In this document: positions 1 through 64,000 of the stretch, piece after piece
Position numbering within the stretch: position 1 is the stretch's first letter
How the letters are laid out: every line of letters starts with the position of its first letter
DNA from: Candidatus Heimdallarchaeota archaeon
Lineage (GTDB): Archaea > Asgardarchaeota > Heimdallarchaeia > Heimdallarchaeales > Heimdallarchaeaceae
Assembly: GCA_018238545.1 (NCBI GenBank)
Contig: JABCTC010000020.1
Location: forward strand, 1 to 64,000
Length of the DNA: 64,000 nucleotides
Direction of reading: 5' to 3'
Made by a program: the position numbers and the translations under genes
The notes under the pieces: model-generated
What the model saw: only the letters and a program-made list of their open reading frames with translations
Databases searched by the model: none
Told to the model about the DNA's origin: nothing

Positions 1-736
1 CCAAAGTAGGCAAAGTTTCAATTATATCTCCCTCAACATAGTAATCTAGTTGTTCATTATATAAAGTAGGTACAAGATTGAATAATGCTTTTTTAGTCGG
101 TAGAGATGGAGATAATAGAATATCAGCAGCTGGAAAAACTTCTAAACTTGTAGCAACTCCCACAACTATCTCACTCCTATTAGCTACTCTCATTGCAGTG
201 CTAATAATATCCCTGTCCAGAGATTCCCCAAAAAGTATAACTTTTGGTTTTAGAGGATTTTCACATTTAGGACATAAGGGGATTTTTTCCGGTTCAATGT
301 GTTTTTCGTAATTCATCTTTTCCTCATGAGAACATCTAATACAGTGCATTATGTCAGGATTGCCGTGTAATTCGTAAACATTTACAGATCCGGATTTCTG
401 ATGGAGCCCATCAATATTTTGCGTAGCAATATGAACACTATTTTCTCCTTTCATTTGTTGAATCTCTGTAATAGCGTAATGACCTGCATTAGGTTCTACG
501 GGACGAAAATCCTCATAAATAATACGAAAGAACTCCCACACTTTATCAGGGTTCTTTCTAAAAGCTCCGATAGACGCTACTTCACTAGGTTTGAATTTTT
601 CCCACAGTCCGCCTTCAGAACGAAAATCAGGAATACCACTATGAACACTTGTACCAGCACCAGTAAAGAAAATGATTGTCTCTGCTTTTAAAATCTGCTT
701 AGCAATCATTCTTATGATCTCGTCATTTGTATCCAT
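1..736 (-). CDS. Sir2-family NAD-dependent protein deacylase (3' end runs off the window)
   Basis: Not in the ORF track. Manual translation of the minus strand from ATG at 736 gives MDTNDEIIRMIAKQILKAETIIFFTGAGTSVHSGIPDFR...QNIDGLHQKSG...ELHGN...CIRC...CPKC...KPKVILFGE, which contains the sirtuin motifs. Confidence 0.93.
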   Translation of the reverse strand, partial: MDTNDEIIRMIAKQILKAETIIFFTGAGTSVHSGIPDFRSEGGLWEKFKPSEVASIGAFRKNPDKVWEFFRIIYEDFRPVEPNAGHYAITEIQQMKGENSVHIATQNIDGLHQKSGSVNVYELHGNPDIMHCIRCSHEEKMNYEKHIEPEKIPLCPKCENPLKPKVILFGESLDRDIISTAMRVANRSEIVVGVATSLEVFPAADILLSPSLPTKKALFNLVPTLYNEQLDYYVEGDIIETLPTL

Positions 737-907
737 AAGGTTCACTCAGTAACTCTGTTCGAATAAAGTTTTGATTATATTTGGAGAGGTTATATTTAAT
801 GTTTTAAGCTCTTATAGACTAAAACTTCTAAAATGTTACAAAAGGTTGTTTGAGGTTTTGTAAGTCCATTCAGAAAGATTTACATGTATCTAGTTTTCAG
901 AGGACTC

Positions 908-1504
908 ATGGACTACCATTTAACTACTCCAATACCACCCGAAGAACTGAAAAAAATCAGGATTGGGGATATAGTGTACCTGACAGGTACAGTTGTCACT
1001 GCTAGAGATGAAGCTCATCTTAAGGCATTAGAACTTCACAAAGAAGGTAAAGAACTACCTGTGAATTTCACCGGTATAGGACTTTTTCATTGTGGTCCAG
1101 TAATGAAAAAGAATGTTGATGATGAGTGGATAGTTGTTGCTGCAGGACCAACTACATCTGCAAGAATGGAAATCTTTCAAGATGAATTCATTAAAGTGTT
1201 TCATCCTGGAATAATCATTGGTAAAGGTGGAATGGGTGAAAAAACTGCCAAAGCGTGTCAAGAAGAAACTTGCATCTATGGATACTTCACTGGTGGAGCA
1301 GCTCTATTAGCAGCTGACAGAATAAAGAAGGTAAGGGATGTTTTTTGGTATGAAGAACTAGGAATGCCAGAATCACTCTGGGTATACGAAGTTGAAGAGT
1401 TTGGACCTTTAACTATAACAATAGACACCCATGGTGGGAATTTAACTGATGAGAGCAAAAAGAAAATAGAAGAAAACAAAAATAAGATTCTGCAAGAACT
1501 TTAG
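908..1504 (+). CDS. Class I fumarate hydratase / L-tartrate dehydratase, beta subunit
   Basis: Motifs GDIVYLTG, TARDEAH, HCGP, GPTTSARM, IGKGGMG, LGMPE, FGPL..IDTHG. ATG at 908 is preferred over 884. Confidence 0.9.
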   Translation: MDYHLTTPIPPEELKKIRIGDIVYLTGTVVTARDEAHLKALELHKEGKELPVNFTGIGLFHCGPVMKKNVDDEWIVVAAGPTTSARMEIFQDEFIKVFHPGIIIGKGGMGEKTAKACQEETCIYGYFTGGAALLAADRIKKVRDVFWYEELGMPESLWVYEVEEFGPLTITIDTHGGNLTDESKKKIEENKNKILQEL

Positions 1505-1610
1505 AGATATTTTGTGAGATTATTCTTTTTTCTCAGACTTATCGTCGTTTTTTTCACATTTTTCTTTAGTTTATAAACCAATTGTGTTATTATATTATTG
1601 AGTAACATAA

Positions 1611-4331
1611 ATGTCAACCAATTCAGGAGAAGAAGAAACCTATAATCACATCAGCCTAGATGATTTAAAACTGGAAATTCAAGAGGAATTAAAGAATATC
1701 AGAAGTGTAAAGAAAACTTTGCGTAAATTAAGCAAAGAAATCAAGTATTCCCAAGAATATAAATTCTCTGAGAAGAATGAAATTAGAATAAACACAGAAT
1801 TCATTAAACACAAATATACTTGCAATAAGGAGATTCTCGCTGGTAGTATTTCAATAAAAGAACATCTAGCTTATGTATTCAAAGAATCGGTTAAAGGATC
1901 TAGAATATTAAGAAATGCTATTCAAATAACAGGTATTGATATTGACCAAAATTCTACTGACTGGATAAAACATCTTCTTAATGATATGTCAAATTTGAAT
2001 CACATTTTTGGTATCCTAAATGAAAATAGTTCCCGAAATATCATAGAATTGACAAATTTCTATCTCAAACAGTATAATGTTTCAGAGAAAGGTAAATTTA
2101 ACCTATTAAAGAGAGATAATTGTTCAGATGATCTAAAAAATTACGTGTGCAAACTTGAATGTGTAGAGGCTGATTCTTATGTTCGTGTACTCCTAACTAA
2201 ATGTGGTGTTCATGGAATTACCAGCACACATTCTGCTGAATACTTTCTTAAAGCATTTATTAAATTACACTTTGAAAATGACTCGATAAGAAGGCACTGG
2301 TTTAAATCTAAAAATCAAAAATCATTTAATAAAGTCCTTGTTAAAGGACTAAAAGGTAAATTTTCCAGTTCAAATGGCTTTGATGATATTCTGTTAACAG
2401 TATCTGGGAAAGACAAGTCTGAAAAATTTGATTTAAAGACTGTTGAAATGAAAGTAGGAGATGATTTGGGGAGCTTTTTCGATTACATTAGAACAAACAA
2501 AAATACAAAATTTACCTCTCAAATATGTGATGATATTGACAGTTTTCTTGCAATCAGATATAAACAATTAGTAAATAACAATATTGATTCTGAGCTTGCT
2601 AATAACATAATAGTGAATTTAAACAATAAATACAAATTTACAGCATCAGGGATAGGTTACAATTTTAATATTAAGATTAAATCTGACAATCTACGTAATG
2701 TTCTCATAGGTGCTGGGTTGACACAAGATAAAACTAATCGGATTTTAGAGGGAGCTATAAAACAGAACCAGTTGATTTCACTTATGCAGCATGGAAGTGC
2801 TCATAAGATGGTGAAAAAGAAAGGATATTATACAACAATAGACGAAATTGTTCATGATATAGAGTTTAAAGTTAAAATTAACGATAAAAACAAAGAAAAA
2901 TACGTGATTGTAAAGATACATCGTGATATGTTCTTACCAAAATTTGTTATAAGAGATAATGGTAAGCTAATTCTAGAAATTGAAGGTTTTAGTTCTGTTC
3001 TACAGAAATTGGTCAATGAGAAAAACAAGACATCAGATCAATATAAAGCCTACATGAAACTCAAAATTATATTTAATAGTGCTTTGGTTGAATTGAACTC
3101 ATGTGAAATTAGCTATAATACTTCTGCTGAAGAGGTTGTTGGAAATCTGAATGAAGTGCATCAATCAATTTATTTTGAAATAATCAAACATTGTAGGGAT
3201 GGTTTATTTGAAGAACTATCTGTTTTTGAAAATGGAAGAATGTCTCACTGTTTGGAAACGATAAGTAATCTAGGTCAGAAAACCAGGGAACAACTTAAAA
3301 AACATTTCAAAAGCAAAAGTATTGTACCTTATACGTTTCATCAACATTGGCAAACACTTTATTCTCTAGAGAAAGCATTCCAATTAAAAGGCATGATTGC
3401 AAATTCCTCACCAGTGAACGGTTGGATGATTCTGAAAAATAGATATATTGGAAAAATGCTTCCTAATGACATTGTTGAAATTTGCGAAGTAGCAAATATT
3501 TGGAATGAATTTCTAGAAGATTCAAATTGGTTTCAAAAGATATTAAGAGATTTACCACCACCCTACAAAATTCCAGATGGATTTAATCTCAATCATCGAG
3601 CTCATATCATTAGACCAATTATTTTTTTTGATAAACAATTAATGACTCCAGTTATTGTAAAGGGATATAATAATAGAAATCAATGGTTTGGAGTTAAGAT
3701 AGATATTAACAAGTTTTTTGAGGAAAAAACTTCTTTTAGTAAATATCTGTTTCAATTTCCGATCAAGATCAACATTAAGGGGGTTGAATTCAGTCAATCA
3801 GAGGAAATTGTAAAAGCATGGAAAGAACGTCTTATCTACACTGGAGTTCCAGAGGAGCAGGTTAATCTTCTTGGAACTAAGTATAATTTACGAAATGCAG
3901 AAGGTTGCTTTAATGTCAAAATTTTATTTGCAGTTATTTTTGAATTCAGAAATGTTTGGAACGAATTTTCTACATGGATTCGAGAATTTATTCAAACTAC
4001 AAATGAGTGGAGCAAGGTTTTACCAAGTTCAGTGGACCAAATATGTGGTTCAAGACTACGAGTAGTAAATGAACAAATTCAATATGATAATTCAGGAAAA
4101 GGTGATTGGAGAGAAGTGCTACTTGGTCTAGGATCAATGCATGGCAAGGAAATGTGGAATGTACGGAAAGACATTAAACGTTCCTTTGTTTTTCCTTCAC
4201 AAAACAAACTATTCAATAAACTAATCGAAGATATTCAATACCAGATTTGGAAACTAATACCTGAATCACCTCAAAACATAGATGTAAATGAAATCTGGAG
4301 TTTTATCATCTCTAACTGGAATGCATTATGA
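1611..4331 (+). CDS. Hypothetical 906-aa Lys/Asn-rich soluble protein
   Basis: Long uninterrupted, very AT-rich ORF with no signal peptide or TM segment. No family recognised. Confidence 0.8.
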   Translation: MSTNSGEEETYNHISLDDLKLEIQEELKNIRSVKKTLRKLSKEIKYSQEYKFSEKNEIRINTEFIKHKYTCNKEILAGSISIKEHLAYVFKESVKGSRILRNAIQITGIDIDQNSTDWIKHLLNDMSNLNHIFGILNENSSRNIIELTNFYLKQYNVSEKGKFNLLKRDNCSDDLKNYVCKLECVEADSYVRVLLTKCGVHGITSTHSAEYFLKAFIKLHFENDSIRRHWFKSKNQKSFNKVLVKGLKGKFSSSNGFDDILLTVSGKDKSEKFDLKTVEMKVGDDLGSFFDYIRTNKNTKFTSQICDDIDSFLAIRYKQLVNNNIDSELANNIIVNLNNKYKFTASGIGYNFNIKIKSDNLRNVLIGAGLTQDKTNRILEGAIKQNQLISLMQHGSAHKMVKKKGYYTTIDEIVHDIEFKVKINDKNKEKYVIVKIHRDMFLPKFVIRDNGKLILEIEGFSSVLQKLVNEKNKTSDQYKAYMKLKIIFNSALVELNSCEISYNTSAEEVVGNLNEVHQSIYFEIIKHCRDGLFEELSVFENGRMSHCLETISNLGQKTREQLKKHFKSKSIVPYTFHQHWQTLYSLEKAFQLKGMIANSSPVNGWMILKNRYIGKMLPNDIVEICEVANIWNEFLEDSNWFQKILRDLPPPYKIPDGFNLNHRAHIIRPIIFFDKQLMTPVIVKGYNNRNQWFGVKIDINKFFEEKTSFSKYLFQFPIKINIKGVEFSQSEEIVKAWKERLIYTGVPEEQVNLLGTKYNLRNAEGCFNVKILFAVIFEFRNVWNEFSTWIREFIQTTNEWSKVLPSSVDQICGSRLRVVNEQIQYDNSGKGDWREVLLGLGSMHGKEMWNVRKDIKRSFVFPSQNKLFNKLIEDIQYQIWKLIPESPQNIDVNEIWSFIISNWNAL

Positions 4332-4406
4332 TAGTAAACCACTTCCAGAATCCTTAAAATTAACGATTCTCTATGTTCTAGTTAGGATATAAAAAGGAAA
4401 TCAATC

Positions 4407-6215
4407 ATGAATAAAAAAATTGGCGTTTTGTTTTTAATTTTGTTTTTTAGTTCTCCATACTTTTTGAAACCAGCTGAAGCAAGTGTAAATATCGCATTTT
4501 ACATTGATTTACTTTCACCAAACACAGACCCTGAAAGAAATCAATGGATTATGTTGATCCAAGAACAGCTTTCAAAAATAGGGATAGGAGTAAGACTACA
4601 TGAATCAACAACTTGGGATAACATTGCTCCTCGTACATGGAGTTATCCCTTAATTGATTATGATTATATTCCAACATATGCTGAGGGCGGTTATGATTTG
4701 CTCTTCGTTAAGTGGTCTTGGGATCTTGATTGGGATCCTACAGATCTTTATAGCAGTCGATGTTTATATCCTAGTGGAAACAATTTTTACCAATATAATA
4801 ATACCACATTTGATGCTAAATTAGATAAATATTTGACAGAATTTGATCCAATTCTACGCAATAAATATTCTCATGATATGCAAAAAATACTCTATGAAGA
4901 CTTGCCTTCAATATGTATTGTCTATCCAAGATTCCTCTTCGCGTATTCTACCAATAGCAGTTACATTGATTGGTTTTTACTATCAATTTCCAATCATCGT
5001 GCTGAAAATTGGCTAGATTATTATGATAGTGTCATCAAATATGCTATTCCTGAAAAGCTCACAGAACCAAATATTTTTGTTCAAAAGACATTCTATGACG
5101 CTCAGTGGATGCAATGTGTCTATGGATCTTTGTATCAAAGAGCTCGGTATAACCATGAATGGGAACCTGTTATTGCAACAGATGCTGTTTATAGTTCTGA
5201 TTATAAGAACTTAACAATTACAATCGATCCAAATGCTAAATTTAGTGATGGAAGCCCAGTTCTTGCTGAAGATGTAAAGTACTCTTATGAATTGTATATG
5301 ACTCCTGCTGTTCATTCATCGAATTACGATTATCTAACAAAGTGGTTTACAACCAATGATTCAATTGAAATTGTTAATCCATATACTCTGAACTTCAATC
5401 TAACTCAAGTGTACACTTTTGCACACAGTTTGCTGTCTTATAGTATTGTGGATAAGAGTATTGCTGATCCAGCTATCGCAGCTTATGGATATAACATTTT
5501 TAACGAAATTCCATTAACGGGGAATGTACTTGATACATTAGTCAAATCTTGTGGTCCTTTCATGTTGGATGTATATGATTCAGTTAACGGTTCAGTTAAG
5601 CTTCTTCCTAATCCTTACTGGAACAACCTTACTGCTTCTAGGGGAATACAACCACTTTTGGATGAATTATATTTTATTCCTTTCTCTAACACTGATTTTG
5701 TTCATTCAGAATTACTCGCAGGCCATATCGATATCATGGATTACCACTTTGAACCTCTCCCATGTATTTTTTGGGATTTTGGAAGTTATGATTGTTACTT
5801 AGTGAAAGAACTTGCTCATGAAGAAATAGCTATTAACTTAAAGCACCCAATTATTGGTACTGGAGAATTAACCCCCGTTGGAACTCCTGAAGCAGCTAGG
5901 TTGATTCGTAAAGCTATAAGTCATGTTATACCAAGATCTGAAATCTCTGATAGTTTATCCTATTTACCCCGACCTGGAATTATACCTATGCCTGATTCTT
6001 GTATAGGATTTGATGATAGTTTGACACCTTATCGTTATGAGCTTGATTCTGCAATATACTATATCGAACAAGCAGGATATTGTGTTGAAGGACCTTGTTC
6101 TGTAACACAGATAACAGCAGAAAACTGCTTACTCATTCTTTGTATTTTAGGATTATCCAGTTTCTATTTAATTTACAAAAGAAAACCTTCTTTCAATAGA
6201 ATGAATAATAGGTGA
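4407..6215 (+). CDS. ABC transporter substrate-binding protein, family 5 (peptide/nickel), circularly permuted, with C-terminal membrane anchor
   Basis: Signal peptide; motifs AKFSDGSPVLAEDVKYS, CGPF, NPYWN, IRKAISH, QLSKIGI, QKILYEDLP; hydrophobic C-terminal tail. Confidence 0.85.
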   Translation: MNKKIGVLFLILFFSSPYFLKPAEASVNIAFYIDLLSPNTDPERNQWIMLIQEQLSKIGIGVRLHESTTWDNIAPRTWSYPLIDYDYIPTYAEGGYDLLFVKWSWDLDWDPTDLYSSRCLYPSGNNFYQYNNTTFDAKLDKYLTEFDPILRNKYSHDMQKILYEDLPSICIVYPRFLFAYSTNSSYIDWFLLSISNHRAENWLDYYDSVIKYAIPEKLTEPNIFVQKTFYDAQWMQCVYGSLYQRARYNHEWEPVIATDAVYSSDYKNLTITIDPNAKFSDGSPVLAEDVKYSYELYMTPAVHSSNYDYLTKWFTTNDSIEIVNPYTLNFNLTQVYTFAHSLLSYSIVDKSIADPAIAAYGYNIFNEIPLTGNVLDTLVKSCGPFMLDVYDSVNGSVKLLPNPYWNNLTASRGIQPLLDELYFIPFSNTDFVHSELLAGHIDIMDYHFEPLPCIFWDFGSYDCYLVKELAHEEIAINLKHPIIGTGELTPVGTPEAARLIRKAISHVIPRSEISDSLSYLPRPGIIPMPDSCIGFDDSLTPYRYELDSAIYYIEQAGYCVEGPCSVTQITAENCLLILCILGLSSFYLIYKRKPSFNRMNNR

Positions 6216-6415
6216 ATAATATCTTGAGAATAAGAAAATCAACTAAGTTTTTCTGATAAAATTGGCTTAATGGGTGCTCTAAAATAAGAAAAAAAAGAGG
6301 ATTTTAGCTTAGAATATTAAGTGATAAATTTTTTTGCTTGTTCATAGCACAAAGTTTTAATTTAATTTGTCTTTTCCAGTAAATGAATCTGATAACAATT
6401 CATAGTTCTTGCAAA

Positions 6416-6553
6416 GAGTGTCTTTGGGTTTACGAAGTTGAAGAGTTTGGACCATTAACTATAACGATAGACACCCACGGTGGAAACTTTACTGAGGATT
6501 CAAAGAAGAATATTGCTGCAAATCGTGATAAGATTTTGCAGGAGTTGAACTAG
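6416..6553 (+). pseudogene. Orphan 3' fragment of the fumarase beta gene (45 codons plus TAG)
   Basis: Translates ECLWVYEVEEFGPLTITIDTHGGNFTEDSKKNIAANRDKILQELN*. The intact gene ends ESLWVYEVEEFGPLTITIDTHGGNLTDESKKKIEENKNKILQEL*. Confidence 0.9.
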
Positions 6554-6554
6554 T

Positions 6555-7433
6555 ATGAAGGATATAGCACAAGTAGTAGAAGATACAGCTGCACGGTTAC
6601 TGAAAATCGCTGCAACAATTTTACCTACAGAGGTAAAAAACACATTAATCAAAGATGAGAAAGAGACAGAAGGAAGTTTAGGCAAGTCTCAATTACATGC
6701 AATTAATGAAAATGTTAACATTGCTGAAACACAAAGTAAACCAATGTGCCAAGATACCGGTCTTGTAGCCTTTTTCGTAAAAATCGGTGATAAGTTCCCA
6801 ATTAGATCAGAAGTAAAAACAGCTCTAATTGAAGCAACAAAGAAAGCAACTTCTAATGTGCCTCTCAGACCAAATGCTGTAGATATGTTCAAGGGTAACA
6901 CAAAGAATAATGTTGGATTAAGAGGTTATGTTCCTTGGTTCTACTTTGATTTAGTAGAAGGAGATAAGTGCGAAATTATAGCACTACCTAAGGGTGGTGG
7001 ATCCAGCAACGTCGGAAAAATGAAGATGATTCCACCAGGAAAAGGTATCAAAGGTGTTAAAGAATTTGTAGTTGAAGCAGTAGCTGCTGCTGGACCTTTA
7101 GGTTGTCCCCCATATACAGTTGGTGTTGGTGTTGGAGGAGGAGAAGATATGTGTATGAATCTTGGTAAGAAAGCTCTTCTGAGACCTCTTTATGAATATC
7201 ATGAAGACGAAAAGATAGCCGATTTGGAAAAAGAGATGTTACAAATATTGAACAAACTTGAAATTGGTGCTATGGGACTAGGAGAAGGATCATCTGTACT
7301 AGATGTTCATATGGAATTCGCTGCAAGACATCCTGCATCATTACCTGTAGGAGTAGTTATCTCTTGTTGGGCATTGCGACATGCTGGTGCAACAATAGAT
7401 AAAGAAGGAAATGTGGAATACCACCCACAATAA
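6555..7433 (+). CDS. Class I fumarate hydratase / L-tartrate dehydratase, alpha subunit (Fe-S)
   Basis: Motifs PMCQDTG, PLRPN, PKGGGS, GCPP..VGVGVGG, HPASLPV..SCWALR. Confidence 0.92.
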   Translation: MKDIAQVVEDTAARLLKIAATILPTEVKNTLIKDEKETEGSLGKSQLHAINENVNIAETQSKPMCQDTGLVAFFVKIGDKFPIRSEVKTALIEATKKATSNVPLRPNAVDMFKGNTKNNVGLRGYVPWFYFDLVEGDKCEIIALPKGGGSSNVGKMKMIPPGKGIKGVKEFVVEAVAAAGPLGCPPYTVGVGVGGGEDMCMNLGKKALLRPLYEYHEDEKIADLEKEMLQILNKLEIGAMGLGEGSSVLDVHMEFAARHPASLPVGVVISCWALRHAGATIDKEGNVEYHPQ

Positions 7434-8240
7434 TCATTCTTTTTTTCTAAGATACAAAATAATCCTTTTCTTGGAAATACTCAAAGAGAGGAATACTACA
7501 CAAAGGAAACCAATAACCATGTGTACATCAACTGTAGTTGTAGGCATTGAGGGAGAAGGATTAGAAAAATTATCTCGAATTTCTTGTTCGTTTAATTCTC
7601 TATTATATATGATTACTTCATCAATGATGCCATCAAACCACCAACCTGATCCACCAGTATCGTGACCAATTTGTAGATAATCTTCCTCATGTTCTTCTGT
7701 ATTTAATGAATCAAAATATGTTGGACTTGTGGCTATAGTTGTTGCATTTACATATAATTTGACATAACTCCCATTCCAAGTAGCTACTAAGTGATACCAA
7801 GTATTTGTATCCAGCACACTGTATGCTCTAGTAGTAGCTACTGCTGTACCACTACTTAAGTAAAGTATTAAATCCCCACCTGTGCAAGACGAAAAATGAA
7901 ATTCTCCTTCTGTCCATAAGATCCATTTACAAACTAAGGGATTCCCACTGCTTCCACCATCACCTGAAAAATTATCTGCTTTTATCCATAATTCTATTGA
8001 AAACCCATCATGAACAGATAAAGTATCTGAGTCTTCTATTCTAACATAGTCATCAATTCCATCAAAAGAAAGAGCTTTTCCTTTTATAGCTTCATTTGTC
8101 CATTCAGCTCCACTTAGAATCCCATCATTATTATTTTGACTACTATCCATTACTTCCTCGCCTTCACCTTCATCAAAATTCCAGTATCCCACAATATCCT
8201 CTTTTTTTATCAGACCTTGCCAGATTTGAAGTTTTTCCAA
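7434..8240 (-). CDS. LamG / concanavalin-A-like domain surface protein with C-terminal TM anchor (start uncertain, possibly 5'-truncated)
   Basis: VGYWNFDEG, ALSFDG.DDYV, WYHLVATWNG, FDGIIDEV.IYNR; C-terminal hydrophobic helix; no signal peptide at the TTG start. Confidence 0.8.
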   Translation of the reverse strand: MEKLQIWQGLIKKEDIVGYWNFDEGEGEEVMDSSQNNNDGILSGAEWTNEAIKGKALSFDGIDDYVRIEDSDTLSVHDGFSIELWIKADNFSGDGGSSGNPLVCKWILWTEGEFHFSSCTGGDLILYLSSGTAVATTRAYSVLDTNTWYHLVATWNGSYVKLYVNATTIATSPTYFDSLNTEEHEEDYLQIGHDTGGSGWWFDGIIDEVIIYNRELNEQEIRDNFSNPSPSMPTTTVDVHMVIGFLCVVFLSLSISKKRIILYLRKKE

Positions 8241-8369
8241 AAAAAATTGTTTAACTCTATATGGATACTTTAGATTTTTTAATTTAATTCAGTCCTTATC
8301 TAAAAGTATTAATCTGAATTTACACTCTTTACAATAAGTAGTTCATTCTACGAAGCCTCTATTAAAGAG

Positions 8370-9332
8370 ATGCAGCAGTTGAAAAAGAAACAAGAACACT
8401 CATTCAAGTATGTATTTGGACCCGTTCCCTCAAGAAGATTAGGTCGATCCTTAGGTATAAGTCCTATCCCAAGAAAAACATGTAATTTCACTTGTATATA
8501 TTGTCAGTTAGGTAGAACACCAAATTTTACAAATAAAAGAGTAGATTTTTTTCCTTCAGAAGCAATTATCAAAGAGGTTCAAAAGGCTCTTTTAATAACA
8601 GATAAAATAGATTATATTACCATAGTAGGAGATGGAGAACCAACACTCTATGCTGGTTTAGGGACTTTAATTAATAGTCTGAAGAAACACACATCTTTCC
8701 CCATAGCTGTCATCACAAATGGTGCATTACTATATCGGGAAGATGTTAGACACGATTTACTAAATGCTGATGTAATTTTGCCTACTTTAGATGCTCCCAC
8801 AGAAAAATTATTTCGTTTGATTAATCGACCTCATAAAGAAATAAACCTAAAAAGTGTAATTCAAGGCATGAAGCAGTTTAGAGAGGAATATAACGGGCAG
8901 TTTTGGGTAGAAGTTATGCTTGTTAAAGGGAAGAATGACAAACCAGAAATTTTATGCAAAATTAAGGAGGTTATTGATTCGATTGGTTTTGATAAAGTTT
9001 TTATCAATGTTCCAATACGGCCTCCAGCAGAAAGTTGGGTGAAAATACCTGATCCTGAAGTTCTTCTTGAAGCTCAAAAGATTCTTTCAGCAGAAAGTAT
9101 CTCTCTTTATGAAACATCAGATGTGACTTCTATCGATAAAACAGCTTCTCCTGAACAGAATATTATAAAAATAGCTCAAAGACATCCCCTACGAGAAGAT
9201 CAAGTCTACTCGCTTTTAGAAACTTTGTCCAATAATTATGTTGAAAACCTATTATTGAGAATGGAAAAAGAAGGAAAGATTAAGTCCGTTACTTATAATG
9301 ATAGAAGATTCTACATCATTCCACAAAGGTAA
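8370..9332 (+). CDS. Radical SAM protein of unknown function
   Basis: VFGPVPSRRLGRSLGI, CNFTCIYC (CxxxCxxC), GEPTL. Confidence 0.88.
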   Translation: MQQLKKKQEHSFKYVFGPVPSRRLGRSLGISPIPRKTCNFTCIYCQLGRTPNFTNKRVDFFPSEAIIKEVQKALLITDKIDYITIVGDGEPTLYAGLGTLINSLKKHTSFPIAVITNGALLYREDVRHDLLNADVILPTLDAPTEKLFRLINRPHKEINLKSVIQGMKQFREEYNGQFWVEVMLVKGKNDKPEILCKIKEVIDSIGFDKVFINVPIRPPAESWVKIPDPEVLLEAQKILSAESISLYETSDVTSIDKTASPEQNIIKIAQRHPLREDQVYSLLETLSNNYVENLLLRMEKEGKIKSVTYNDRRFYIIPQR

Positions 9333-9349
9333 GTTTACTACTTTGGAGT

Positions 9350-10294
9350 TTATTGTTCCATTTTGTATTTTGTAGTGGTATAGGATTCTTTTATTCCCAC
9401 TTCACCATTTATGTACTTTGTTGCAAATTGACCACAATTAGTACCTATGTCATTCTCTTCCCATTCACCAATACTGATTTCAGCATCAAATCCTCTTTCT
9501 CGAAAAGCTTTAACCAAAGGAAAATATTCAGAGTTTTCTTCAGTAATGCCACTCTTCAACTGATTACTTTGTGCTTTGCTAGTAGGATTGACAGGTGTGA
9601 GTTTGATCCAATACATTGAAGGTTTAAAGTACTTTAGAATCACATCTGGATCAATAATAGAGTCAGCCGCAACAGCGAAGTTCAAGGTTATTCTTCTGTC
9701 TCCTTCCTTAAACCATTTTTCACCGTACTTAGAAATTTCTTCAAGACTCCAGATGTTTGTTGTTATCCATTTATGTCTTACGTTTTCATCAGTGGAATGT
9801 ATAGAAAATTGTAGTTGGAACTTTCCATTTGGATAGAACTCATCTTTAATAGAGATGAGCTTATTTAGAAAATCATCACTCCCATTAGGTGCGATTGTGC
9901 TTATACAGGGCATCAATCCTGGAGCGTCATATATTTCTGGTAACTCTTTCAAAACTTCTAGGACATCTTTGTTCAAAGAAGGCTCACCCATTCTCGCAAA
10001 CTGGATTTTAAATTTGTCAATTGGAATTTTACCTTCTGGAAAACGAGCTCTGATCATATAATCAATTTCTTCTAACATCCCTTCTTTAGAGACGTTACCA
10101 TGGTAGTACTCCCCAGCATCACACATTAAACAACCAATAGGACACCCATACATGGTTGAAATAACTAGAACCCATTTTTCTTCTCTAGGAATAGGGGGCT
10201 GTAGACTTTCAACAAATTCTACAATTTTATCTTCTTGTTTAGCTATGTAAAGAATTGCTAAATCTTCTTTACCATACTTTCCTAGAAGCTCCAT
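9350..10294 (-). CDS. RlmN/Cfr-like radical SAM enzyme
   Basis: CPIGCLMC, RMGEP, SIHS and C-terminal DIGTNCGQ match class A radical-SAM methyltransferase motifs. Confidence 0.8.
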   Translation of the reverse strand: MELLGKYGKEDLAILYIAKQEDKIVEFVESLQPPIPREEKWVLVISTMYGCPIGCLMCDAGEYYHGNVSKEGMLEEIDYMIRARFPEGKIPIDKFKIQFARMGEPSLNKDVLEVLKELPEIYDAPGLMPCISTIAPNGSDDFLNKLISIKDEFYPNGKFQLQFSIHSTDENVRHKWITTNIWSLEEISKYGEKWFKEGDRRITLNFAVAADSIIDPDVILKYFKPSMYWIKLTPVNPTSKAQSNQLKSGITEENSEYFPLVKAFRERGFDAEISIGEWEENDIGTNCGQFATKYINGEVGIKESYTTTKYKMEQ

Positions 10295-11198
10295 GATAAC
10301 CCTCTTTCTCAGTAATCTTTTTTACTGTTTCCATTGCAACCTTCATTCCATCTCCCATAGCTATCGAAACTTGTCTGAAATTATTTTTGTTAATATCACC
10401 AATAAAATATAGTTTGGAATCTATTTTTGGATTATTGTATTCAGATATTATGCCCTCAGAGAGAAAAGCATAATTTGGTTTTCTACCTATAGCAACCAAA
10501 ATTAAGTCTTTTGTCAGAGTTTTAGGTTCCCCATTTTCATCTACATCAAGAATTATTTTATCGTCTTGAGGCACTAAATTCTTTATAACATGGTTTTTCA
10601 GAATAACAATGTTAATTACATCATTTACTCGTTTTTGTAAAATTGGTAGACTAGATGTTTTATCAGTTCTACATATGATTGATATTTTATTTGCTATGTT
10701 TTGAAGATTTAGAGCGTAATCATATGCTACATCTCCACTTCCTATTATACCAATGTCTTTTTTTTCTGTAAACTGTTTAGCATTATAAATTTCATAGAAC
10801 AATTTTCCGTTTAGAAAAGCCTCTTTTTCACCCTCAACATCTAATTTCTTAGGGGTGGATCCCGTACCTATAATAAGATATTCGCTTATTATTTCTGTTT
10901 CAGCTGTATTAATTTTAAAGCCATTACTTACTTGCTCAACAGTTAGAACTTCCTCTAGAATAGTTGGAACACCAGCTTTTACCAGTTGCAATTGAAATGA
11001 TCTGGCGAAATCTTTCCCAACTACCCCTTCTGGATAACCTATGAGATTTTCAACAAGATTAGCATTCTTGATAGTTCCTCCTATTTCCTTTGAAACAAGA
11101 ACTATGTCTATTCCAGCTCTAATCAGTTGTATTGAAGCTGTTGCACAAGCCGGTCCTCCACCAATCAAAGCAACTTTGGTTATTAGTTTATTTTTCAT
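10269..11198 (-). CDS. NAD(P)/FAD-dependent oxidoreductase (TrxB-like fold without CxxC)
   Basis: GGGPA, GSGDVA, AIGRKPN, IGD...RQ...AMGDG. Confidence 0.85.
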   Translation of the reverse strand: MKNKLITKVALIGGGPACATASIQLIRAGIDIVLVSKEIGGTIKNANLVENLIGYPEGVVGKDFARSFQLQLVKAGVPTILEEVLTVEQVSNGFKINTAETEIISEYLIIGTGSTPKKLDVEGEKEAFLNGKLFYEIYNAKQFTEKKDIGIIGSGDVAYDYALNLQNIANKISIICRTDKTSSLPILQKRVNDVINIVILKNHVIKNLVPQDDKIILDVDENGEPKTLTKDLILVAIGRKPNYAFLSEGIISEYNNPKIDSKLYFIGDINKNNFRQVSIAMGDGMKVAMETVKKITEKEGYHGASRKVW

Positions 11199-11838
11199 TT
11201 ATTATCTCCTCTGTTGATATACATGTACCAAAACCATGAGATATCGCTCTTAGGGTTCCTAAATGTAGCTCTTCTGTATATGTAGCTGTGGCATCTACTA
11301 CAAAGAAAACCTCAAACCCTCTCATGAAAGCATCGCGTGCGGTTGTCTCGCAACAAAGATGTGTCATTACTCCTGTAATGATTATTTGTTCAATATCATT
11401 TTCCTTGAGAATAGTTTCTAGTTCTGTTTCATAGAATGCACTGTAATGGCTTTTCTCAATAACTTCTATGTCTCGTTTATTTAACATATGGGTGATTTTT
11501 GATTGATCATTATCCGGTCTAATATTGTCTTTCCACCAATTATTCATTATACTAGATTCGTTTTCGGTATCTAGATGCCTGGAGAAGATTACTTTGTTTC
11601 CCATCCATTGAAAAATCTTAGAAATCTCTTGGATTGAGGATATTATGTTTACTGAGGAAGGAACAAAAGCATGAGACTCTTCATTCACGAAGTAGTCTTG
11701 CATATCCAGAACTAAAAGAACTGCTTTCTTTAGATTTAGTTCAAAAGGTCGATATGATTTGATTTTTCTACATTCATCTAACCAATAGCTCACTTTCTTT
11801 TCTCTGTTTTTTTCCGTTAGATAAACTTCTTTCATCAT
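11188..11838 (-). CDS. Isochorismatase-family cysteine hydrolase
   Basis: LLVLDMQ, K..YSAF..T.L, GVMTHLCCETTARDAF (D-K-C triad). Confidence 0.92.
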   Translation of the reverse strand: MMKEVYLTEKNREKKVSYWLDECRKIKSYRPFELNLKKAVLLVLDMQDYFVNEESHAFVPSSVNIISSIQEISKIFQWMGNKVIFSRHLDTENESSIMNNWWKDNIRPDNDQSKITHMLNKRDIEVIEKSHYSAFYETELETILKENDIEQIIITGVMTHLCCETTARDAFMRGFEVFFVVDATATYTEELHLGTLRAISHGFGTCISTEEIINEK

Positions 11839-11885
11839 TAAGGAAACAATGTTTTACCCTTTAAGAATGTTGTTTTGCTGAAAAT

Positions 11886-11933
11886 GTCACAACTTGTGAC
11901 CTCTTTATGTGTTCAATCCTTTTTAAAAGGGAT
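11886..11933. promoter_or_regulatory. Two palindromes in a divergent promoter region: GTCACAA-C-TTGTGAC and ATCCTTTTTAAAAGGGAT (overlapping a TATA-like TTTTAAAA)
   Basis: Perfect 7-1-7 inverted repeat at 11886-11900 and an imperfect 18-bp palindrome at 11916-11933. Confidence 0.45.
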
Positions 11934-11959
11934 AGTGATGTTAAGATAGGTGCAAAAAA

Positions 11960-12061
11960 ATGAATAAAAAACTCGCAATAAAAATAAAACTCCAAAAAGA
12001 ACTTAAAATAGAGAGAAATTCTGGACTAAGAACATACATACTCCTAAAAGGTTCTCTCTAA
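11960..12061 (+). CDS. Putative 33-aa basic small protein (MNKKLAIKIKLQKELKIERNSGLRTYILLKGSL)
   Basis: ATG preceded by SD-like AGGTG and a TATA-like box; below the ORF-track size cutoff. Confidence 0.35.
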   Translation: MNKKLAIKIKLQKELKIERNSGLRTYILLKGSL

Positions 12062-12103
12062 AATTCCATTTTTCTTATCTTCATAAGATAAACATATCTT
12101 CTT

Positions 12104-12937
12104 TTATTTATATCCAAGAACACTCTCACCATCAGGAGTCTTCTTTGTTTTAAAACCAACAGAATTAAGTCTGTCTTGGACACCTTTCACAAAATCTTTC
12201 CCTCGATATTTTGAACCAGGATTACCAACATAATGAAGTAGTCTTCCTTTAGGTTTAAGAATACGATATAGTTCCTCATAAAACTTTTCAGAATATAACT
12301 CACCTGCGAAAGAGAATCGGGGAGGATCATGAAGAATAACACTAAAGGAATCATCGCTGAATTTTTTGACTGATTCCGTTGCATTCTCGTTGATTAATTT
12401 AATTGTTCCCCGTTCAATGCCATCAAAAAGTTCTCTTGAATAAGGATTGAATCCAGCTATCTCCAATACACTGGGGTCTTTCTCTATAGTTGTAACAGTT
12501 GCATTTTTCCTCTTAGCTTGAATTGCTGTGTATCCCAATCCTGTGCATATATCAAGCACTATATCTGACGATTTAACTCTCACATATTCTATTTTTCTTT
12601 CTGCATCTTCTATAGGTGTCATATGCTTTGTTCGATGCATCCGAATCCCATCAATCTCTATTGTTGGAACTGTTCCTTTGATTGGTTCTAATTTGTAAAA
12701 ACATTCATCAAAAAAAGCAATCTTTCTTGGTTTTTTTTCTAGTAAAAATGCTGCCTGAGCTTTCTCAAGTTTCTTAATCGTTTTTAGGGTGTAAGTAAAA
12801 TCACCAATTTTGATGTTTTCTCCTTTAAGATAAGCAATTTGATTTATTAGTCCAAGGTCTAGCTTTAATTTGATTGAAGTTTTTCTCTTTTGATGAGCTA
12901 TAATTATTTTTTCAGCTTCAAAAGAATCAATTATCAT
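12104..12937 (-). CDS. Class I SAM-dependent methyltransferase (archaeal COG2521-like)
   Basis: PTIEIDGIRMH, VLDICTGLGYTA, HDPPRFS.AGELYS. Confidence 0.88.
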   Translation of the reverse strand: MIIDSFEAEKIIIAHQKRKTSIKLKLDLGLINQIAYLKGENIKIGDFTYTLKTIKKLEKAQAAFLLEKKPRKIAFFDECFYKLEPIKGTVPTIEIDGIRMHRTKHMTPIEDAERKIEYVRVKSSDIVLDICTGLGYTAIQAKRKNATVTTIEKDPSVLEIAGFNPYSRELFDGIERGTIKLINENATESVKKFSDDSFSVILHDPPRFSFAGELYSEKFYEELYRILKPKGRLLHYVGNPGSKYRGKDFVKGVQDRLNSVGFKTKKTPDGESVLGYK

Positions 12938-12943
12938 TATTGA

Positions 12944-13681
12944 TCATCTCTCATAGGGTTTATCTCTTAGTTTGTCTTTAGCACCGAATTCTTCCGCTGC
13001 TTGAGGCCAACCATTATTAGCCCCATTCACATAGGATTCTAAGGGCATTGGAATGAACTCTAGCTTCTTAAGCTCATCTCTTGGAACAATTTCTCCTTTG
13101 CTCAAATGATTAACTGATGATCTAATAACAGAATCAAGTATTTTTGTTGGTTTAGTGTATATTTCATTTCTTGGATCTTCTTCTGGTAGTTGCTCAAGCA
13201 TCTTCAAGAATTCTGGGATTGGATACTGTGCATATGTGCCAGCTGCACCAATCGGTAAACCCCCAGCCCAAATAATATCATTCTGTTTTGCAAATTGTTC
13301 ATAGATTTTCAAAGTAATATTATTATGATAATATTCAAGAAAACCAGCATTAGAAATTGCGAACAGATGTCTTGTTTTATTACTTAGCTTACCTTGTTGA
13401 AATGCTTCAGATATGATATCCATTAGTTTAATTGTCATATAAGGAGCTTGATCTATATAGAGTGGTGATGAAATTAGGATTATGTCGCTATCATTAACAG
13501 ACTTTATCATCTCTTCTGTTTTTTCTTGATTTTTCAGTGTTCTATATGCCCCGAAGGTCTTTACAACTATTCCTTTCTCCTCAAATAAGCTTACAAGATA
13601 GGAACCAATAGAATGAGAAGCACTTTTATCTCCCCTTGGACTGCACATTAAAAATGTTAATTGCCTACTCATTTTCTTCAC
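12944..13681 (-). CDS. Flavodoxin-like NAD(P)H-dependent oxidoreductase
   Basis: CSPRG..SAS, SPLYID; coupled to the upstream flavodoxin gene. Confidence 0.75.
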   Translation of the reverse strand: MKKMSRQLTFLMCSPRGDKSASHSIGSYLVSLFEEKGIVVKTFGAYRTLKNQEKTEEMIKSVNDSDIILISSPLYIDQAPYMTIKLMDIISEAFQQGKLSNKTRHLFAISNAGFLEYYHNNITLKIYEQFAKQNDIIWAGGLPIGAAGTYAQYPIPEFLKMLEQLPEEDPRNEIYTKPTKILDSVIRSSVNHLSKGEIVPRDELKKLEFIPMPLESYVNGANNGWPQAAEEFGAKDKLRDKPYER

Positions 13682-14243
13682 CTACTTCCATCAAACTGTT
13701 CTTAAGTTTCTTTTTAATCGTTGCTTCATCATCATCCGTGTAAATTACTTGGGAGGAGTATTTTGGGCAGAAGAGATTGAGTACATTCCTTTGTACAAGT
13801 TCAGTAAAAATCTCTTCTTGATCAGAATTGGGTTTATCTAAAGTCCCGATAACTACGAGATTAGGATACTCGTCATATCTCATCTCATGATGAATTTCAT
13901 TTTCATAAACGCGGAAAAATGGCGAAATTAAACCCAATGATCTATCAATGGCTTTCTTCAGTTCAGCAGAATATCCACCATAATTAATAGGTGTGATATA
14001 GACCAGAACATCTGACTGAATCATTTTCTTTGCAACTTCTCTCCCATAATCGTCAATAATGCAAATTCCAGGTGTTTGAACCCAACATTTGAAGCAACCT
14101 AGACAAGGTTTAATCTCTTCATCATGCAGAATAACAGTATCACCTACGTAATTGTTTCGTTGGAATTCGTCAGAGACCATTTGGTTAATTCTTGGAATAA
14201 AAGAATCGTCCTTATACATTCCATTTAAAATCACATATGACAT
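13665..14243 (-). CDS. Flavodoxin family / iron-sulfur flavoprotein-like protein
   Basis: CLGCFKCWVQTPGIC cysteine motif, TPINYGGYS..LKKAIDR. Confidence 0.85.
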   Translation of the reverse strand: MSYVILNGMYKDDSFIPRINQMVSDEFQRNNYVGDTVILHDEEIKPCLGCFKCWVQTPGICIIDDYGREVAKKMIQSDVLVYITPINYGGYSAELKKAIDRSLGLISPFFRVYENEIHHEMRYDEYPNLVVIGTLDKPNSDQEEIFTELVQRNVLNLFCPKYSSQVIYTDDDEATIKKKLKNSLMEVGEENE

Positions 14244-14360
14244 TAAATATTGAATCCCAACTGCATATTTATATCTTTACAAAACTAAAAGGTAGAAGAT
14301 TTTAACTTTCTTTACTCAAAAGTATAGAGACTTATAAATTCTCTATTTTAGAAACAACAA

Positions 14361-15422
14361 ATGTCTCTTCCTAATTTCAAAATATCTGAATTTGATGTAT
14401 TTACTGCTGCAGCTGATATATTTGAGAAGTACTTCGATTTAAATGACGAGCTCTTCTTTGAAGTTGAACCTGACGATAAACCTTATCCAAGAGATTTACG
14501 GAAAAAAATGATGAGTGATCAGAACCCAAGAAGTGAGACACATCGATGGTTAATTACTACGGAAAATGATGAACTAGTTATAGGATTTGCTCAAGTGAGC
14601 TATAATACAAAACTTGCAACTAATTACGAGCAAACACAAAGTATAGCAACTATGGAATTAGGGATTAGCAAACCTTTTAGAAGGAATCGTTTAGGTTCTA
14701 AACTTCTACGGACAGTTATAGATCATCTTATGAAACTTGAAAGAATTACAACTATTACTTCAACACTTTCTGATGAGACAGGAATAAATTTCTGTAATTT
14801 TCTAAGAGGAATACTCGTGCATGAAGAAGCTGAATTCAGATTGCATTTTAGTAAGATTGATTGGGATTAGATCAAACAATGGAAATCAACCGGTGAGAAG
14901 TTATCAAAAAGTGATGGGATAACTCTGGAAATGTTTGAGACATGCCCTGAAGATATTATCCAAGAATATACAGAAATATACACAGAAACATTAAATCAAC
15001 GTCCATTAGGGCAGATTCCAGCTACAGTGAGAGTTACTCCTGAAACAAGAAAAGAGAAAGAGAAAAGTTGGATTACTAATAGGGGGCATAAATGGTTTAC
15101 AATGATTACTAAGGAATCTGATCAACAAATAAGTGGATTAACAGAGATGGTCTATATTCCTGAATCCCCATATTATATCGAACAGTTACTCACTGGTGTA
15201 AAAACAGAATATAGAGGAAGAGGATTAGGAAAATGGTTGAAGGCAGAGATGATTGATTTCATTCATAAAAAATACCCAAAAATAAAATTTATTGCAACAG
15301 ATAATGCGGGTACAAATGCCCCAATGATTTCAATCAATGAAAAATTAGGGTTTACAGAACATATTTCGATAAAAACGTATCAATTCAATCTTAGTGGGTT
15401 AGATGACTTAATCCCCATTTAA
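14361..15422 (+). pseudogene. Tandem GNAT acetyltransferase interrupted by one in-frame TAG (14868-14870)
   Basis: ORFs 14361-14870 and 14931-15422 are in the same frame with no other stop between them. Each half has a GNAT motif A (FRRNRLGSKL; YRGRGLGKWLK...N..MISIN.KLGF). Confidence 0.75.
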
Positions 15423-15527
15423 CTAAACAGAGAAAAATCATTAAGTACTCATAACTAATTTTTTAAGAAACTTAGGTGGTCTAAAGATTACAAAGGCTAC
15501 AATGGAAATAGCTACTGAGTTCACATG

Positions 15528-15899
15528 CTATTCTTTAAAAGATTCTTCAGTTGTATCTTCAAGAGTTTTAATGAACCGATTACTAACATTACAATACACT
15601 ATTCCAACAATTCCAATCGCTGCAACAGCTACAAATAACCAGATTGAAAATAAACTAAACATGTCAGGATTTATCAATCCAATAATCGCTCCAATTAGAA
15701 GAGGGGTACCTGTAACAAAAAACAAAATCGAATAATATTTCGCCAATCCTTCTTTATCAACACTGAAGTCCTTTTTTCTAAAGATTCTTTGAAAAGCTTC
15801 ATATCTATAAATTAAGAAGTTTACCCAACCCAATATCATCAAAAATCCAAGAGCAAACAAAACGATTGCAGCAATTAATGCATAGATTTCCAACCCCAT
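15528..15899 (-). CDS. Small 3-TM membrane protein (DUF3784-like)
   Basis: Three hydrophobic helices with a VDKEGLAKY loop. Confidence 0.7.
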   Translation of the reverse strand: MGLEIYALIAAIVLFALGFLMILGWVNFLIYRYEAFQRIFRKKDFSVDKEGLAKYYSILFFVTGTPLLIGAIIGLINPDMFSLFSIWLFVAVAAIGIVGIVYCNVSNRFIKTLEDTTEESFKE

Positions 15900-16021
15900 G
15901 ATGCATTATCGAAAAAACACATATTTAAATTTAATCAATTACTTGGCTATGTGTCAATTATATCTAGCTCACTCCTTCAGTTTATTGTAGCTCTCAGCCT
16001 TTTAGTTGAGTCTTCCTCCAT

Positions 16022-16981
16022 TCAGCCAACGCTTTTAGTTTCTAGTGTTGTCTTGGCCAAAGATACCAATTCTTGATTGCCTATTTCTTCTGCTATTTCT
16101 ATTCCTTTTTCCAAATATGGAACTGATTTCTCGAACTGTTCCGATCTTATGAAGGTTCTACCAATTGAGATAGACCCTATTGCCTGTGCCATTTTAATTC
16201 CAATTTTCAAGGCAGCTTCATATCCTGATTTATAGAATTCCATTGCTTTTTGATAATCTTTCTTTCTTATATGTAAGTCACCGAGGCTAAGGATTGAGAA
16301 AGGGATCCCAATTTTAAACCCTGCATCATCTCTAAGTTTTAATGACTCAACCAAGAATTTCTCAGCTTCTTCTAGTTCTTCATTTCTCATTTCTAAGAAT
16401 CCCAGGTGTCTACCCGCAAAGGACATCTCTATAGGATTGTTAGTATTTTTTGCTAGATGGTAGGAATTGTTATACCATATACTTGCTTCTTCAAATTGAT
16501 TCCATCTCTCAAAAAATAGACCACGATAGAAGTATGCCATGCTTAGGTACTTTGTGTTCTTAACAACTTCTAAAATTTCAATTGCTTTAACAATGTAGTC
16601 GATTGCTATGTTTAGATTTTCGATTTTTTCTTCTGGATTTGAAATTGTTTTGTAATTCCAAGCATTAGCATATTGGATGTTTAATCTTGCACTTTCCAAT
16701 GATTGGTTATCCAGTATAATCTTATCGCAAATTTGAAGTTTCTCTGTTGCCAAACCAAAATCTTTGTTTTCCATGAGAATTGATACAACAAGAATCTCAG
16801 AATATAGAAGATAGAATTGTATTTTGAGATATTCATCAAAATTCTCTGCGTGAATAACAGGTTCACCCTTTTCTAATAGATCAATTGCTTTCTTCAAATC
16901 TCCTTCATGATAGAACTTCTGAACCTCCCCTAGAAACCTCTCAATGTCCTGTATTTGTTGTTCTCTCATTGCTGTTAACAT
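16022..16981 (-). CDS. Tetratricopeptide repeat protein
   Basis: Repeated LG......G/E..EA.....S helical pattern. Confidence 0.85.
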   Translation of the reverse strand: MLTAMREQQIQDIERFLGEVQKFYHEGDLKKAIDLLEKGEPVIHAENFDEYLKIQFYLLYSEILVVSILMENKDFGLATEKLQICDKIILDNQSLESARLNIQYANAWNYKTISNPEEKIENLNIAIDYIVKAIEILEVVKNTKYLSMAYFYRGLFFERWNQFEEASIWYNNSYHLAKNTNNPIEMSFAGRHLGFLEMRNEELEEAEKFLVESLKLRDDAGFKIGIPFSILSLGDLHIRKKDYQKAMEFYKSGYEAALKIGIKMAQAIGSISIGRTFIRSEQFEKSVPYLEKGIEIAEEIGNQELVSLAKTTLETKSVG

Positions 16982-17015
16982 TCACATGACTATTAATATA
17001 GTTTTTTCAGTTTAG

Positions 17016-17054
17016 CGCAAAGAGATTTTCTCGCTCATTAGAAAAATAACTTTG
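17016..17054. repeat. Direct repeat copy 1 (CGCAAAGAGATTTTCTCGCTCATTAGAAAAATAACTTTG)
   Basis: Matches 20571-20609 at 33/39 positions; internal inverted repeat TTTTCT-N8-AGAAAA. Confidence 0.8.
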
Positions 17055-17178
17055 CTTTTATGAATATCTTTTGTCTTCCCAACAGCATTTAAACAGCATT
17101 TGTATAATAGGCTATTAAATAGATTTTGCGCTGCTTTATACAGAGAATTTAAATTCTGTAATCAAATTATATTCATAA

Positions 17179-17976
17179 ATGAGCAACATAATGTCATTTG
17201 TATCTGGCTTGAATTTGGATAAATATAGTTCTTCTTTTTATGCCTTTCTGATTGAACTTTTTGAGTTTAATGTCTATTTTAGATTCGGTGAAAAGAGGGT
17301 TAAATCTGAACTTCAGGAATTGAAAGAGAAGCACTCAAAATTAACTAAGACAAAAAGTGATGGTTGGAGTATGTTTGAACAAACCATTATTGGAGGGTTT
17401 TTACATGAATATGATCATCACCGAAATAAGATTATTCTAGTACAATTGAATACGACTTTTGAGAATTATGTAATGGATTTTTCATTTAGATTACTACAAA
17501 ATTATCCTGAAATGCTTGATGAGTGTCAAGTTAAAATGAGCGAAGTAAGAACAAAGAGTATAGAAGATGTAATAGACACAAAGATTGAGGAATTTATTCG
17601 AAATCAAGTAATGGCCAATAGTTTCAAGAAAATTTTTGAAAACATTAACAAAAAATTCAAAATTTCGGCAGATTTAGACTCTGAAATATTTAATAAACTA
17701 GATGAATTTCGAGAAATAAGGAACCTTATTGTTCATAGAAATTGTATAGTTGATAGAAAATTCATGGATAAATATACAAATGTGAGATACAAACTCGGAA
17801 AAAAATTATTGATTAAAAATGAATACTTACAAGATATAGAACATCTCATAGTAAAAACAATTTCTAGTTTTGATCAAGAGCTTATTAAAAAACACTCATT
17901 TCTAATACCAAAGGAAATCATACTTGGTCTTCCCAAAGATTTAGACGATAAATTTCTTGAAATGTTTGAGAGTTAA
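17179..17976 (+). CDS. HEPN-domain protein (putative RNase toxin/defence effector)
   Basis: All-helical character, upstream FE.Y motif, and RNLIVH matching the HEPN Rx4H motif. Confidence 0.65.
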   Translation: MSNIMSFVSGLNLDKYSSSFYAFLIELFEFNVYFRFGEKRVKSELQELKEKHSKLTKTKSDGWSMFEQTIIGGFLHEYDHHRNKIILVQLNTTFENYVMDFSFRLLQNYPEMLDECQVKMSEVRTKSIEDVIDTKIEEFIRNQVMANSFKKIFENINKKFKISADLDSEIFNKLDEFREIRNLIVHRNCIVDRKFMDKYTNVRYKLGKKLLIKNEYLQDIEHLIVKTISSFDQELIKKHSFLIPKEIILGLPKDLDDKFLEMFES

Positions 17977-18124
17977 AATACTAAGTTAATCTTCGACGAA
18001 ACTAAGATGAAGTGTAGAGAACACATTATTTCTATTGTGTTATTACATTCTTTGACACTCTTTAGAGAAAATATTGTAATCAATTACTTAGGGTATTTTT
18101 CTGGATTCAAAAGAATTTTTAAGT

Positions 18125-18565
18125 GTGAAAAATATTAGAAAACTTATGTCGAATTATTGGGAGCTATGGAGTGAATACCTATTTGAACCCTTGAAACCGG
18201 ATGTAAATGCTAGAAAGTATTGGAATTTAATTACTAAAACATATGATAAAACAAAGGATAGTATTGCTTCTAGATTTTTAGGTTTTTTCCTATTGCTACT
18301 TCTAGGTACAATTGGTTTAGTATTACTTATCGCTGTGATGATAATTGGGTTTGGGTTAATAATTTCTTCATATATTCTTTGGATTGCAGTTTATATACTT
18401 TTGATGGTAATTGGTTTGGTATTTATCTGGTTAATCTGGATTATTTCAGGTAAAGAGGGCTTAAATAGCGCAGAAAGTTGGCTTAATGATGATATAGACT
18501 CGACTTTTACTGAGTTGAGAGATTATCTAATAGATCTAGCAGGACAACTAAATCCTTGTAAATAA
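18125..18565 (+). CDS. Hypothetical membrane protein
   Basis: Continuous hydrophobic stretch of ~55 aa; start uncertain (GTG 18125 or ATG 18146). Confidence 0.65.
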   Translation: MKNIRKLMSNYWELWSEYLFEPLKPDVNARKYWNLITKTYDKTKDSIASRFLGFFLLLLLGTIGLVLLIAVMIIGFGLIISSYILWIAVYILLMVIGLVFIWLIWIISGKEGLNSAESWLNDDIDSTFTELRDYLIDLAGQLNPCK

Positions 18566-18692
18566 CATTCGTTAAGTTGAGCGATACCTTTACATCTAGT
18601 AAATTTATCTTTTTTAAATATGATGCAAAAGGATTTTTAGCTAATAAATTTCACAACCTTGCTGTCCAGTTGGATCAATCACTAATAATAAT

Positions 18693-20519
18693 CTATCTTC
18701 CTAAAAGATTCTTTAGAAACTTTAGTGGTCGAATAATAACATAAACTACTAATGGAACCATCAGGAAAAAGAGATAAAAGAAATTATTGTAATTGAATTC
18801 TTCATAAATAGGAATTTCGGCTAATGGATAAGGGTCTGTAGAATTTGAATCACCCAATATCAAGTAAGAACCCGAACCTTCATAATTGGACCACCAATTT
18901 CCCTGTTTGGTTTTTATCTCGTACCACGTATTATTCTGGGAATCATCATAAGCTTGAGGTAATCCATCAACAACTTTCGAAATAAAGCTATTGTGATGAA
19001 CAGTATTGAAATCTGATCCTACTTCTAACAAAAGTCCTAAATTCACCTGTTCTGGGGAGCCGTTATCTTCTAGATGATTATAAGAGATTTCACAATAATC
19101 TGATAAAAGAAGTCTAATCCCAGCAAGACCGTTATTGATGCAAGTATTATTTATTAAGCGATTATTGTTAGAGCTATACAACCAAATCCCAGAGGAAGAT
19201 CCTCCTTCACATAAAGTAGATTTAATTGTGGAATAGTTAGTATTGTGTAGATTTATCCCCCCATATCTATTTTTACAAATAACATTGTTTATTTCTATTT
19301 CTTCAGAGTCATAAATCCATATACTCCACGCAACCGACACCTTTGGCGTATTTACAATTTTAAGATTCTCCATTAAAATATCATTACAATTCCTAAGTGT
19401 AATTCCTATAAAACCTATTTCGCTATTATGATTTTGTATTGTTATGTCATTACCGAACACTATGAATATTTGCCCATAGATGGGTTCAGTTAGTTTAATA
19501 TTCACAGGTTCCTTGAAATAACCAAGGATTAAGTCATTTACAGTATTGTCCTCAAATGTATAAAGAAGATAATTTGCTTCATCATATGTTTCTCTTATGT
19601 CTAAACCAGTAACATAAAGCTTGTTTGATATAACTTCAGTAAAAGGAGATCTGTGAAATGACATTGATTTGTAGTTTGATGTAACAGTGTTATTCAATAC
19701 TTTTGCTGAGATTGAATCTGTTACAGCTATTCCAACATACCCATTATCATTGAAAACAGTGTTGTGTTCAATAATAGCATCATTTGAACTATGGCTTTGT
19801 ATTCCAGCTACGGAATTGTTAATACAAGTATTATTCTCTACTCTGGTTCCATTGGAATAACTGAGTTTTATCCCCGAGGCATGACCATTTTGTATTGCAA
19901 GGTTTTCTCTGACTTCTGAATTCAAACATCCTTCTAGGATGATTCCACCAGAATTCTTTTCACATATGTTGCCAACAATAGTAGCATTAGAGCACTCTTT
20001 TAGATGTATACCTGCCGACCTATCATTATCAAAGCAAATATTATTAATGATTTTGACTCCATGTGAATTTCCCCCCCAAATCCCCACAACATTGCTAAAT
20101 GAACAGCTGTTATTTTCTATTAGTCCATTAGCAAAACCAATGTTCTCAATATGGATTCCTGAAGAAGCAGCTTTTAAGAGACAATTACGTATCACAAAAT
20201 ATTTCGTTGTACTCTCTATTATAATTGCTCTACTGCTAGATGTTGTAATGTTGTAATTTTCGATGATGAAAGGATCATTAATTGTTCCTTCTCCATTGAA
20301 ACCATAATCTGTAAAGTTTTGATCAGAAATAATCTCTATAGCTGGATGTAAGATATATTCAATTGAATAGCTTTCTGAGACTTGCCGGTATTCTGGTAAA
20401 ACTACTCTTTCTACATCATCATTCATCGCAAATTTAGATTGGATAACTTGTGTGTTGGTACTAATGTAGAATAAAGGAAAAACGAAAACAGCAACAATTA
20501 GTAAGCATTTCAATCGCAA
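18693..20519 (-). CDS. Right-handed parallel beta-helix (NosD/CASH) surface protein
   Basis: Signal peptide, G.GT..DPFIIEN, many GI.L..S.N..I.NN repeats, GNWWS...D.YPL, C-terminal TM. Confidence 0.9.
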   Translation of the reverse strand: MRLKCLLIVAVFVFPLFYISTNTQVIQSKFAMNDDVERVVLPEYRQVSESYSIEYILHPAIEIISDQNFTDYGFNGEGTINDPFIIENYNITTSSSRAIIIESTTKYFVIRNCLLKAASSGIHIENIGFANGLIENNSCSFSNVVGIWGGNSHGVKIINNICFDNDRSAGIHLKECSNATIVGNICEKNSGGIILEGCLNSEVRENLAIQNGHASGIKLSYSNGTRVENNTCINNSVAGIQSHSSNDAIIEHNTVFNDNGYVGIAVTDSISAKVLNNTVTSNYKSMSFHRSPFTEVISNKLYVTGLDIRETYDEANYLLYTFEDNTVNDLILGYFKEPVNIKLTEPIYGQIFIVFGNDITIQNHNSEIGFIGITLRNCNDILMENLKIVNTPKVSVAWSIWIYDSEEIEINNVICKNRYGGINLHNTNYSTIKSTLCEGGSSSGIWLYSSNNNRLINNTCINNGLAGIRLLLSDYCEISYNHLEDNGSPEQVNLGLLLEVGSDFNTVHHNSFISKVVDGLPQAYDDSQNNTWYEIKTKQGNWWSNYEGSGSYLILGDSNSTDPYPLAEIPIYEEFNYNNFFYLFFLMVPLVVYVIIRPLKFLKNLLGR

Positions 20520-20570
20520 TAGTATCAGTAAATGATAGTTGAAAAGCTTGATAAGTTTTTTTCATTACAA

Positions 20571-20609
20571 CGCAAAGAGATTTTCTCACGTATTAGGAAA
20601 ATAACCTTG
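20571..20609. repeat. Direct repeat copy 2 (CGCAAAGAGATTTTCTCACGTATTAGGAAAATAACCTTG)
   Basis: Matches 17016-17054. Confidence 0.8.
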
Positions 20610-20701
20610 TTGTTTAGAGGTCCTTATTGGAAGGGAGTGTCTGCCTTACACAGCTGTTTTCTATGGAAAAATTGAACGAAAATTAGATGAGAATTATTAG
20701 A

Positions 20702-21946
20702 TTATTTGTTTTCTAAATATTCTTCATAATTTTCTACATAATGTGTGTTCTGTAGCGGGTAAGGTAATGTTTCAACTACTGTTTTAGTGATCTTGTGGGT
20801 AAACATTATACCTTTTTTAGACATTGTATTGTTCTTAATATATCCCATCAATTTCAGAATAGACACAAAGAGTTTGATTCCAAGGTTTACCTCCCCTTCA
20901 ATAGTACCCTTTAAATCATAAAGCATTCTTGCAAACTTTCGCCAGTCATCACTAGACTTCTCTTTTGTTGCAACGAGTGCCTTATTCTTGCTAGTTTCGG
21001 AGTTTTTCAAATATATGTCAAGCTCTGGATTAACAACTTTCCATGAACCATAAGTGGAGAAAGCAGCGGGTCCAAATCCAAAATAGTCTTCAATTAACTC
21101 GTCTCTTGATGAATCATAGACTTCATCTCCTTTAGCAAAAATCCATATGCCCTTTCTTATATATTCGTGTCTCATCATTATTTCGTTAGCCTTTTCAATG
21201 AGAATAAATTGATCGTCATCTGACAAACTTGGCTGTACAGCTAATTCCCCAATTTGCATAAAAGGATAAATTGTAATTTGATCTGGATTTAGTAAAGAAA
21301 TTTGTTCTATGTCATATAGAAATGAATCAGGTCGTTGTTCTGGAAGGCCTATCATTAGATCCACATTCACCCAAAGTCCAAGCTTTTGAGCTTTTTTAAC
21401 TATTTTTCCGATTTTTTCTTTCTTGGTAACAGTTCTTCCACTTTTAGACAGAGTTACTGCTGATAAACTTTCTACACCTATGCTTATTTTAGTGAATCCG
21501 ATGTCGCGAAGTCCATCTAGATACTTACTATCTATTATAGAGGGGAGCAGTTCTATTCCCATAGTTGAAACAGTGATATTTTCGTGAATTTTGTTAATTA
21601 TCTTTTTTAGTTCTGGAATCTTTAGGGTGTTCGGTGTACCTCCACCAATGTATAACCAGGTAGCCTCCCCTTTCAGTCCACTTCCCTCAATCTCTTTCAT
21701 TATAGCTGAAATATATTGATTTTTCTTCTTTTCATTGAATATTTCTTTATAGAATGGACAAAAAGCACATTTTGAAAAACAAAACGGAACGTGCAAATAT
21801 ACACCAAAGGAACCTTTAGTTACAACCTTTGGAACTTCCTCATATCTATACACTGTTTTCTGAAAAGATTTGACCATCATTTCTTTACTTTTTTTAGTTA
21901 TCATTGTTTTGCACAGTTTAAATTTGGGAAACGCCTTTTTCAACAA
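20702..21946 (-). CDS. HemN-like radical SAM protein
   Basis: YLHVPFCFSKCAFC, YIGGGTP, ISIGVES, VDLMIGLP; start uncertain. Confidence 0.88.
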   Translation of the reverse strand: MLKKAFPKFKLCKTMITKKSKEMMVKSFQKTVYRYEEVPKVVTKGSFGVYLHVPFCFSKCAFCPFYKEIFNEKKKNQYISAIMKEIEGSGLKGEATWLYIGGGTPNTLKIPELKKIINKIHENITVSTMGIELLPSIIDSKYLDGLRDIGFTKISIGVESLSAVTLSKSGRTVTKKEKIGKIVKKAQKLGLWVNVDLMIGLPEQRPDSFLYDIEQISLLNPDQITIYPFMQIGELAVQPSLSDDDQFILIEKANEIMMRHEYIRKGIWIFAKGDEVYDSSRDELIEDYFGFGPAAFSTYGSWKVVNPELDIYLKNSETSKNKALVATKEKSSDDWRKFARMLYDLKGTIEGEVNLGIKLFVSILKLMGYIKNNTMSKKGIMFTHKITKTVVETLPYPLQNTHYVENYEEYLENK

Positions 21947-21976
21947 TAAATAAGTGTTACGATGCGTAAAAGGGTG

Positions 21977-22402
21977 TTACTTTATTGATGCGATAACTAT
22001 GTCGCCTGTTAATACTCCTTTGAACGAGAGGACATCGTCTTTAAATTTATGCAATTCGTGATACTTTCCGCGGAGAATGGTAGTCTCTAAACATAATTCA
22101 TGCGAAACATGAGCATGCATAGTAGAAATAATCAGATTCTCATTCTTATGTTGAAGCTCAGTTAATTTTGCTGTGCTATCAAAATTGTGATGGTCGAAAA
22201 TGTAAGTTAGTGTTCCTACTACTTCGATCTGAGGATTCTTTTCAATATCTTCTTTTACTAGATATTCTCTGATGATGTATCTAATGGCCTCAGATCTGTT
22301 TGGAAATCCTTTTTCCTCGATCCATATATCAAACTTCATTAGTAATTCAGGATCAAAGGAAACACCCGTTCTTGTAACCAATTCCTTCTTACCAGATTTC
22401 AT
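21977..22402 (-). CDS. nikR: Nickel-responsive transcriptional regulator NikR
   Basis: RHH domain (RTGVSFD...NRSEAIR) and Ni ligands QH...H.H....C.E. Confidence 0.93.
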   Translation of the reverse strand: MKSGKKELVTRTGVSFDPELLMKFDIWIEEKGFPNRSEAIRYIIREYLVKEDIEKNPQIEVVGTLTYIFDHHNFDSTAKLTELQHKNENLIISTMHAHVSHELCLETTILRGKYHELHKFKDDVLSFKGVLTGDIVIASIK

Positions 22403-22521
22403 ATTCAGTTTCTGAAGCTCCTTAATTCATAAAAAACTTCCTACTTTTTCATAATACATCCTATAGTTTTGATTCACTTACATTTAAATAAACCAAATTA
22501 GATTAATTATCTAGATTCAAA

Positions 22522-22974
22522 ATGTTTGGGAAAATTACTAAAGAAGATTTTAAGTATGTACTTCTTAACTCGAAGAATGAAATATCTTCTATTTTTGATT
22601 TGCTAGACGAACAAGAAGCATTAGATATATTGTCTCTCCTGTACTTCGAAAATGTTACATATGACACACTAAAAAGAGAGCTATCTCATTTTGACAAAAA
22701 TATTTTATCAAATTACGTAGTAAAATTGTGGGATTTTGGGATTATTGAACTTGATCGTAAGGATAGATATCAACTAACAAAAACTGGCAAAAAATTTCTT
22801 GAAATAACAATACAACTGGTTTTTAATGCCTTTTTCAATGATGAAGTTGTTGATGAAAAGATGAAGACAATCTTAATTCAACATATTGGGAAGGAAGAAC
22901 TAGCAAAATTCAAAAAAGAAATAAAAAGGAATAAGCGTAAAGGTAAACTATATGGTAGGAGTCGCAGCAGATAA
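22522..22974 (+). CDS. Winged helix-turn-helix protein (HxlR/ArsR-like)
   Basis: L...L...GII.......Y.LT..GK pattern. Confidence 0.7.
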   Translation: MFGKITKEDFKYVLLNSKNEISSIFDLLDEQEALDILSLLYFENVTYDTLKRELSHFDKNILSNYVVKLWDFGIIELDRKDRYQLTKTGKKFLEITIQLVFNAFFNDEVVDEKMKTILIQHIGKEELAKFKKEIKRNKRKGKLYGRSRSR

Positions 22975-23082
22975 GCTGTGTTCTCTTACAACAGCTGAAG
23001 AAACTAAATATTGTTACTCATATAACCTTCCATTTTACCTATACCTTTAAATCCGGGTTGAATTCTGTAAGTTGATTGTTGA

Positions 23083-24429
23083 ATGAGTTCGTTATTTTTA
23101 AGCAAAGTGAAGAATCGTTTACCTCCAAGGAATTTGTTGCCTTTATTATTTGCTTACTTATTCGATAGTCTAGCCATATCCAGTTACTGGATATTTTTTG
23201 GTATATGGTTGAATGAAGAGTTAATTACACCTGAAGCAGGATTCCAATATCCTTACTTGATGTTAACCATAGTACTTGCAGTCCCTGGGCTTGTTTCAAT
23301 TATAGGCAGTTCAATATTTAGCACTTTTTCAGATAAGACTGGACGAAGAAAAGAAATTATGTTTATTGCAAGACTGCTACTTATGGCTCAATGTATATTA
23401 CTAATATTTTTCAATAGTGTTCCTTGGCACATTCTTCTAATTTTAGGGGTGTTTGGCGTTCATAATGTGTTCTATATAATGCATAATACTTTGAGTACAA
23501 CAATTTGTCATCCCGATAAACGAGGTGAGGTTTCAAGTTTTCAGATGTTCTTTGCCAGTCTTGGATGGATGATTGGAAGCAGTGTGTCTGGTCTGATCTA
23601 TGAAAATTTGGGCATGATTGGTGGACTAAGTTTTGGTGCTGGATTTGCCCTTATTACAGGAATAGTAACTATGTTCTCACCTTCTAAACCAAGTGTTGAA
23701 GAGGGCGATGAGGTAGGAGATTCAGATATACTTATCCAAAACCCTGAAGAGAATTCATCTGAGAAGATAGAGCTAAGCAACAAAAATCACACCTACAAAT
23801 CAGCTAGTTATTGGCAGATCTTAATTCGTAGAAGCGTTTTATTTCTTCTTGTAGTTTTGGCAGTATTAGATTTTGGTTTTGGTTCTTTCAATATTTTATC
23901 CTCTGTTTATCTTAAAGAAATAGGACTATCGTCAAATTTCATCGGCTATTCAAGCACGATAGCCACTTTTCTTGGAATGATTTTTCTACTATTCATCGGA
24001 AGAATATTAGATAAGAAAGGAAGGAGACCAGTGTTATTAATAGCAATTGCGGCTTATCCGATTTTGTTCTTGTTTATGTATTTATTCTCTGACTATTGGA
24101 TAATTATATTCCTTCTTTATTCTTATCCACTTTATGCTTTAAAGATACCCGCAGCTAATGTGATTATGTCTGATGTTACTAAACCCAAAGAAAGAGCAAG
24201 AGGGATGAGTTTATTGCAATTTCAGAACACTATATTTATTTATATTGGTGCTTTTCTTGGTGCATTTATTGCAGATGTTTCACCAATGGGATTGTTAACC
24301 CTTCCTCTGTTTCCATTATCTTTCGGAGCAATTGCATTTGTTTTAGCAATATTTATGATTAAAGAAACAAATAAGAAACTTCTAGGCAAGAATATTCCAC
24401 AATTTTTAGAAAAGAATCGAACTAGTTAA
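23083..24429 (+). CDS. MFS transporter
   Basis: About 12 TM helices; motif A in both halves (SDKTGRR, LDKKGRR). Confidence 0.92.
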   Translation: MSSLFLSKVKNRLPPRNLLPLLFAYLFDSLAISSYWIFFGIWLNEELITPEAGFQYPYLMLTIVLAVPGLVSIIGSSIFSTFSDKTGRRKEIMFIARLLLMAQCILLIFFNSVPWHILLILGVFGVHNVFYIMHNTLSTTICHPDKRGEVSSFQMFFASLGWMIGSSVSGLIYENLGMIGGLSFGAGFALITGIVTMFSPSKPSVEEGDEVGDSDILIQNPEENSSEKIELSNKNHTYKSASYWQILIRRSVLFLLVVLAVLDFGFGSFNILSSVYLKEIGLSSNFIGYSSTIATFLGMIFLLFIGRILDKKGRRPVLLIAIAAYPILFLFMYLFSDYWIIIFLLYSYPLYALKIPAANVIMSDVTKPKERARGMSLLQFQNTIFIYIGAFLGAFIADVSPMGLLTLPLFPLSFGAIAFVLAIFMIKETNKKLLGKNIPQFLEKNRTS

Positions 24430-24444
24430 AGAAAGATTTGAAAA

Positions 24445-24950
24445 TCAAATTATTATGTTATTAATAATGTCTTTAGTCACCTTGTTATTTTTAACTATAC
24501 CCCATGTGCAGAACTTAAATTGCTCCCATCTCTCAAACAGATTACTACTGTCAATTGCAAGTAAGAATCCGAAATAGAGCGTTAATATTATTCCATGACT
24601 TACTATCAGGATTGTCTTTTCAGTGTGTTCTTTATCTATTTTTGCTATTTCATCTCTAAATCTCTTAAGAGCATTTTCAGCTGTTTCAATAACTCTTTCT
24701 CCTCTATTAAGTTCATTTAAAGCAGAATTTGTAATAATTTTTTTTCTATGCTTTTAGCTATATAGTGTGCAGTTTGAATGGCTTTTTTTTCTGTAGATGA
24801 TAATATTACGTCTACATCAAGAAATATTTTATTATCACAAAGCTGGCTTACTTGCTCTATCCCTTCATCCCTTAAAATCCATTTATAGGCAGGTTTCTTA
24901 GGATCAATTTTAGTTAAAGCATGTCGAAGGAAGATGAATTTGTTATTCAT
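24445..24950 (-). pseudogene. Histidine phosphatase family gene, frameshifted in an A8 tract
   Basis: N-terminal FLRHA...SS.EKKAIQTA. After the A-run at 24738-24745 another frame continues NELNRG...ILIVSHG to TGA at 24445. Confidence 0.8.
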
Positions 24951-25006
24951 TGAATCATTGATGTAAACAAAGCAAGGTATAAAAAAATTGTGAAAAAAAG
25001 AGGGAA

Positions 25007-26677
25007 TTAACAGGAATCTTCGTATAGTTTAACTAACCTGTCTCTAACTGCTTCACTTCTATATTCAGGAAGAATCATTGGCGAATATCTTTTTTCTTTC
25101 ATTTTTAAAGCATCTAATGTTTCTATTGTTTTCCTTACATGATCCAAAGATAATTTTCCTGGATTTCCACCTTTCTTTTTGTATTCTTTAGCTGCTGTTA
25201 TACCTGCTCGTCTTCCGAATACATTTACTTCTAATAGTGAATTACCCATTAAACGATTCTTTCCATGAACTCCGCCAGAGATTTCGCCTGCTGCTAAAAG
25301 ACCTTTGAGCGAAGTATAACAGTTTTCATTATGTAAAACTCCTCCATTTTGATAGTGGAGTGTCGGATAAACAAGAATGGGATCTTTAGTGATATCAATA
25401 TCGAAACGTTGCATCATTCGATACATGGCACTTAGATTTTTCTCAATTGTACCTTTTCCTTTTAGTTCTTCTATCAATGGGCTGTCCAACCAAATACCTC
25501 TCATACCTGTAGGCGTTTCAATGTAATTATCTGTGGATGCACAACATTTGATAAATGAAGAAGCTTCAACATCTCTTGGTTCAAGTGGATAACAAATTTG
25601 TTCTCCATCGTATCCTAATACTTGTCCTCCTAGACTTCTGACTTTCTCAGTTATGAGCAGCCCGAGTATTTGCTCTGGAAAAGCAGCACCTGTAGGGTGG
25701 AATTGGGTAGATTCAAGATTTCGGAGTTTAGCTCCTGCGCGATAAGCTATTACTAATCCATCAGCTGTAGCTCCATAATGGTTAGTTGTTGGAAAACCAG
25801 CAACATGTAATCTACCAAAACCACCTGTTGTTAAGATTGTAACTTTAGCTTTAACTACGAAATACTGCTTAGTTTCGATGTTATAAAGAATAGTTCCAAC
25901 AATTCTTCCTGTTTCATCTGTTAGTAGTTCAACAGCTGGAGAAAATTCTAGGACTGGGATTTCCTTGTTGATGACTTCATCTTTCAAAGTACGGAAAATT
26001 TCCATTCCTGTGTAATCTTTTGAACAGTGCATTCTATTTCTAGATGTACCACCACCTGGATTTTCAACAAAACTTCCATCTGGGTTTTGGTCATACATTA
26101 TCCCTAGTTCTTTGTGCCATTGAATGATTTTTGGTCCATCATTCACTAGAGCTTTTGCCAATTTAGGTTTATTATCAAAATGCCCACCACCTAAAACATC
26201 AAGGTAATGAATGAGAGGAGAATCTACTGGACGATCTGCAGCTTGAATGCCTCCTTGAGCCATAACAGTGTTACAATCACCCAATCTTAATTTAGTAACA
26301 ATTAAGATTTTATCTGCTGGTACTCCTTCTTTTACTGCCCATAAAGCAGCTGAATTGCCTGCACCACCAGCTCCAATTATTAGCACACCAACATCATAAT
26401 CAATTTGAGATAAATCAATATCATCAGGGTTAACTACTGGGTAAGCCTCGATTACATCTGCTACTTCATTAGGTATGTTAATGCCCTTGTTGGGTCCCCA
26501 TCTCAGATCTCTTTTAAATTTTGGATTGTAATCTGGATGATAATTATCAAGCACTTCTTTTCTTTCAGCTTCAGTTAAATCTGCTTTAATTTCAGTCAAA
26601 CGTTTAGCTCTAGTTTTGTTAACATTTTCTATGCTTTTGCGCATATTTTCAGGATATCCTCTTATCATCATAATCAC
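25007..26677 (-). CDS. Fumarate reductase/succinate dehydrogenase-type flavoprotein (TfrA-like)
   Basis: GAGGAG, MAQGG, QFHPTG, TEKVR, HYQNGG, HGKNRLMGNSL. No covalent-FAD His (CNTVMAQGG). Confidence 0.88.
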   Translation of the reverse strand: MIMMIRGYPENMRKSIENVNKTRAKRLTEIKADLTEAERKEVLDNYHPDYNPKFKRDLRWGPNKGINIPNEVADVIEAYPVVNPDDIDLSQIDYDVGVLIIGAGGAGNSAALWAVKEGVPADKILIVTKLRLGDCNTVMAQGGIQAADRPVDSPLIHYLDVLGGGHFDNKPKLAKALVNDGPKIIQWHKELGIMYDQNPDGSFVENPGGGTSRNRMHCSKDYTGMEIFRTLKDEVINKEIPVLEFSPAVELLTDETGRIVGTILYNIETKQYFVVKAKVTILTTGGFGRLHVAGFPTTNHYGATADGLVIAYRAGAKLRNLESTQFHPTGAAFPEQILGLLITEKVRSLGGQVLGYDGEQICYPLEPRDVEASSFIKCCASTDNYIETPTGMRGIWLDSPLIEELKGKGTIEKNLSAMYRMMQRFDIDITKDPILVYPTLHYQNGGVLHNENCYTSLKGLLAAGEISGGVHGKNRLMGNSLLEVNVFGRRAGITAAKEYKKKGGNPGKLSLDHVRKTIETLDALKMKEKRYSPMILPEYRSEAVRDRLVKLYEDSC

Positions 26678-27399
26678 GCCTTTTTCTGATCAACAAAATC
26701 TCTTTCATGATAATATTTGTGTCGTAATTTATCCTCAGGAAGAGACATAAGTTCTTTGAACCCTTCTTCAAAAACACCATCTTCAATTTCTCTTACTCTC
26801 TTTTCAAGAGTTTCTGGAGGTTTCATATTATATTTTCCGTGTAGTCTTCTTACTAAAGTAGCTACATGATATTGTGGGATTTCAGCAGGGCAACGAATTG
26901 CACATAAACCGCATTGCACACAGTCAAAACTCACTGCAGCTGCTTTATCGATTTCCCCATGCAAGCAATGTTGCACATAATCCATAACTTGAATTTCTTG
27001 TGGGCATACTCTTGAGCAAGCGTTGCAACTTAGACATCGAGCCACTTCAGGATAGTAACGAAGTATTGTACTTGCTATAGGATCAAGAGTGTCAATATCA
27101 TATTTTGCTTTATTTGCAGGAACGAAGGGCATTTGTGTGAGATACATTCCTTCTTCAACTTGAGTTTGGCAAGCTAAAGCGGTGTATATTCTGAAATCTC
27201 CTTCCTTGCGATAAACGGTAGCACACGCTCCACAAAAGCCAGCACGACATCCACTGCCTCTTGTAAGTTTGAATCCCGCATATTCTATTGCTTTCATTAT
27301 GGTTAATGATGAAGGAACTTCATACATGCTCCCCATAATGTAAATTTTTACCATCTGGGTTTGATTTTCTGCTTTTGTTTTTGATTTTGTTTTTGCCAT
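26674..27399 (-). CDS. Fumarate reductase-type Fe-S subunit (2Fe-2S plus 2x4Fe-4S), no CCG domain
   Basis: GCRAGFCGAC...AC, CLSCNACSRVCP, CVQCGLCAIRCP. Confidence 0.85.
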   Translation of the reverse strand: MAKTKSKTKAENQTQMVKIYIMGSMYEVPSSLTIMKAIEYAGFKLTRGSGCRAGFCGACATVYRKEGDFRIYTALACQTQVEEGMYLTQMPFVPANKAKYDIDTLDPIASTILRYYPEVARCLSCNACSRVCPQEIQVMDYVQHCLHGEIDKAAAVSFDCVQCGLCAIRCPAEIPQYHVATLVRRLHGKYNMKPPETLEKRVREIEDGVFEEGFKELMSLPEDKLRHKYYHERDFVDQKKA

Positions 27400-27409
27400 T
27401 TTTAACCCT

Positions 27410-28318
27410 CTATTTCTTTTTCCCTAGTAGTCCTAACTCTTTAAGTAAGGTTTTTGGATTTATGTGATGATCTTCAAAATGATTTACTTTTTGTGGTAAT
27501 CCCATTGCTATAGCCATCAGTTGTGTAAAATAAAAAATGGGTATGGGATCTTTTTCTACACCTAGTTTTTCTAATTCTACTTGTTGATTATCAAGATTAT
27601 AAGCACACAAAGGACATGCTACGATCAAAGCATTTGCGCCAGTTTTCTTTGCATTTCTGATGATTTTAACAACTTGAGAATTTACAATATCGTCTCTATC
27701 TACAATATGATAGGAACCACAACATTGTTTGAAGTAAGGCCAATCAACTACTTCAGCTCCCAATGATAGAGCAATACTTTCCATAACTGTGGGCATCTCT
27801 TCGTCATCTATTTTAGCTTTTTCTGGATGTAGAAGCATACAGCCATAATACGAAGCAATTTTCATCCCCTCTAATGGATTAGTTACTTTTTTTGCGATAT
27901 TTTCATAACCAACATTGTCTCTGAGAATTTCTAGAAAATGCTTAACTTCCATATCTCCCTCGTAAACTAAATCATCGTTTTCTAGTTGAAAATTAATTTT
28001 CTCAAGATCATTTGGATTTTCTTTTACTTCTGCATTTACTATTTTCAAAGTAGAATTACACATTGAACATAAGGTTGTAACTTGATTAGGAGAACCCTCT
28101 AATTCTTTAACATGTTTTGATGCTCTAGATAGAACTCTAACTGGAGCAATCCTTCTCATTAAATTATCAGTTGTCATGGTTTGAACTGTTCCACAACAAT
28201 TCCATTCAGGCATTTCTACTAGTTCCGCATCTAATTCTTTAGATACAGCAATTGCTGATTGTTCAAATCCTTTGGCTTCAGTTTTTAAATTACACCCGGG
28301 AAAGTAGGAATTTTTCAT
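27410..28318 (-). CDS. hdrB: Heterodisulfide reductase subunit B
   Basis: YFPGC, WNCCG, CSMC, YYGC, CCG, ACPLC (two CCG domains). Confidence 0.92.
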   Translation of the reverse strand: MKNSYFPGCNLKTEAKGFEQSAIAVSKELDAELVEMPEWNCCGTVQTMTTDNLMRRIAPVRVLSRASKHVKELEGSPNQVTTLCSMCNSTLKIVNAEVKENPNDLEKINFQLENDDLVYEGDMEVKHFLEILRDNVGYENIAKKVTNPLEGMKIASYYGCMLLHPEKAKIDDEEMPTVMESIALSLGAEVVDWPYFKQCCGSYHIVDRDDIVNSQVVKIIRNAKKTGANALIVACPLCAYNLDNQQVELEKLGVEKDPIPIFYFTQLMAIAMGLPQKVNHFEDHHINPKTLLKELGLLGKKK

Positions 28319-28330
28319 TTATTCACCTTA

Positions 28331-28744
28331 TTATAATTCTGATTTTTTACGGAAGCTCCCAACCAATGCAATATTGGGTATCTTCTTCAACAACTCTTCT
28401 GGCAAATCTAGCCTCTCAATTGTTTCTGGTTCATAGCGTAAGGTATACTCACGTATAGCTTCCATAACGGCTGCAACATCAATTTCTCTTGGACATCGAA
28501 CAGTACATGTTAAGCAACTTGCACATACCCAATGGGTATTTGATTGCAGAACCTTCTCCTTTTTTCCTAATTGTACAAGTTGCATTGTATGATTTATTGT
28601 TTTTTCCATAAGGTTACTAAAAGCGCAACCAGCAGAACATTTTCCGCATTGATAACAACTAAAGATGTTCTGTCCAGATATTTCTTCTATCTTTGAAGTG
28701 AACTCTTTTTCAGATTCTCCAAATTCTATATAATCATAAGACAT
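28331..28744 (-). CDS. hdrC: Heterodisulfide reductase subunit C
   Basis: CYQCGKCSAGC, WVCASCLTCTVRCPR. Confidence 0.92.
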   Translation of the reverse strand: MSYDYIEFGESEKEFTSKIEEISGQNIFSCYQCGKCSAGCAFSNLMEKTINHTMQLVQLGKKEKVLQSNTHWVCASCLTCTVRCPREIDVAAVMEAIREYTLRYEPETIERLDLPEELLKKIPNIALVGSFRKKSEL

Positions 28745-28755
28745 ATTTTTCGCCT

Positions 28756-30723
28756 CTACTCTTCTCCTAAAGCTTGTATCATTGCAAGGATTTGCTTGTC
28801 TTCAAAGCCAAATTGGTTTATGGCACCATTCAAACATGCAGCTGCGCATGATCCACACCCCTTACATAGTGCTTCATTGACAGAAGCTACCTTGTAGGTA
28901 TTTCCAAATCTTTTAGTGTCTATCAAAGTGATTGCACTATAAGGACATGTTTCCACACAGACTCCGCAACCTCTACATAACATTTCATCAACATGAGCAA
29001 TGGTTGCTTCAACCTCTATCTCATCTTGAGCTATAATATTGCATGCTCTTACTGCAGCTCTTCCTGCTTGTGACACTGTCTCTGGGATATCTTTTGGTCC
29101 AGTTGCACACCCGGCAACGAATACTCCAGTAATTGAAGTTTCAACTGGTTTTAGTTTTGGGTGAGCTTCTTTGATGAATCCATTAATACCAAGAGAGAGC
29201 CTTAATACACTTGCTATATCTTTTGTTCCTTGACTTGGGATAATACCTGTTGCAAGCACAACTAAATCTGCATGTAGTTCGACTGTTTCAGCAGTTAGTG
29301 TATTTACACCTTTAACTAAAATCTCATCTCCATCTTGTATTAGTTCAGAAACTTTTCCTCTGATGTAAACAACTTTTGCTTCTTCTGCTGCTCTTTGATA
29401 AAACTCCTCGTAATCTTTTCCTCCAGTACGTATATCTATGTAGAAATTGACTGCGGTTCCATCACGTACTTCATGTTTGAACATTAAAGCTTGTTTAGTG
29501 GAATACATACAGCAGATTTTAGAGCAGTATGGTAAGTGCTTTGCCGGATCTCTTGAACCAGCACAGTGGATGAAGACAACGTTTTTCACCAATTTTCCGT
29601 CAGAAGGTCTTCTTAAAGCTCCGGTTGACGGTCCTCCTGGAGATATCAATCTCTCAAAATCTAGGCCTGTAATAACATCAGGTATATTGCCTTGTCCATA
29701 TTCTCCAAGATTTTCTATTGGGTATGTATCATATCCTGTAGCAACGACAATAGCACCAAACTCATCCTCAATTATCTCAGGTTTCATGTCAAAATCAATG
29801 GCTTCAGGGCCACAAACATCTTTGCATTTAGAGCATATGAGAGGGTCAATACCTAAACAATCGTCAGGATCAATAATATATGATGCGGGAATAGCTTGAG
29901 GAAATGCAATATAAATCGCTTTACGCGGCGATAAGTTCTGGTTGTACTCATCATGAGCAATAACAGGACAAACAGCAACACAATCATCACACATTGTACA
30001 TTTATCTTCAATTACATAGCGTGGTTTCTTCTTTATTTTAACTTCGAAATTACCAACATAACCGTCAACTTGTTCCACTTCAGCATTGGCAATTAGAGTG
30101 ATGTTAGGATTACGTCCTACATCAACCATTTTAGGACTCAGAATACATGCAGAACAATCTAATGTTGGAAAAGTCTTATCTAATTGAGCCATTTTTCCTC
30201 CAATGGATGAAGTTTTTTCAACAAGTGTTACTTGATAACCTGATCCTGCAATATCTAATGCTGCTTGTATTCCTGCAATTCCTGCTCCTATTACAAGTGC
30301 TTTGTGAGTAACTCCTACCTTTTTCCTATCCAAAGGTTCCATTAGAGCAGATCGCATAACAGAACTCTTTACTAATGATTTCGCTTTTTTAGTGCCTTTC
30401 TTTTTATCGTCATGAACCCATGAAACCTGTTCACGAATATTGACTATTTCTAGTGTATAAGGATTCAATCCCTTATCCTCAATCGCAGCTCTAAAAGTAG
30501 GTTCATGCATTCTGGGGGAACAAGCTGCAACTATTACTTTATCTAGTTTCAGTTCTTCAATATCCTTCTTAATAAGTTCTTGACCAGGATCAGCACACAT
30601 ATACTTGTAAACTCGACTGCTGGCTACATAAGGAAGAGATTTTGCATAATCTACTACCTTTTCAACATCAACAGTTGCAGATATATTTTTTCCACATTCA
30701 CAAACGTAAACACCTATGCGCAT
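28756..30723 (-). CDS. hdrA: Heterodisulfide reductase subunit A
   Basis: RIGVYVC.CG, ACSPRMHE.TFR, KTFPTLDCSAC, YCSKICCMYS, C-terminal ferredoxin. Confidence 0.96.
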   Translation of the reverse strand: MRIGVYVCECGKNISATVDVEKVVDYAKSLPYVASSRVYKYMCADPGQELIKKDIEELKLDKVIVAACSPRMHEPTFRAAIEDKGLNPYTLEIVNIREQVSWVHDDKKKGTKKAKSLVKSSVMRSALMEPLDRKKVGVTHKALVIGAGIAGIQAALDIAGSGYQVTLVEKTSSIGGKMAQLDKTFPTLDCSACILSPKMVDVGRNPNITLIANAEVEQVDGYVGNFEVKIKKKPRYVIEDKCTMCDDCVAVCPVIAHDEYNQNLSPRKAIYIAFPQAIPASYIIDPDDCLGIDPLICSKCKDVCGPEAIDFDMKPEIIEDEFGAIVVATGYDTYPIENLGEYGQGNIPDVITGLDFERLISPGGPSTGALRRPSDGKLVKNVVFIHCAGSRDPAKHLPYCSKICCMYSTKQALMFKHEVRDGTAVNFYIDIRTGGKDYEEFYQRAAEEAKVVYIRGKVSELIQDGDEILVKGVNTLTAETVELHADLVVLATGIIPSQGTKDIASVLRLSLGINGFIKEAHPKLKPVETSITGVFVAGCATGPKDIPETVSQAGRAAVRACNIIAQDEIEVEATIAHVDEMLCRGCGVCVETCPYSAITLIDTKRFGNTYKVASVNEALCKGCGSCAAACLNGAINQFGFEDKQILAMIQALGEE

Positions 30724-30725
30724 CT

Positions 30726-31571
30726 TTACAAATCTCCTTCAAGGTTTTTTAACTGAGCATTTGAGAATACTGGGCCATCTTTGCAAACATAAAGATTACC
30801 AATATTGCATCGTCCACAAATTCCAACTCCGCATTTCATTCTCATTTCTAGAGTTGTAAATATTTGTTCATCTTTGAATCCTAATTCTAGTAAGTTTTGA
30901 ATAACAAATTTAATCATTATTGGGGGACCACAAGTTATTGCAATTGTATTTTTTGATGGGGGTTTAACTCTGAGCAGATTAGAAGGGACAAATCCCACGA
31001 ACTCTTCCCATCCTTCTTCTACTACATCAATAGAGAGATGCACGTTTACATCTTCACGTTTTTGTAGCTCAGCAAATTCATCCTTGAAACATAAATCATT
31101 TGATGTTCTTGCCCCATAGATAATATCTAGATTACCATATTGATCTCTATTTTTATCAGCAAGAGTATAGTTGGCTATGGATCTTAATGGTGCCATTCCG
31201 ATACCTCCTCCTATGAAAACAATATTCTTGTTTTTCCATCCTTCTACGTCAAAATGATTACCATAAGGTCCTCTTACACCCACTGTATCTCCCACTTCTG
31301 TTTCATGCAAGGCTGAAGTATTTATTCCTTGTTTCATCACACTTACTTCAAGATAATCTTTCTCTGTTGATGAGGATGAAATTGCAAACATGCTTTCACC
31401 TTTACCTAGCCTACTGATCATGACGCACTGACCAGGAACAAAATTGAACTCTTTTTGGATTTTTTTATCTTGCATTACTAACTTGAACGTCTTTATCGCT
31501 CTTTCTCCAGTAACCTCGACTTTTATCTTCTCAATAGTTGCCAACACAGGTTGGTATGGATTTTCTGTCAT
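30726..31571 (-). CDS. FAD/NAD(P)-binding 2Fe-2S subunit (FlxA/AsrB/PyrK-like)
   Basis: RGPYGN, GGGIGMAP, CGPPIM, MKCGVGICGRC...CKDGPVF. Confidence 0.88.
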   Translation of the reverse strand: MTENPYQPVLATIEKIKVEVTGERAIKTFKLVMQDKKIQKEFNFVPGQCVMISRLGKGESMFAISSSSTEKDYLEVSVMKQGINTSALHETEVGDTVGVRGPYGNHFDVEGWKNKNIVFIGGGIGMAPLRSIANYTLADKNRDQYGNLDIIYGARTSNDLCFKDEFAELQKREDVNVHLSIDVVEEGWEEFVGFVPSNLLRVKPPSKNTIAITCGPPIMIKFVIQNLLELGFKDEQIFTTLEMRMKCGVGICGRCNIGNLYVCKDGPVFSNAQLKNLEGDL

Positions 31572-32593
31572 AGTTCCATCTCACTTACTCGGTTCATTAA
31601 TTCAATAATATCTATATTTACAGGACAATATCTGATGCACCGACCACATCCTGTACATGCGATAACATCAGAATTTTTTGGAAAGTAACTGTATTTGCAA
31701 TAAAATCTATTTCTCACTCTATTCATTCTCGCTGGACGCGGATTATGTCCTGAAGTATGTATCGTATATTCAGGGAACATACATGAATCCCAGACACGAA
31801 TTCTAGCTCCTTTATCTAGCGTACCCTCATCAAGCATGTCAAAACATCGGCAAGTCATGCACAGATATGTGCAAGCTCCACATCCTATACATTTTTTAGC
31901 ATATTCTTCCCAAATTGGATGATCAAACATTTTATCCATTTTTTCTTCTATGCCCTCTACTTTCAAATTTCGTTTTATTAATCCGATTGCTTCTTGCTCT
32001 TTGGCATTCTTTGCTTCTATCTCCTTTGATGAAGCAGGTGAGAAAAATCTGCTGAAATCGTTAATAAAGTCCTTCCCCTTTTCAGTCATAACTTCTACTA
32101 AGTAGTTCTCTTCTATATCCGTAAATAGAATATCAACATATTTTCCAGAAGCAGGACTATCACCAAATGAAGTACAAAAACAACTTGAATCAGGTTGATT
32201 ACAGCTCAACCCAATTAAAACACTGTTGTCTCTATTGGCTTTGTATAAAGGATCAACAACATCACCAAAAAACACTGTATCAAGTATCCTAAAACCTTTA
32301 GCATCACAAGGTCTAATAGCAAAAATTGCTGTTTTTTCATTTCTAATTTCTTTAGGTTTAATAGTTCCTTTTGTACCAGGTTCCATTAGAAAGAGCGTTT
32401 CAGTTTGATTGAACAATATTGCTTTGGGGGGCATTCTAGAATTTAAATAAGATAAATCCATCTCTGAATAATCTTTTATAATATTGAAACCAGAAAATCC
32501 ATTCTCCTCTGTGGGAGCGAATAATCTGTAGCTTTTTACTATAGTATTGATGATTTCCGGGAATTTTTCTTTTGATATTATTAGACTTTCCAT
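31568..32593 (-). CDS. 4Fe-4S subunit (FlxB/AsrA-like)
   Basis: RPCD, CFC, CIGCGACTYLC.TC.CF, WDSC, CTGCGRCIRYCP. Confidence 0.85.
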   Translation of the reverse strand: MESLIISKEKFPEIINTIVKSYRLFAPTEENGFSGFNIIKDYSEMDLSYLNSRMPPKAILFNQTETLFLMEPGTKGTIKPKEIRNEKTAIFAIRPCDAKGFRILDTVFFGDVVDPLYKANRDNSVLIGLSCNQPDSSCFCTSFGDSPASGKYVDILFTDIEENYLVEVMTEKGKDFINDFSRFFSPASSKEIEAKNAKEQEAIGLIKRNLKVEGIEEKMDKMFDHPIWEEYAKKCIGCGACTYLCMTCRCFDMLDEGTLDKGARIRVWDSCMFPEYTIHTSGHNPRPARMNRVRNRFYCKYSYFPKNSDVIACTGCGRCIRYCPVNIDIIELMNRVSEMEL

Positions 32594-32602
32594 TTCTTCA
32601 CT

Positions 32603-33586
32603 TCACTTTATGAATTCTTCGGGATCATCAGGATTGAAGCTACCAAGCAATGGTTTGGCATCAATATCCAGTCCTGGTGTATATTCAAACATTTCTTTTA
32701 CTTCTTCCCCTAACTTTTTGTTTAATTCCATTAAGGGTATGTCCATTGGGCAAGCGTTTTCACATGCTCCACATCCTACACATCTCCCCGCTAGGTGATA
32801 CGCTCGCATGATATTCCATGCAGTATTTTCAGAAAGATTAACAGATCTCCTAATCCATTGTGGTTCCAGTAAATCAGCCATACATGTACTACAATAGCAT
32901 AATGGACAAGCTTCTCTACAAGCATAACAACGGATACATCTTTGAAATTGCTTTTCCCAATATTCCCATCTATTTTCTAAAGTTGCTTCTTCCAATTTTT
33001 TTATTCCTTCGTATTCTGCTTTGGGATTAACTTCAACTTCTTCTCCGATCATAACATCATATAATACGGGATTTGGATACCCACAAGTTTTACAGACTTC
33101 AGCTAAGAGTTCTTGTTTTGGAATTTTATGCTCTTTTCCTTCAACTGTAAAAACATATTCATCATTAATTTCATCTATTTCAGTAATTTCTGATTGGTTT
33201 GGAAATCTCTTCTCTATCTCTTTTTGATCAATTACACCTGGGCATGGAATACCTATTAATACAACCTCTTCTCTTTTCATTCCATTTTCCTGAATGATTT
33301 GAACAATTGCTCTTGAATCGCATCCTTTTACAACGATACCTATTTTTCTCTTATCTTCTTCTTCTCCTCTTTTCAGAGGTAGTTTTTCTTCCTTAAGTGG
33401 ATATTTCGCTAGATTTTTGTTACATAGAGGAGTAAAAATGAATTCTTCAACATCTTTAGGAGTATATGCGAATGCTGCACTTGTCTGAAATCCGTATGAT
33501 CCTTTTTTATAGCCAATAATATACTTAACATCTTTTCTTGCAAGTGTTTCTTTGGCAACTTCAACAAGTTTTTTCTGATCTACCAT
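32603..33586 (-). CDS. 4Fe-4S subunit (FlxC / FdhB-FrhB-like)
   Basis: KGCDSR, IGIPC, CIRCYACREACPLCYC, HLAGRCVGCGACENACP. Confidence 0.85.
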   Translation of the reverse strand: MVDQKKLVEVAKETLARKDVKYIIGYKKGSYGFQTSAAFAYTPKDVEEFIFTPLCNKNLAKYPLKEEKLPLKRGEEEDKRKIGIVVKGCDSRAIVQIIQENGMKREEVVLIGIPCPGVIDQKEIEKRFPNQSEITEIDEINDEYVFTVEGKEHKIPKQELLAEVCKTCGYPNPVLYDVMIGEEVEVNPKAEYEGIKKLEEATLENRWEYWEKQFQRCIRCYACREACPLCYCSTCMADLLEPQWIRRSVNLSENTAWNIMRAYHLAGRCVGCGACENACPMDIPLMELNKKLGEEVKEMFEYTPGLDIDAKPLLGSFNPDDPEEFIK

Positions 33587-34005
33587 TCGTTCTTCCTCCT
33601 AATTTTAGTGTTAGGTCCTAATTTTCTAATTTCTTCAGTTACCTCATCAACAACATCAGCGAACTTTCTTCCTTCAGCTGCAGAAACCCATGCCATCTTA
33701 ACCCTCTCTGGGTTAATTCCCATGAATTCAAGCAATTTTTTCATAACAGATATTCTTCTTCTTGCAAGATAGTTTCCGTGTTGATAATGACAATCGCCTG
33801 GATGGCAACCACCAATTAAAACTCCATCAGCACCTTGTTGTAATGCATTAATAACAAACATAGGGTTAACTCTTCCTGAACACATAACCCGAATAACTTT
33901 GACATTGTGTGAGTATTGAATCCTGCTAGTACCAGCGAGGTCGGCTCCTGCATATGAGCACCAGTTGCACAAGAAACCAATAATATTAGGTTCGAAATCT
34001 TCCAT
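33580..34005 (-). CDS. mvhD: MvhD/FlxD 2Fe-2S subunit
   Basis: FLCNWCSYAGAD, RVMCSGRV, GCHPGDCHY, WVSAAEG. ATG at 34005 preferred over the track's 34074, which overlaps korC. Confidence 0.93.
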   Translation of the reverse strand: MEDFEPNIIGFLCNWCSYAGADLAGTSRIQYSHNVKVIRVMCSGRVNPMFVINALQQGADGVLIGGCHPGDCHYQHGNYLARRRISVMKKLLEFMGINPERVKMAWVSAAEGRKFADVVDEVTEEIRKLGPNTKIRRKNEW

Positions 34006-34039
34006 CGTTATACGCCTAATTCCATGTATTTTTGAATAA

Positions 34040-34579
34040 TCATTTGTGATTCTTTCCCTTTTCGAAAGCAACAAGATTTTTCTCGATGAACCTTGCTCGC
34101 ACCTTCGCTTTCATGACTTGAACAAAAGCCTCTTCAGAGAAAAGATCAGTGTTGGCACATACAAAACCTAACATCGCTATATTAGCATATAAACGACTTC
34201 CAAGAGTTTCTGCTATTGCGGTTGCGGGTATTTTGTGAATTTTGCTGGCTTTCTTTGCATGGTCATCTAAAGTTACAAGGTTTTCCTCAACAAAGATAAT
34301 TCCACCTTCTTTCAAACGGGGGATATATTTGTGATAAGCTTCTTCAGACATTACAACAAAATAATCAAATGCTGTAGATTTAGGATAATCAATGGTTTGA
34401 GTATCAATCACAACATCACAACTACTAGCTCCTCCTCTGCTTTCAGGACCATAACTCTGTGTCATTACTGAATTCTTACCTTCTTCGTGAAGACTAATGA
34501 CTTCTCCAACAAGCCTTCCCATGAGAGCAATTCCTTGCCCACCAAATCCAGCAAAACGAATTTCTATTCTGTCACTCAT
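34040..34579 (-). CDS. korC: 2-oxoacid:ferredoxin oxidoreductase gamma subunit
   Basis: FAGFGGQG, QSYGPESRGG, NIAMLG. Confidence 0.9.
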   Translation of the reverse strand: MSDRIEIRFAGFGGQGIALMGRLVGEVISLHEEGKNSVMTQSYGPESRGGASSCDVVIDTQTIDYPKSTAFDYFVVMSEEAYHKYIPRLKEGGIIFVEENLVTLDDHAKKASKIHKIPATAIAETLGSRLYANIAMLGFVCANTDLFSEEAFVQVMKAKVRARFIEKNLVAFEKGKNHK

Positions 34580-34581
34580 TT

Positions 34582-35451
34582 TTATGCCCCCTTATCTTTA
34601 GATGCTGTCGACATTCTTTGAATGCTAAGTAAATTGTCAGTCAAAGTTGGTTTATCATGAATATCTACAAATTTACCTACAATAATTGGTCCTTCCTTGC
34701 CAATTGCGACTTTTTCTGTATCTATTCCGTGTTCAATCACTGATCGTTCCTTAAATGCTTCTAATATTGCTATCCCTTCTCTTAATTGGTTTCTTCTACC
34801 ATAAGTTGTTGGACATGCACCTAATACCTCAACAAAAGAGAACCCTTGGTGATTGATTGCTTCAACAAAAGATTCTTTCACTCTTCTGACATCTAAGGCT
34901 GTCCATCTTGCAATATAAGTAGCCCCGCATGACTTCACTAGTTCTGGCAAATTGAAAGGTTCCTCGATATTACCATAGGGGGCAGTAGTCTGAACTTGAC
35001 CTTTATATGAAGTAGGCCCCACTTGTCCACCAGTCATACCATATTGAAAATTGTTTACGCAAATAACTGTGATGTTAGCATTTCTTCTTGCTGCGTGAAT
35101 CAGATGATTTCCACCTATTGAAGCGAGATCTCCATCACCTGAGATGACAATAATTTTTCTGTTGGGGTCAGTTAGACCAAGACCAATAGCAAAAGGTATT
35201 GCTCTCCCATGTGTTGTGTGGAAAGAATCGAAATTCAAATATCCTGCTGTTCGACCGGTACATCCAATACCTGAGATAACTGCAATATTTTTTTGTTCTA
35301 TTCCTGATTCTTTTATTGCTTCTATTATCACTGTCATGACTGAACCCAAACTACATCCGGGACACCAAATGTGTGGTATTCTCCCCTTCCTTAGATAACC
35401 ATCAAGAGGGTGTTCCTCTGCTTCTATCAAACCAATTTCTTCTTCGGTCAT
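34582..35451 (-). CDS. korB: 2-oxoacid:ferredoxin oxidoreductase beta subunit
   Basis: WCPGC, SGIGC, HTTHGRA, GDGD...IGGNH, NN..YGMTGGQ (TPP motif). Confidence 0.93.
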   Translation of the reverse strand: MTEEEIGLIEAEEHPLDGYLRKGRIPHIWCPGCSLGSVMTVIIEAIKESGIEQKNIAVISGIGCTGRTAGYLNFDSFHTTHGRAIPFAIGLGLTDPNRKIIVISGDGDLASIGGNHLIHAARRNANITVICVNNFQYGMTGGQVGPTSYKGQVQTTAPYGNIEEPFNLPELVKSCGATYIARWTALDVRRVKESFVEAINHQGFSFVEVLGACPTTYGRRNQLREGIAILEAFKERSVIEHGIDTEKVAIGKEGPIIVGKFVDIHDKPTLTDNLLSIQRMSTASKDKGA

Positions 35452-36614
35452 TTTGTTCGCCTCTCTATTTCTTCTACTATTTCTGTGGGAGTATGAATGG
35501 CTCCGCCTAGTTTGAATAAACCGTGAACCTTTGATTTTCCTTCAACAGCTCGTTGAACTTCTCGTGTAACTTGACCTGAATTTATTTCTGTAATGAAAAT
35601 AGCTTTAACCTTTGAAGCTATTTGTGCTATTTGTTCATCTGGAAATGGCCAAATAGTAATTAATCTCAAATAACCAACTTTTAGACCTTTTTTTCGGGCA
35701 AGATTAACTGCTCCCTTAGCAGCTCTTGAACTAATACCGAAAGAGATAATGACAAACTCAGCATCATCAAGCATGTACTCTTCAAGCTTGATTATTTTAT
35801 CTTTGTTTTTTCTAATTTTATCTAAAAGTCGTGTAAGTAGAACTTCTTGCGAGTTCACGTCTAAAGCGGGATATCCTCTTTCATCGTGTGTCAAACCTGT
35901 TGCCATTACATTATAACCCTCACCAGCAACAGCCATTGGAGGTATCAAGTCATCATCTGCTTTGTAGGGTAGATGACCTTCAGCTTCATCTGTTGGTTTC
36001 TTTCTGTTGACAATTTCAATTTTATCTGCTTCAGGAATAACTAGTTTTTCGCTCATGTGACCTATAGTTTCATCCATTAATATCGTTACAGGAACTCGGT
36101 ACTCTTCAGCTAGATTAAATGCTGTAACAGCAAGATCAAAGCATTCCTGTACACTATTTGGAGATAGTGCGATAATTTCATAGTCTCCATGACTTCCCCA
36201 TCTTGCTTGTTGGATATCCTGTTGACCTACTAAGGTTGGTAATCCGGTAGATGGTCCACCACGTTGAACATTTACGATAACACAAGGTGTTTCCGTCATA
36301 ATTCCTAAACCAATGTTTTCCAACATTAAGGAATAACCTGGTCCAGAAGTAGCAGTCATCGATTTCCAACCACCCCAACTTGCACCCAAAATTGAAGCTA
36401 TTGAAGCAATTTCATCCTCAAATTGTACAAAATGTCCATTAGATTGAGGCAATTTGATTGACATATGTTCTGCAACTTCAGAGCTTGGTGTTATAGGATA
36501 CCCACCAAAAAATTTACATCCAGCAGCAAGTGATCCTTCAGCTACTGCTAAATTTCCACTAGTGAAAAATTCACCAGTATTAACCATTGGCGCATTTATT
36601 TTTTTATCACTCAA
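35448..36614 (-). CDS. korA: 2-oxoacid:ferredoxin oxidoreductase alpha subunit
   Basis: GYPITPSSE, QFEDEI, TATSGPG, QRGGPSTGLPT. Confidence 0.93.
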   Translation of the reverse strand: MSDKKINAPMVNTGEFFTSGNLAVAEGSLAAGCKFFGGYPITPSSEVAEHMSIKLPQSNGHFVQFEDEIASIASILGASWGGWKSMTATSGPGYSLMLENIGLGIMTETPCVIVNVQRGGPSTGLPTLVGQQDIQQARWGSHGDYEIIALSPNSVQECFDLAVTAFNLAEEYRVPVTILMDETIGHMSEKLVIPEADKIEIVNRKKPTDEAEGHLPYKADDDLIPPMAVAGEGYNVMATGLTHDERGYPALDVNSQEVLLTRLLDKIRKNKDKIIKLEEYMLDDAEFVIISFGISSRAAKGAVNLARKKGLKVGYLRLITIWPFPDEQIAQIASKVKAIFITEINSGQVTREVQRAVEGKSKVHGLFKLGGAIHTPTEIVEEIERRTK

Positions 36615-36942
36615 CTTCCATTTCCTCCTCTTCTACAGGTTTTTTGACAAAAATAGCGAATTCAGGACATATTAGTTCACAGAAATGACATTCAGTACAG
36701 TTCTCGAATGTTTTTCCTTCAATAAGTCTTGGTGGATGATATCCCTTCTCGTTGATTTCATCGGATAATTCCAGTATTTCTTCTGGGCAAAATTCTATAC
36801 ACCACCTACATTCTTTGCATCTAGAAGAAATAATGTGAATCTCAGGTGTAACTATTTTCCATTCTTTAATATCTACAAAAGCAGGCCATTCTGCTTTTTT
36901 CTTTTTCCGATCAAAACTATAGTTCATCAATGAATCCCGCAA
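36607..36942 (-). CDS. korD: 2-oxoacid:ferredoxin oxidoreductase delta subunit (2x4Fe-4S ferredoxin)
   Basis: CKECRWCIEFCP, CTECHFCELICPEFAI; first gene of the operon. Confidence 0.88.
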   Translation of the reverse strand: MRDSLMNYSFDRKKKKAEWPAFVDIKEWKIVTPEIHIISSRCKECRWCIEFCPEEILELSDEINEKGYHPPRLIEGKTFENCTECHFCELICPEFAIFVKKPVEEEEMEVE

Positions 36943-37363
36943 ACCACTAATTAATTTCAGTTTGAGGGAACAAATATTCGACTCTTATAAGTTTTGTTAA
37001 AAGGACACGAATTTCCTCTTTTAATTGAGTAAAATCAATTGTGAGCCATTTTACTATTTTGTATTCTACTGTCCTCATATATAAAGGATTGACCTTAGAC
37101 GAATTGTGACATTTTTGTCGTTACTTGCTTTTTTTCGACTGTGCAAACTATAAACAACTTGCCATTTTTGTTATAAAATGAAATCTTTTTTGAAAATCTT
37201 GTATATTTTGCCATTTATTAGTTATTGAAATGAATTTAATGTTCCTTTTAATTCACCATCAAATGTTTTTCATGATTTGTACTTTTAAATCAAATTATTG
37301 CAAGAAGAATAATAACAAATTGTACTAGAATTAGAGAAATATTAAAGAGTTATAAAGGAATAT

Positions 37364-38020
37364 TTGTATCTGTTGAAAATGTTGTCAAGAGATTTATCTA
37401 TAACAATCATGGGAAATACCGGGGTAGGGAAAAGTACTTTGATTAAACGTCTTAAAGGGGAATCTGTTGAAGATATCAGCCCCACAACTAATATAGAGGT
37501 TCATGAAAAAACTATCCGATTGAAGAGTCAGTCATACAAGTCTGCATTTAGTCTTGAGAAATATCGTAGCTATAAGGTATTAGCCGTTGACTGTCCTGGG
37601 GATATGAGTTTGTGGCCATACTGGAAGAAAGCTTTAGTAGACTATAAAACGCATGGAATTATCTTCATTATTGACCCCACTCAAGATGCGAAGATTCAGA
37701 TTGATGCTCTCACACAAGTTTCAAATTACTACTTAATGACACTTGATGATGATGTTGTTAAGGCTGAAAGAAAAGCTAGAAAAGAGAAAGCCATCTTTTT
37801 CTTAGTTGTTAATAAAATAGATTTGTTAGATAACAGCAAAGGAAAAGCTGATCAATTGTTACGTGACTATTACCAAACTGCGTGGAATCATCTTAAAGAA
37901 AGATATCCTAAGAGCGGTCATTATTGGGAAGCTATTTCAGCAATTGATGAATCTGAAGAAATGTATTCTATTATTGATGGTATTTTTGAAACTATAAAGC
38001 GAGAAATTTATGGTGACTAA
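37364..38020 (+). CDS. Ras-superfamily small GTPase (Arf-related)
   Basis: G1 GNTGVGKS, G2 PT, G3 DCPG, G4 NKID, G5 ISA; likely start is ATG 37379. Confidence 0.9.
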   Translation: MYLLKMLSRDLSITIMGNTGVGKSTLIKRLKGESVEDISPTTNIEVHEKTIRLKSQSYKSAFSLEKYRSYKVLAVDCPGDMSLWPYWKKALVDYKTHGIIFIIDPTQDAKIQIDALTQVSNYYLMTLDDDVVKAERKARKEKAIFFLVVNKIDLLDNSKGKADQLLRDYYQTAWNHLKERYPKSGHYWEAISAIDESEEMYSIIDGIFETIKREIYGD

Positions 38021-38088
38021 TCTCCCCTAATTTCAAGCTAAGAGAGAAAAGTTTTTTTATCGTTTTTTTTCCTTGGATAAGTGATAGT

Positions 38089-39003
38089 ATGAGCGAGGAA
38101 AATAAAAAAGAAGAAAATGCTCAAGATAAACCTGCATCTGCAGAAGTGGTTGAAGATAAACCTGCATCTGCAGAAGTGGTTGAAGATAAACCTGCATCTG
38201 CAGAAGTGGTTGAAGATAAACCTGCAGATGCAGAAGTGGTTGAAGATAAACCTGCAGATGCAGAAGTGGTTGAAGATAAACCTGCAAAAAAGACACAAAA
38301 ATACATACATAATTGCACTAAATGTGGTAAATGTTGTGAGAAATGGACTGAAATCCCTTTTTATCTAGAAGATCTCCAACGATGGATCAAAGATGGTTCT
38401 ATCAATTATGTTTTGCCATTTATTCAATTGGAAGAAACTCCTCCAATGTATGTGCGAATGTTTCTGAAAAGAACACCCGTTGAAGGTGAAGATCCTAATC
38501 CTTCTGGTTGCCCGTTATATGATTACGAGAATAAAATCTGCAATTTATACAGCTCAATGCCTTTACATTGCGTTGCTTATCCTTTAGCTTATAACGGTGA
38601 GAAGTTCTATCTTGTTGACACAGAATCGCCAGGATTAGGTTCAGGCAGTATGTCAAAAGAATCTTTAGCAGAAGCCAGATTACGCGCAAAAAACCATTTT
38701 TCAGCACTTACATCAACAAGTTCCATACTTCCATTAATTTATTCTCTAATCCTCAGAAATATGATGCAAAGAAACCAAGAAGCAATGGATAGTATGTCTG
38801 AGGAAGATAGAAAACAGTTAGACGAATTGATGAAAAAATCTGAAGAAAGCACAACTGATGAAACTGAACCAACTGATGAAACTGAACCAACTGATGAAAC
38901 TGAACCAACTGATGAAACTGAACCAACTGATGAAACTGAACCAACTGATGAAACTGAAGAAGAAATAGATGATTTTGAAGATTTGGAGGACATAGAAAAA
39001 TAA
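38089..39003 (+). CDS. YkgJ-family (CxxCxxCC) cysteine-cluster protein with acidic repeat tails
   Basis: CTKCGKCC...CP.Y....C.LY..MP..C..YP. Confidence 0.85.
   Translation: MSEENKKEENAQDKPASAEVVEDKPASAEVVEDKPASAEVVEDKPADAEVVEDKPADAEVVEDKPAKKTQKYIHNCTKCGKCCEKWTEIPFYLEDLQRWIKDGSINYVLPFIQLEETPPMYVRMFLKRTPVEGEDPNPSGCPLYDYENKICNLYSSMPLHCVAYPLAYNGEKFYLVDTESPGLGSGSMSKESLAEARLRAKNHFSALTSTSSILPLIYSLILRNMMQRNQEAMDSMSEEDRKQLDELMKKSEESTTDETEPTDETEPTDETEPTDETEPTDETEPTDETEEEIDDFEDLEDIEK
38123..38286 (+). repeat. Coding tandem repeat, 30 bp x ~5.5 (DKPA[S/D]AEVVE)
   Basis: Head-to-tail AAGATAAACCTGCATCTGCAGAAGTGGTTG units; copies 4-5 carry GAT in place of TCT. Confidence 0.95.
38852..38958 (+). repeat. 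Coding tandem repeat, 18 bp x 6 (TDETEP)
   Basis: Perfect CAACTGATGAAACTGAAC units. Confidence 0.95.
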
Positions 39004-39016
39004 AAGGGCCCTAAGG

Positions 39017-39036
39017 CTGAGGAACCCCTCAGTTTC
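39017..39036. terminator. Hairpin between convergent genes (CTGAGG-AACC-CCTCAG, followed by TTTC)
   Basis: 6-bp GC-rich stem in a 33-bp convergent intergenic gap. Confidence 0.4.
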
Positions 39037-39717
39037 TTATTCACTCTCATCTTGACAATATAAGTCTCCTGACCCCATCAGATGCCCATCATCTGATTTT
39101 GTATTTAGATATTTTAGATTGTAAACATTTGGTTTAATCGAAATTGGTATTCGATCTGTAACATCGATACCTGCATCACATAGACCAGCAACTTTTGTTG
39201 GATTATTTGTCATTAATTTAACAGATTGGATTTTCAATGCTTTTAATGCGTCAATAGCTACTAAATATGACCTCTCATCCTTATTGAACCCCAATAATTC
39301 ATTAGCTTCATTGGTATTGTATCCCATTTCCTGTAATGTGTATGTCTTCAATTTGTTAAATAGTCCAATCCCTCTTCCTTCTTGTCTTAAATATATCAGA
39401 ATACCATATTCCTCTTTTGCAATATGATCCATCGCGAATTCTAACTGTTCTCTGCAATCGCATCTCAAGGATGTAAAAGCATCACCTGTCAAACATTCAG
39501 AATGGATTCTCATAGGGACATTCTCTTTTCCTATAGGGTTTCCTTTTATGATAATGGTATGTTCTTTCATGTCTCTCAAACTTAGAAAACCTATAATTTC
39601 AAATTCACCATGCTGCGTAGGTAATTTTGCTATTGATCCAAAATGAACTAGTTCTGTATCTTTTAACCCTAGTTTGACAATTTTCGCTCTGATACTACGT
39701 TCAATATCGTCTGTCAT
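39037..39717 (-). CDS. ribA: GTP cyclohydrolase II
   Basis: LPT.HG.F, RIHSECLTGD, RCDCREQL, YLRQEGRGIGL, MTNNP.K. Confidence 0.95.
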   Translation of the reverse strand: MTDDIERSIRAKIVKLGLKDTELVHFGSIAKLPTQHGEFEIIGFLSLRDMKEHTIIIKGNPIGKENVPMRIHSECLTGDAFTSLRCDCREQLEFAMDHIAKEEYGILIYLRQEGRGIGLFNKLKTYTLQEMGYNTNEANELLGFNKDERSYLVAIDALKALKIQSVKLMTNNPTKVAGLCDAGIDVTDRIPISIKPNVYNLKYLNTKSDDGHLMGSGDLYCQDESE

Positions 39718-39769
39718 TTTTTCCGTCTCGTTATCTGTTATTTTCTGCTTTTTGTATATTGAGTTCGTG

Positions 39770-40078
39770 CTAATATATTAACTTGAATACATTTAATTTT
39801 CCTTCTGGTTCTTTCCATTTAACATCAATATTGTAAACTTTTGCGGAAGGGGGACCTCTCTTTGCATAACCTATGAGATTGAATAGTTTCTCTTCTTTGC
39901 CTTCTGCTATGATTTCTACAGTTCCATCTCTAAGGTTTCTTACTGTGCCCACCAAATTTAATCTAGTAGCATAATCCCTAGTAGATGCTCTGAAAAAGAC
40001 TCCTTGAACTATACCTGTAACAATGATTTCTACTCTTTTTAACGAATTATCAGTCATTATTTCTGTACCTACTAACAT
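39770..40078 (-). CDS. acyP: Acylphosphatase
   Basis: G.VQGVFFR, GTVRN..DG.VE, GPP.A; probable start ATG 40057. Confidence 0.93.
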   Translation of the reverse strand: MLVGTEIMTDNSLKRVEIIVTGIVQGVFFRASTRDYATRLNLVGTVRNLRDGTVEIIAEGKEEKLFNLIGYAKRGPPSAKVYNIDVKWKEPEGKLNVFKLIY

Positions 40079-40826
40079 ATTTCTTGATTAATATATCAGA
40101 AAACTCTGGAAGAATCTTTTCACAAGGTCCAAAGAAAGAGTGGTCTGAAATAGCTGTAAGGGGGGTTTCTTCGATGTTAAATTCAAGAAGAACTGCACCA
40201 TTATTCTTTGCAAACAAAGGTAATGATGCTACTGGGTGAACAACTCCTGATGTCCCAATTATAAGTACTATATTTGCTTGATTTACCCAATTTACAGCTT
40301 CTTGCCATTTGATTTGATCTAGTGGTTCTCCGAACCAGACTACATCAGGTCGAAGTAAGTTCTTTTTACATTTTGGACATTTTGGGACGATATCTTTCTG
40401 CTCTGCAAACTCTTTGTTATCCCATCTTTGAATATAATCGCAAACTTGACATCGAGCATACCTTATCCTACCGTGTACTTCGACAATTTTTTTGGTATTC
40501 GCAATTTCATGCAACCCATCTACATTTTGTGTAATAACACCTATCAAAAGTCCTTCTTCTTCTAGTTTCGTTAAGGCTTCGTGTGCTGGGTTTGGTTGCG
40601 CTTGCAACAGAATCCTCATGCGAGCTCTATACCACTCCCAAACAAGATTAGGATCATTGCTAAATGCGTAGGGTGTTGCTAAATCTTGAGCGTGATATTG
40701 ATTCCAAAGACCATCCTCTCCTCTAAAAGTAGGCATGCCCGAAGCTTTGGATATTCCTGCACCTACTAGAACAACAATTTTTGGTTCCAGTTCTAATAAA
40801 TTATCAGTAATGGAATCGATACTCAT
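40050..40826 (-). CDS. cobB: NAD-dependent protein deacylase (class III sirtuin)
   Basis: GAGISKASG.PTFRG, W.WY..R, TQNVDGLH, HG, two CxxC, RPDVVWFGE, GTSG.V.P. Confidence 0.92.
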   Translation of the reverse strand: MSIDSITDNLLELEPKIVVLVGAGISKASGMPTFRGEDGLWNQYHAQDLATPYAFSNDPNLVWEWYRARMRILLQAQPNPAHEALTKLEEEGLLIGVITQNVDGLHEIANTKKIVEVHGRIRYARCQVCDYIQRWDNKEFAEQKDIVPKCPKCKKNLLRPDVVWFGEPLDQIKWQEAVNWVNQANIVLIIGTSGVVHPVASLPLFAKNNGAVLLEFNIEETPLTAISDHSFFGPCEKILPEFSDILIKKYVSRYRNND

Positions 40827-40929
40827 TACTAATGAATCTCACTTTGACATAAAAAAGTAATGTGTGAATGAATCAAAGTTTCTTTCATGTAAAAAAACAA
40901 AAAAGCTAAGTCATAATTTTCTGGTTTAA

Positions 40930-42030
40930 TTAAATTCCAAACTTTCTTTTCTTTCCAGTGACATCCTGGTATAGTGTATCTATGCTAGAAGCATATTCAG
41001 GATACCTTGTATAAGCAATCTGGAAAGCCATATCAATTTCAGATTCTCCTAATGAAGCAAATTGCTGTTTTGGATTTGTGGTAAGAGCATAATACTGCGA
41101 AATAATGCTTGTTCCAGAGTATCTTATGATTTTAATAACTTCCCCTTCTAATTTGAGTATAGATGAACCAATGATTTTCTTGTGATTATGTCCACTTGCT
41201 TCAACATCTTCTTGTAATTTCCTGAGGATTTCCTTGCTGAAATCACTTTCTTCCCCTCCTTTAGCTTTACCAACAGTTAAATCGCATATTACACTATTGG
41301 GATAATTTGAAATCAAATCTGGAGTGGTGAACAAAACATCGAATTGATCGGGAGGTACATAATTGGCTGGAAATAAGGATACTAAAAGTTCTCTTCTAGG
41401 TTGAAATGCTTGTAATGAAGATAAAAACGGTTTGACCATCTCTGTACCACAGACAACAGCTATGGGTTTTCCGTTTACAAGAGCATGAACAACTCTATCT
41501 TGCCCTTTGCTAACTAATCGCATAAAGAAGTAAGGTGAAGCGGCTGCTCTATCAATTTCGATTGTTTGAACCCCAGAATCATCATCTTTTTTTGACTCTA
41601 GGACGGTTTTGATATTTTCACCCCATTTTGTGATTCTTGCTCTTAAGGAATCATCCATCTCATAACTTGGCTCGTAAAGTAACAAACCAGATATTTGTTT
41701 TGAAACATTTGAACTGTTATAATTGAAAACAGGAACTTTTGTATAAAGTTGTGACTGTAATTCTTCAGGAATAATATAGGTTAGACAGGCCATGGTAATG
41801 GGAGAGCGTTTACTTTTACATGGAACTCCAAAGAAAAATGAATAAGCAACTCCACCTATATCATGCAAAGGCATAACGGCACTTGATTCTTTCAGGAAAT
41901 CTGTAGCGGCAGCACCCATAAGCATTCGAATAGAAACTTTTTGAGCCTCCTCTTCTGTTAGATTCTCAAAATGTACTGCTCTGGTTCCTACGGTGTCATC
42001 AAATACACTAAAACATAATTTGTGAACCAT
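40930..42030 (-). CDS. DENN-like domain protein (longin/uDENN plus cDENN-like)
   Basis: N-terminal FSVFDDTVG...YSFFF...KR...CLTYI pattern followed by VHALVNGKPIAVV...LSSLQAFQP. ATG 42030 preferred. Assignment is by pattern recognition only. Confidence 0.55.
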   Translation of the reverse strand: MVHKLCFSVFDDTVGTRAVHFENLTEEEAQKVSIRMLMGAAATDFLKESSAVMPLHDIGGVAYSFFFGVPCKSKRSPITMACLTYIIPEELQSQLYTKVPVFNYNSSNVSKQISGLLLYEPSYEMDDSLRARITKWGENIKTVLESKKDDDSGVQTIEIDRAAASPYFFMRLVSKGQDRVVHALVNGKPIAVVCGTEMVKPFLSSLQAFQPRRELLVSLFPANYVPPDQFDVLFTTPDLISNYPNSVICDLTVGKAKGGEESDFSKEILRKLQEDVEASGHNHKKIIGSSILKLEGEVIKIIRYSGTSIISQYYALTTNPKQQFASLGESEIDMAFQIAYTRYPEYASSIDTLYQDVTGKKRKFGI

Positions 42031-42186
42031 TTGAAAATATAGTTTTGCGGTTTCTATTAAATGTATTGTTGAGGGAAACGATGTTACTCGCAAATGGATG
42101 ATAGAACCACTAGAATGCTTAAATAATTCAGCGGATGATTTTTATATTAATAATTTAAAGAAAAGTTGCCGAATCCGGTGGTATGA

Positions 42187-42498
42187 GTGATAAACACCAC
42201 AGAATTAGAAGAACTAGTGGAAAGGTTAGGTAAAACTAAACGCCTTATCCTCATCGAACTGTCAAAGGGGGCGGCTGGATACAAGAAACTATCAAAGAAA
42301 CTACAAATAGGCTTGGATACCATACGTTCTCATGTAAAGACTGGAAAACATTCCAGATCGCTCAATCAAATTGGACTAATCAAACAAGAGGAAAGGGGTT
42401 GGTCACTAACCGAATTAGGTATAAATATATTGGAATTGGTGAAAAGAGATCCTGAATATTCTCCTTTCTTTGTAGAACCTCAAACAAAAGAAGAATAG
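42187..42498 (+). CDS. Winged-helix (ArsR-like) transcriptional regulator
   Basis: HTH followed by L.Q.GLI......W.LT..G. Confidence 0.75.
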   Translation: MINTTELEELVERLGKTKRLILIELSKGAAGYKKLSKKLQIGLDTIRSHVKTGKHSRSLNQIGLIKQEERGWSLTELGINILELVKRDPEYSPFFVEPQTKEE

Positions 42499-42559
42499 GA
42501 GAATTGAAGGGCTACTTTCATCTTCCTTTTTTTTTTATTTTTTTAACGCGTTTTCAGTA

Positions 42560-44197
42560 TCAATAACAATCTAGAGCTTTTTCTAAGATTCTTATTACCT
42601 CGTCCCTTCCTAGAGCATCAATTAATGTTCCGGCTCTTGGACCTGATTTTCTACCTAAGATGATTTTGTATATTGCTCTGAAGAATAGCGTTGGTTTAAG
42701 ATTTGCTTCTTTTGCAGAGTTATAAAGATCTTGAGTGATATCATCTCCTTGATGACTCTCTGGAATCTCTTTGACAGCACTAAGTAGCTGTTCTAATATA
42801 TCCTTCTCAATTATTTTAACATCATCACATCTAGGATTCTCAACTATTTTGAATATTAGATTTTCATTTGCATAATTTTCAATCCAATATTTCGCTTTCT
42901 CATATCTATCGTTGAATAAATTCATATCATGACTCGAGATATCTTTAGGTAATGTGCCTCCTTTAGTTAACTTTTGAATTACTTGTTCTTTGTCAAACAA
43001 ACAGACTTGCATTACTGTAACTAAGTGACCATAATCAACCTTCACTGGTTTTGTAGGCGTTTTTTGATGGATTTTTGCTAATTCATATGCCTTAACAGTT
43101 TTTTCTCTTGTTTTTTGATGCTCAATTTCTACTTCATCATAAAAAATTTCCTCAGCATTATCATACTCACTTGCAATACTAGGAACATCAAAATCGACTC
43201 TGAAATCAAAGTCTGTTCTGAGGTTATGTCTATAAATTTTATATAGAAATATTTCAGGTTCTAAGATTTTTGGGAATTCTGATACAGGCATACCACTCCC
43301 ACTACTTCCACTTAGTTTTTTACCTCCAAAGGTTAGAAAACCATGCTGGATAAGTAACGGTAGTTTTTCCTTTTCGAAGATGTTCTTATGTATGGCTAAT
43401 GATGTATCTATAGATCCCCCTGCAACACCGTGGTCCTTTCCTGATGATTCTACAGTTACTCCTAAGAAATCCTGTCTCGCTGCCCAATCTAGTCTCCACT
43501 TTATCTTCCAAAGCGTATCTCCTAGAATAATCGAAGATTCTTGCCCGCAACCCCGTTTCTCCCTATGACATAGTAGATTAACCTTGATTTTATTGTCAAT
43601 AAACTCATAATTGACTATTTTTGGAGCTGCTAAATTCTTACATTTTGGGCACTGAATAAGAAAGAAGTCTTCCATTTTTGAGCCTGTAATTCTTTCAGTT
43701 ATTTCGAACATTTCTTCCTTTTTCTCAAGAAACAGTTTCGCATATTTATCATATATTCTATCAAAATATAATTTTGAGGTGTGAATTGGTTCGGGATTAA
43801 CGTCAAAATCATTCATTATGGCTAAAGCATCAGTGATGAAGTGATCTGCATAAGAGTCATGACACCCTAATGGATCTGGTACTTCGTTGATTGCGTGTCC
43901 TAAATACGGTGATAACATTTTTCCATGATCTTTCTTGAAGAAAGCTGGTATCTTATCAAATGGATCTAAATCATCTATGTTGAGTATGTATTGAGAATCT
44001 GCTCCTAGGTTGATTAATTCTCTTTGAATAGCTCTACAAGTTACAGCTTCCTTGAAGTTTCCTATATGATAATGTCCGGAAGGTGCCCAGCCTGTAGCAA
44101 CAACTTGTTTATTTCCAAATCTTTCGACGGCTTCTTCACTTACCACTGTTGCCCAGTGTTTGAAAGCATACTCATCATTCTCTTCAATATGATTCAT
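42560..44197 (-). CDS. lysS: Lysine--tRNA ligase, class I
   Basis: HW...PSG.YHIGN, GCH.SYA.HF, KWRLDW, GKDH, KLSGS.G, GPRAG. Confidence 0.96.
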   Translation of the reverse strand: MNHIEENDEYAFKHWATVVSEEAVERFGNKQVVATGWAPSGHYHIGNFKEAVTCRAIQRELINLGADSQYILNIDDLDPFDKIPAFFKKDHGKMLSPYLGHAINEVPDPLGCHDSYADHFITDALAIMNDFDVNPEPIHTSKLYFDRIYDKYAKLFLEKKEEMFEITERITGSKMEDFFLIQCPKCKNLAAPKIVNYEFIDNKIKVNLLCHREKRGCGQESSIILGDTLWKIKWRLDWAARQDFLGVTVESSGKDHGVAGGSIDTSLAIHKNIFEKEKLPLLIQHGFLTFGGKKLSGSSGSGMPVSEFPKILEPEIFLYKIYRHNLRTDFDFRVDFDVPSIASEYDNAEEIFYDEVEIEHQKTREKTVKAYELAKIHQKTPTKPVKVDYGHLVTVMQVCLFDKEQVIQKLTKGGTLPKDISSHDMNLFNDRYEKAKYWIENYANENLIFKIVENPRCDDVKIIEKDILEQLLSAVKEIPESHQGDDITQDLYNSAKEANLKPTLFFRAIYKIILGRKSGPRAGTLIDALGRDEVIRILEKALDCY

Positions 44198-44241
44198 TAT
44201 CGTGTTTTTCCTTTTGTTTATCTTAAGAATTATGATGTAAG

Positions 44242-45624
44242 TTACTTCAATTTAGCATATAAGCTTTCTATTTTTGCCACCCACTCACCGAATTTATCGG
44301 GTGTTTCTGGATATTCATCGCACAATTTCGCTACAGCTTTACTTACATCAATTGTTCTTTTGATTAGAATTAATAAGCCTATTTTTGGTAAACAACGTAT
44401 TGCTCTGTTGAGAAGATTAAACAAGGAATTTTTCTTCAATATGCCTTCTGAAGTTAGATCTGCTTGTTTGATTACCTTTCTCTTGAGGAGAAATTCAAGA
44501 TTATCTGCTCCTAATTTTTCCAATGTTAAAGTCAGAATTCTGCTACGGGCATTGTCTGAACCAAAACTAGAAAAGATGTGTCTGTTATATCCCCATAAAT
44601 CTTGTGTGGAATATTCGTTTCTATCAATTACTTCCTTTGCAATTTGACCGGCATAGTATCCTGCTAATAAAGCAGGACCATGACCTTCTGCTGTTAGGGG
44701 GTCGGCATGAAAAGCTGCGTCTCCAGCTACTAATAACCCAGGTGCAACAGCATTCCATAATGGCGGACGAATCGGTACATTTCCCCCTCTTCCATCTAAG
44801 ACCGTGTATGCTTCAGGCGAATAGTATTTTGCCATAGCATTGAAGTATATTGATTTTACACTCTTGTCCTTGTTTAATCCTTCTTTGATGAATCCTGTCC
44901 CACAATTTAGTTTTTTGTGACCGTCAGCAAAAAACCAGATGTAGCCTGGTGCAGGTATGTCTTTTTCATACTTGAGCACAATTTTTCCATCTAAATCATG
45001 TTCCTCCTTTAATTCAATTATCTCTCGATAACAAGAAGCGTAATCTGATTTTGTTAATTTGTTGTACAGAAATGGTTCAAGAGATTCATCTATGGTTGTT
45101 CTAACAATCCCTCTTACTCCACTACAATCAATAACTATTTTTGAATGAATCTCATCTTCCTCTTTGTTCCAAGGTTTAATTACTACTCCACTGACTTTAT
45201 TTTCTTTTATTATTGCTCTAATTACTTTCGTTTGATAAAGCAATTTAACTCCTCTATCTAATGCATCTTGTAGTAATCTTTGGCCATATTTGTGCCGGTC
45301 TACCATATAACCAATTGCCGGTAAAGCGATATGATCTTTCTTTATCGCTGTTTGAAGAACTAATTCTTTTACATCAGCATTTATCTCTTCTCCATGAGGG
45401 TATTGTACTTTTAATAAATCCGATGCAGTATGTGATGTTTCTTTTGAAATAGCTTCTCCACACACCTTATCACCTATTTTCTCCTTTTTCTTTGAATCCA
45501 ATAAAATAACTTTCAATCCATTGTTAATACAAGATATCGCTGCACTAACACCTGCTGGACCAGCTCCTACTACAATAACATCATAGTGACTTTTCATGCT
45601 TGAAATACTTCTATTCGAAGTCAT
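44242..45624 (-). CDS. Geranylgeranyl reductase family flavoprotein
   Basis: YDVIVVGAGPAG, K.CG, PGY.WFF, GDAA...PL..EG. Confidence 0.9.
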   Translation of the reverse strand: MTSNRSISSMKSHYDVIVVGAGPAGVSAAISCINNGLKVILLDSKKKEKIGDKVCGEAISKETSHTASDLLKVQYPHGEEINADVKELVLQTAIKKDHIALPAIGYMVDRHKYGQRLLQDALDRGVKLLYQTKVIRAIIKENKVSGVVIKPWNKEEDEIHSKIVIDCSGVRGIVRTTIDESLEPFLYNKLTKSDYASCYREIIELKEEHDLDGKIVLKYEKDIPAPGYIWFFADGHKKLNCGTGFIKEGLNKDKSVKSIYFNAMAKYYSPEAYTVLDGRGGNVPIRPPLWNAVAPGLLVAGDAAFHADPLTAEGHGPALLAGYYAGQIAKEVIDRNEYSTQDLWGYNRHIFSSFGSDNARSRILTLTLEKLGADNLEFLLKRKVIKQADLTSEGILKKNSLFNLLNRAIRCLPKIGLLILIKRTIDVSKAVAKLCDEYPETPDKFGEWVAKIESLYAKLK

Positions 45625-45758
45625 AAATAAATTCTGCGGAATTCAACTATTCTTTTTGCTTTAATAAAATTATAATACTAATAAAATCATTAAGGGATGA
45701 TGATTGAATCTTCCGCCTTATTCCGCATTAACATGTAGGTTCAGAGAGAGTTTTTAGG

Positions 45759-45766
45759 TTTAAATA
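45759..45766 (+). promoter_or_regulatory. Candidate TATA box (TTTAAATA) upstream of the structured RNA
   Basis: Consensus-like archaeal TATA about 20-25 nt before the first helix. Confidence 0.45.
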
Positions 45767-45785
45767 ATGTAATAAGGGGGGTAGT

Positions 45786-45964
45786 AGTGATGTTCGTTAG
45801 AAGAACTGAACGGATAAAAGTGAAACATAGTTTCACGCTGGTCTTCACCTACGGGACAGTGGATGCCGTGAGTCATCCTCACTGTTGAACTGTTTAGAGT
45901 AATCGATGCAGAGATGATAACAGTTGAAGACCTTAAATGTTCGTTAACGTTCGGAAAGGTCACT
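45786..45964 (+). ncRNA. Putative novel structured non-coding RNA (~180 nt)
   Basis: Nested complementary segments, C-UACG-G and C-GUGA-G tetraloops on the + strand, locally higher GC, intergenic position. Confidence 0.65.
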
Positions 45965-45999
45965 CATGAAAGAAATGCTAATAGATTAAATAGAGAAGT

Positions 46000-47562
46000 T
46001 TAGGGTGATTTAACCATCTCTCTTCTAACAGTAGTTTCTTTTTCTAATACATCCTTTTCTTCTTTATCTCCTATGAAAACATTGAACATCTCAAATAATG
46101 GCGGTGTATCACCTGATACTAGAACTTTCAGAGTAGTATTTTTTCTGACTGGAGGAGTTTCTACAATCCATGTGATAATTTTATCTCCTTCATCATTAAT
46201 TTGCTCCATAATTTGAGATTCTTCAGGTGTTCTTCCAACAATTGTGTGATTTATCGGAAGTTTGTCCATTAACGAAATCATATCTGTAGTTTCAGACATT
46301 ACGTTCTTTATAATGTAAAGCACAGTGTAACCCATCTCTCTTTCCGAAGGCAAAATAAATTTAGCCACTTTGAAGATTGTTCTACCTTCCTCATTCACAA
46401 TGATTTTTTTACCTCTGAAAAGGTATGGGAAGTAATCTAATGTATAGATCTTTTCAAGTGTTTGATTTACTCCTACATTCTTTTGTTTCCAGATGATGTT
46501 AATTCCCTTTAACTTTGCTTTTTCTATGATACCTGTTGGAGGAAGAGCTTCAGGATTAGTTCTTATAATACTAAACTCTGGAGGTATTTCATCAACAATA
46601 TGCAATTCATGTAAAGGTCGATTATGAATATTGATGTATTTTGTGTGAGAGCTGAATTCCAACCCTTTAGGCGTGATATTTTCAAAAGTGTTTAAAACCG
46701 CTATAACTTCATTTTGAACGATTTCAAGAATTGTGCGATTTATACGTTTTGCAAGTTTGTAACTAATTTCAATTTTTTCTTTTGGTTTAATTTCTGGAAT
46801 TTCCCAAATAATCTCTAAAACCTTCTCCTTTTTCTCCTTAGTTGGATCAATTTCAAGGTTATCTATACCCAAATCTTCAACTTCAAAGTAATAGGGTATC
46901 TCATCTACAATCTCAACTTCTGTAATTGGTTCATCATATTCGTTTTCCAAACTAGAGAAAAGTGTAACATCTCTTTGAGTTTCTCCGATTCCTAAAACAT
47001 TTTCTCTTTCAGTGGTCGCAATCTCACCATTAGGAAGTTTAAATTGGCTTCTACTTTTTATTGTTGAGGGAATCTGATATTTGTTATCTTCTAGTATCTT
47101 TTGTAGAAGCTCATTTCTTAGGTAATCATCTTCAGGAAGTCTTGTGATAGAAACCTCGTGACCTATTATCTTTGTATCTTCTGGGATGTCAAAAGCTTTT
47201 TCAAAATCCTCAGTGACAACTGATTTTGTGTCTTTTATAAGATCCTCTAAATCTCCTGCCACATCTTCATCTGAACGGAGAAGACGTAAAATCAAACTGT
47301 AATCACCAACAATATTTATCTCCGACAAATATTCTACTATCCACCTTGCAACCCTTGTTTCGTGCGGAGCTAAAATTGTTGCCCAAAACTCGTACACGGT
47401 TCTTGCTATCTCTTGCAGATTTCTGCATTCTTTTTCATTTATTAACCCATGAGTGTCGAAGAATGAAACTAATGCGCTCATTGAAGTACTGAAAACATTT
47501 GTATATGGTTCAAGCTTAAGAAAATATCTAGCAGAACCCCAGATCGGTTGTTTCTCCGACAT
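46000..47562 (-). CDS. Hypothetical protein: helical N-terminus plus three tandem beta-sandwich repeats
   Basis: Three copies of N....(I/L)..(V/L).I.D.(I/L)P..F....I.W. No signal peptide. Confidence 0.75.
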   Translation of the reverse strand: MSEKQPIWGSARYFLKLEPYTNVFSTSMSALVSFFDTHGLINEKECRNLQEIARTVYEFWATILAPHETRVARWIVEYLSEINIVGDYSLILRLLRSDEDVAGDLEDLIKDTKSVVTEDFEKAFDIPEDTKIIGHEVSITRLPEDDYLRNELLQKILEDNKYQIPSTIKSRSQFKLPNGEIATTERENVLGIGETQRDVTLFSSLENEYDEPITEVEIVDEIPYYFEVEDLGIDNLEIDPTKEKKEKVLEIIWEIPEIKPKEKIEISYKLAKRINRTILEIVQNEVIAVLNTFENITPKGLEFSSHTKYINIHNRPLHELHIVDEIPPEFSIIRTNPEALPPTGIIEKAKLKGINIIWKQKNVGVNQTLEKIYTLDYFPYLFRGKKIIVNEEGRTIFKVAKFILPSEREMGYTVLYIIKNVMSETTDMISLMDKLPINHTIVGRTPEESQIMEQINDEGDKIITWIVETPPVRKNTTLKVLVSGDTPPLFEMFNVFIGDKEEKDVLEKETTVRREMVKSP

Positions 47563-47563
47563 C

Positions 47564-48169
47564 TTAGTTCATCCTCACTTTTTCGTTCATTGATATTACT
47601 TCGTATTCTGAAAGAGTTTCGGTTGAAATCTCTATCTCTTCTTCAGTATTATTTTTGTGATTTAGTATAATTACAGAAAAGGTTCCTTCTGCTAGATTAT
47701 TATGAACATACCTTCTTATTAATGAGACATTCTCAAAATATGTGTTTGGGCTAGCTGGAATTAATTCTAGGTCACCAAAAACATCCATTCGGTAAATCTT
47801 AATGATTTCTCGATTTCCTTTAATTTGTTGTCTTCCAGCAAAGATTGTTTTTACTGTGTCTAAATGGAAACTGGAAAGATCCTTGTCCTCAGATTCCTTA
47901 TAAATTTCTTCAGCTTTACTAATATTATCAATTAACATATATCTGCTGATTAATTTGCTGTAAGCATATGCTAAATAGTCGTCTTCTTCGAAGTTTTCCA
48001 TGGTTTCTGCAACAAATTGCCATAGAATAATAGATTCTAGAATCTCATCTGATTTTTCCAATTCTGAAGTTTTACTTTCAACATAACTCAAGAAATCCTC
48101 AGCAGATTGTTTTGCAAGAATATCTTTCGCTTTACGTATAATTGTTTGAACGGTTTCTTCACTGCTCAC
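47564..48169 (-). CDS. Hypothetical protein (alpha-solenoid-like N-terminus)
   Basis: 201-aa ORF ending 1 bp before the next gene; acidic and helical. Confidence 0.7.
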   Translation of the reverse strand: MSSEETVQTIIRKAKDILAKQSAEDFLSYVESKTSELEKSDEILESIILWQFVAETMENFEEDDYLAYAYSKLISRYMLIDNISKAEEIYKESEDKDLSSFHLDTVKTIFAGRQQIKGNREIIKIYRMDVFGDLELIPASPNTYFENVSLIRRYVHNNLAEGTFSVIILNHKNNTEEEIEISTETLSEYEVISMNEKVRMN

Positions 48170-48401
48170 TGAATATCACAACCTTAATCAGATTGACTTA
48201 CAAGTCTATATTTTTGTTTCAACTTATAAGAAGCTTTTTGTACTATTTTATTAGTATTTATAGCATTCCTCGGATATACATCAAACAAAAACCTAAAAGC
48301 GAACCTTAAGTATCTTTGCAGAACCATACTGCTTCCAAGTAAATAAATACAAAAAAGGTTAAGGTCGATAAAGTTAAAAAAACACTTTTTTATTCTCATT
48401 T

Positions 48402-49448
48402 ATGTCTGAAACTGCAAAAGAAGAGATTTGTGCTTTTCATTATCACAATAAATCTACAGTACAATGTGCTACCTGTGGTTTACCAATATGTGATTTAGAG
48501 GAAGGTGCCACTGCTGAAGGTAAGCAAATTTGTACTATCTGTTTTAATTCTCCCAAAGCTTCTAAATTCAGAAAATATATTCAGATAGGAACTTTGTTAG
48601 TAACATTACCCAGTGTCATTCTCATTTTTACATTAGTGCCTTCTGAAAATAGTTATCAATTATGGGCCTTTCTAGCATTGATACCTCTAATGATTGGTTT
48701 ACTTATAGGTGGTAATAGGCTACTAACAAATATGGCTTACAAAGGATTAGGAAAAAACCAAATGATCCTGCCACTTATACGTTACTTTGAAGCTAGTGGA
48801 AATGATCAATTCTACAAAATCTTTCTAAAGAATTTGAAAAAATTATCAGATGAGGAACTTGAGGAAATACGAGAACCATTATTTGATTATTTGGTGCCCG
48901 CTATTCTCTTTAATTATTCAAGATTAAGTGATAATTGGCAAGAAGATTTGCTTAAGTATCTAAAAATAGACGAGATAGCTTTAGCAAAAACATTTGCTGA
49001 AGACTTCAGAACTCTTCTTATCAATATTGCAGTTCATGATGCTAAAGCAGATTTATCAAAATTCATCTTCTATCTTGGAGAAATTACAGGAAACGATGAA
49101 ATTATTGTTGATTACATCAAAGCGATTGCTTCAAAAGATATCAAGAATCTGGAAGATGACCAATTGAAAAAAGATTATGATATGCTTTTAGAAGAGCTCT
49201 TCCTTTATGAAGAAATATTCTACTCTGTATGTGATAGACTAAATTTGCCGAAGGAGAAAGAAGCTCTAGCTGCATTGCTTAAGCGTTATGAACCTCCCCC
49301 TGTTCCAAAAAGCGCTATGGATGCAATAAAAATACAAAGAGATCAAGTTCTTCAAATGCAGAGACAGGGGTTAGTTAGTTCTAAAGAGGATTTTGAACTA
49401 ACTGATGAGAAAGAAGCTGAAACTGATAAAACAACAGAAGAATCTTAA
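48402..49448 (+). CDS. B-box-like zinc-finger membrane protein
   Basis: CAFH...CATC..PIC...CTIC, then two TM helices and a helical domain. Confidence 0.7.
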   Translation: MSETAKEEICAFHYHNKSTVQCATCGLPICDLEEGATAEGKQICTICFNSPKASKFRKYIQIGTLLVTLPSVILIFTLVPSENSYQLWAFLALIPLMIGLLIGGNRLLTNMAYKGLGKNQMILPLIRYFEASGNDQFYKIFLKNLKKLSDEELEEIREPLFDYLVPAILFNYSRLSDNWQEDLLKYLKIDEIALAKTFAEDFRTLLINIAVHDAKADLSKFIFYLGEITGNDEIIVDYIKAIASKDIKNLEDDQLKKDYDMLLEELFLYEEIFYSVCDRLNLPKEKEALAALLKRYEPPPVPKSAMDAIKIQRDQVLQMQRQGLVSSKEDFELTDEKEAETDKTTEES

Positions 49449-49674
49449 CTCAGTTTCTTTATTTTTCTGTTTTCTATTATTTTTTCTTTACAAACAATAA
49501 TCTTATTTTAGTCATACACAATTTAAGCTGGGAATAACAGATATGATGTATAGCGAACAACCTATGATATTCATGATTTACTCAGCTCACACTGATCTTA
49601 ATATTCCCTATTAAGCATAAAATCTAGATAGTAAAACTCATATAAAAGATTGTAAAAGCAGAGTTGATGCTCTT

Positions 49675-51327
49675 ATGGGATTTAGTCAGCAAAATAAAAA
49701 GAGAGAATCAAAATTTTGGAAATTCCTAGGAGTTTTCCTATATCTTTTTACTATTGCTGTTTTGCTTGTTGGAATAACTTATTTTGTTTGGTCTATAGTT
49801 TTAATCATAAACTCTTTAATTGAACCTTCAAATTCGTTAACAATTGCCCAGATAGTTGTCCAAGCCATTCTCAACTTCCTATCTTTATTTGTAGAAGTTA
49901 TGAGCATTTTCTATACAGTTATGTTATTCAAACATATGAGTACAACTTGTTCTATACCTTTGGCTAAAGAGGAAGAGACAATTGATACAGTTGAAAATCT
50001 TCCAATGGTAAGTGTGTTAGTACCAATTCATTACCCTAACCTCGATGTACTCAATGACACATTGCAATCTATACGAGATTCTAATTACCTGCAAGAAAAA
50101 GTCCAAATTCTTATTGGAGATGATACAGAGAAGTCTCCTAAGTATGATGAACAAATATCTCTGCTTTCTGAAAAACATGAAGCTCTTTACATACATGATA
50201 GAGAGAATTACAACTTCAAAGCAGGCATGTTAAACATTATGCTTCCGAAGGTTAAATCTGATTTTGTGGTGTTTTTGGATTATGATCATAAATTAACCCC
50301 AAATTTTCTTAGAAGGAGTATTTCCAAATTTGCAAATGATGAAAATATTGCTTTTGTACAAGCTAAGGTTAATTTCCGTAATATAAAATCGAAATTACAA
50401 ATATGGGAAGCAGTAATGTATGCACAGTTTTTTGAGGTATTCGAGAGGTCAAAAAATAAGCGTAAAAAAGTTATTTTCAATGGTTCAACAGCTTGTTTCA
50501 GGAAAAAAGTTATAGATGAAGTTGGTGGTATTCCTATTGCAACATTCACAGAAGATGTTGATTTAACTATTCAAATTTTAACTAGAGGATATGATAGCGT
50601 TCTAATTGATGAATATGGTAGTTTTGGTTTAGTTCCTTCGAATTTTCCTCTTTTGCTTTCTCAAATCCTCCGATGGGCAAAAGGAAGTATGCACACACTA
50701 AAATTAAGATGGAAAAATATACTAAAAGGAAAAATGTCTTTCTACGATAAGATTGATCTTTCCTTTAGTGCATTATTGTTTTTCATTGCTTCCTCGATGT
50801 ACCTAACAATCTTTCTTTATGTTATAATGTTCTTTACTGGAAGTGAAGCTATCCGTCTACCTAGTGAAAACTTCCCCCCTCTGATTATCATGCCTGTCGC
50901 ACTAGCAGTCTCTTACCAAATTTCAGCAGTAATCGCCATTCTCTTCTCTAAAAAAGGTAGGGAACTAAAAATTAGTGCTTTTGATTTATTACTATTTTTC
51001 CTTATTGCGTTAACTTTGAACCCATTCACAGTCTATGCAGTTATAAAAACTATTTTCCGAAGAAAAGCGCCTGATAGGAGAAGGGATCAATGGAACGAGA
51101 AAATACCTTTCGTTCCCGTATCAGCGATTATCTCACTTCTTGGAGTTGGGTTAATAGTTTTATCATATTTTGATTTTATTGGTTCAAGTCAAAGTTTATG
51201 GGTTGTAATGGGTCTTCTAGGACTCTCACTTGTTGCAACTTTTCCTGTTAGTCTCTTTCTCTATATTACGACGAGGCATAACAAACCTTATTTTACTCCA
51301 AGGAAAAAAAATGATATCGAGGCTTAA
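49675..51327 (+). CDS. GT2 cellulose-synthase-like processive glycosyltransferase
   Basis: DD, FKAG, DYDH, FNGS, TED, QILRW; multiple TMs. Confidence 0.92.
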   Translation: MGFSQQNKKRESKFWKFLGVFLYLFTIAVLLVGITYFVWSIVLIINSLIEPSNSLTIAQIVVQAILNFLSLFVEVMSIFYTVMLFKHMSTTCSIPLAKEEETIDTVENLPMVSVLVPIHYPNLDVLNDTLQSIRDSNYLQEKVQILIGDDTEKSPKYDEQISLLSEKHEALYIHDRENYNFKAGMLNIMLPKVKSDFVVFLDYDHKLTPNFLRRSISKFANDENIAFVQAKVNFRNIKSKLQIWEAVMYAQFFEVFERSKNKRKKVIFNGSTACFRKKVIDEVGGIPIATFTEDVDLTIQILTRGYDSVLIDEYGSFGLVPSNFPLLLSQILRWAKGSMHTLKLRWKNILKGKMSFYDKIDLSFSALLFFIASSMYLTIFLYVIMFFTGSEAIRLPSENFPPLIIMPVALAVSYQISAVIAILFSKKGRELKISAFDLLLFFLIALTLNPFTVYAVIKTIFRRKAPDRRRDQWNEKIPFVPVSAIISLLGVGLIVLSYFDFIGSSQSLWVVMGLLGLSLVATFPVSLFLYITTRHNKPYFTPRKKNDIEA

Positions 51328-51329
51328 AC

Positions 51330-53012
51330 ATGGGTTGGAAAAAAACATTATGGTTCTCACTTACAGTTATTCTCTTTGCTTTCTTGGGCTATTATGTAGT
51401 TATTAGTAGTATTCATATTGTAAATGTATATAAAGATGATTTGAGTAACTGGAAAGCTATAGTAGGTTTAACACTAAATTTTCTCATATTATTGGTTGAA
51501 TTGTTCTCATCATTTTACTCGGTTTTCATATACTATTATATTGGATCTTCTTCTGAATATCGCTTATTGAAGGATGACAAAAACAAGTATCTTACTTCAG
51601 ATCCTCTCCCCAAAGTTGCCATATTCCTCCCTTTTTATAAGGAACCTCTCACAGTGGTTTCCAAAACAATTGATGGGGCACTAAATATTGATTATCCAAA
51701 AAACCGCTTTGAAGTAGTAGTTTGTGATGATAGTCCTGCAGGAGAATCTACCGACATTGAAGCTTATTGCAAAGAAAAAAATGTCAAATTTATTCATAGA
51801 GATTCAAGAAAAGGTTTCAAAGCTGGTGCAATTAACAATGCTCTGAGCAAGGTCAAGTGTGATTTTGTTGGAATATTAGATTCTGACCATATTCCTACTC
51901 CAAACTTCATCCGTACTTGCTTATCTGGTTTCACTGAAGATGATATTATTTTAGTTCAAGGTAAGCCAATGTTTGTTAATCAAGATAATTATTTGCAACG
52001 TAGTAGTGCTTACATTCACACCCAATTTTTCCATGTCTATCAGAAAAGTAGAGGAACAAGGAATGGAGTCATTTTTGCTGGAACTACAGGTATGTTTAGG
52101 ACTGATCTATTGTTGGAATATGGTGGATTTCACGATGACACTTTGGCTGAAGATACTGATACATCCTTTGCATTAATGTCAAAAGGATACAGAACCCGCT
52201 ATCTTCATATAATTTGTTCTAAAGGGTTGGTTCCATGGAATCCAATAAGTATGATAAATCAAGTGTGGAGATGGACTAATGGTATCACATCAATCATACG
52301 AAAGCGTCTATGGACAATTTTGAGAGGTAAAAACTCTGTAATAAACAAAACTGACATTTTGTCTACATTGTTCACACCCGTAATCGGTGTAACAATGTGG
52401 TTCGTCAATCTTCTACTTTATATCATGTTTATGTTAAGCACTAAACTCAACATTCATGAGTTTGAATTCACCAGACCAATTTTAAATAACACAATTCCCT
52501 TGTTACTTGCTGCCCCCCTTCTTATTGCACTTGCAAGTTTTATAATGGCGTATGTTTCTTGGTATAGAGAAAGTAAAGAAGATCGAATGATCAAACTTCG
52601 TGGCTTCTTCGGAATGAACTGGACAATTTCTGCCTTCTATATGCTAATGCTCACTGCACAATCCTTCCTAATTTGGGCTGTTTTGAGTGCTCTTCTGGGT
52701 GTTAAGAAAGACTTTGATCGAACTGTTAAAGAAAAAACTCGAACCATGGGTAAAATGAGTGCGAAAATCAAATATACGCTTTGGTCTATAGGATTATTTG
52801 GACTTGCAGTTCTGTATTATATTGCTAGTTGGGATGCCTTAATAATAGAAAACAATGCTGTGTTCGGATGGTTTATATTTGCGGCTATCTCACTTACGAT
52901 ACCTATTATCATAACAATTACACATTTCAGAGAAATAGACAGAATGCAAGTTTTTGCTGCTACTAAAACAGCAGACGACATAGAGAAAGAGCATGAGGAA
53001 AAACAAACATGA
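51330..53012 (+). CDS. GT2 cellulose-synthase-like processive glycosyltransferase
   Basis: DDS, GFKAGAIN, DSDH, AED, QVWRW; multiple TMs. Confidence 0.92.
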   Translation: MGWKKTLWFSLTVILFAFLGYYVVISSIHIVNVYKDDLSNWKAIVGLTLNFLILLVELFSSFYSVFIYYYIGSSSEYRLLKDDKNKYLTSDPLPKVAIFLPFYKEPLTVVSKTIDGALNIDYPKNRFEVVVCDDSPAGESTDIEAYCKEKNVKFIHRDSRKGFKAGAINNALSKVKCDFVGILDSDHIPTPNFIRTCLSGFTEDDIILVQGKPMFVNQDNYLQRSSAYIHTQFFHVYQKSRGTRNGVIFAGTTGMFRTDLLLEYGGFHDDTLAEDTDTSFALMSKGYRTRYLHIICSKGLVPWNPISMINQVWRWTNGITSIIRKRLWTILRGKNSVINKTDILSTLFTPVIGVTMWFVNLLLYIMFMLSTKLNIHEFEFTRPILNNTIPLLLAAPLLIALASFIMAYVSWYRESKEDRMIKLRGFFGMNWTISAFYMLMLTAQSFLIWAVLSALLGVKKDFDRTVKEKTRTMGKMSAKIKYTLWSIGLFGLAVLYYIASWDALIIENNAVFGWFIFAAISLTIPIIITITHFREIDRMQVFAATKTADDIEKEHEEKQT

Positions 53013-55786
53013 TGATGGCACAGATTGACATAAGAATCATACTGCCCGTTATTTCAATACTTGGTATGGGATTCTTGATTGTCGATGTGTTCAAAAAGAA
53101 GATTATGAAAATCAATTCTTCGAGTTCTTTAATAGATTATATTATTGAATCTCTACTTTTTGGAACAATGTCACTTGTTGTCCCTATGCTCATAATAGCT
53201 ATAATTGCGGACAAAATCGGAAGCACGACTATCTTAGAGCGCTTTGTGTATACGTACCTGGCAGTAGCCCTCGCTTATCTAATTTTCAAAATATACCTTT
53301 GGGTTAGAAAGAAACTTCCCGTACTCGTCTTAAAGGAGAAGAAGAAAATACCCCAAGGTCTTGATGTATTATTACAAGTTATAGTAGGTTTAATGATTTT
53401 CTTTTTCATACTTCAGGGTTTAGTTTACCCTCTTCGAGGATGGGATTTCTTACACTTCTATTTGCCCAACTCTTTCAGAATATATCTTACAGGTCAATTA
53501 GGGATTGTCAATGAATGGAATTTTATGCCGCAATTCAAACCGCCTGTAAATATCCTCCTATTTGCGTATGGGTTTTTTGTAACACAAACAGAAATGATTC
53601 AACTGATTCCTTTGCTATTCCTTGCTGGAATAGTTTTCCTTTGCTATAAAATAGCAAAATTAGAAGGTTTAACAAAAAAATCTTCTTTACTATCTTCAAT
53701 TGCTTTACTAGCCACTCCTTTTACATTTTTCCTAATATATGAATTTCAATATTACCAAGAAATTTACATAACATTCTTTACAACTGCAACATACTTCTTT
53801 TTCAGAAAATTTCTAAAGAGTGAAAATTTTAAAGATCAGTTCTATAATGCTCTCCTCGCATCATTAGCTCTAAGTGGTTGTGTTTTAAGTAAAATCAGTG
53901 GATTTGTTATACCATTTGTAATTTTGGTTGCAATGCCTTCAGATATGGTAGGGAAAATTATCCGTTCAATTATTGTAGCGGGATTTGCTTTTCAGCTTGT
54001 TCGAAAATCCATATTCGAGGTGTATTTAGGAACGGGGATTCTTATCTTTCTCTTATGTGCATTTTGTATATATCTTATCTTTTCAAGCGAAACATTGAAG
54101 TTTTCATATAAACGTTGGTTGTTAGTTATCGGTATTTTTTCACTTCCATTTGTTGCAGCATTACTGTGGGGTCTTCATATATTGGCTGTTCCCGGTGTTC
54201 AAGATTATCTCTTTAACCTTTATGTGAACTTGCCTGATACTCAGATAAACTTGTCGTGGATGGGAATTTCTCTTCCTGGGACTACAACCTATCTAGAAAA
54301 TGCCCATATCGCAACGTTTGTTTCCTCCTCATTTTCCATTTTGATTGCAACAATGTTTGCTGGAACATGGTTGTTCTTTAAGATATTTGGATTTATCAAA
54401 TCTCATAGAAAGAACAATGAGTTGATACTCTGGTTAATATTCTTCTATGTCTTCTGGCAAGGATTTTTTGCCAATGGGTCAATAAGATACCTCTCCCCAA
54501 TTCTTGTTCCTCTCGCAATTGTTTTTGTAATGGGAATAGATGCCGTTGTTGATTTCTTCAACAAAAGAGATGGTCAAGAAAGAGATGGCTTTCTTGCTAG
54601 TATTTTCATTTTAGCAAGTGCGTATCTATCACTTTATCCTGCTATCCCATTTGAAGTTATATCTGAAGACTTCCATCTACGGTGGTATCATGCTCACACC
54701 CATATCTGGTCTTTGTTAGGTCATATAGTCTTTTTCAACCTCATAACTTTTCTTCTTATCTGGAAAGAAAACAAACTGAAAATTAGCTACCCACAAATTT
54801 TTAATAAAAAATTTAGTTTCCAAAAAATAATTTCCGGCTTTCTTATCTTTATTCTATTTTTCACACCTTTCTTAGCTCAATTTGCTCTGTTAATAGATAC
54901 TGGATTTAATCTAGAAGAATTTCAGATGGAGTATTCGTATTCTACGAGAGAATCATATCAAGAACTCGTTGACGCGATTAACCGTCTCGGATATGCAGAC
55001 AATTTAGCTATTCTTTCAATTAATACGCCTGGTCTTGAATATTACTCCTCTCAACCAATTATTGATTTATTCATGATTTCATTTATAGAGGATTCGGGGT
55101 TAGCTGATTCGGTCTTCCCATTAAGAATCTCGAATGTAACGCGAACGCTTGAATTTTTCGATCAATATAATGTATCAATATTTGTTTCTCTCAATTCTCT
55201 CAATGATTGGTATCCTGCTTATTTGGATCGAATATATTGGAATTACTTTGTATATCGTTTCATGAACAATAATGACTACTTTACATGGAGATTTTCAAAT
55301 GAAGAATACATCCTGTATACTATAAATAGCTACGATCCATATGTGGGACCAGTCGATATTCAACTTGTGGGGCCTCAAAATAGGGGAAGTTTACTTGCAA
55401 GGACACCAGATCCTACTGAAATCATAGGAAATACAGGGTACATTGAAACAAAAATAGATTTAACAGCTGCTCAAACAACTGGTCCAATAAATATTACAAT
55501 TAAGAGTGAATATAGTACAATTTCAAATGAAACAATAATAGAATCTAATAGTTTCCAATACTCGAAACCTGAAATAGAATATTTTCTAAGACTTTCACTT
55601 CTAGCTTTGCCCGAAGAAACAATATACTTACACAATATTGAGATTACGATAACATATGAAAATGTATATGGAGTTGAAGAAAATCACGATTATGTGTTGC
55701 AAGCATTTCAGGGCAACTCTGTTAATATAACCAGAATGGCAAATTCATGGCTATTTGGGGGATATTATGGTTTTATCTATGCTTGA
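53009..55786 (+). CDS. Large polytopic membrane protein, GT-C (ArnT/PMT-like) glycosyltransferase candidate
   Basis: More than 15 TMs, WD...Y loop with KPP, K.SG and RYL.P motifs, C-terminal soluble domain. Confidence 0.6.
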   Translation: MMMAQIDIRIILPVISILGMGFLIVDVFKKKIMKINSSSSLIDYIIESLLFGTMSLVVPMLIIAIIADKIGSTTILERFVYTYLAVALAYLIFKIYLWVRKKLPVLVLKEKKKIPQGLDVLLQVIVGLMIFFFILQGLVYPLRGWDFLHFYLPNSFRIYLTGQLGIVNEWNFMPQFKPPVNILLFAYGFFVTQTEMIQLIPLLFLAGIVFLCYKIAKLEGLTKKSSLLSSIALLATPFTFFLIYEFQYYQEIYITFFTTATYFFFRKFLKSENFKDQFYNALLASLALSGCVLSKISGFVIPFVILVAMPSDMVGKIIRSIIVAGFAFQLVRKSIFEVYLGTGILIFLLCAFCIYLIFSSETLKFSYKRWLLVIGIFSLPFVAALLWGLHILAVPGVQDYLFNLYVNLPDTQINLSWMGISLPGTTTYLENAHIATFVSSSFSILIATMFAGTWLFFKIFGFIKSHRKNNELILWLIFFYVFWQGFFANGSIRYLSPILVPLAIVFVMGIDAVVDFFNKRDGQERDGFLASIFILASAYLSLYPAIPFEVISEDFHLRWYHAHTHIWSLLGHIVFFNLITFLLIWKENKLKISYPQIFNKKFSFQKIISGFLIFILFFTPFLAQFALLIDTGFNLEEFQMEYSYSTRESYQELVDAINRLGYADNLAILSINTPGLEYYSSQPIIDLFMISFIEDSGLADSVFPLRISNVTRTLEFFDQYNVSIFVSLNSLNDWYPAYLDRIYWNYFVYRFMNNNDYFTWRFSNEEYILYTINSYDPYVGPVDIQLVGPQNRGSLLARTPDPTEIIGNTGYIETKIDLTAAQTTGPINITIKSEYSTISNETIIESNSFQYSKPEIEYFLRLSLLALPEETIYLHNIEITITYENVYGVEENHDYVLQAFQGNSVNITRMANSWLFGGYYGFIYA

Positions 55787-55802
55787 TGAAAAATCCACAA
55801 TA

Positions 55803-58800
55803 TCATCTTTTTGAGTAAACTATTCTTCTTTCTTTCCTAGCATTTCTAGTGATAATGAGTGACGTAATTAATGCTATGAATATTATTAACACACCATTTG
55901 TCAAAAACATAGCCCATCCTCCAGAAGGAGAAAATGTGTGACCAAAGAATACTGTTTGATTTGCACTTGCTAGGACCTTTATAATGGTCAACCCCAAACC
56001 ATATCCTATAAATGATGTTACTACTGCAACCAAGCCTAGACGGGAGAAAACTGTTGTTAAGACATTCGTAGTTGTTCCTCCAATCATTCTAAGAATTCGT
56101 GTTTCTCTCTTGTTTTCTTTATACACATTTTGAAGGATGGAATACATATTTACAATTACGATTAATAAAATTAGAATGATTTCTGTGTAAGCTAATGTAT
56201 ATGTAAATAGAAGGCTGCCTTTTAGATAATAATCCATATATTCCAAAGCGACGGATACTATGAAAGTGAACCCAGATATTGGTTTGAATGGAATCTTTCC
56301 ATATTGAGAATCAGTGTCACTCTTGATAGTTATTGTGATAACTTCTCTGCCCGGTTCAAAGGAACGCGTTAATGTTACAAATTTCCCGTCTAATTGGAAA
56401 TAGGAAACATTTACGATGCTATATGGTAACCATAATGTTATACTAGAATACAATTTAGTATTTGTTGTAAAATTTCCATCTATAATTGTTTGGAAGGTAA
56501 CTGGAAGATTATATACTTTTGAACCATTATCATAAACAAAATTAAATTGTACCAACTTTCTTGGTGAAGGAATTTCAAATACTATTTGTTGCCCTTGAGA
56601 GTAAACCTGGAATGGTGCACTAAGCAATTCATATGGACGCTTAAAGTGGATAATGTAATCTCCAGCAGGTATTTGTGCATTAAATTCTCCGAGAGAATTG
56701 GTCTGAAGAAAAGCGATTCTATTGCCATCAAGATCTCTAATAATACAATATTGATTGGTTATTGGAACACCAACATAATTGTCAAGAATAGTTAATATAA
56801 CAAGTGAATTTCCTAAATATATTGTCTGAAATAGTCCATCATCCGTATCTAGAAGGAAGCTGTAAGTTATATTGCTGTATAAGAAGTTAACATCGAACTT
56901 ACCTGGAAAAATATTCATGCTCAATTTTCCATTAATATCTGTATTCGCTGTCCATGATGTATAATTGTATTCGCTACTTATTGATACATCCAGAAAGGAA
57001 ATGTTAAAATCATTACCAAACAAGAAAACTTGAAACTCTAAAGTTATTGGAACATAATTGAGACCATTATAAAACACATAAGAAACTGTTTTTGTGTTAT
57101 AATAAGAATCTACTAAAAAGAAAGTAATTAATTGTCTACCTTCTTGATTATACTCTAAAAATACGGCTGTTCTGTTGTAAAGAATTATTCTTGGATCATG
57201 TTCAAGCTTGAAGTAAACCTCTACAGCATTACTTTCAATTTCAAGAAATTCATCAAGTGTTTCGATTCCCTTATTAGGTGTCACAATGGTTATCTCTGGC
57301 AATTCTGTGTCTATAATGTATTTAACGTTATATTGAACTCCCGGGTAGGTGGTTAGCATATAATAAATGTCATGAGTTCCATCTATTACAAAAATGCTTG
57401 ATAAATCATTAATAGTGAATGAAACATCAAAGTAGGGAAATGTTACAAGAATACTCCCAGAATAGGTTTCATTTAGTGCTGTACCATATAGTTCAGATGC
57501 TTTTTGTCCATCGCAAATATGAAATTCAAAGGTTCGTTTTCTACTTTCAAATAAACTTGTGTAGTATGTAACAGATAAACTATACAACCCAGGATGCAAA
57601 TACACTCTTTCCTTTTCTAAATTTGTTCTTGAGAAAGATACGATTGAAGGACCAACTATCTCGTAATCGATTTTGAATAATGATTGTTCGGTATTTATCT
57701 GTAAATCTATGTAGCTTTGATTTAAGAGTCCACTGTATTCATCTTGTAAATAGAAATCTATCGCGGTAGAACCTGCGAAATTGATTACATTATACGTATA
57801 ATTAACTATTCTCACATTACCTACAAGATCACATGTTAATATTTTTAGATTATGAAAACCATTTTCTACAGGTACAGGAATTGATTCTTCATATGAATGT
57901 GAATAATCCTGGTCGTCCCAACCAAACATCACATAAGAGAATGGTTCATTAATGGTATAGGATAGAGAACTACCCGTTTCAACCGATGATCCATTTGTGG
58001 CACTTATTGTTACGTTAGGTGGTGTGTTATCGACCATAATCTCATAGTCTCTGAAAGACCAAAGTGTTCCTGTAAAAATAACTAAAGATAAGTTGTGATA
58101 ACCTTCGTTTAAACCTTGAACAGTTATTTTTCCGTCATTTGCTATAGGCGTATTTGAATTAGAATCCCAGTGATATTGAATAATTGGAAAGGTAGGATTA
58201 AACCATGTTTGCAATGTATCATTTTCTTTGAAAAATAATCCTTCATTTGGACCAATAATGCCAATATTATCAGGGGTGTATTTAGTTATGAAATAGTAAG
58301 TGCTGATTCTACTCTCTCCAGTTGTTTCTGCTTTCATTTGTAGTTTATGAATTCCAATTTCACTAGGGCTGACGATGAAGCCTTCATCTGCTTTTGCCCA
58401 GCTATTATTATTCCATCTATACAACAAACCCTGATTGAAAATTAGTGTCTCATTTAGCTCTAAGATAGTTAGAGGATATATTTGTGATCCATTCATAACA
58501 TTCAGGAAGTCAATATCTGTTGGAAAATCATATGAGATTGTGAAGAATAAAGTAGTTTCTGCGTAGTTTTTGCTTTTATCATAATCTTGTAAATAGTCAT
58601 TATTGTAAGTTAATATAGTAAGACTATGAAAACCTTCTTCGAAAGGTACTAACATGCTTTGAGGGGGAACCATTCCTTCTGCACTATAATGATACTCTTG
58701 TAATTCCCCTAAATCCCCATCGGGATAAAAGAAAATAGAGTAACCAGTAGTTGCTCTAATTGAGATGTTTAGCTTATCACCAATAATCGTTGAAAAATTA

Positions 58801-64000: not shown

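Follow-up and report, generated by a model that had tools for sequence, protein, structure and literature searches.

In this work we describe a genetic element inserted in the fumarase operon of a Heimdallarchaeaceae genome, which we consider, at odds of roughly two in three, to be a homing element that works like the yeast WHO element through an unrelated nuclease. The window analysed is a 64,000-nucleotide stretch of a contig from Candidatus Heimdallarchaeota archaeon, in which a replacement 3' end for the fumarase beta gene is followed by the gene for a 906-aa orphan protein, by cargo that varies between copies and by a right end that is conserved and TATA-like. The element has a recurring anatomy and a fixed site, the two copies of the gene end have separate histories, it has spread horizontally, and its protein carries a conserved nuclease motif.

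Anatomy of the element in the fumarase operon

The beta gene of the window is a chimera of a host 5' part and an element-borne 3' part (Table 1). Pfam assigns Fumerase_C to beta and Fumerase to alpha, profiles that leave fumarase and tartrate dehydratase unseparated. The last codons of beta are present twice, as an earlier note on this DNA had claimed: a repeat of 129 nt (1369-1497 and 6415-6543; 78% identical, spacing 5046) is by far the longest within the first 12 kb, where the runner-up measures 33 nt, and the TAG of the downstream copy ends at 6553, one base before the alpha ATG that begins at 6555. Codon-by-codon comparison also bears out the synonymous-only divergence reported for Leu165-Asn186 (LWVYE...THGGN), where 7 codons differ, and the amino-acid divergence of the tail, which amounts to 8 changes and a shifted stop; codon 164, which the note had passed over, is Ser (TCA) in the upstream copy and Cys (TGT) in the downstream copy.

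Table 1. Features of the occupied fumarase locus, in window coordinates
Feature	Position	Strand	Basis or remark
Beta-subunit gene, class I fumarase (or tartrate dehydratase)	884..1504	+	Pfam PF05683, E 1e-42; chimeric
Left junction	1368..1370		third base of Pro162 codon; putative cut/exchange point
Element-borne replacement 3' end	1369..1504	+	Ser164 TCA; AGC at codon 191
Spacer before nuclease gene (T-rich tract; promoter-like AT-rich stretch)	1505..1610	+	left-spacer comparison; function putative
906-aa orphan protein gene, element core	1611..4331	+	predicted PD-(D/E)xK site-specific endonuclease
Predicted active-site motif E210 ... G256-F-D258-D ... E279-x-K281	2238..2453	+	family conservation
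Cargo, ABC-type family 5 solute-binding protein	4407..6215	+	Pfam PF00496, E 5e-37
Conserved right end	6309..6415	+	purine run, TTTTAA (6355-6360, TATA-like), in-frame ATG 6383
Displaced original 3' end of beta (Cys164)	6416..6553	+	open frame
Alpha-subunit gene of fumarase (host)	6555..7433	+	Pfam PF05681, E 1.5e-83

The element occupies 1369-6415, and the moving unit, including the upstream 3' copy, measures 5,046-5,047 bp rather than the 4.9 kb originally proposed. An empty allele from the same sample gives its limits to the base, with a contig of run X1 joining 1368 to 6416 through a single G. Contigs of that run also match 1306-4710 and 6150-6583, each with zero differences, unitigs span both junctions, and independent ENA, NCBI and JGI assemblies have an identical layout, so that the chimeric assembly considered in the note can be set aside; its other counter-explanation, a pair of beta paralogues, fares no better, with no relative carrying two full-length beta genes at the locus.

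Behind beta, the constant core of every occupied site is the 906-aa gene, often as the sole gene (G001, G007, G008, G011, G040 and contigs L105-L107, L109-L110). Single-gene elements of this kind show that the nuclease gene moves without an accompanying integrase, methyltransferase or immunity gene; no methyltransferase was found in any occupied site, and no immunity gene behind the nuclease in single-gene elements. The solute-binding cargo of the window is absent from all other element copies (4330-6308 is unmatched in them), and its nearest paralogues in the genus are at about 67% nucleotide identity. The left spacer is conserved among elements. At the opposite end, all 10 right ends in the alignment have TTTAA, placed 39-42 nt before the junction (61 nt in the window's clade), and this segment is likely to provide the alpha gene with a new promoter. 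The back-joint of an excised circle (6415 to 1369) was not found in contigs of four runs, which cannot prove its absence.

Separate histories of element and host

Insertion at the Glu163 codon was identified in seven Heimdallarchaeaceae genomes and in independent metagenome contigs, and the same fixed start, GAR TGY at codon 163, is seen in 9 of 10 element-linked fragments, in keeping with the site specificity suggested earlier. The proposed comparison of related genomes yielded occupied sites with varying cargo and 15 empty junctions in which alpha lies directly 3' of beta, with both alleles present within one run. In trees of the 3' fragments, all upstream ends (11/11) form one clade (support 99/97) that mirrors the 906-aa protein, and the downstream fragments interleave with the empty alleles of their own hosts, confirming that the downstream copy is the host's original end and that the upstream copy arrived with the insert. 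The window follows this pattern: its beta 5' part is nearest to the empty-allele hosts G021 and G010 (93-94%) and its 3' part to other elements, and its displaced fragment is 89% and 87% identical to the empty alleles of G010 and G016 compared with 78% to the upstream copy. This fragment would serve as a right homology arm.

Codon 164 is TCN in 9 of 11 upstream copies and TGY in 12 of 15 empty alleles and 9/9 downstream copies. Two upstream copies (G040, L105) retain Cys164, so this codon is not the sole immunity change; Ser164 on a host-type tail occurs in three empty alleles.

On the host tree, occupancy requires 8 changes, compared with a shuffled mean of 7.2. Hosts G007 and G011 are 96.4% identical and their 906-aa-family proteins 51.6%; for G011 and G001 the corresponding values are 79.3% and 81.6%. 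So wide a gap between close hosts in the first pair means that the element moves sideways. AU tests reject congruence of host and element in both directions (p ~1e-11), and together these comparisons indicate that the element has spread between Asgard archaeal species. A single ancient insertion or duplication, inherited vertically with many losses, is, like an assembly artefact, hardly credible. Within the clade of the window's genome (G000, G002, L108) elements have diverged about as much as their hosts, and some vertical inheritance therefore occurred; as a general history it is refuted by the element/host tree tests, and it sits poorly with downstream fragments that are 87-96% identical to sister empty alleles and free of stops, and with the Cys164, not the element's Ser, of most empty alleles.

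Frameshifted and remnant copies of the element were also found, which fits a cycle of invasion and decay; a short contig of G016 holds one decayed element-type tail with cargo, and tandem clusters of intact elements were not seen. The sequence upstream of this type of tail on G016 contig C288 faintly resembles the element's right end, a resemblance not significant against shuffles. The junction failed as a candidate for the most conserved stretch of beta: it only borders a block of moderate conservation (rank ~115 of 558).

The 906-aa protein and its relatives at other genes

The 906-aa gene evolves with a dN/dS of 0.18-0.25, and searches of Pfam, PADLOC and PDB sequences returned no family for its product; Pfam gave zero matches across 43 family members. 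A restriction-fold motif, E...GFDD...(E/D)xK, is kept across homologues near 20% identity, with E210 present in 17/17, D258 in 18/19, K281 in 18/18 and E279 in 14/18 of those compared (20 family representatives, <60% identical). A structure model of aa 141-906 (pLDDT 84; an earlier fold model from 13 close sequences, at pLDDT 49, was unusable) places the predicted catalytic residues on its helix H66-79 and strands E119-125 and E132-142. Matches of the N-terminal half to restriction folds were obtained by three routes, each weak: HamA, a defence nuclease, ranks first, and PaqCI, MspJI, NgoMIV and Cfr10I are also matched; the best match has Z 5.4 and rmsd 4.9 over 170 residues, and alignments to several chains of restriction fold fall within model residues 6-445. 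TM values in the Atlas comparison stay <0.31, and Foldseek found nothing at E 0.001 in the PDB and viral libraries. Fold assignment ends at about residue 590. The motif and these matches suggest that the protein is a site-specific PD-(D/E)xK (restriction-fold) endonuclease, a large and previously undescribed one, which makes the open reading frame at 1611-4331 a candidate enzyme of mobility where the earlier note had left the mechanism unexplained.

Zero matches to recombinase or transposase families were found in a Pfam search of both inserted ORFs, and the R-H-x-x-R-Y, catalytic Ser, DDE and reverse-transcriptase motifs are not conserved across the family, upholding the earlier view that the insert encodes no tyrosine or serine recombinase or DDE transposase. 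LAGLIDADG motifs and CxxC repeats are likewise not conserved in the family, in a scan that detects LAGLIDADG_3 in a neighbouring gene. Two look-alikes in the 906-aa protein were rejected, an IS4-like Y-R-E-K at 758-770 (absent from distant homologues) and an HUH at 577-579 (unconserved in them). Elements such as e14 and phage 21 integrate at icd by one crossover, and a new site-specific integrase, acting on an excised circle whose attachment site is the replacement 3' end and which the 906-aa protein, or perhaps its C-terminal part, inserts, would account for the single fixed crossover point and an end layout equal to that of Campbell integration, with no need of long homology across species. 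Near-perfect repeats of ~40 bp flanking tRNA-linked paralogues favour it too, as does, faintly, the tail on the separate G016 contig. We regard it as improbable, given the family-wide lack of those recombinase, DDE and reverse-transcriptase motifs, conserved residues that are those of a hydrolytic restriction-fold nuclease, and beta copies that share 78% identity and diverge at the very junction, whereas integrase attachment cores are usually near-identical.

Duplicated ends also flank paralogues of the 906-aa protein at fhs, cysS, pepF, a Ras-like GTPase gene, tRNA genes and the 16S 3' flank, making at least 8 different target genes in all, tRNAs and 16S included, and in two complete genomes the tRNA-Arg(TCT) site has a family member beside it. 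The clades of the family divide according to target locus, each keeping its own target. A direct repeat brackets 14 of 27 family loci, which are not independent, against 18 of 309 control genes. A search of the phylum, in which each genome was scored on its two best candidates, gave matches in 20 of the 29 other genomes of the host family; outside it, one match is strong (G079, a genome 69% complete that could be misbinned) and one marginal. Viral contigs, searched with close-relative patterns, gave no homologue.

The 906-aa protein has no signal peptide or membrane helix, and at least 7 family members have both, with the nuclease C-terminal, a toxin-like layout; long paralogues have export-like N-termini, yet no gene precedes the 16S end at L118 and L119. 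It is conceivable, if improbable, that the fumarase element is a stripped-down form of a new homing class. In such a class the long members, with a signal peptide, a large outer region, 4-5 membrane helices and the nuclease on the inner side, would make cleavage of 16S, tRNA or housekeeping genes in a neighbour depend on cell-cell contact, or a 750-aa module would perform both cutting and integration with no need of ordinary homology.

The earlier note had offered two readings, a site-specific element or homology-anchored gene capture; the first stands, and the second is retained as a minority explanation. By capture ('insertion with long target duplication'), recombination in beta would be paired with an illegitimate join at the other end, and the 906-aa gene would be a defence or toxin passenger that does not choose the site. 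Such insertions are described for restriction-modification genes (PMC2853133), and the toxin-like layout and the similarity to HamA agree with a passenger. Other gene-end changes also occur: a similar 995-bp replacement in G004, at the same locus and starting four codons later, lacks the nuclease; in G001 an alpha 3'-end duplication surrounds a 222-aa gene; and the window's genome holds 8 other gene-end duplications with no family gene. The G004 and window-genome cases count against homing as well, as do the 13 of 27 family loci at which no bracketing repeat was found. We nevertheless judge capture unlikely: illegitimate joins should vary, whereas elements whose proteins are 50% identical, and whose hosts belong to two genera, have junction and right end in common; methyltransferase, immunity gene and PADLOC match are all absent; and each family clade holds to its own target.

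A proposed homing model and known systems

In the homing model the unit comprises the replacement beta 3' end, the endonuclease gene, optional cargo and a right end with the alpha promoter. Donor and recipient DNA would first meet in one cell, where the enzyme would cut the empty allele at or near codons 162-164, a position suggested by the fixed junction. Its own allele would escape cutting through altered sequence to the right of the cut site, in most cases TCA in place of TGY at codon 164, a correlation that is observed. The break would be repaired from the donor, with the beta 5' part as left arm and the donor's orphan fragment or alpha as right arm. The new 3' end, the nuclease and any cargo would thereby pass to the recipient, whose own old 3' end would be left as a new orphan fragment; the trees bear out this outcome, by whichever repair pathway it may arise. 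Alpha would stay expressed from the element's right end, and the element would finally decay, or recombination between the two copies would remove it and leave a host-type tail with Ser164. A point against the model is that repair across ~79% host identity is hard for ordinary recombination. The weakness of the fold matches, the two upstream copies with Cys164, the position of the junction beside a block of no more than moderate conservation and the failure to see tandem clusters of intact elements also count against it.

If correct, the model extends to Asgard archaea a third class of homing element, distinct from introns and inteins and until now demonstrated in yeast alone, and does so with an enzyme unrelated to the yeast one. 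It would be direct evidence of DNA exchange and repair between Heimdallarchaeaceae species ~79% identical, and would give cargo genes and new gene ends (Ras-like GTPase, tRNAs, 16S flank) a route of movement in a lineage near eukaryotes. Furthermore, one scaffold with at least 8 long sites readable from the flanks would provide candidate rare-cutting nucleases whose targets are predicted and whose resistant controls are built in.

Replacement and displaced gene ends around an endonuclease gene are shared with fungal mitochondrial endonuclease ORFs, those of Allomyces atp6 and Ophiostoma rps3, which differ in their mitochondrial setting and in enzyme type (GIY-YIG or LAGLIDADG). PD-(D/E)xK or EDxHD homing endonucleases include I-Ssp6803I and I-Bth0305I; the known PD-(D/E)xK enzymes are small and intron-encoded, and Pfam and PDB sequence searches found no similarity of the 906-aa protein to known homing endonucleases. 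The tyrosine or serine recombinases encoded by e14, phage 21 and archaeal SSV/pNOB8 elements are lacking here, as are the export signal and trailing immunity gene of polymorphic toxin cassettes.

Partial gene duplications beside free-standing homing endonuclease genes have been noted (PMC7487136), and the free-standing enzymes of T-even phages, seg and mob (PMC2988022), share intronless homing, a cut in the neighbouring gene and co-conversion, with one-sided illegitimate repair as a route to new sites, but leave no orphan gene end. Insertions with long target duplication (Nobusato 2000; Furuta 2010, PMC2853133) are likewise integrase-free, with direct repeats on either side of a nuclease gene and a frequent location at gene ends; those repeats vary and are close to identical (e.g. 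44/46), and a methyltransferase belongs to the definition (PMC2853133), whereas the Asgard element has copies 78% identical, a fixed site and no methyltransferase. Among described Asgard mobile elements, namely the aloposons, HeimM1/2 and HeimV1/2 of the same host family (PMC8813620) and the iMGEs of Atabeyarchaeia (PMC11529989), integration beside tRNA and 16S genes is similar but uses tyrosine integrases or a LAGLIDADG-like gene, and the portions of these accounts consulted describe neither the 906-aa family nor gene-end replacement.

The closest counterpart is the WHO element at yeast FBA1 (Coughlan et al. 2020, PMC7282813; bioRxiv 10.64898/2026.08.13.744650), whose homing model appears, on anatomical comparison, to match better than the Campbell integration of the e14/phage-21 picture drawn earlier. 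In both, a free-standing endonuclease gene lies directly behind a metabolic gene and the element supplies a new 3' end, the old one remaining as a fragment from a fixed position; the 5' and 3' parts of the host gene differ in history, the 3' part travelling with the endonuclease; and pseudogene decay and family members at further loci are found. The WHO enzyme joins an intein-like LAGLIDADG domain to a C-terminal zinc finger and its cleavage has been demonstrated (PMC7282813), whereas the Asgard protein is unrelated, with a predicted restriction fold, and its cleavage is predicted. Tandem clusters from repeated homing are a WHO trait, not seen in intact form here, and the host gene is FBA1 of budding yeast as opposed to fumarase beta of Heimdallarchaeaceae, archaea without meiosis among whose species and genera the element spreads. 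Within its operon the Asgard element also has a promoter-like right end and cargo, and its family has been retargeted to other genes, tRNAs and 16S among them. In the literature searched, the yeast element is the only one known to home by swapping gene ends in this way.

Duplicated end of the fumarase beta gene

The earlier note had read from the sequence that the end of the fumarase (or tartrate dehydratase) beta gene is doubled, and a repeat search of the window bears this out: a second copy of the last 45 codons, 78% identical, lies 5,046 bp further downstream, and the alpha gene starts one base after the end of the downstream copy, as it had described. Its block of purely synonymous differences followed by a diverged tail was recovered by codon comparison (Leu165-Asn186 synonymous, tail mixed), with a further difference at codon 164, where the upstream copy has Ser and the downstream copy Cys. 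Between the two ends lie an orphan gene encoding 906 aa and a family 5 solute-binding protein. The host belongs to the Heimdallarchaeaceae, judging from the names that close homologues carry.

A chimeric assembly, the alternative raised in that note, conflicts with contigs assembled from one sequencing run (X1), which span the left (1306-4710) and right (6150-6583) junctions with zero differences, and with recurrence of the layout beta - orphan - fragment - alpha in G001, G008, G011 and G040, in G002 and G007 (split over two contigs), and in ENA, NCBI and JGI contigs. In another X1 contig, position 1368 is followed by a single G and then by 6416; this is an empty allele of a close strain, with a 3' end of the downstream type. 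X1 contains both occupied and empty alleles, its summed contig depth (~27-36 on the flanks, 10-14 on the insert) not being a copy number. The proposed comparison of relatives yielded 15 empty beta-alpha junctions alongside the occupied sites, and the gene-end replacement is real and not an artefact.

Almost every relative has different genes behind alpha, and one X1 contig omits 7561-8195. The window's first gene has a 94% identical copy on contig C119 of the same genome, and relatives split at this locus into groups of 82-88% and ~55%. In G009, a 416-aa gene is inserted ahead of beta.

Anatomy and history of the element

Four parts of the element are constant: the replacement 3' end, a spacer of 106 bp, the orphan gene, and a right end in which TTTAA is invariant and lies 39-61 nt ahead of the junction. 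The orphan is the sole gene in most elements; cargo, where present, follows its stop codon and precedes the right end, namely the solute-binding protein in the window and a NosD-like gene plus a second gene in the elements of G002 and of another locus, L108. The site is fixed, displaced fragments starting with GAR TGY at codon 163 in 9 of 10 cases. Codon 164 is TCN in 9/11 upstream copies and TGY in 12/15 empty alleles and 9/9 fragments, and codon 191 is TCN in 0 upstream copies versus all empty alleles. In three empty alleles (G006, G012 and G015) a host-type tail goes with the element's TCA; they probably arose when the element was lost through recombination of the two copies, or by conversion that left the gene out, either of which should give this pattern.

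Trees of the two 3' ends, also suggested earlier, place the 11 upstream copies in a single clade (99/97) that branches as the protein tree does, and each fragment among the empty alleles found in its host's clade; AU tests rejected each tree when forced on the other data set. Occupancy is scattered over the host tree (8 changes; 7.2 when shuffled). Host sequences of G007 and G011 are 96.4% identical and their orphan proteins 51.6%, while for G011 and G001 the values are 79.3% and 81.6%. The two beta ends have separate histories and the element spreads sideways; vertical descent, like an artefact, is a very improbable explanation of the whole, and part of the inheritance within the window genome's clade may be vertical. 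The orphan gene is under purifying selection (dN/dS 0.18-0.25), and frameshifted and remnant copies exist.

A relic on contig C288 of G016, whose main locus is empty, lacks the nuclease gene and may represent a tandem-array remnant, another strain or a circle junction. A degenerate-tail piece of G016 and G021 appears as loose ends in X1.

Coordinates of features at the fumarase locus and at related loci
Locus	Coordinates	Feature
Window	2-745; 40050-40826	Sir2-like genes (several, counting C119)
Window	884-1504	beta, with element-borne 3' end
Window	1369-6415	element
Window	1611-4331	orphan gene
Window	6416-6553	displaced host 3' end
Window	6555-7433	alpha
Window	7434-8240 (-)	Laminin-G-like gene directly behind alpha
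L105	1-8928	N6-methyltransferase, HSDR_N-like and Mrr-like genes upstream of beta, replacing usual neighbours
L034 (G004)	4460-5453 / 7984-8978	995-bp duplication, 89% identical: beta 3' end and whole alpha
L031 (G001)	3535-3735	alpha's last 67 codons, also duplicated, around 222-aa gene of no known family
L039 (G016, C288)	2905-3145	decayed element-type beta tail and nuclease's upstream spacer, then G002-type cargo
L041 (G016)	6355-6447	degenerate element-type beta tail at unrelated locus, before zinc-finger-like gene
L042 (G021)	7101-7223	as L041
L064 (window genome, C86)	8113-10143	second family member, directly behind and convergent with 16S rRNA 3' end; frame apparently shortened at start, repeated blocks upstream
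L066 (G012)	2470-2827 / 11925-12282	replaced 3' part of Ras-family small GTPase, from G3 motif on
L112 (G044)	8717-11128	family member convergent with intron-bearing tRNA (tcta)
L114 (G045)	8938-13239	as L112; interrupted by inserted 483-aa gene
L119	6239-11182	long family member
L123	320-5359	long family member
L118	8129-12385	long family member
L120		long family member
L124		long family member
L121	8924-14542	long family member
L115	2058-15944	long family member

A predicted nuclease family and its targets

The 906-aa protein has no sequence match in Pfam, PADLOC or PDB and is represented by 16 clusters among 1.84 billion representatives. Profile searches found the family in 20 of the 29 other host-family genomes and, with the two best candidates per genome scored, almost nowhere else among 399 genomes from the phylum. 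Across 20 representatives (~20% identity) the most strongly conserved positions include E210, G256-F-D258, E279 and K281, whose order E ... GFD ... E-x-K matches the PD-(D/E)xK active-site layout, and mainly on this motif we predict a nuclease of that type. In a model of residues 141-906 (pLDDT 84), the N-terminal 445 residues align weakly to HamA, PaqCI, MspJI, NgoMIV and Cfr10I (best Z 5.4), and Atlas searches point in the same direction, likewise weakly. No recombinase, transposase or polymerase was among the fold-search matches, in keeping with the earlier reading that the insert carries no recombinase or transposase. A new integrase acting on circles is improbable. Since an unspecific DNase could scarcely travel in an element whose one gene comes with neither a methyltransferase nor an immunity gene, the protein is probably a rare cutter.

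Duplicated 3' ends flank paralogues at fhs (833 bp, 85%), cysS (730 bp, 79%), pepF (285 bp, 91%), the gene of a Ras-family GTPase (360 bp, 81%) and that of an alpha/beta hydrolase (243 bp, 76%), as well as at tRNA-Leu(TAG) and other tRNA-like ends (duplications of 40-100 bp); further paralogues sit immediately after the 16S rRNA 3' end. Only remnants of the family gene survive at three of these targets: cysS, fhs in G011, and the hydrolase. Family clades sort by target, and a direct repeat within 6 kb brackets 14 of 27 family loci versus 18 of 309 large genes taken as controls from the window's genome, kin not being independent. In the 16S-linked clade and in two giants (1,872 and 4,628 aa), the nuclease module is preceded by a signal-like N-terminus plus 4-5 membrane-like helices; the long members (1,300-4,600 aa) share this build, with the module C-terminal and no Pfam match in the outer part. 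The intron-bearing-tRNA member adjoins a LAGLIDADG gene and a 16S-linked insert in a complete genome, and the GTPase replacement in G012 is a 9-kb insert with a shortened family member.

Mode of spread and known systems

We favour, at roughly 65%, a homing element working like the yeast WHO elements at FBA1 (PMC7282813), with putative cleavage, immunity, repair route and promoter. A new site could first be invaded by one-sided repair, a route to new sites described for phage elements (PMC2988022). That the family gene is instead a passenger on homology-anchored capture is unlikely, if slightly less so than the integrase; it has support from the replacement in G004, which encloses two cargo genes and no family gene, and from eight further gene-end duplications in the window's genome (contigs C100, C102, C119, C43, C51, C72 and C77; 0.6-11 kb bracketed), likewise without a family gene inside. 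The C72 duplication is at pepF, one of the family's targets, in G043.

In the portions of the Asgard mobilome papers covered from the open literature (PMC8813620, PMC11529989), the fumarase element is undescribed. On the features tested, it belongs neither with e14-type integrative elements, the picture drawn in the earlier note, nor with RM insertions or toxin-immunity cassettes. With WHO elements it would share the way of working, but enzyme family, host and target differ, and it is therefore not a WHO element.
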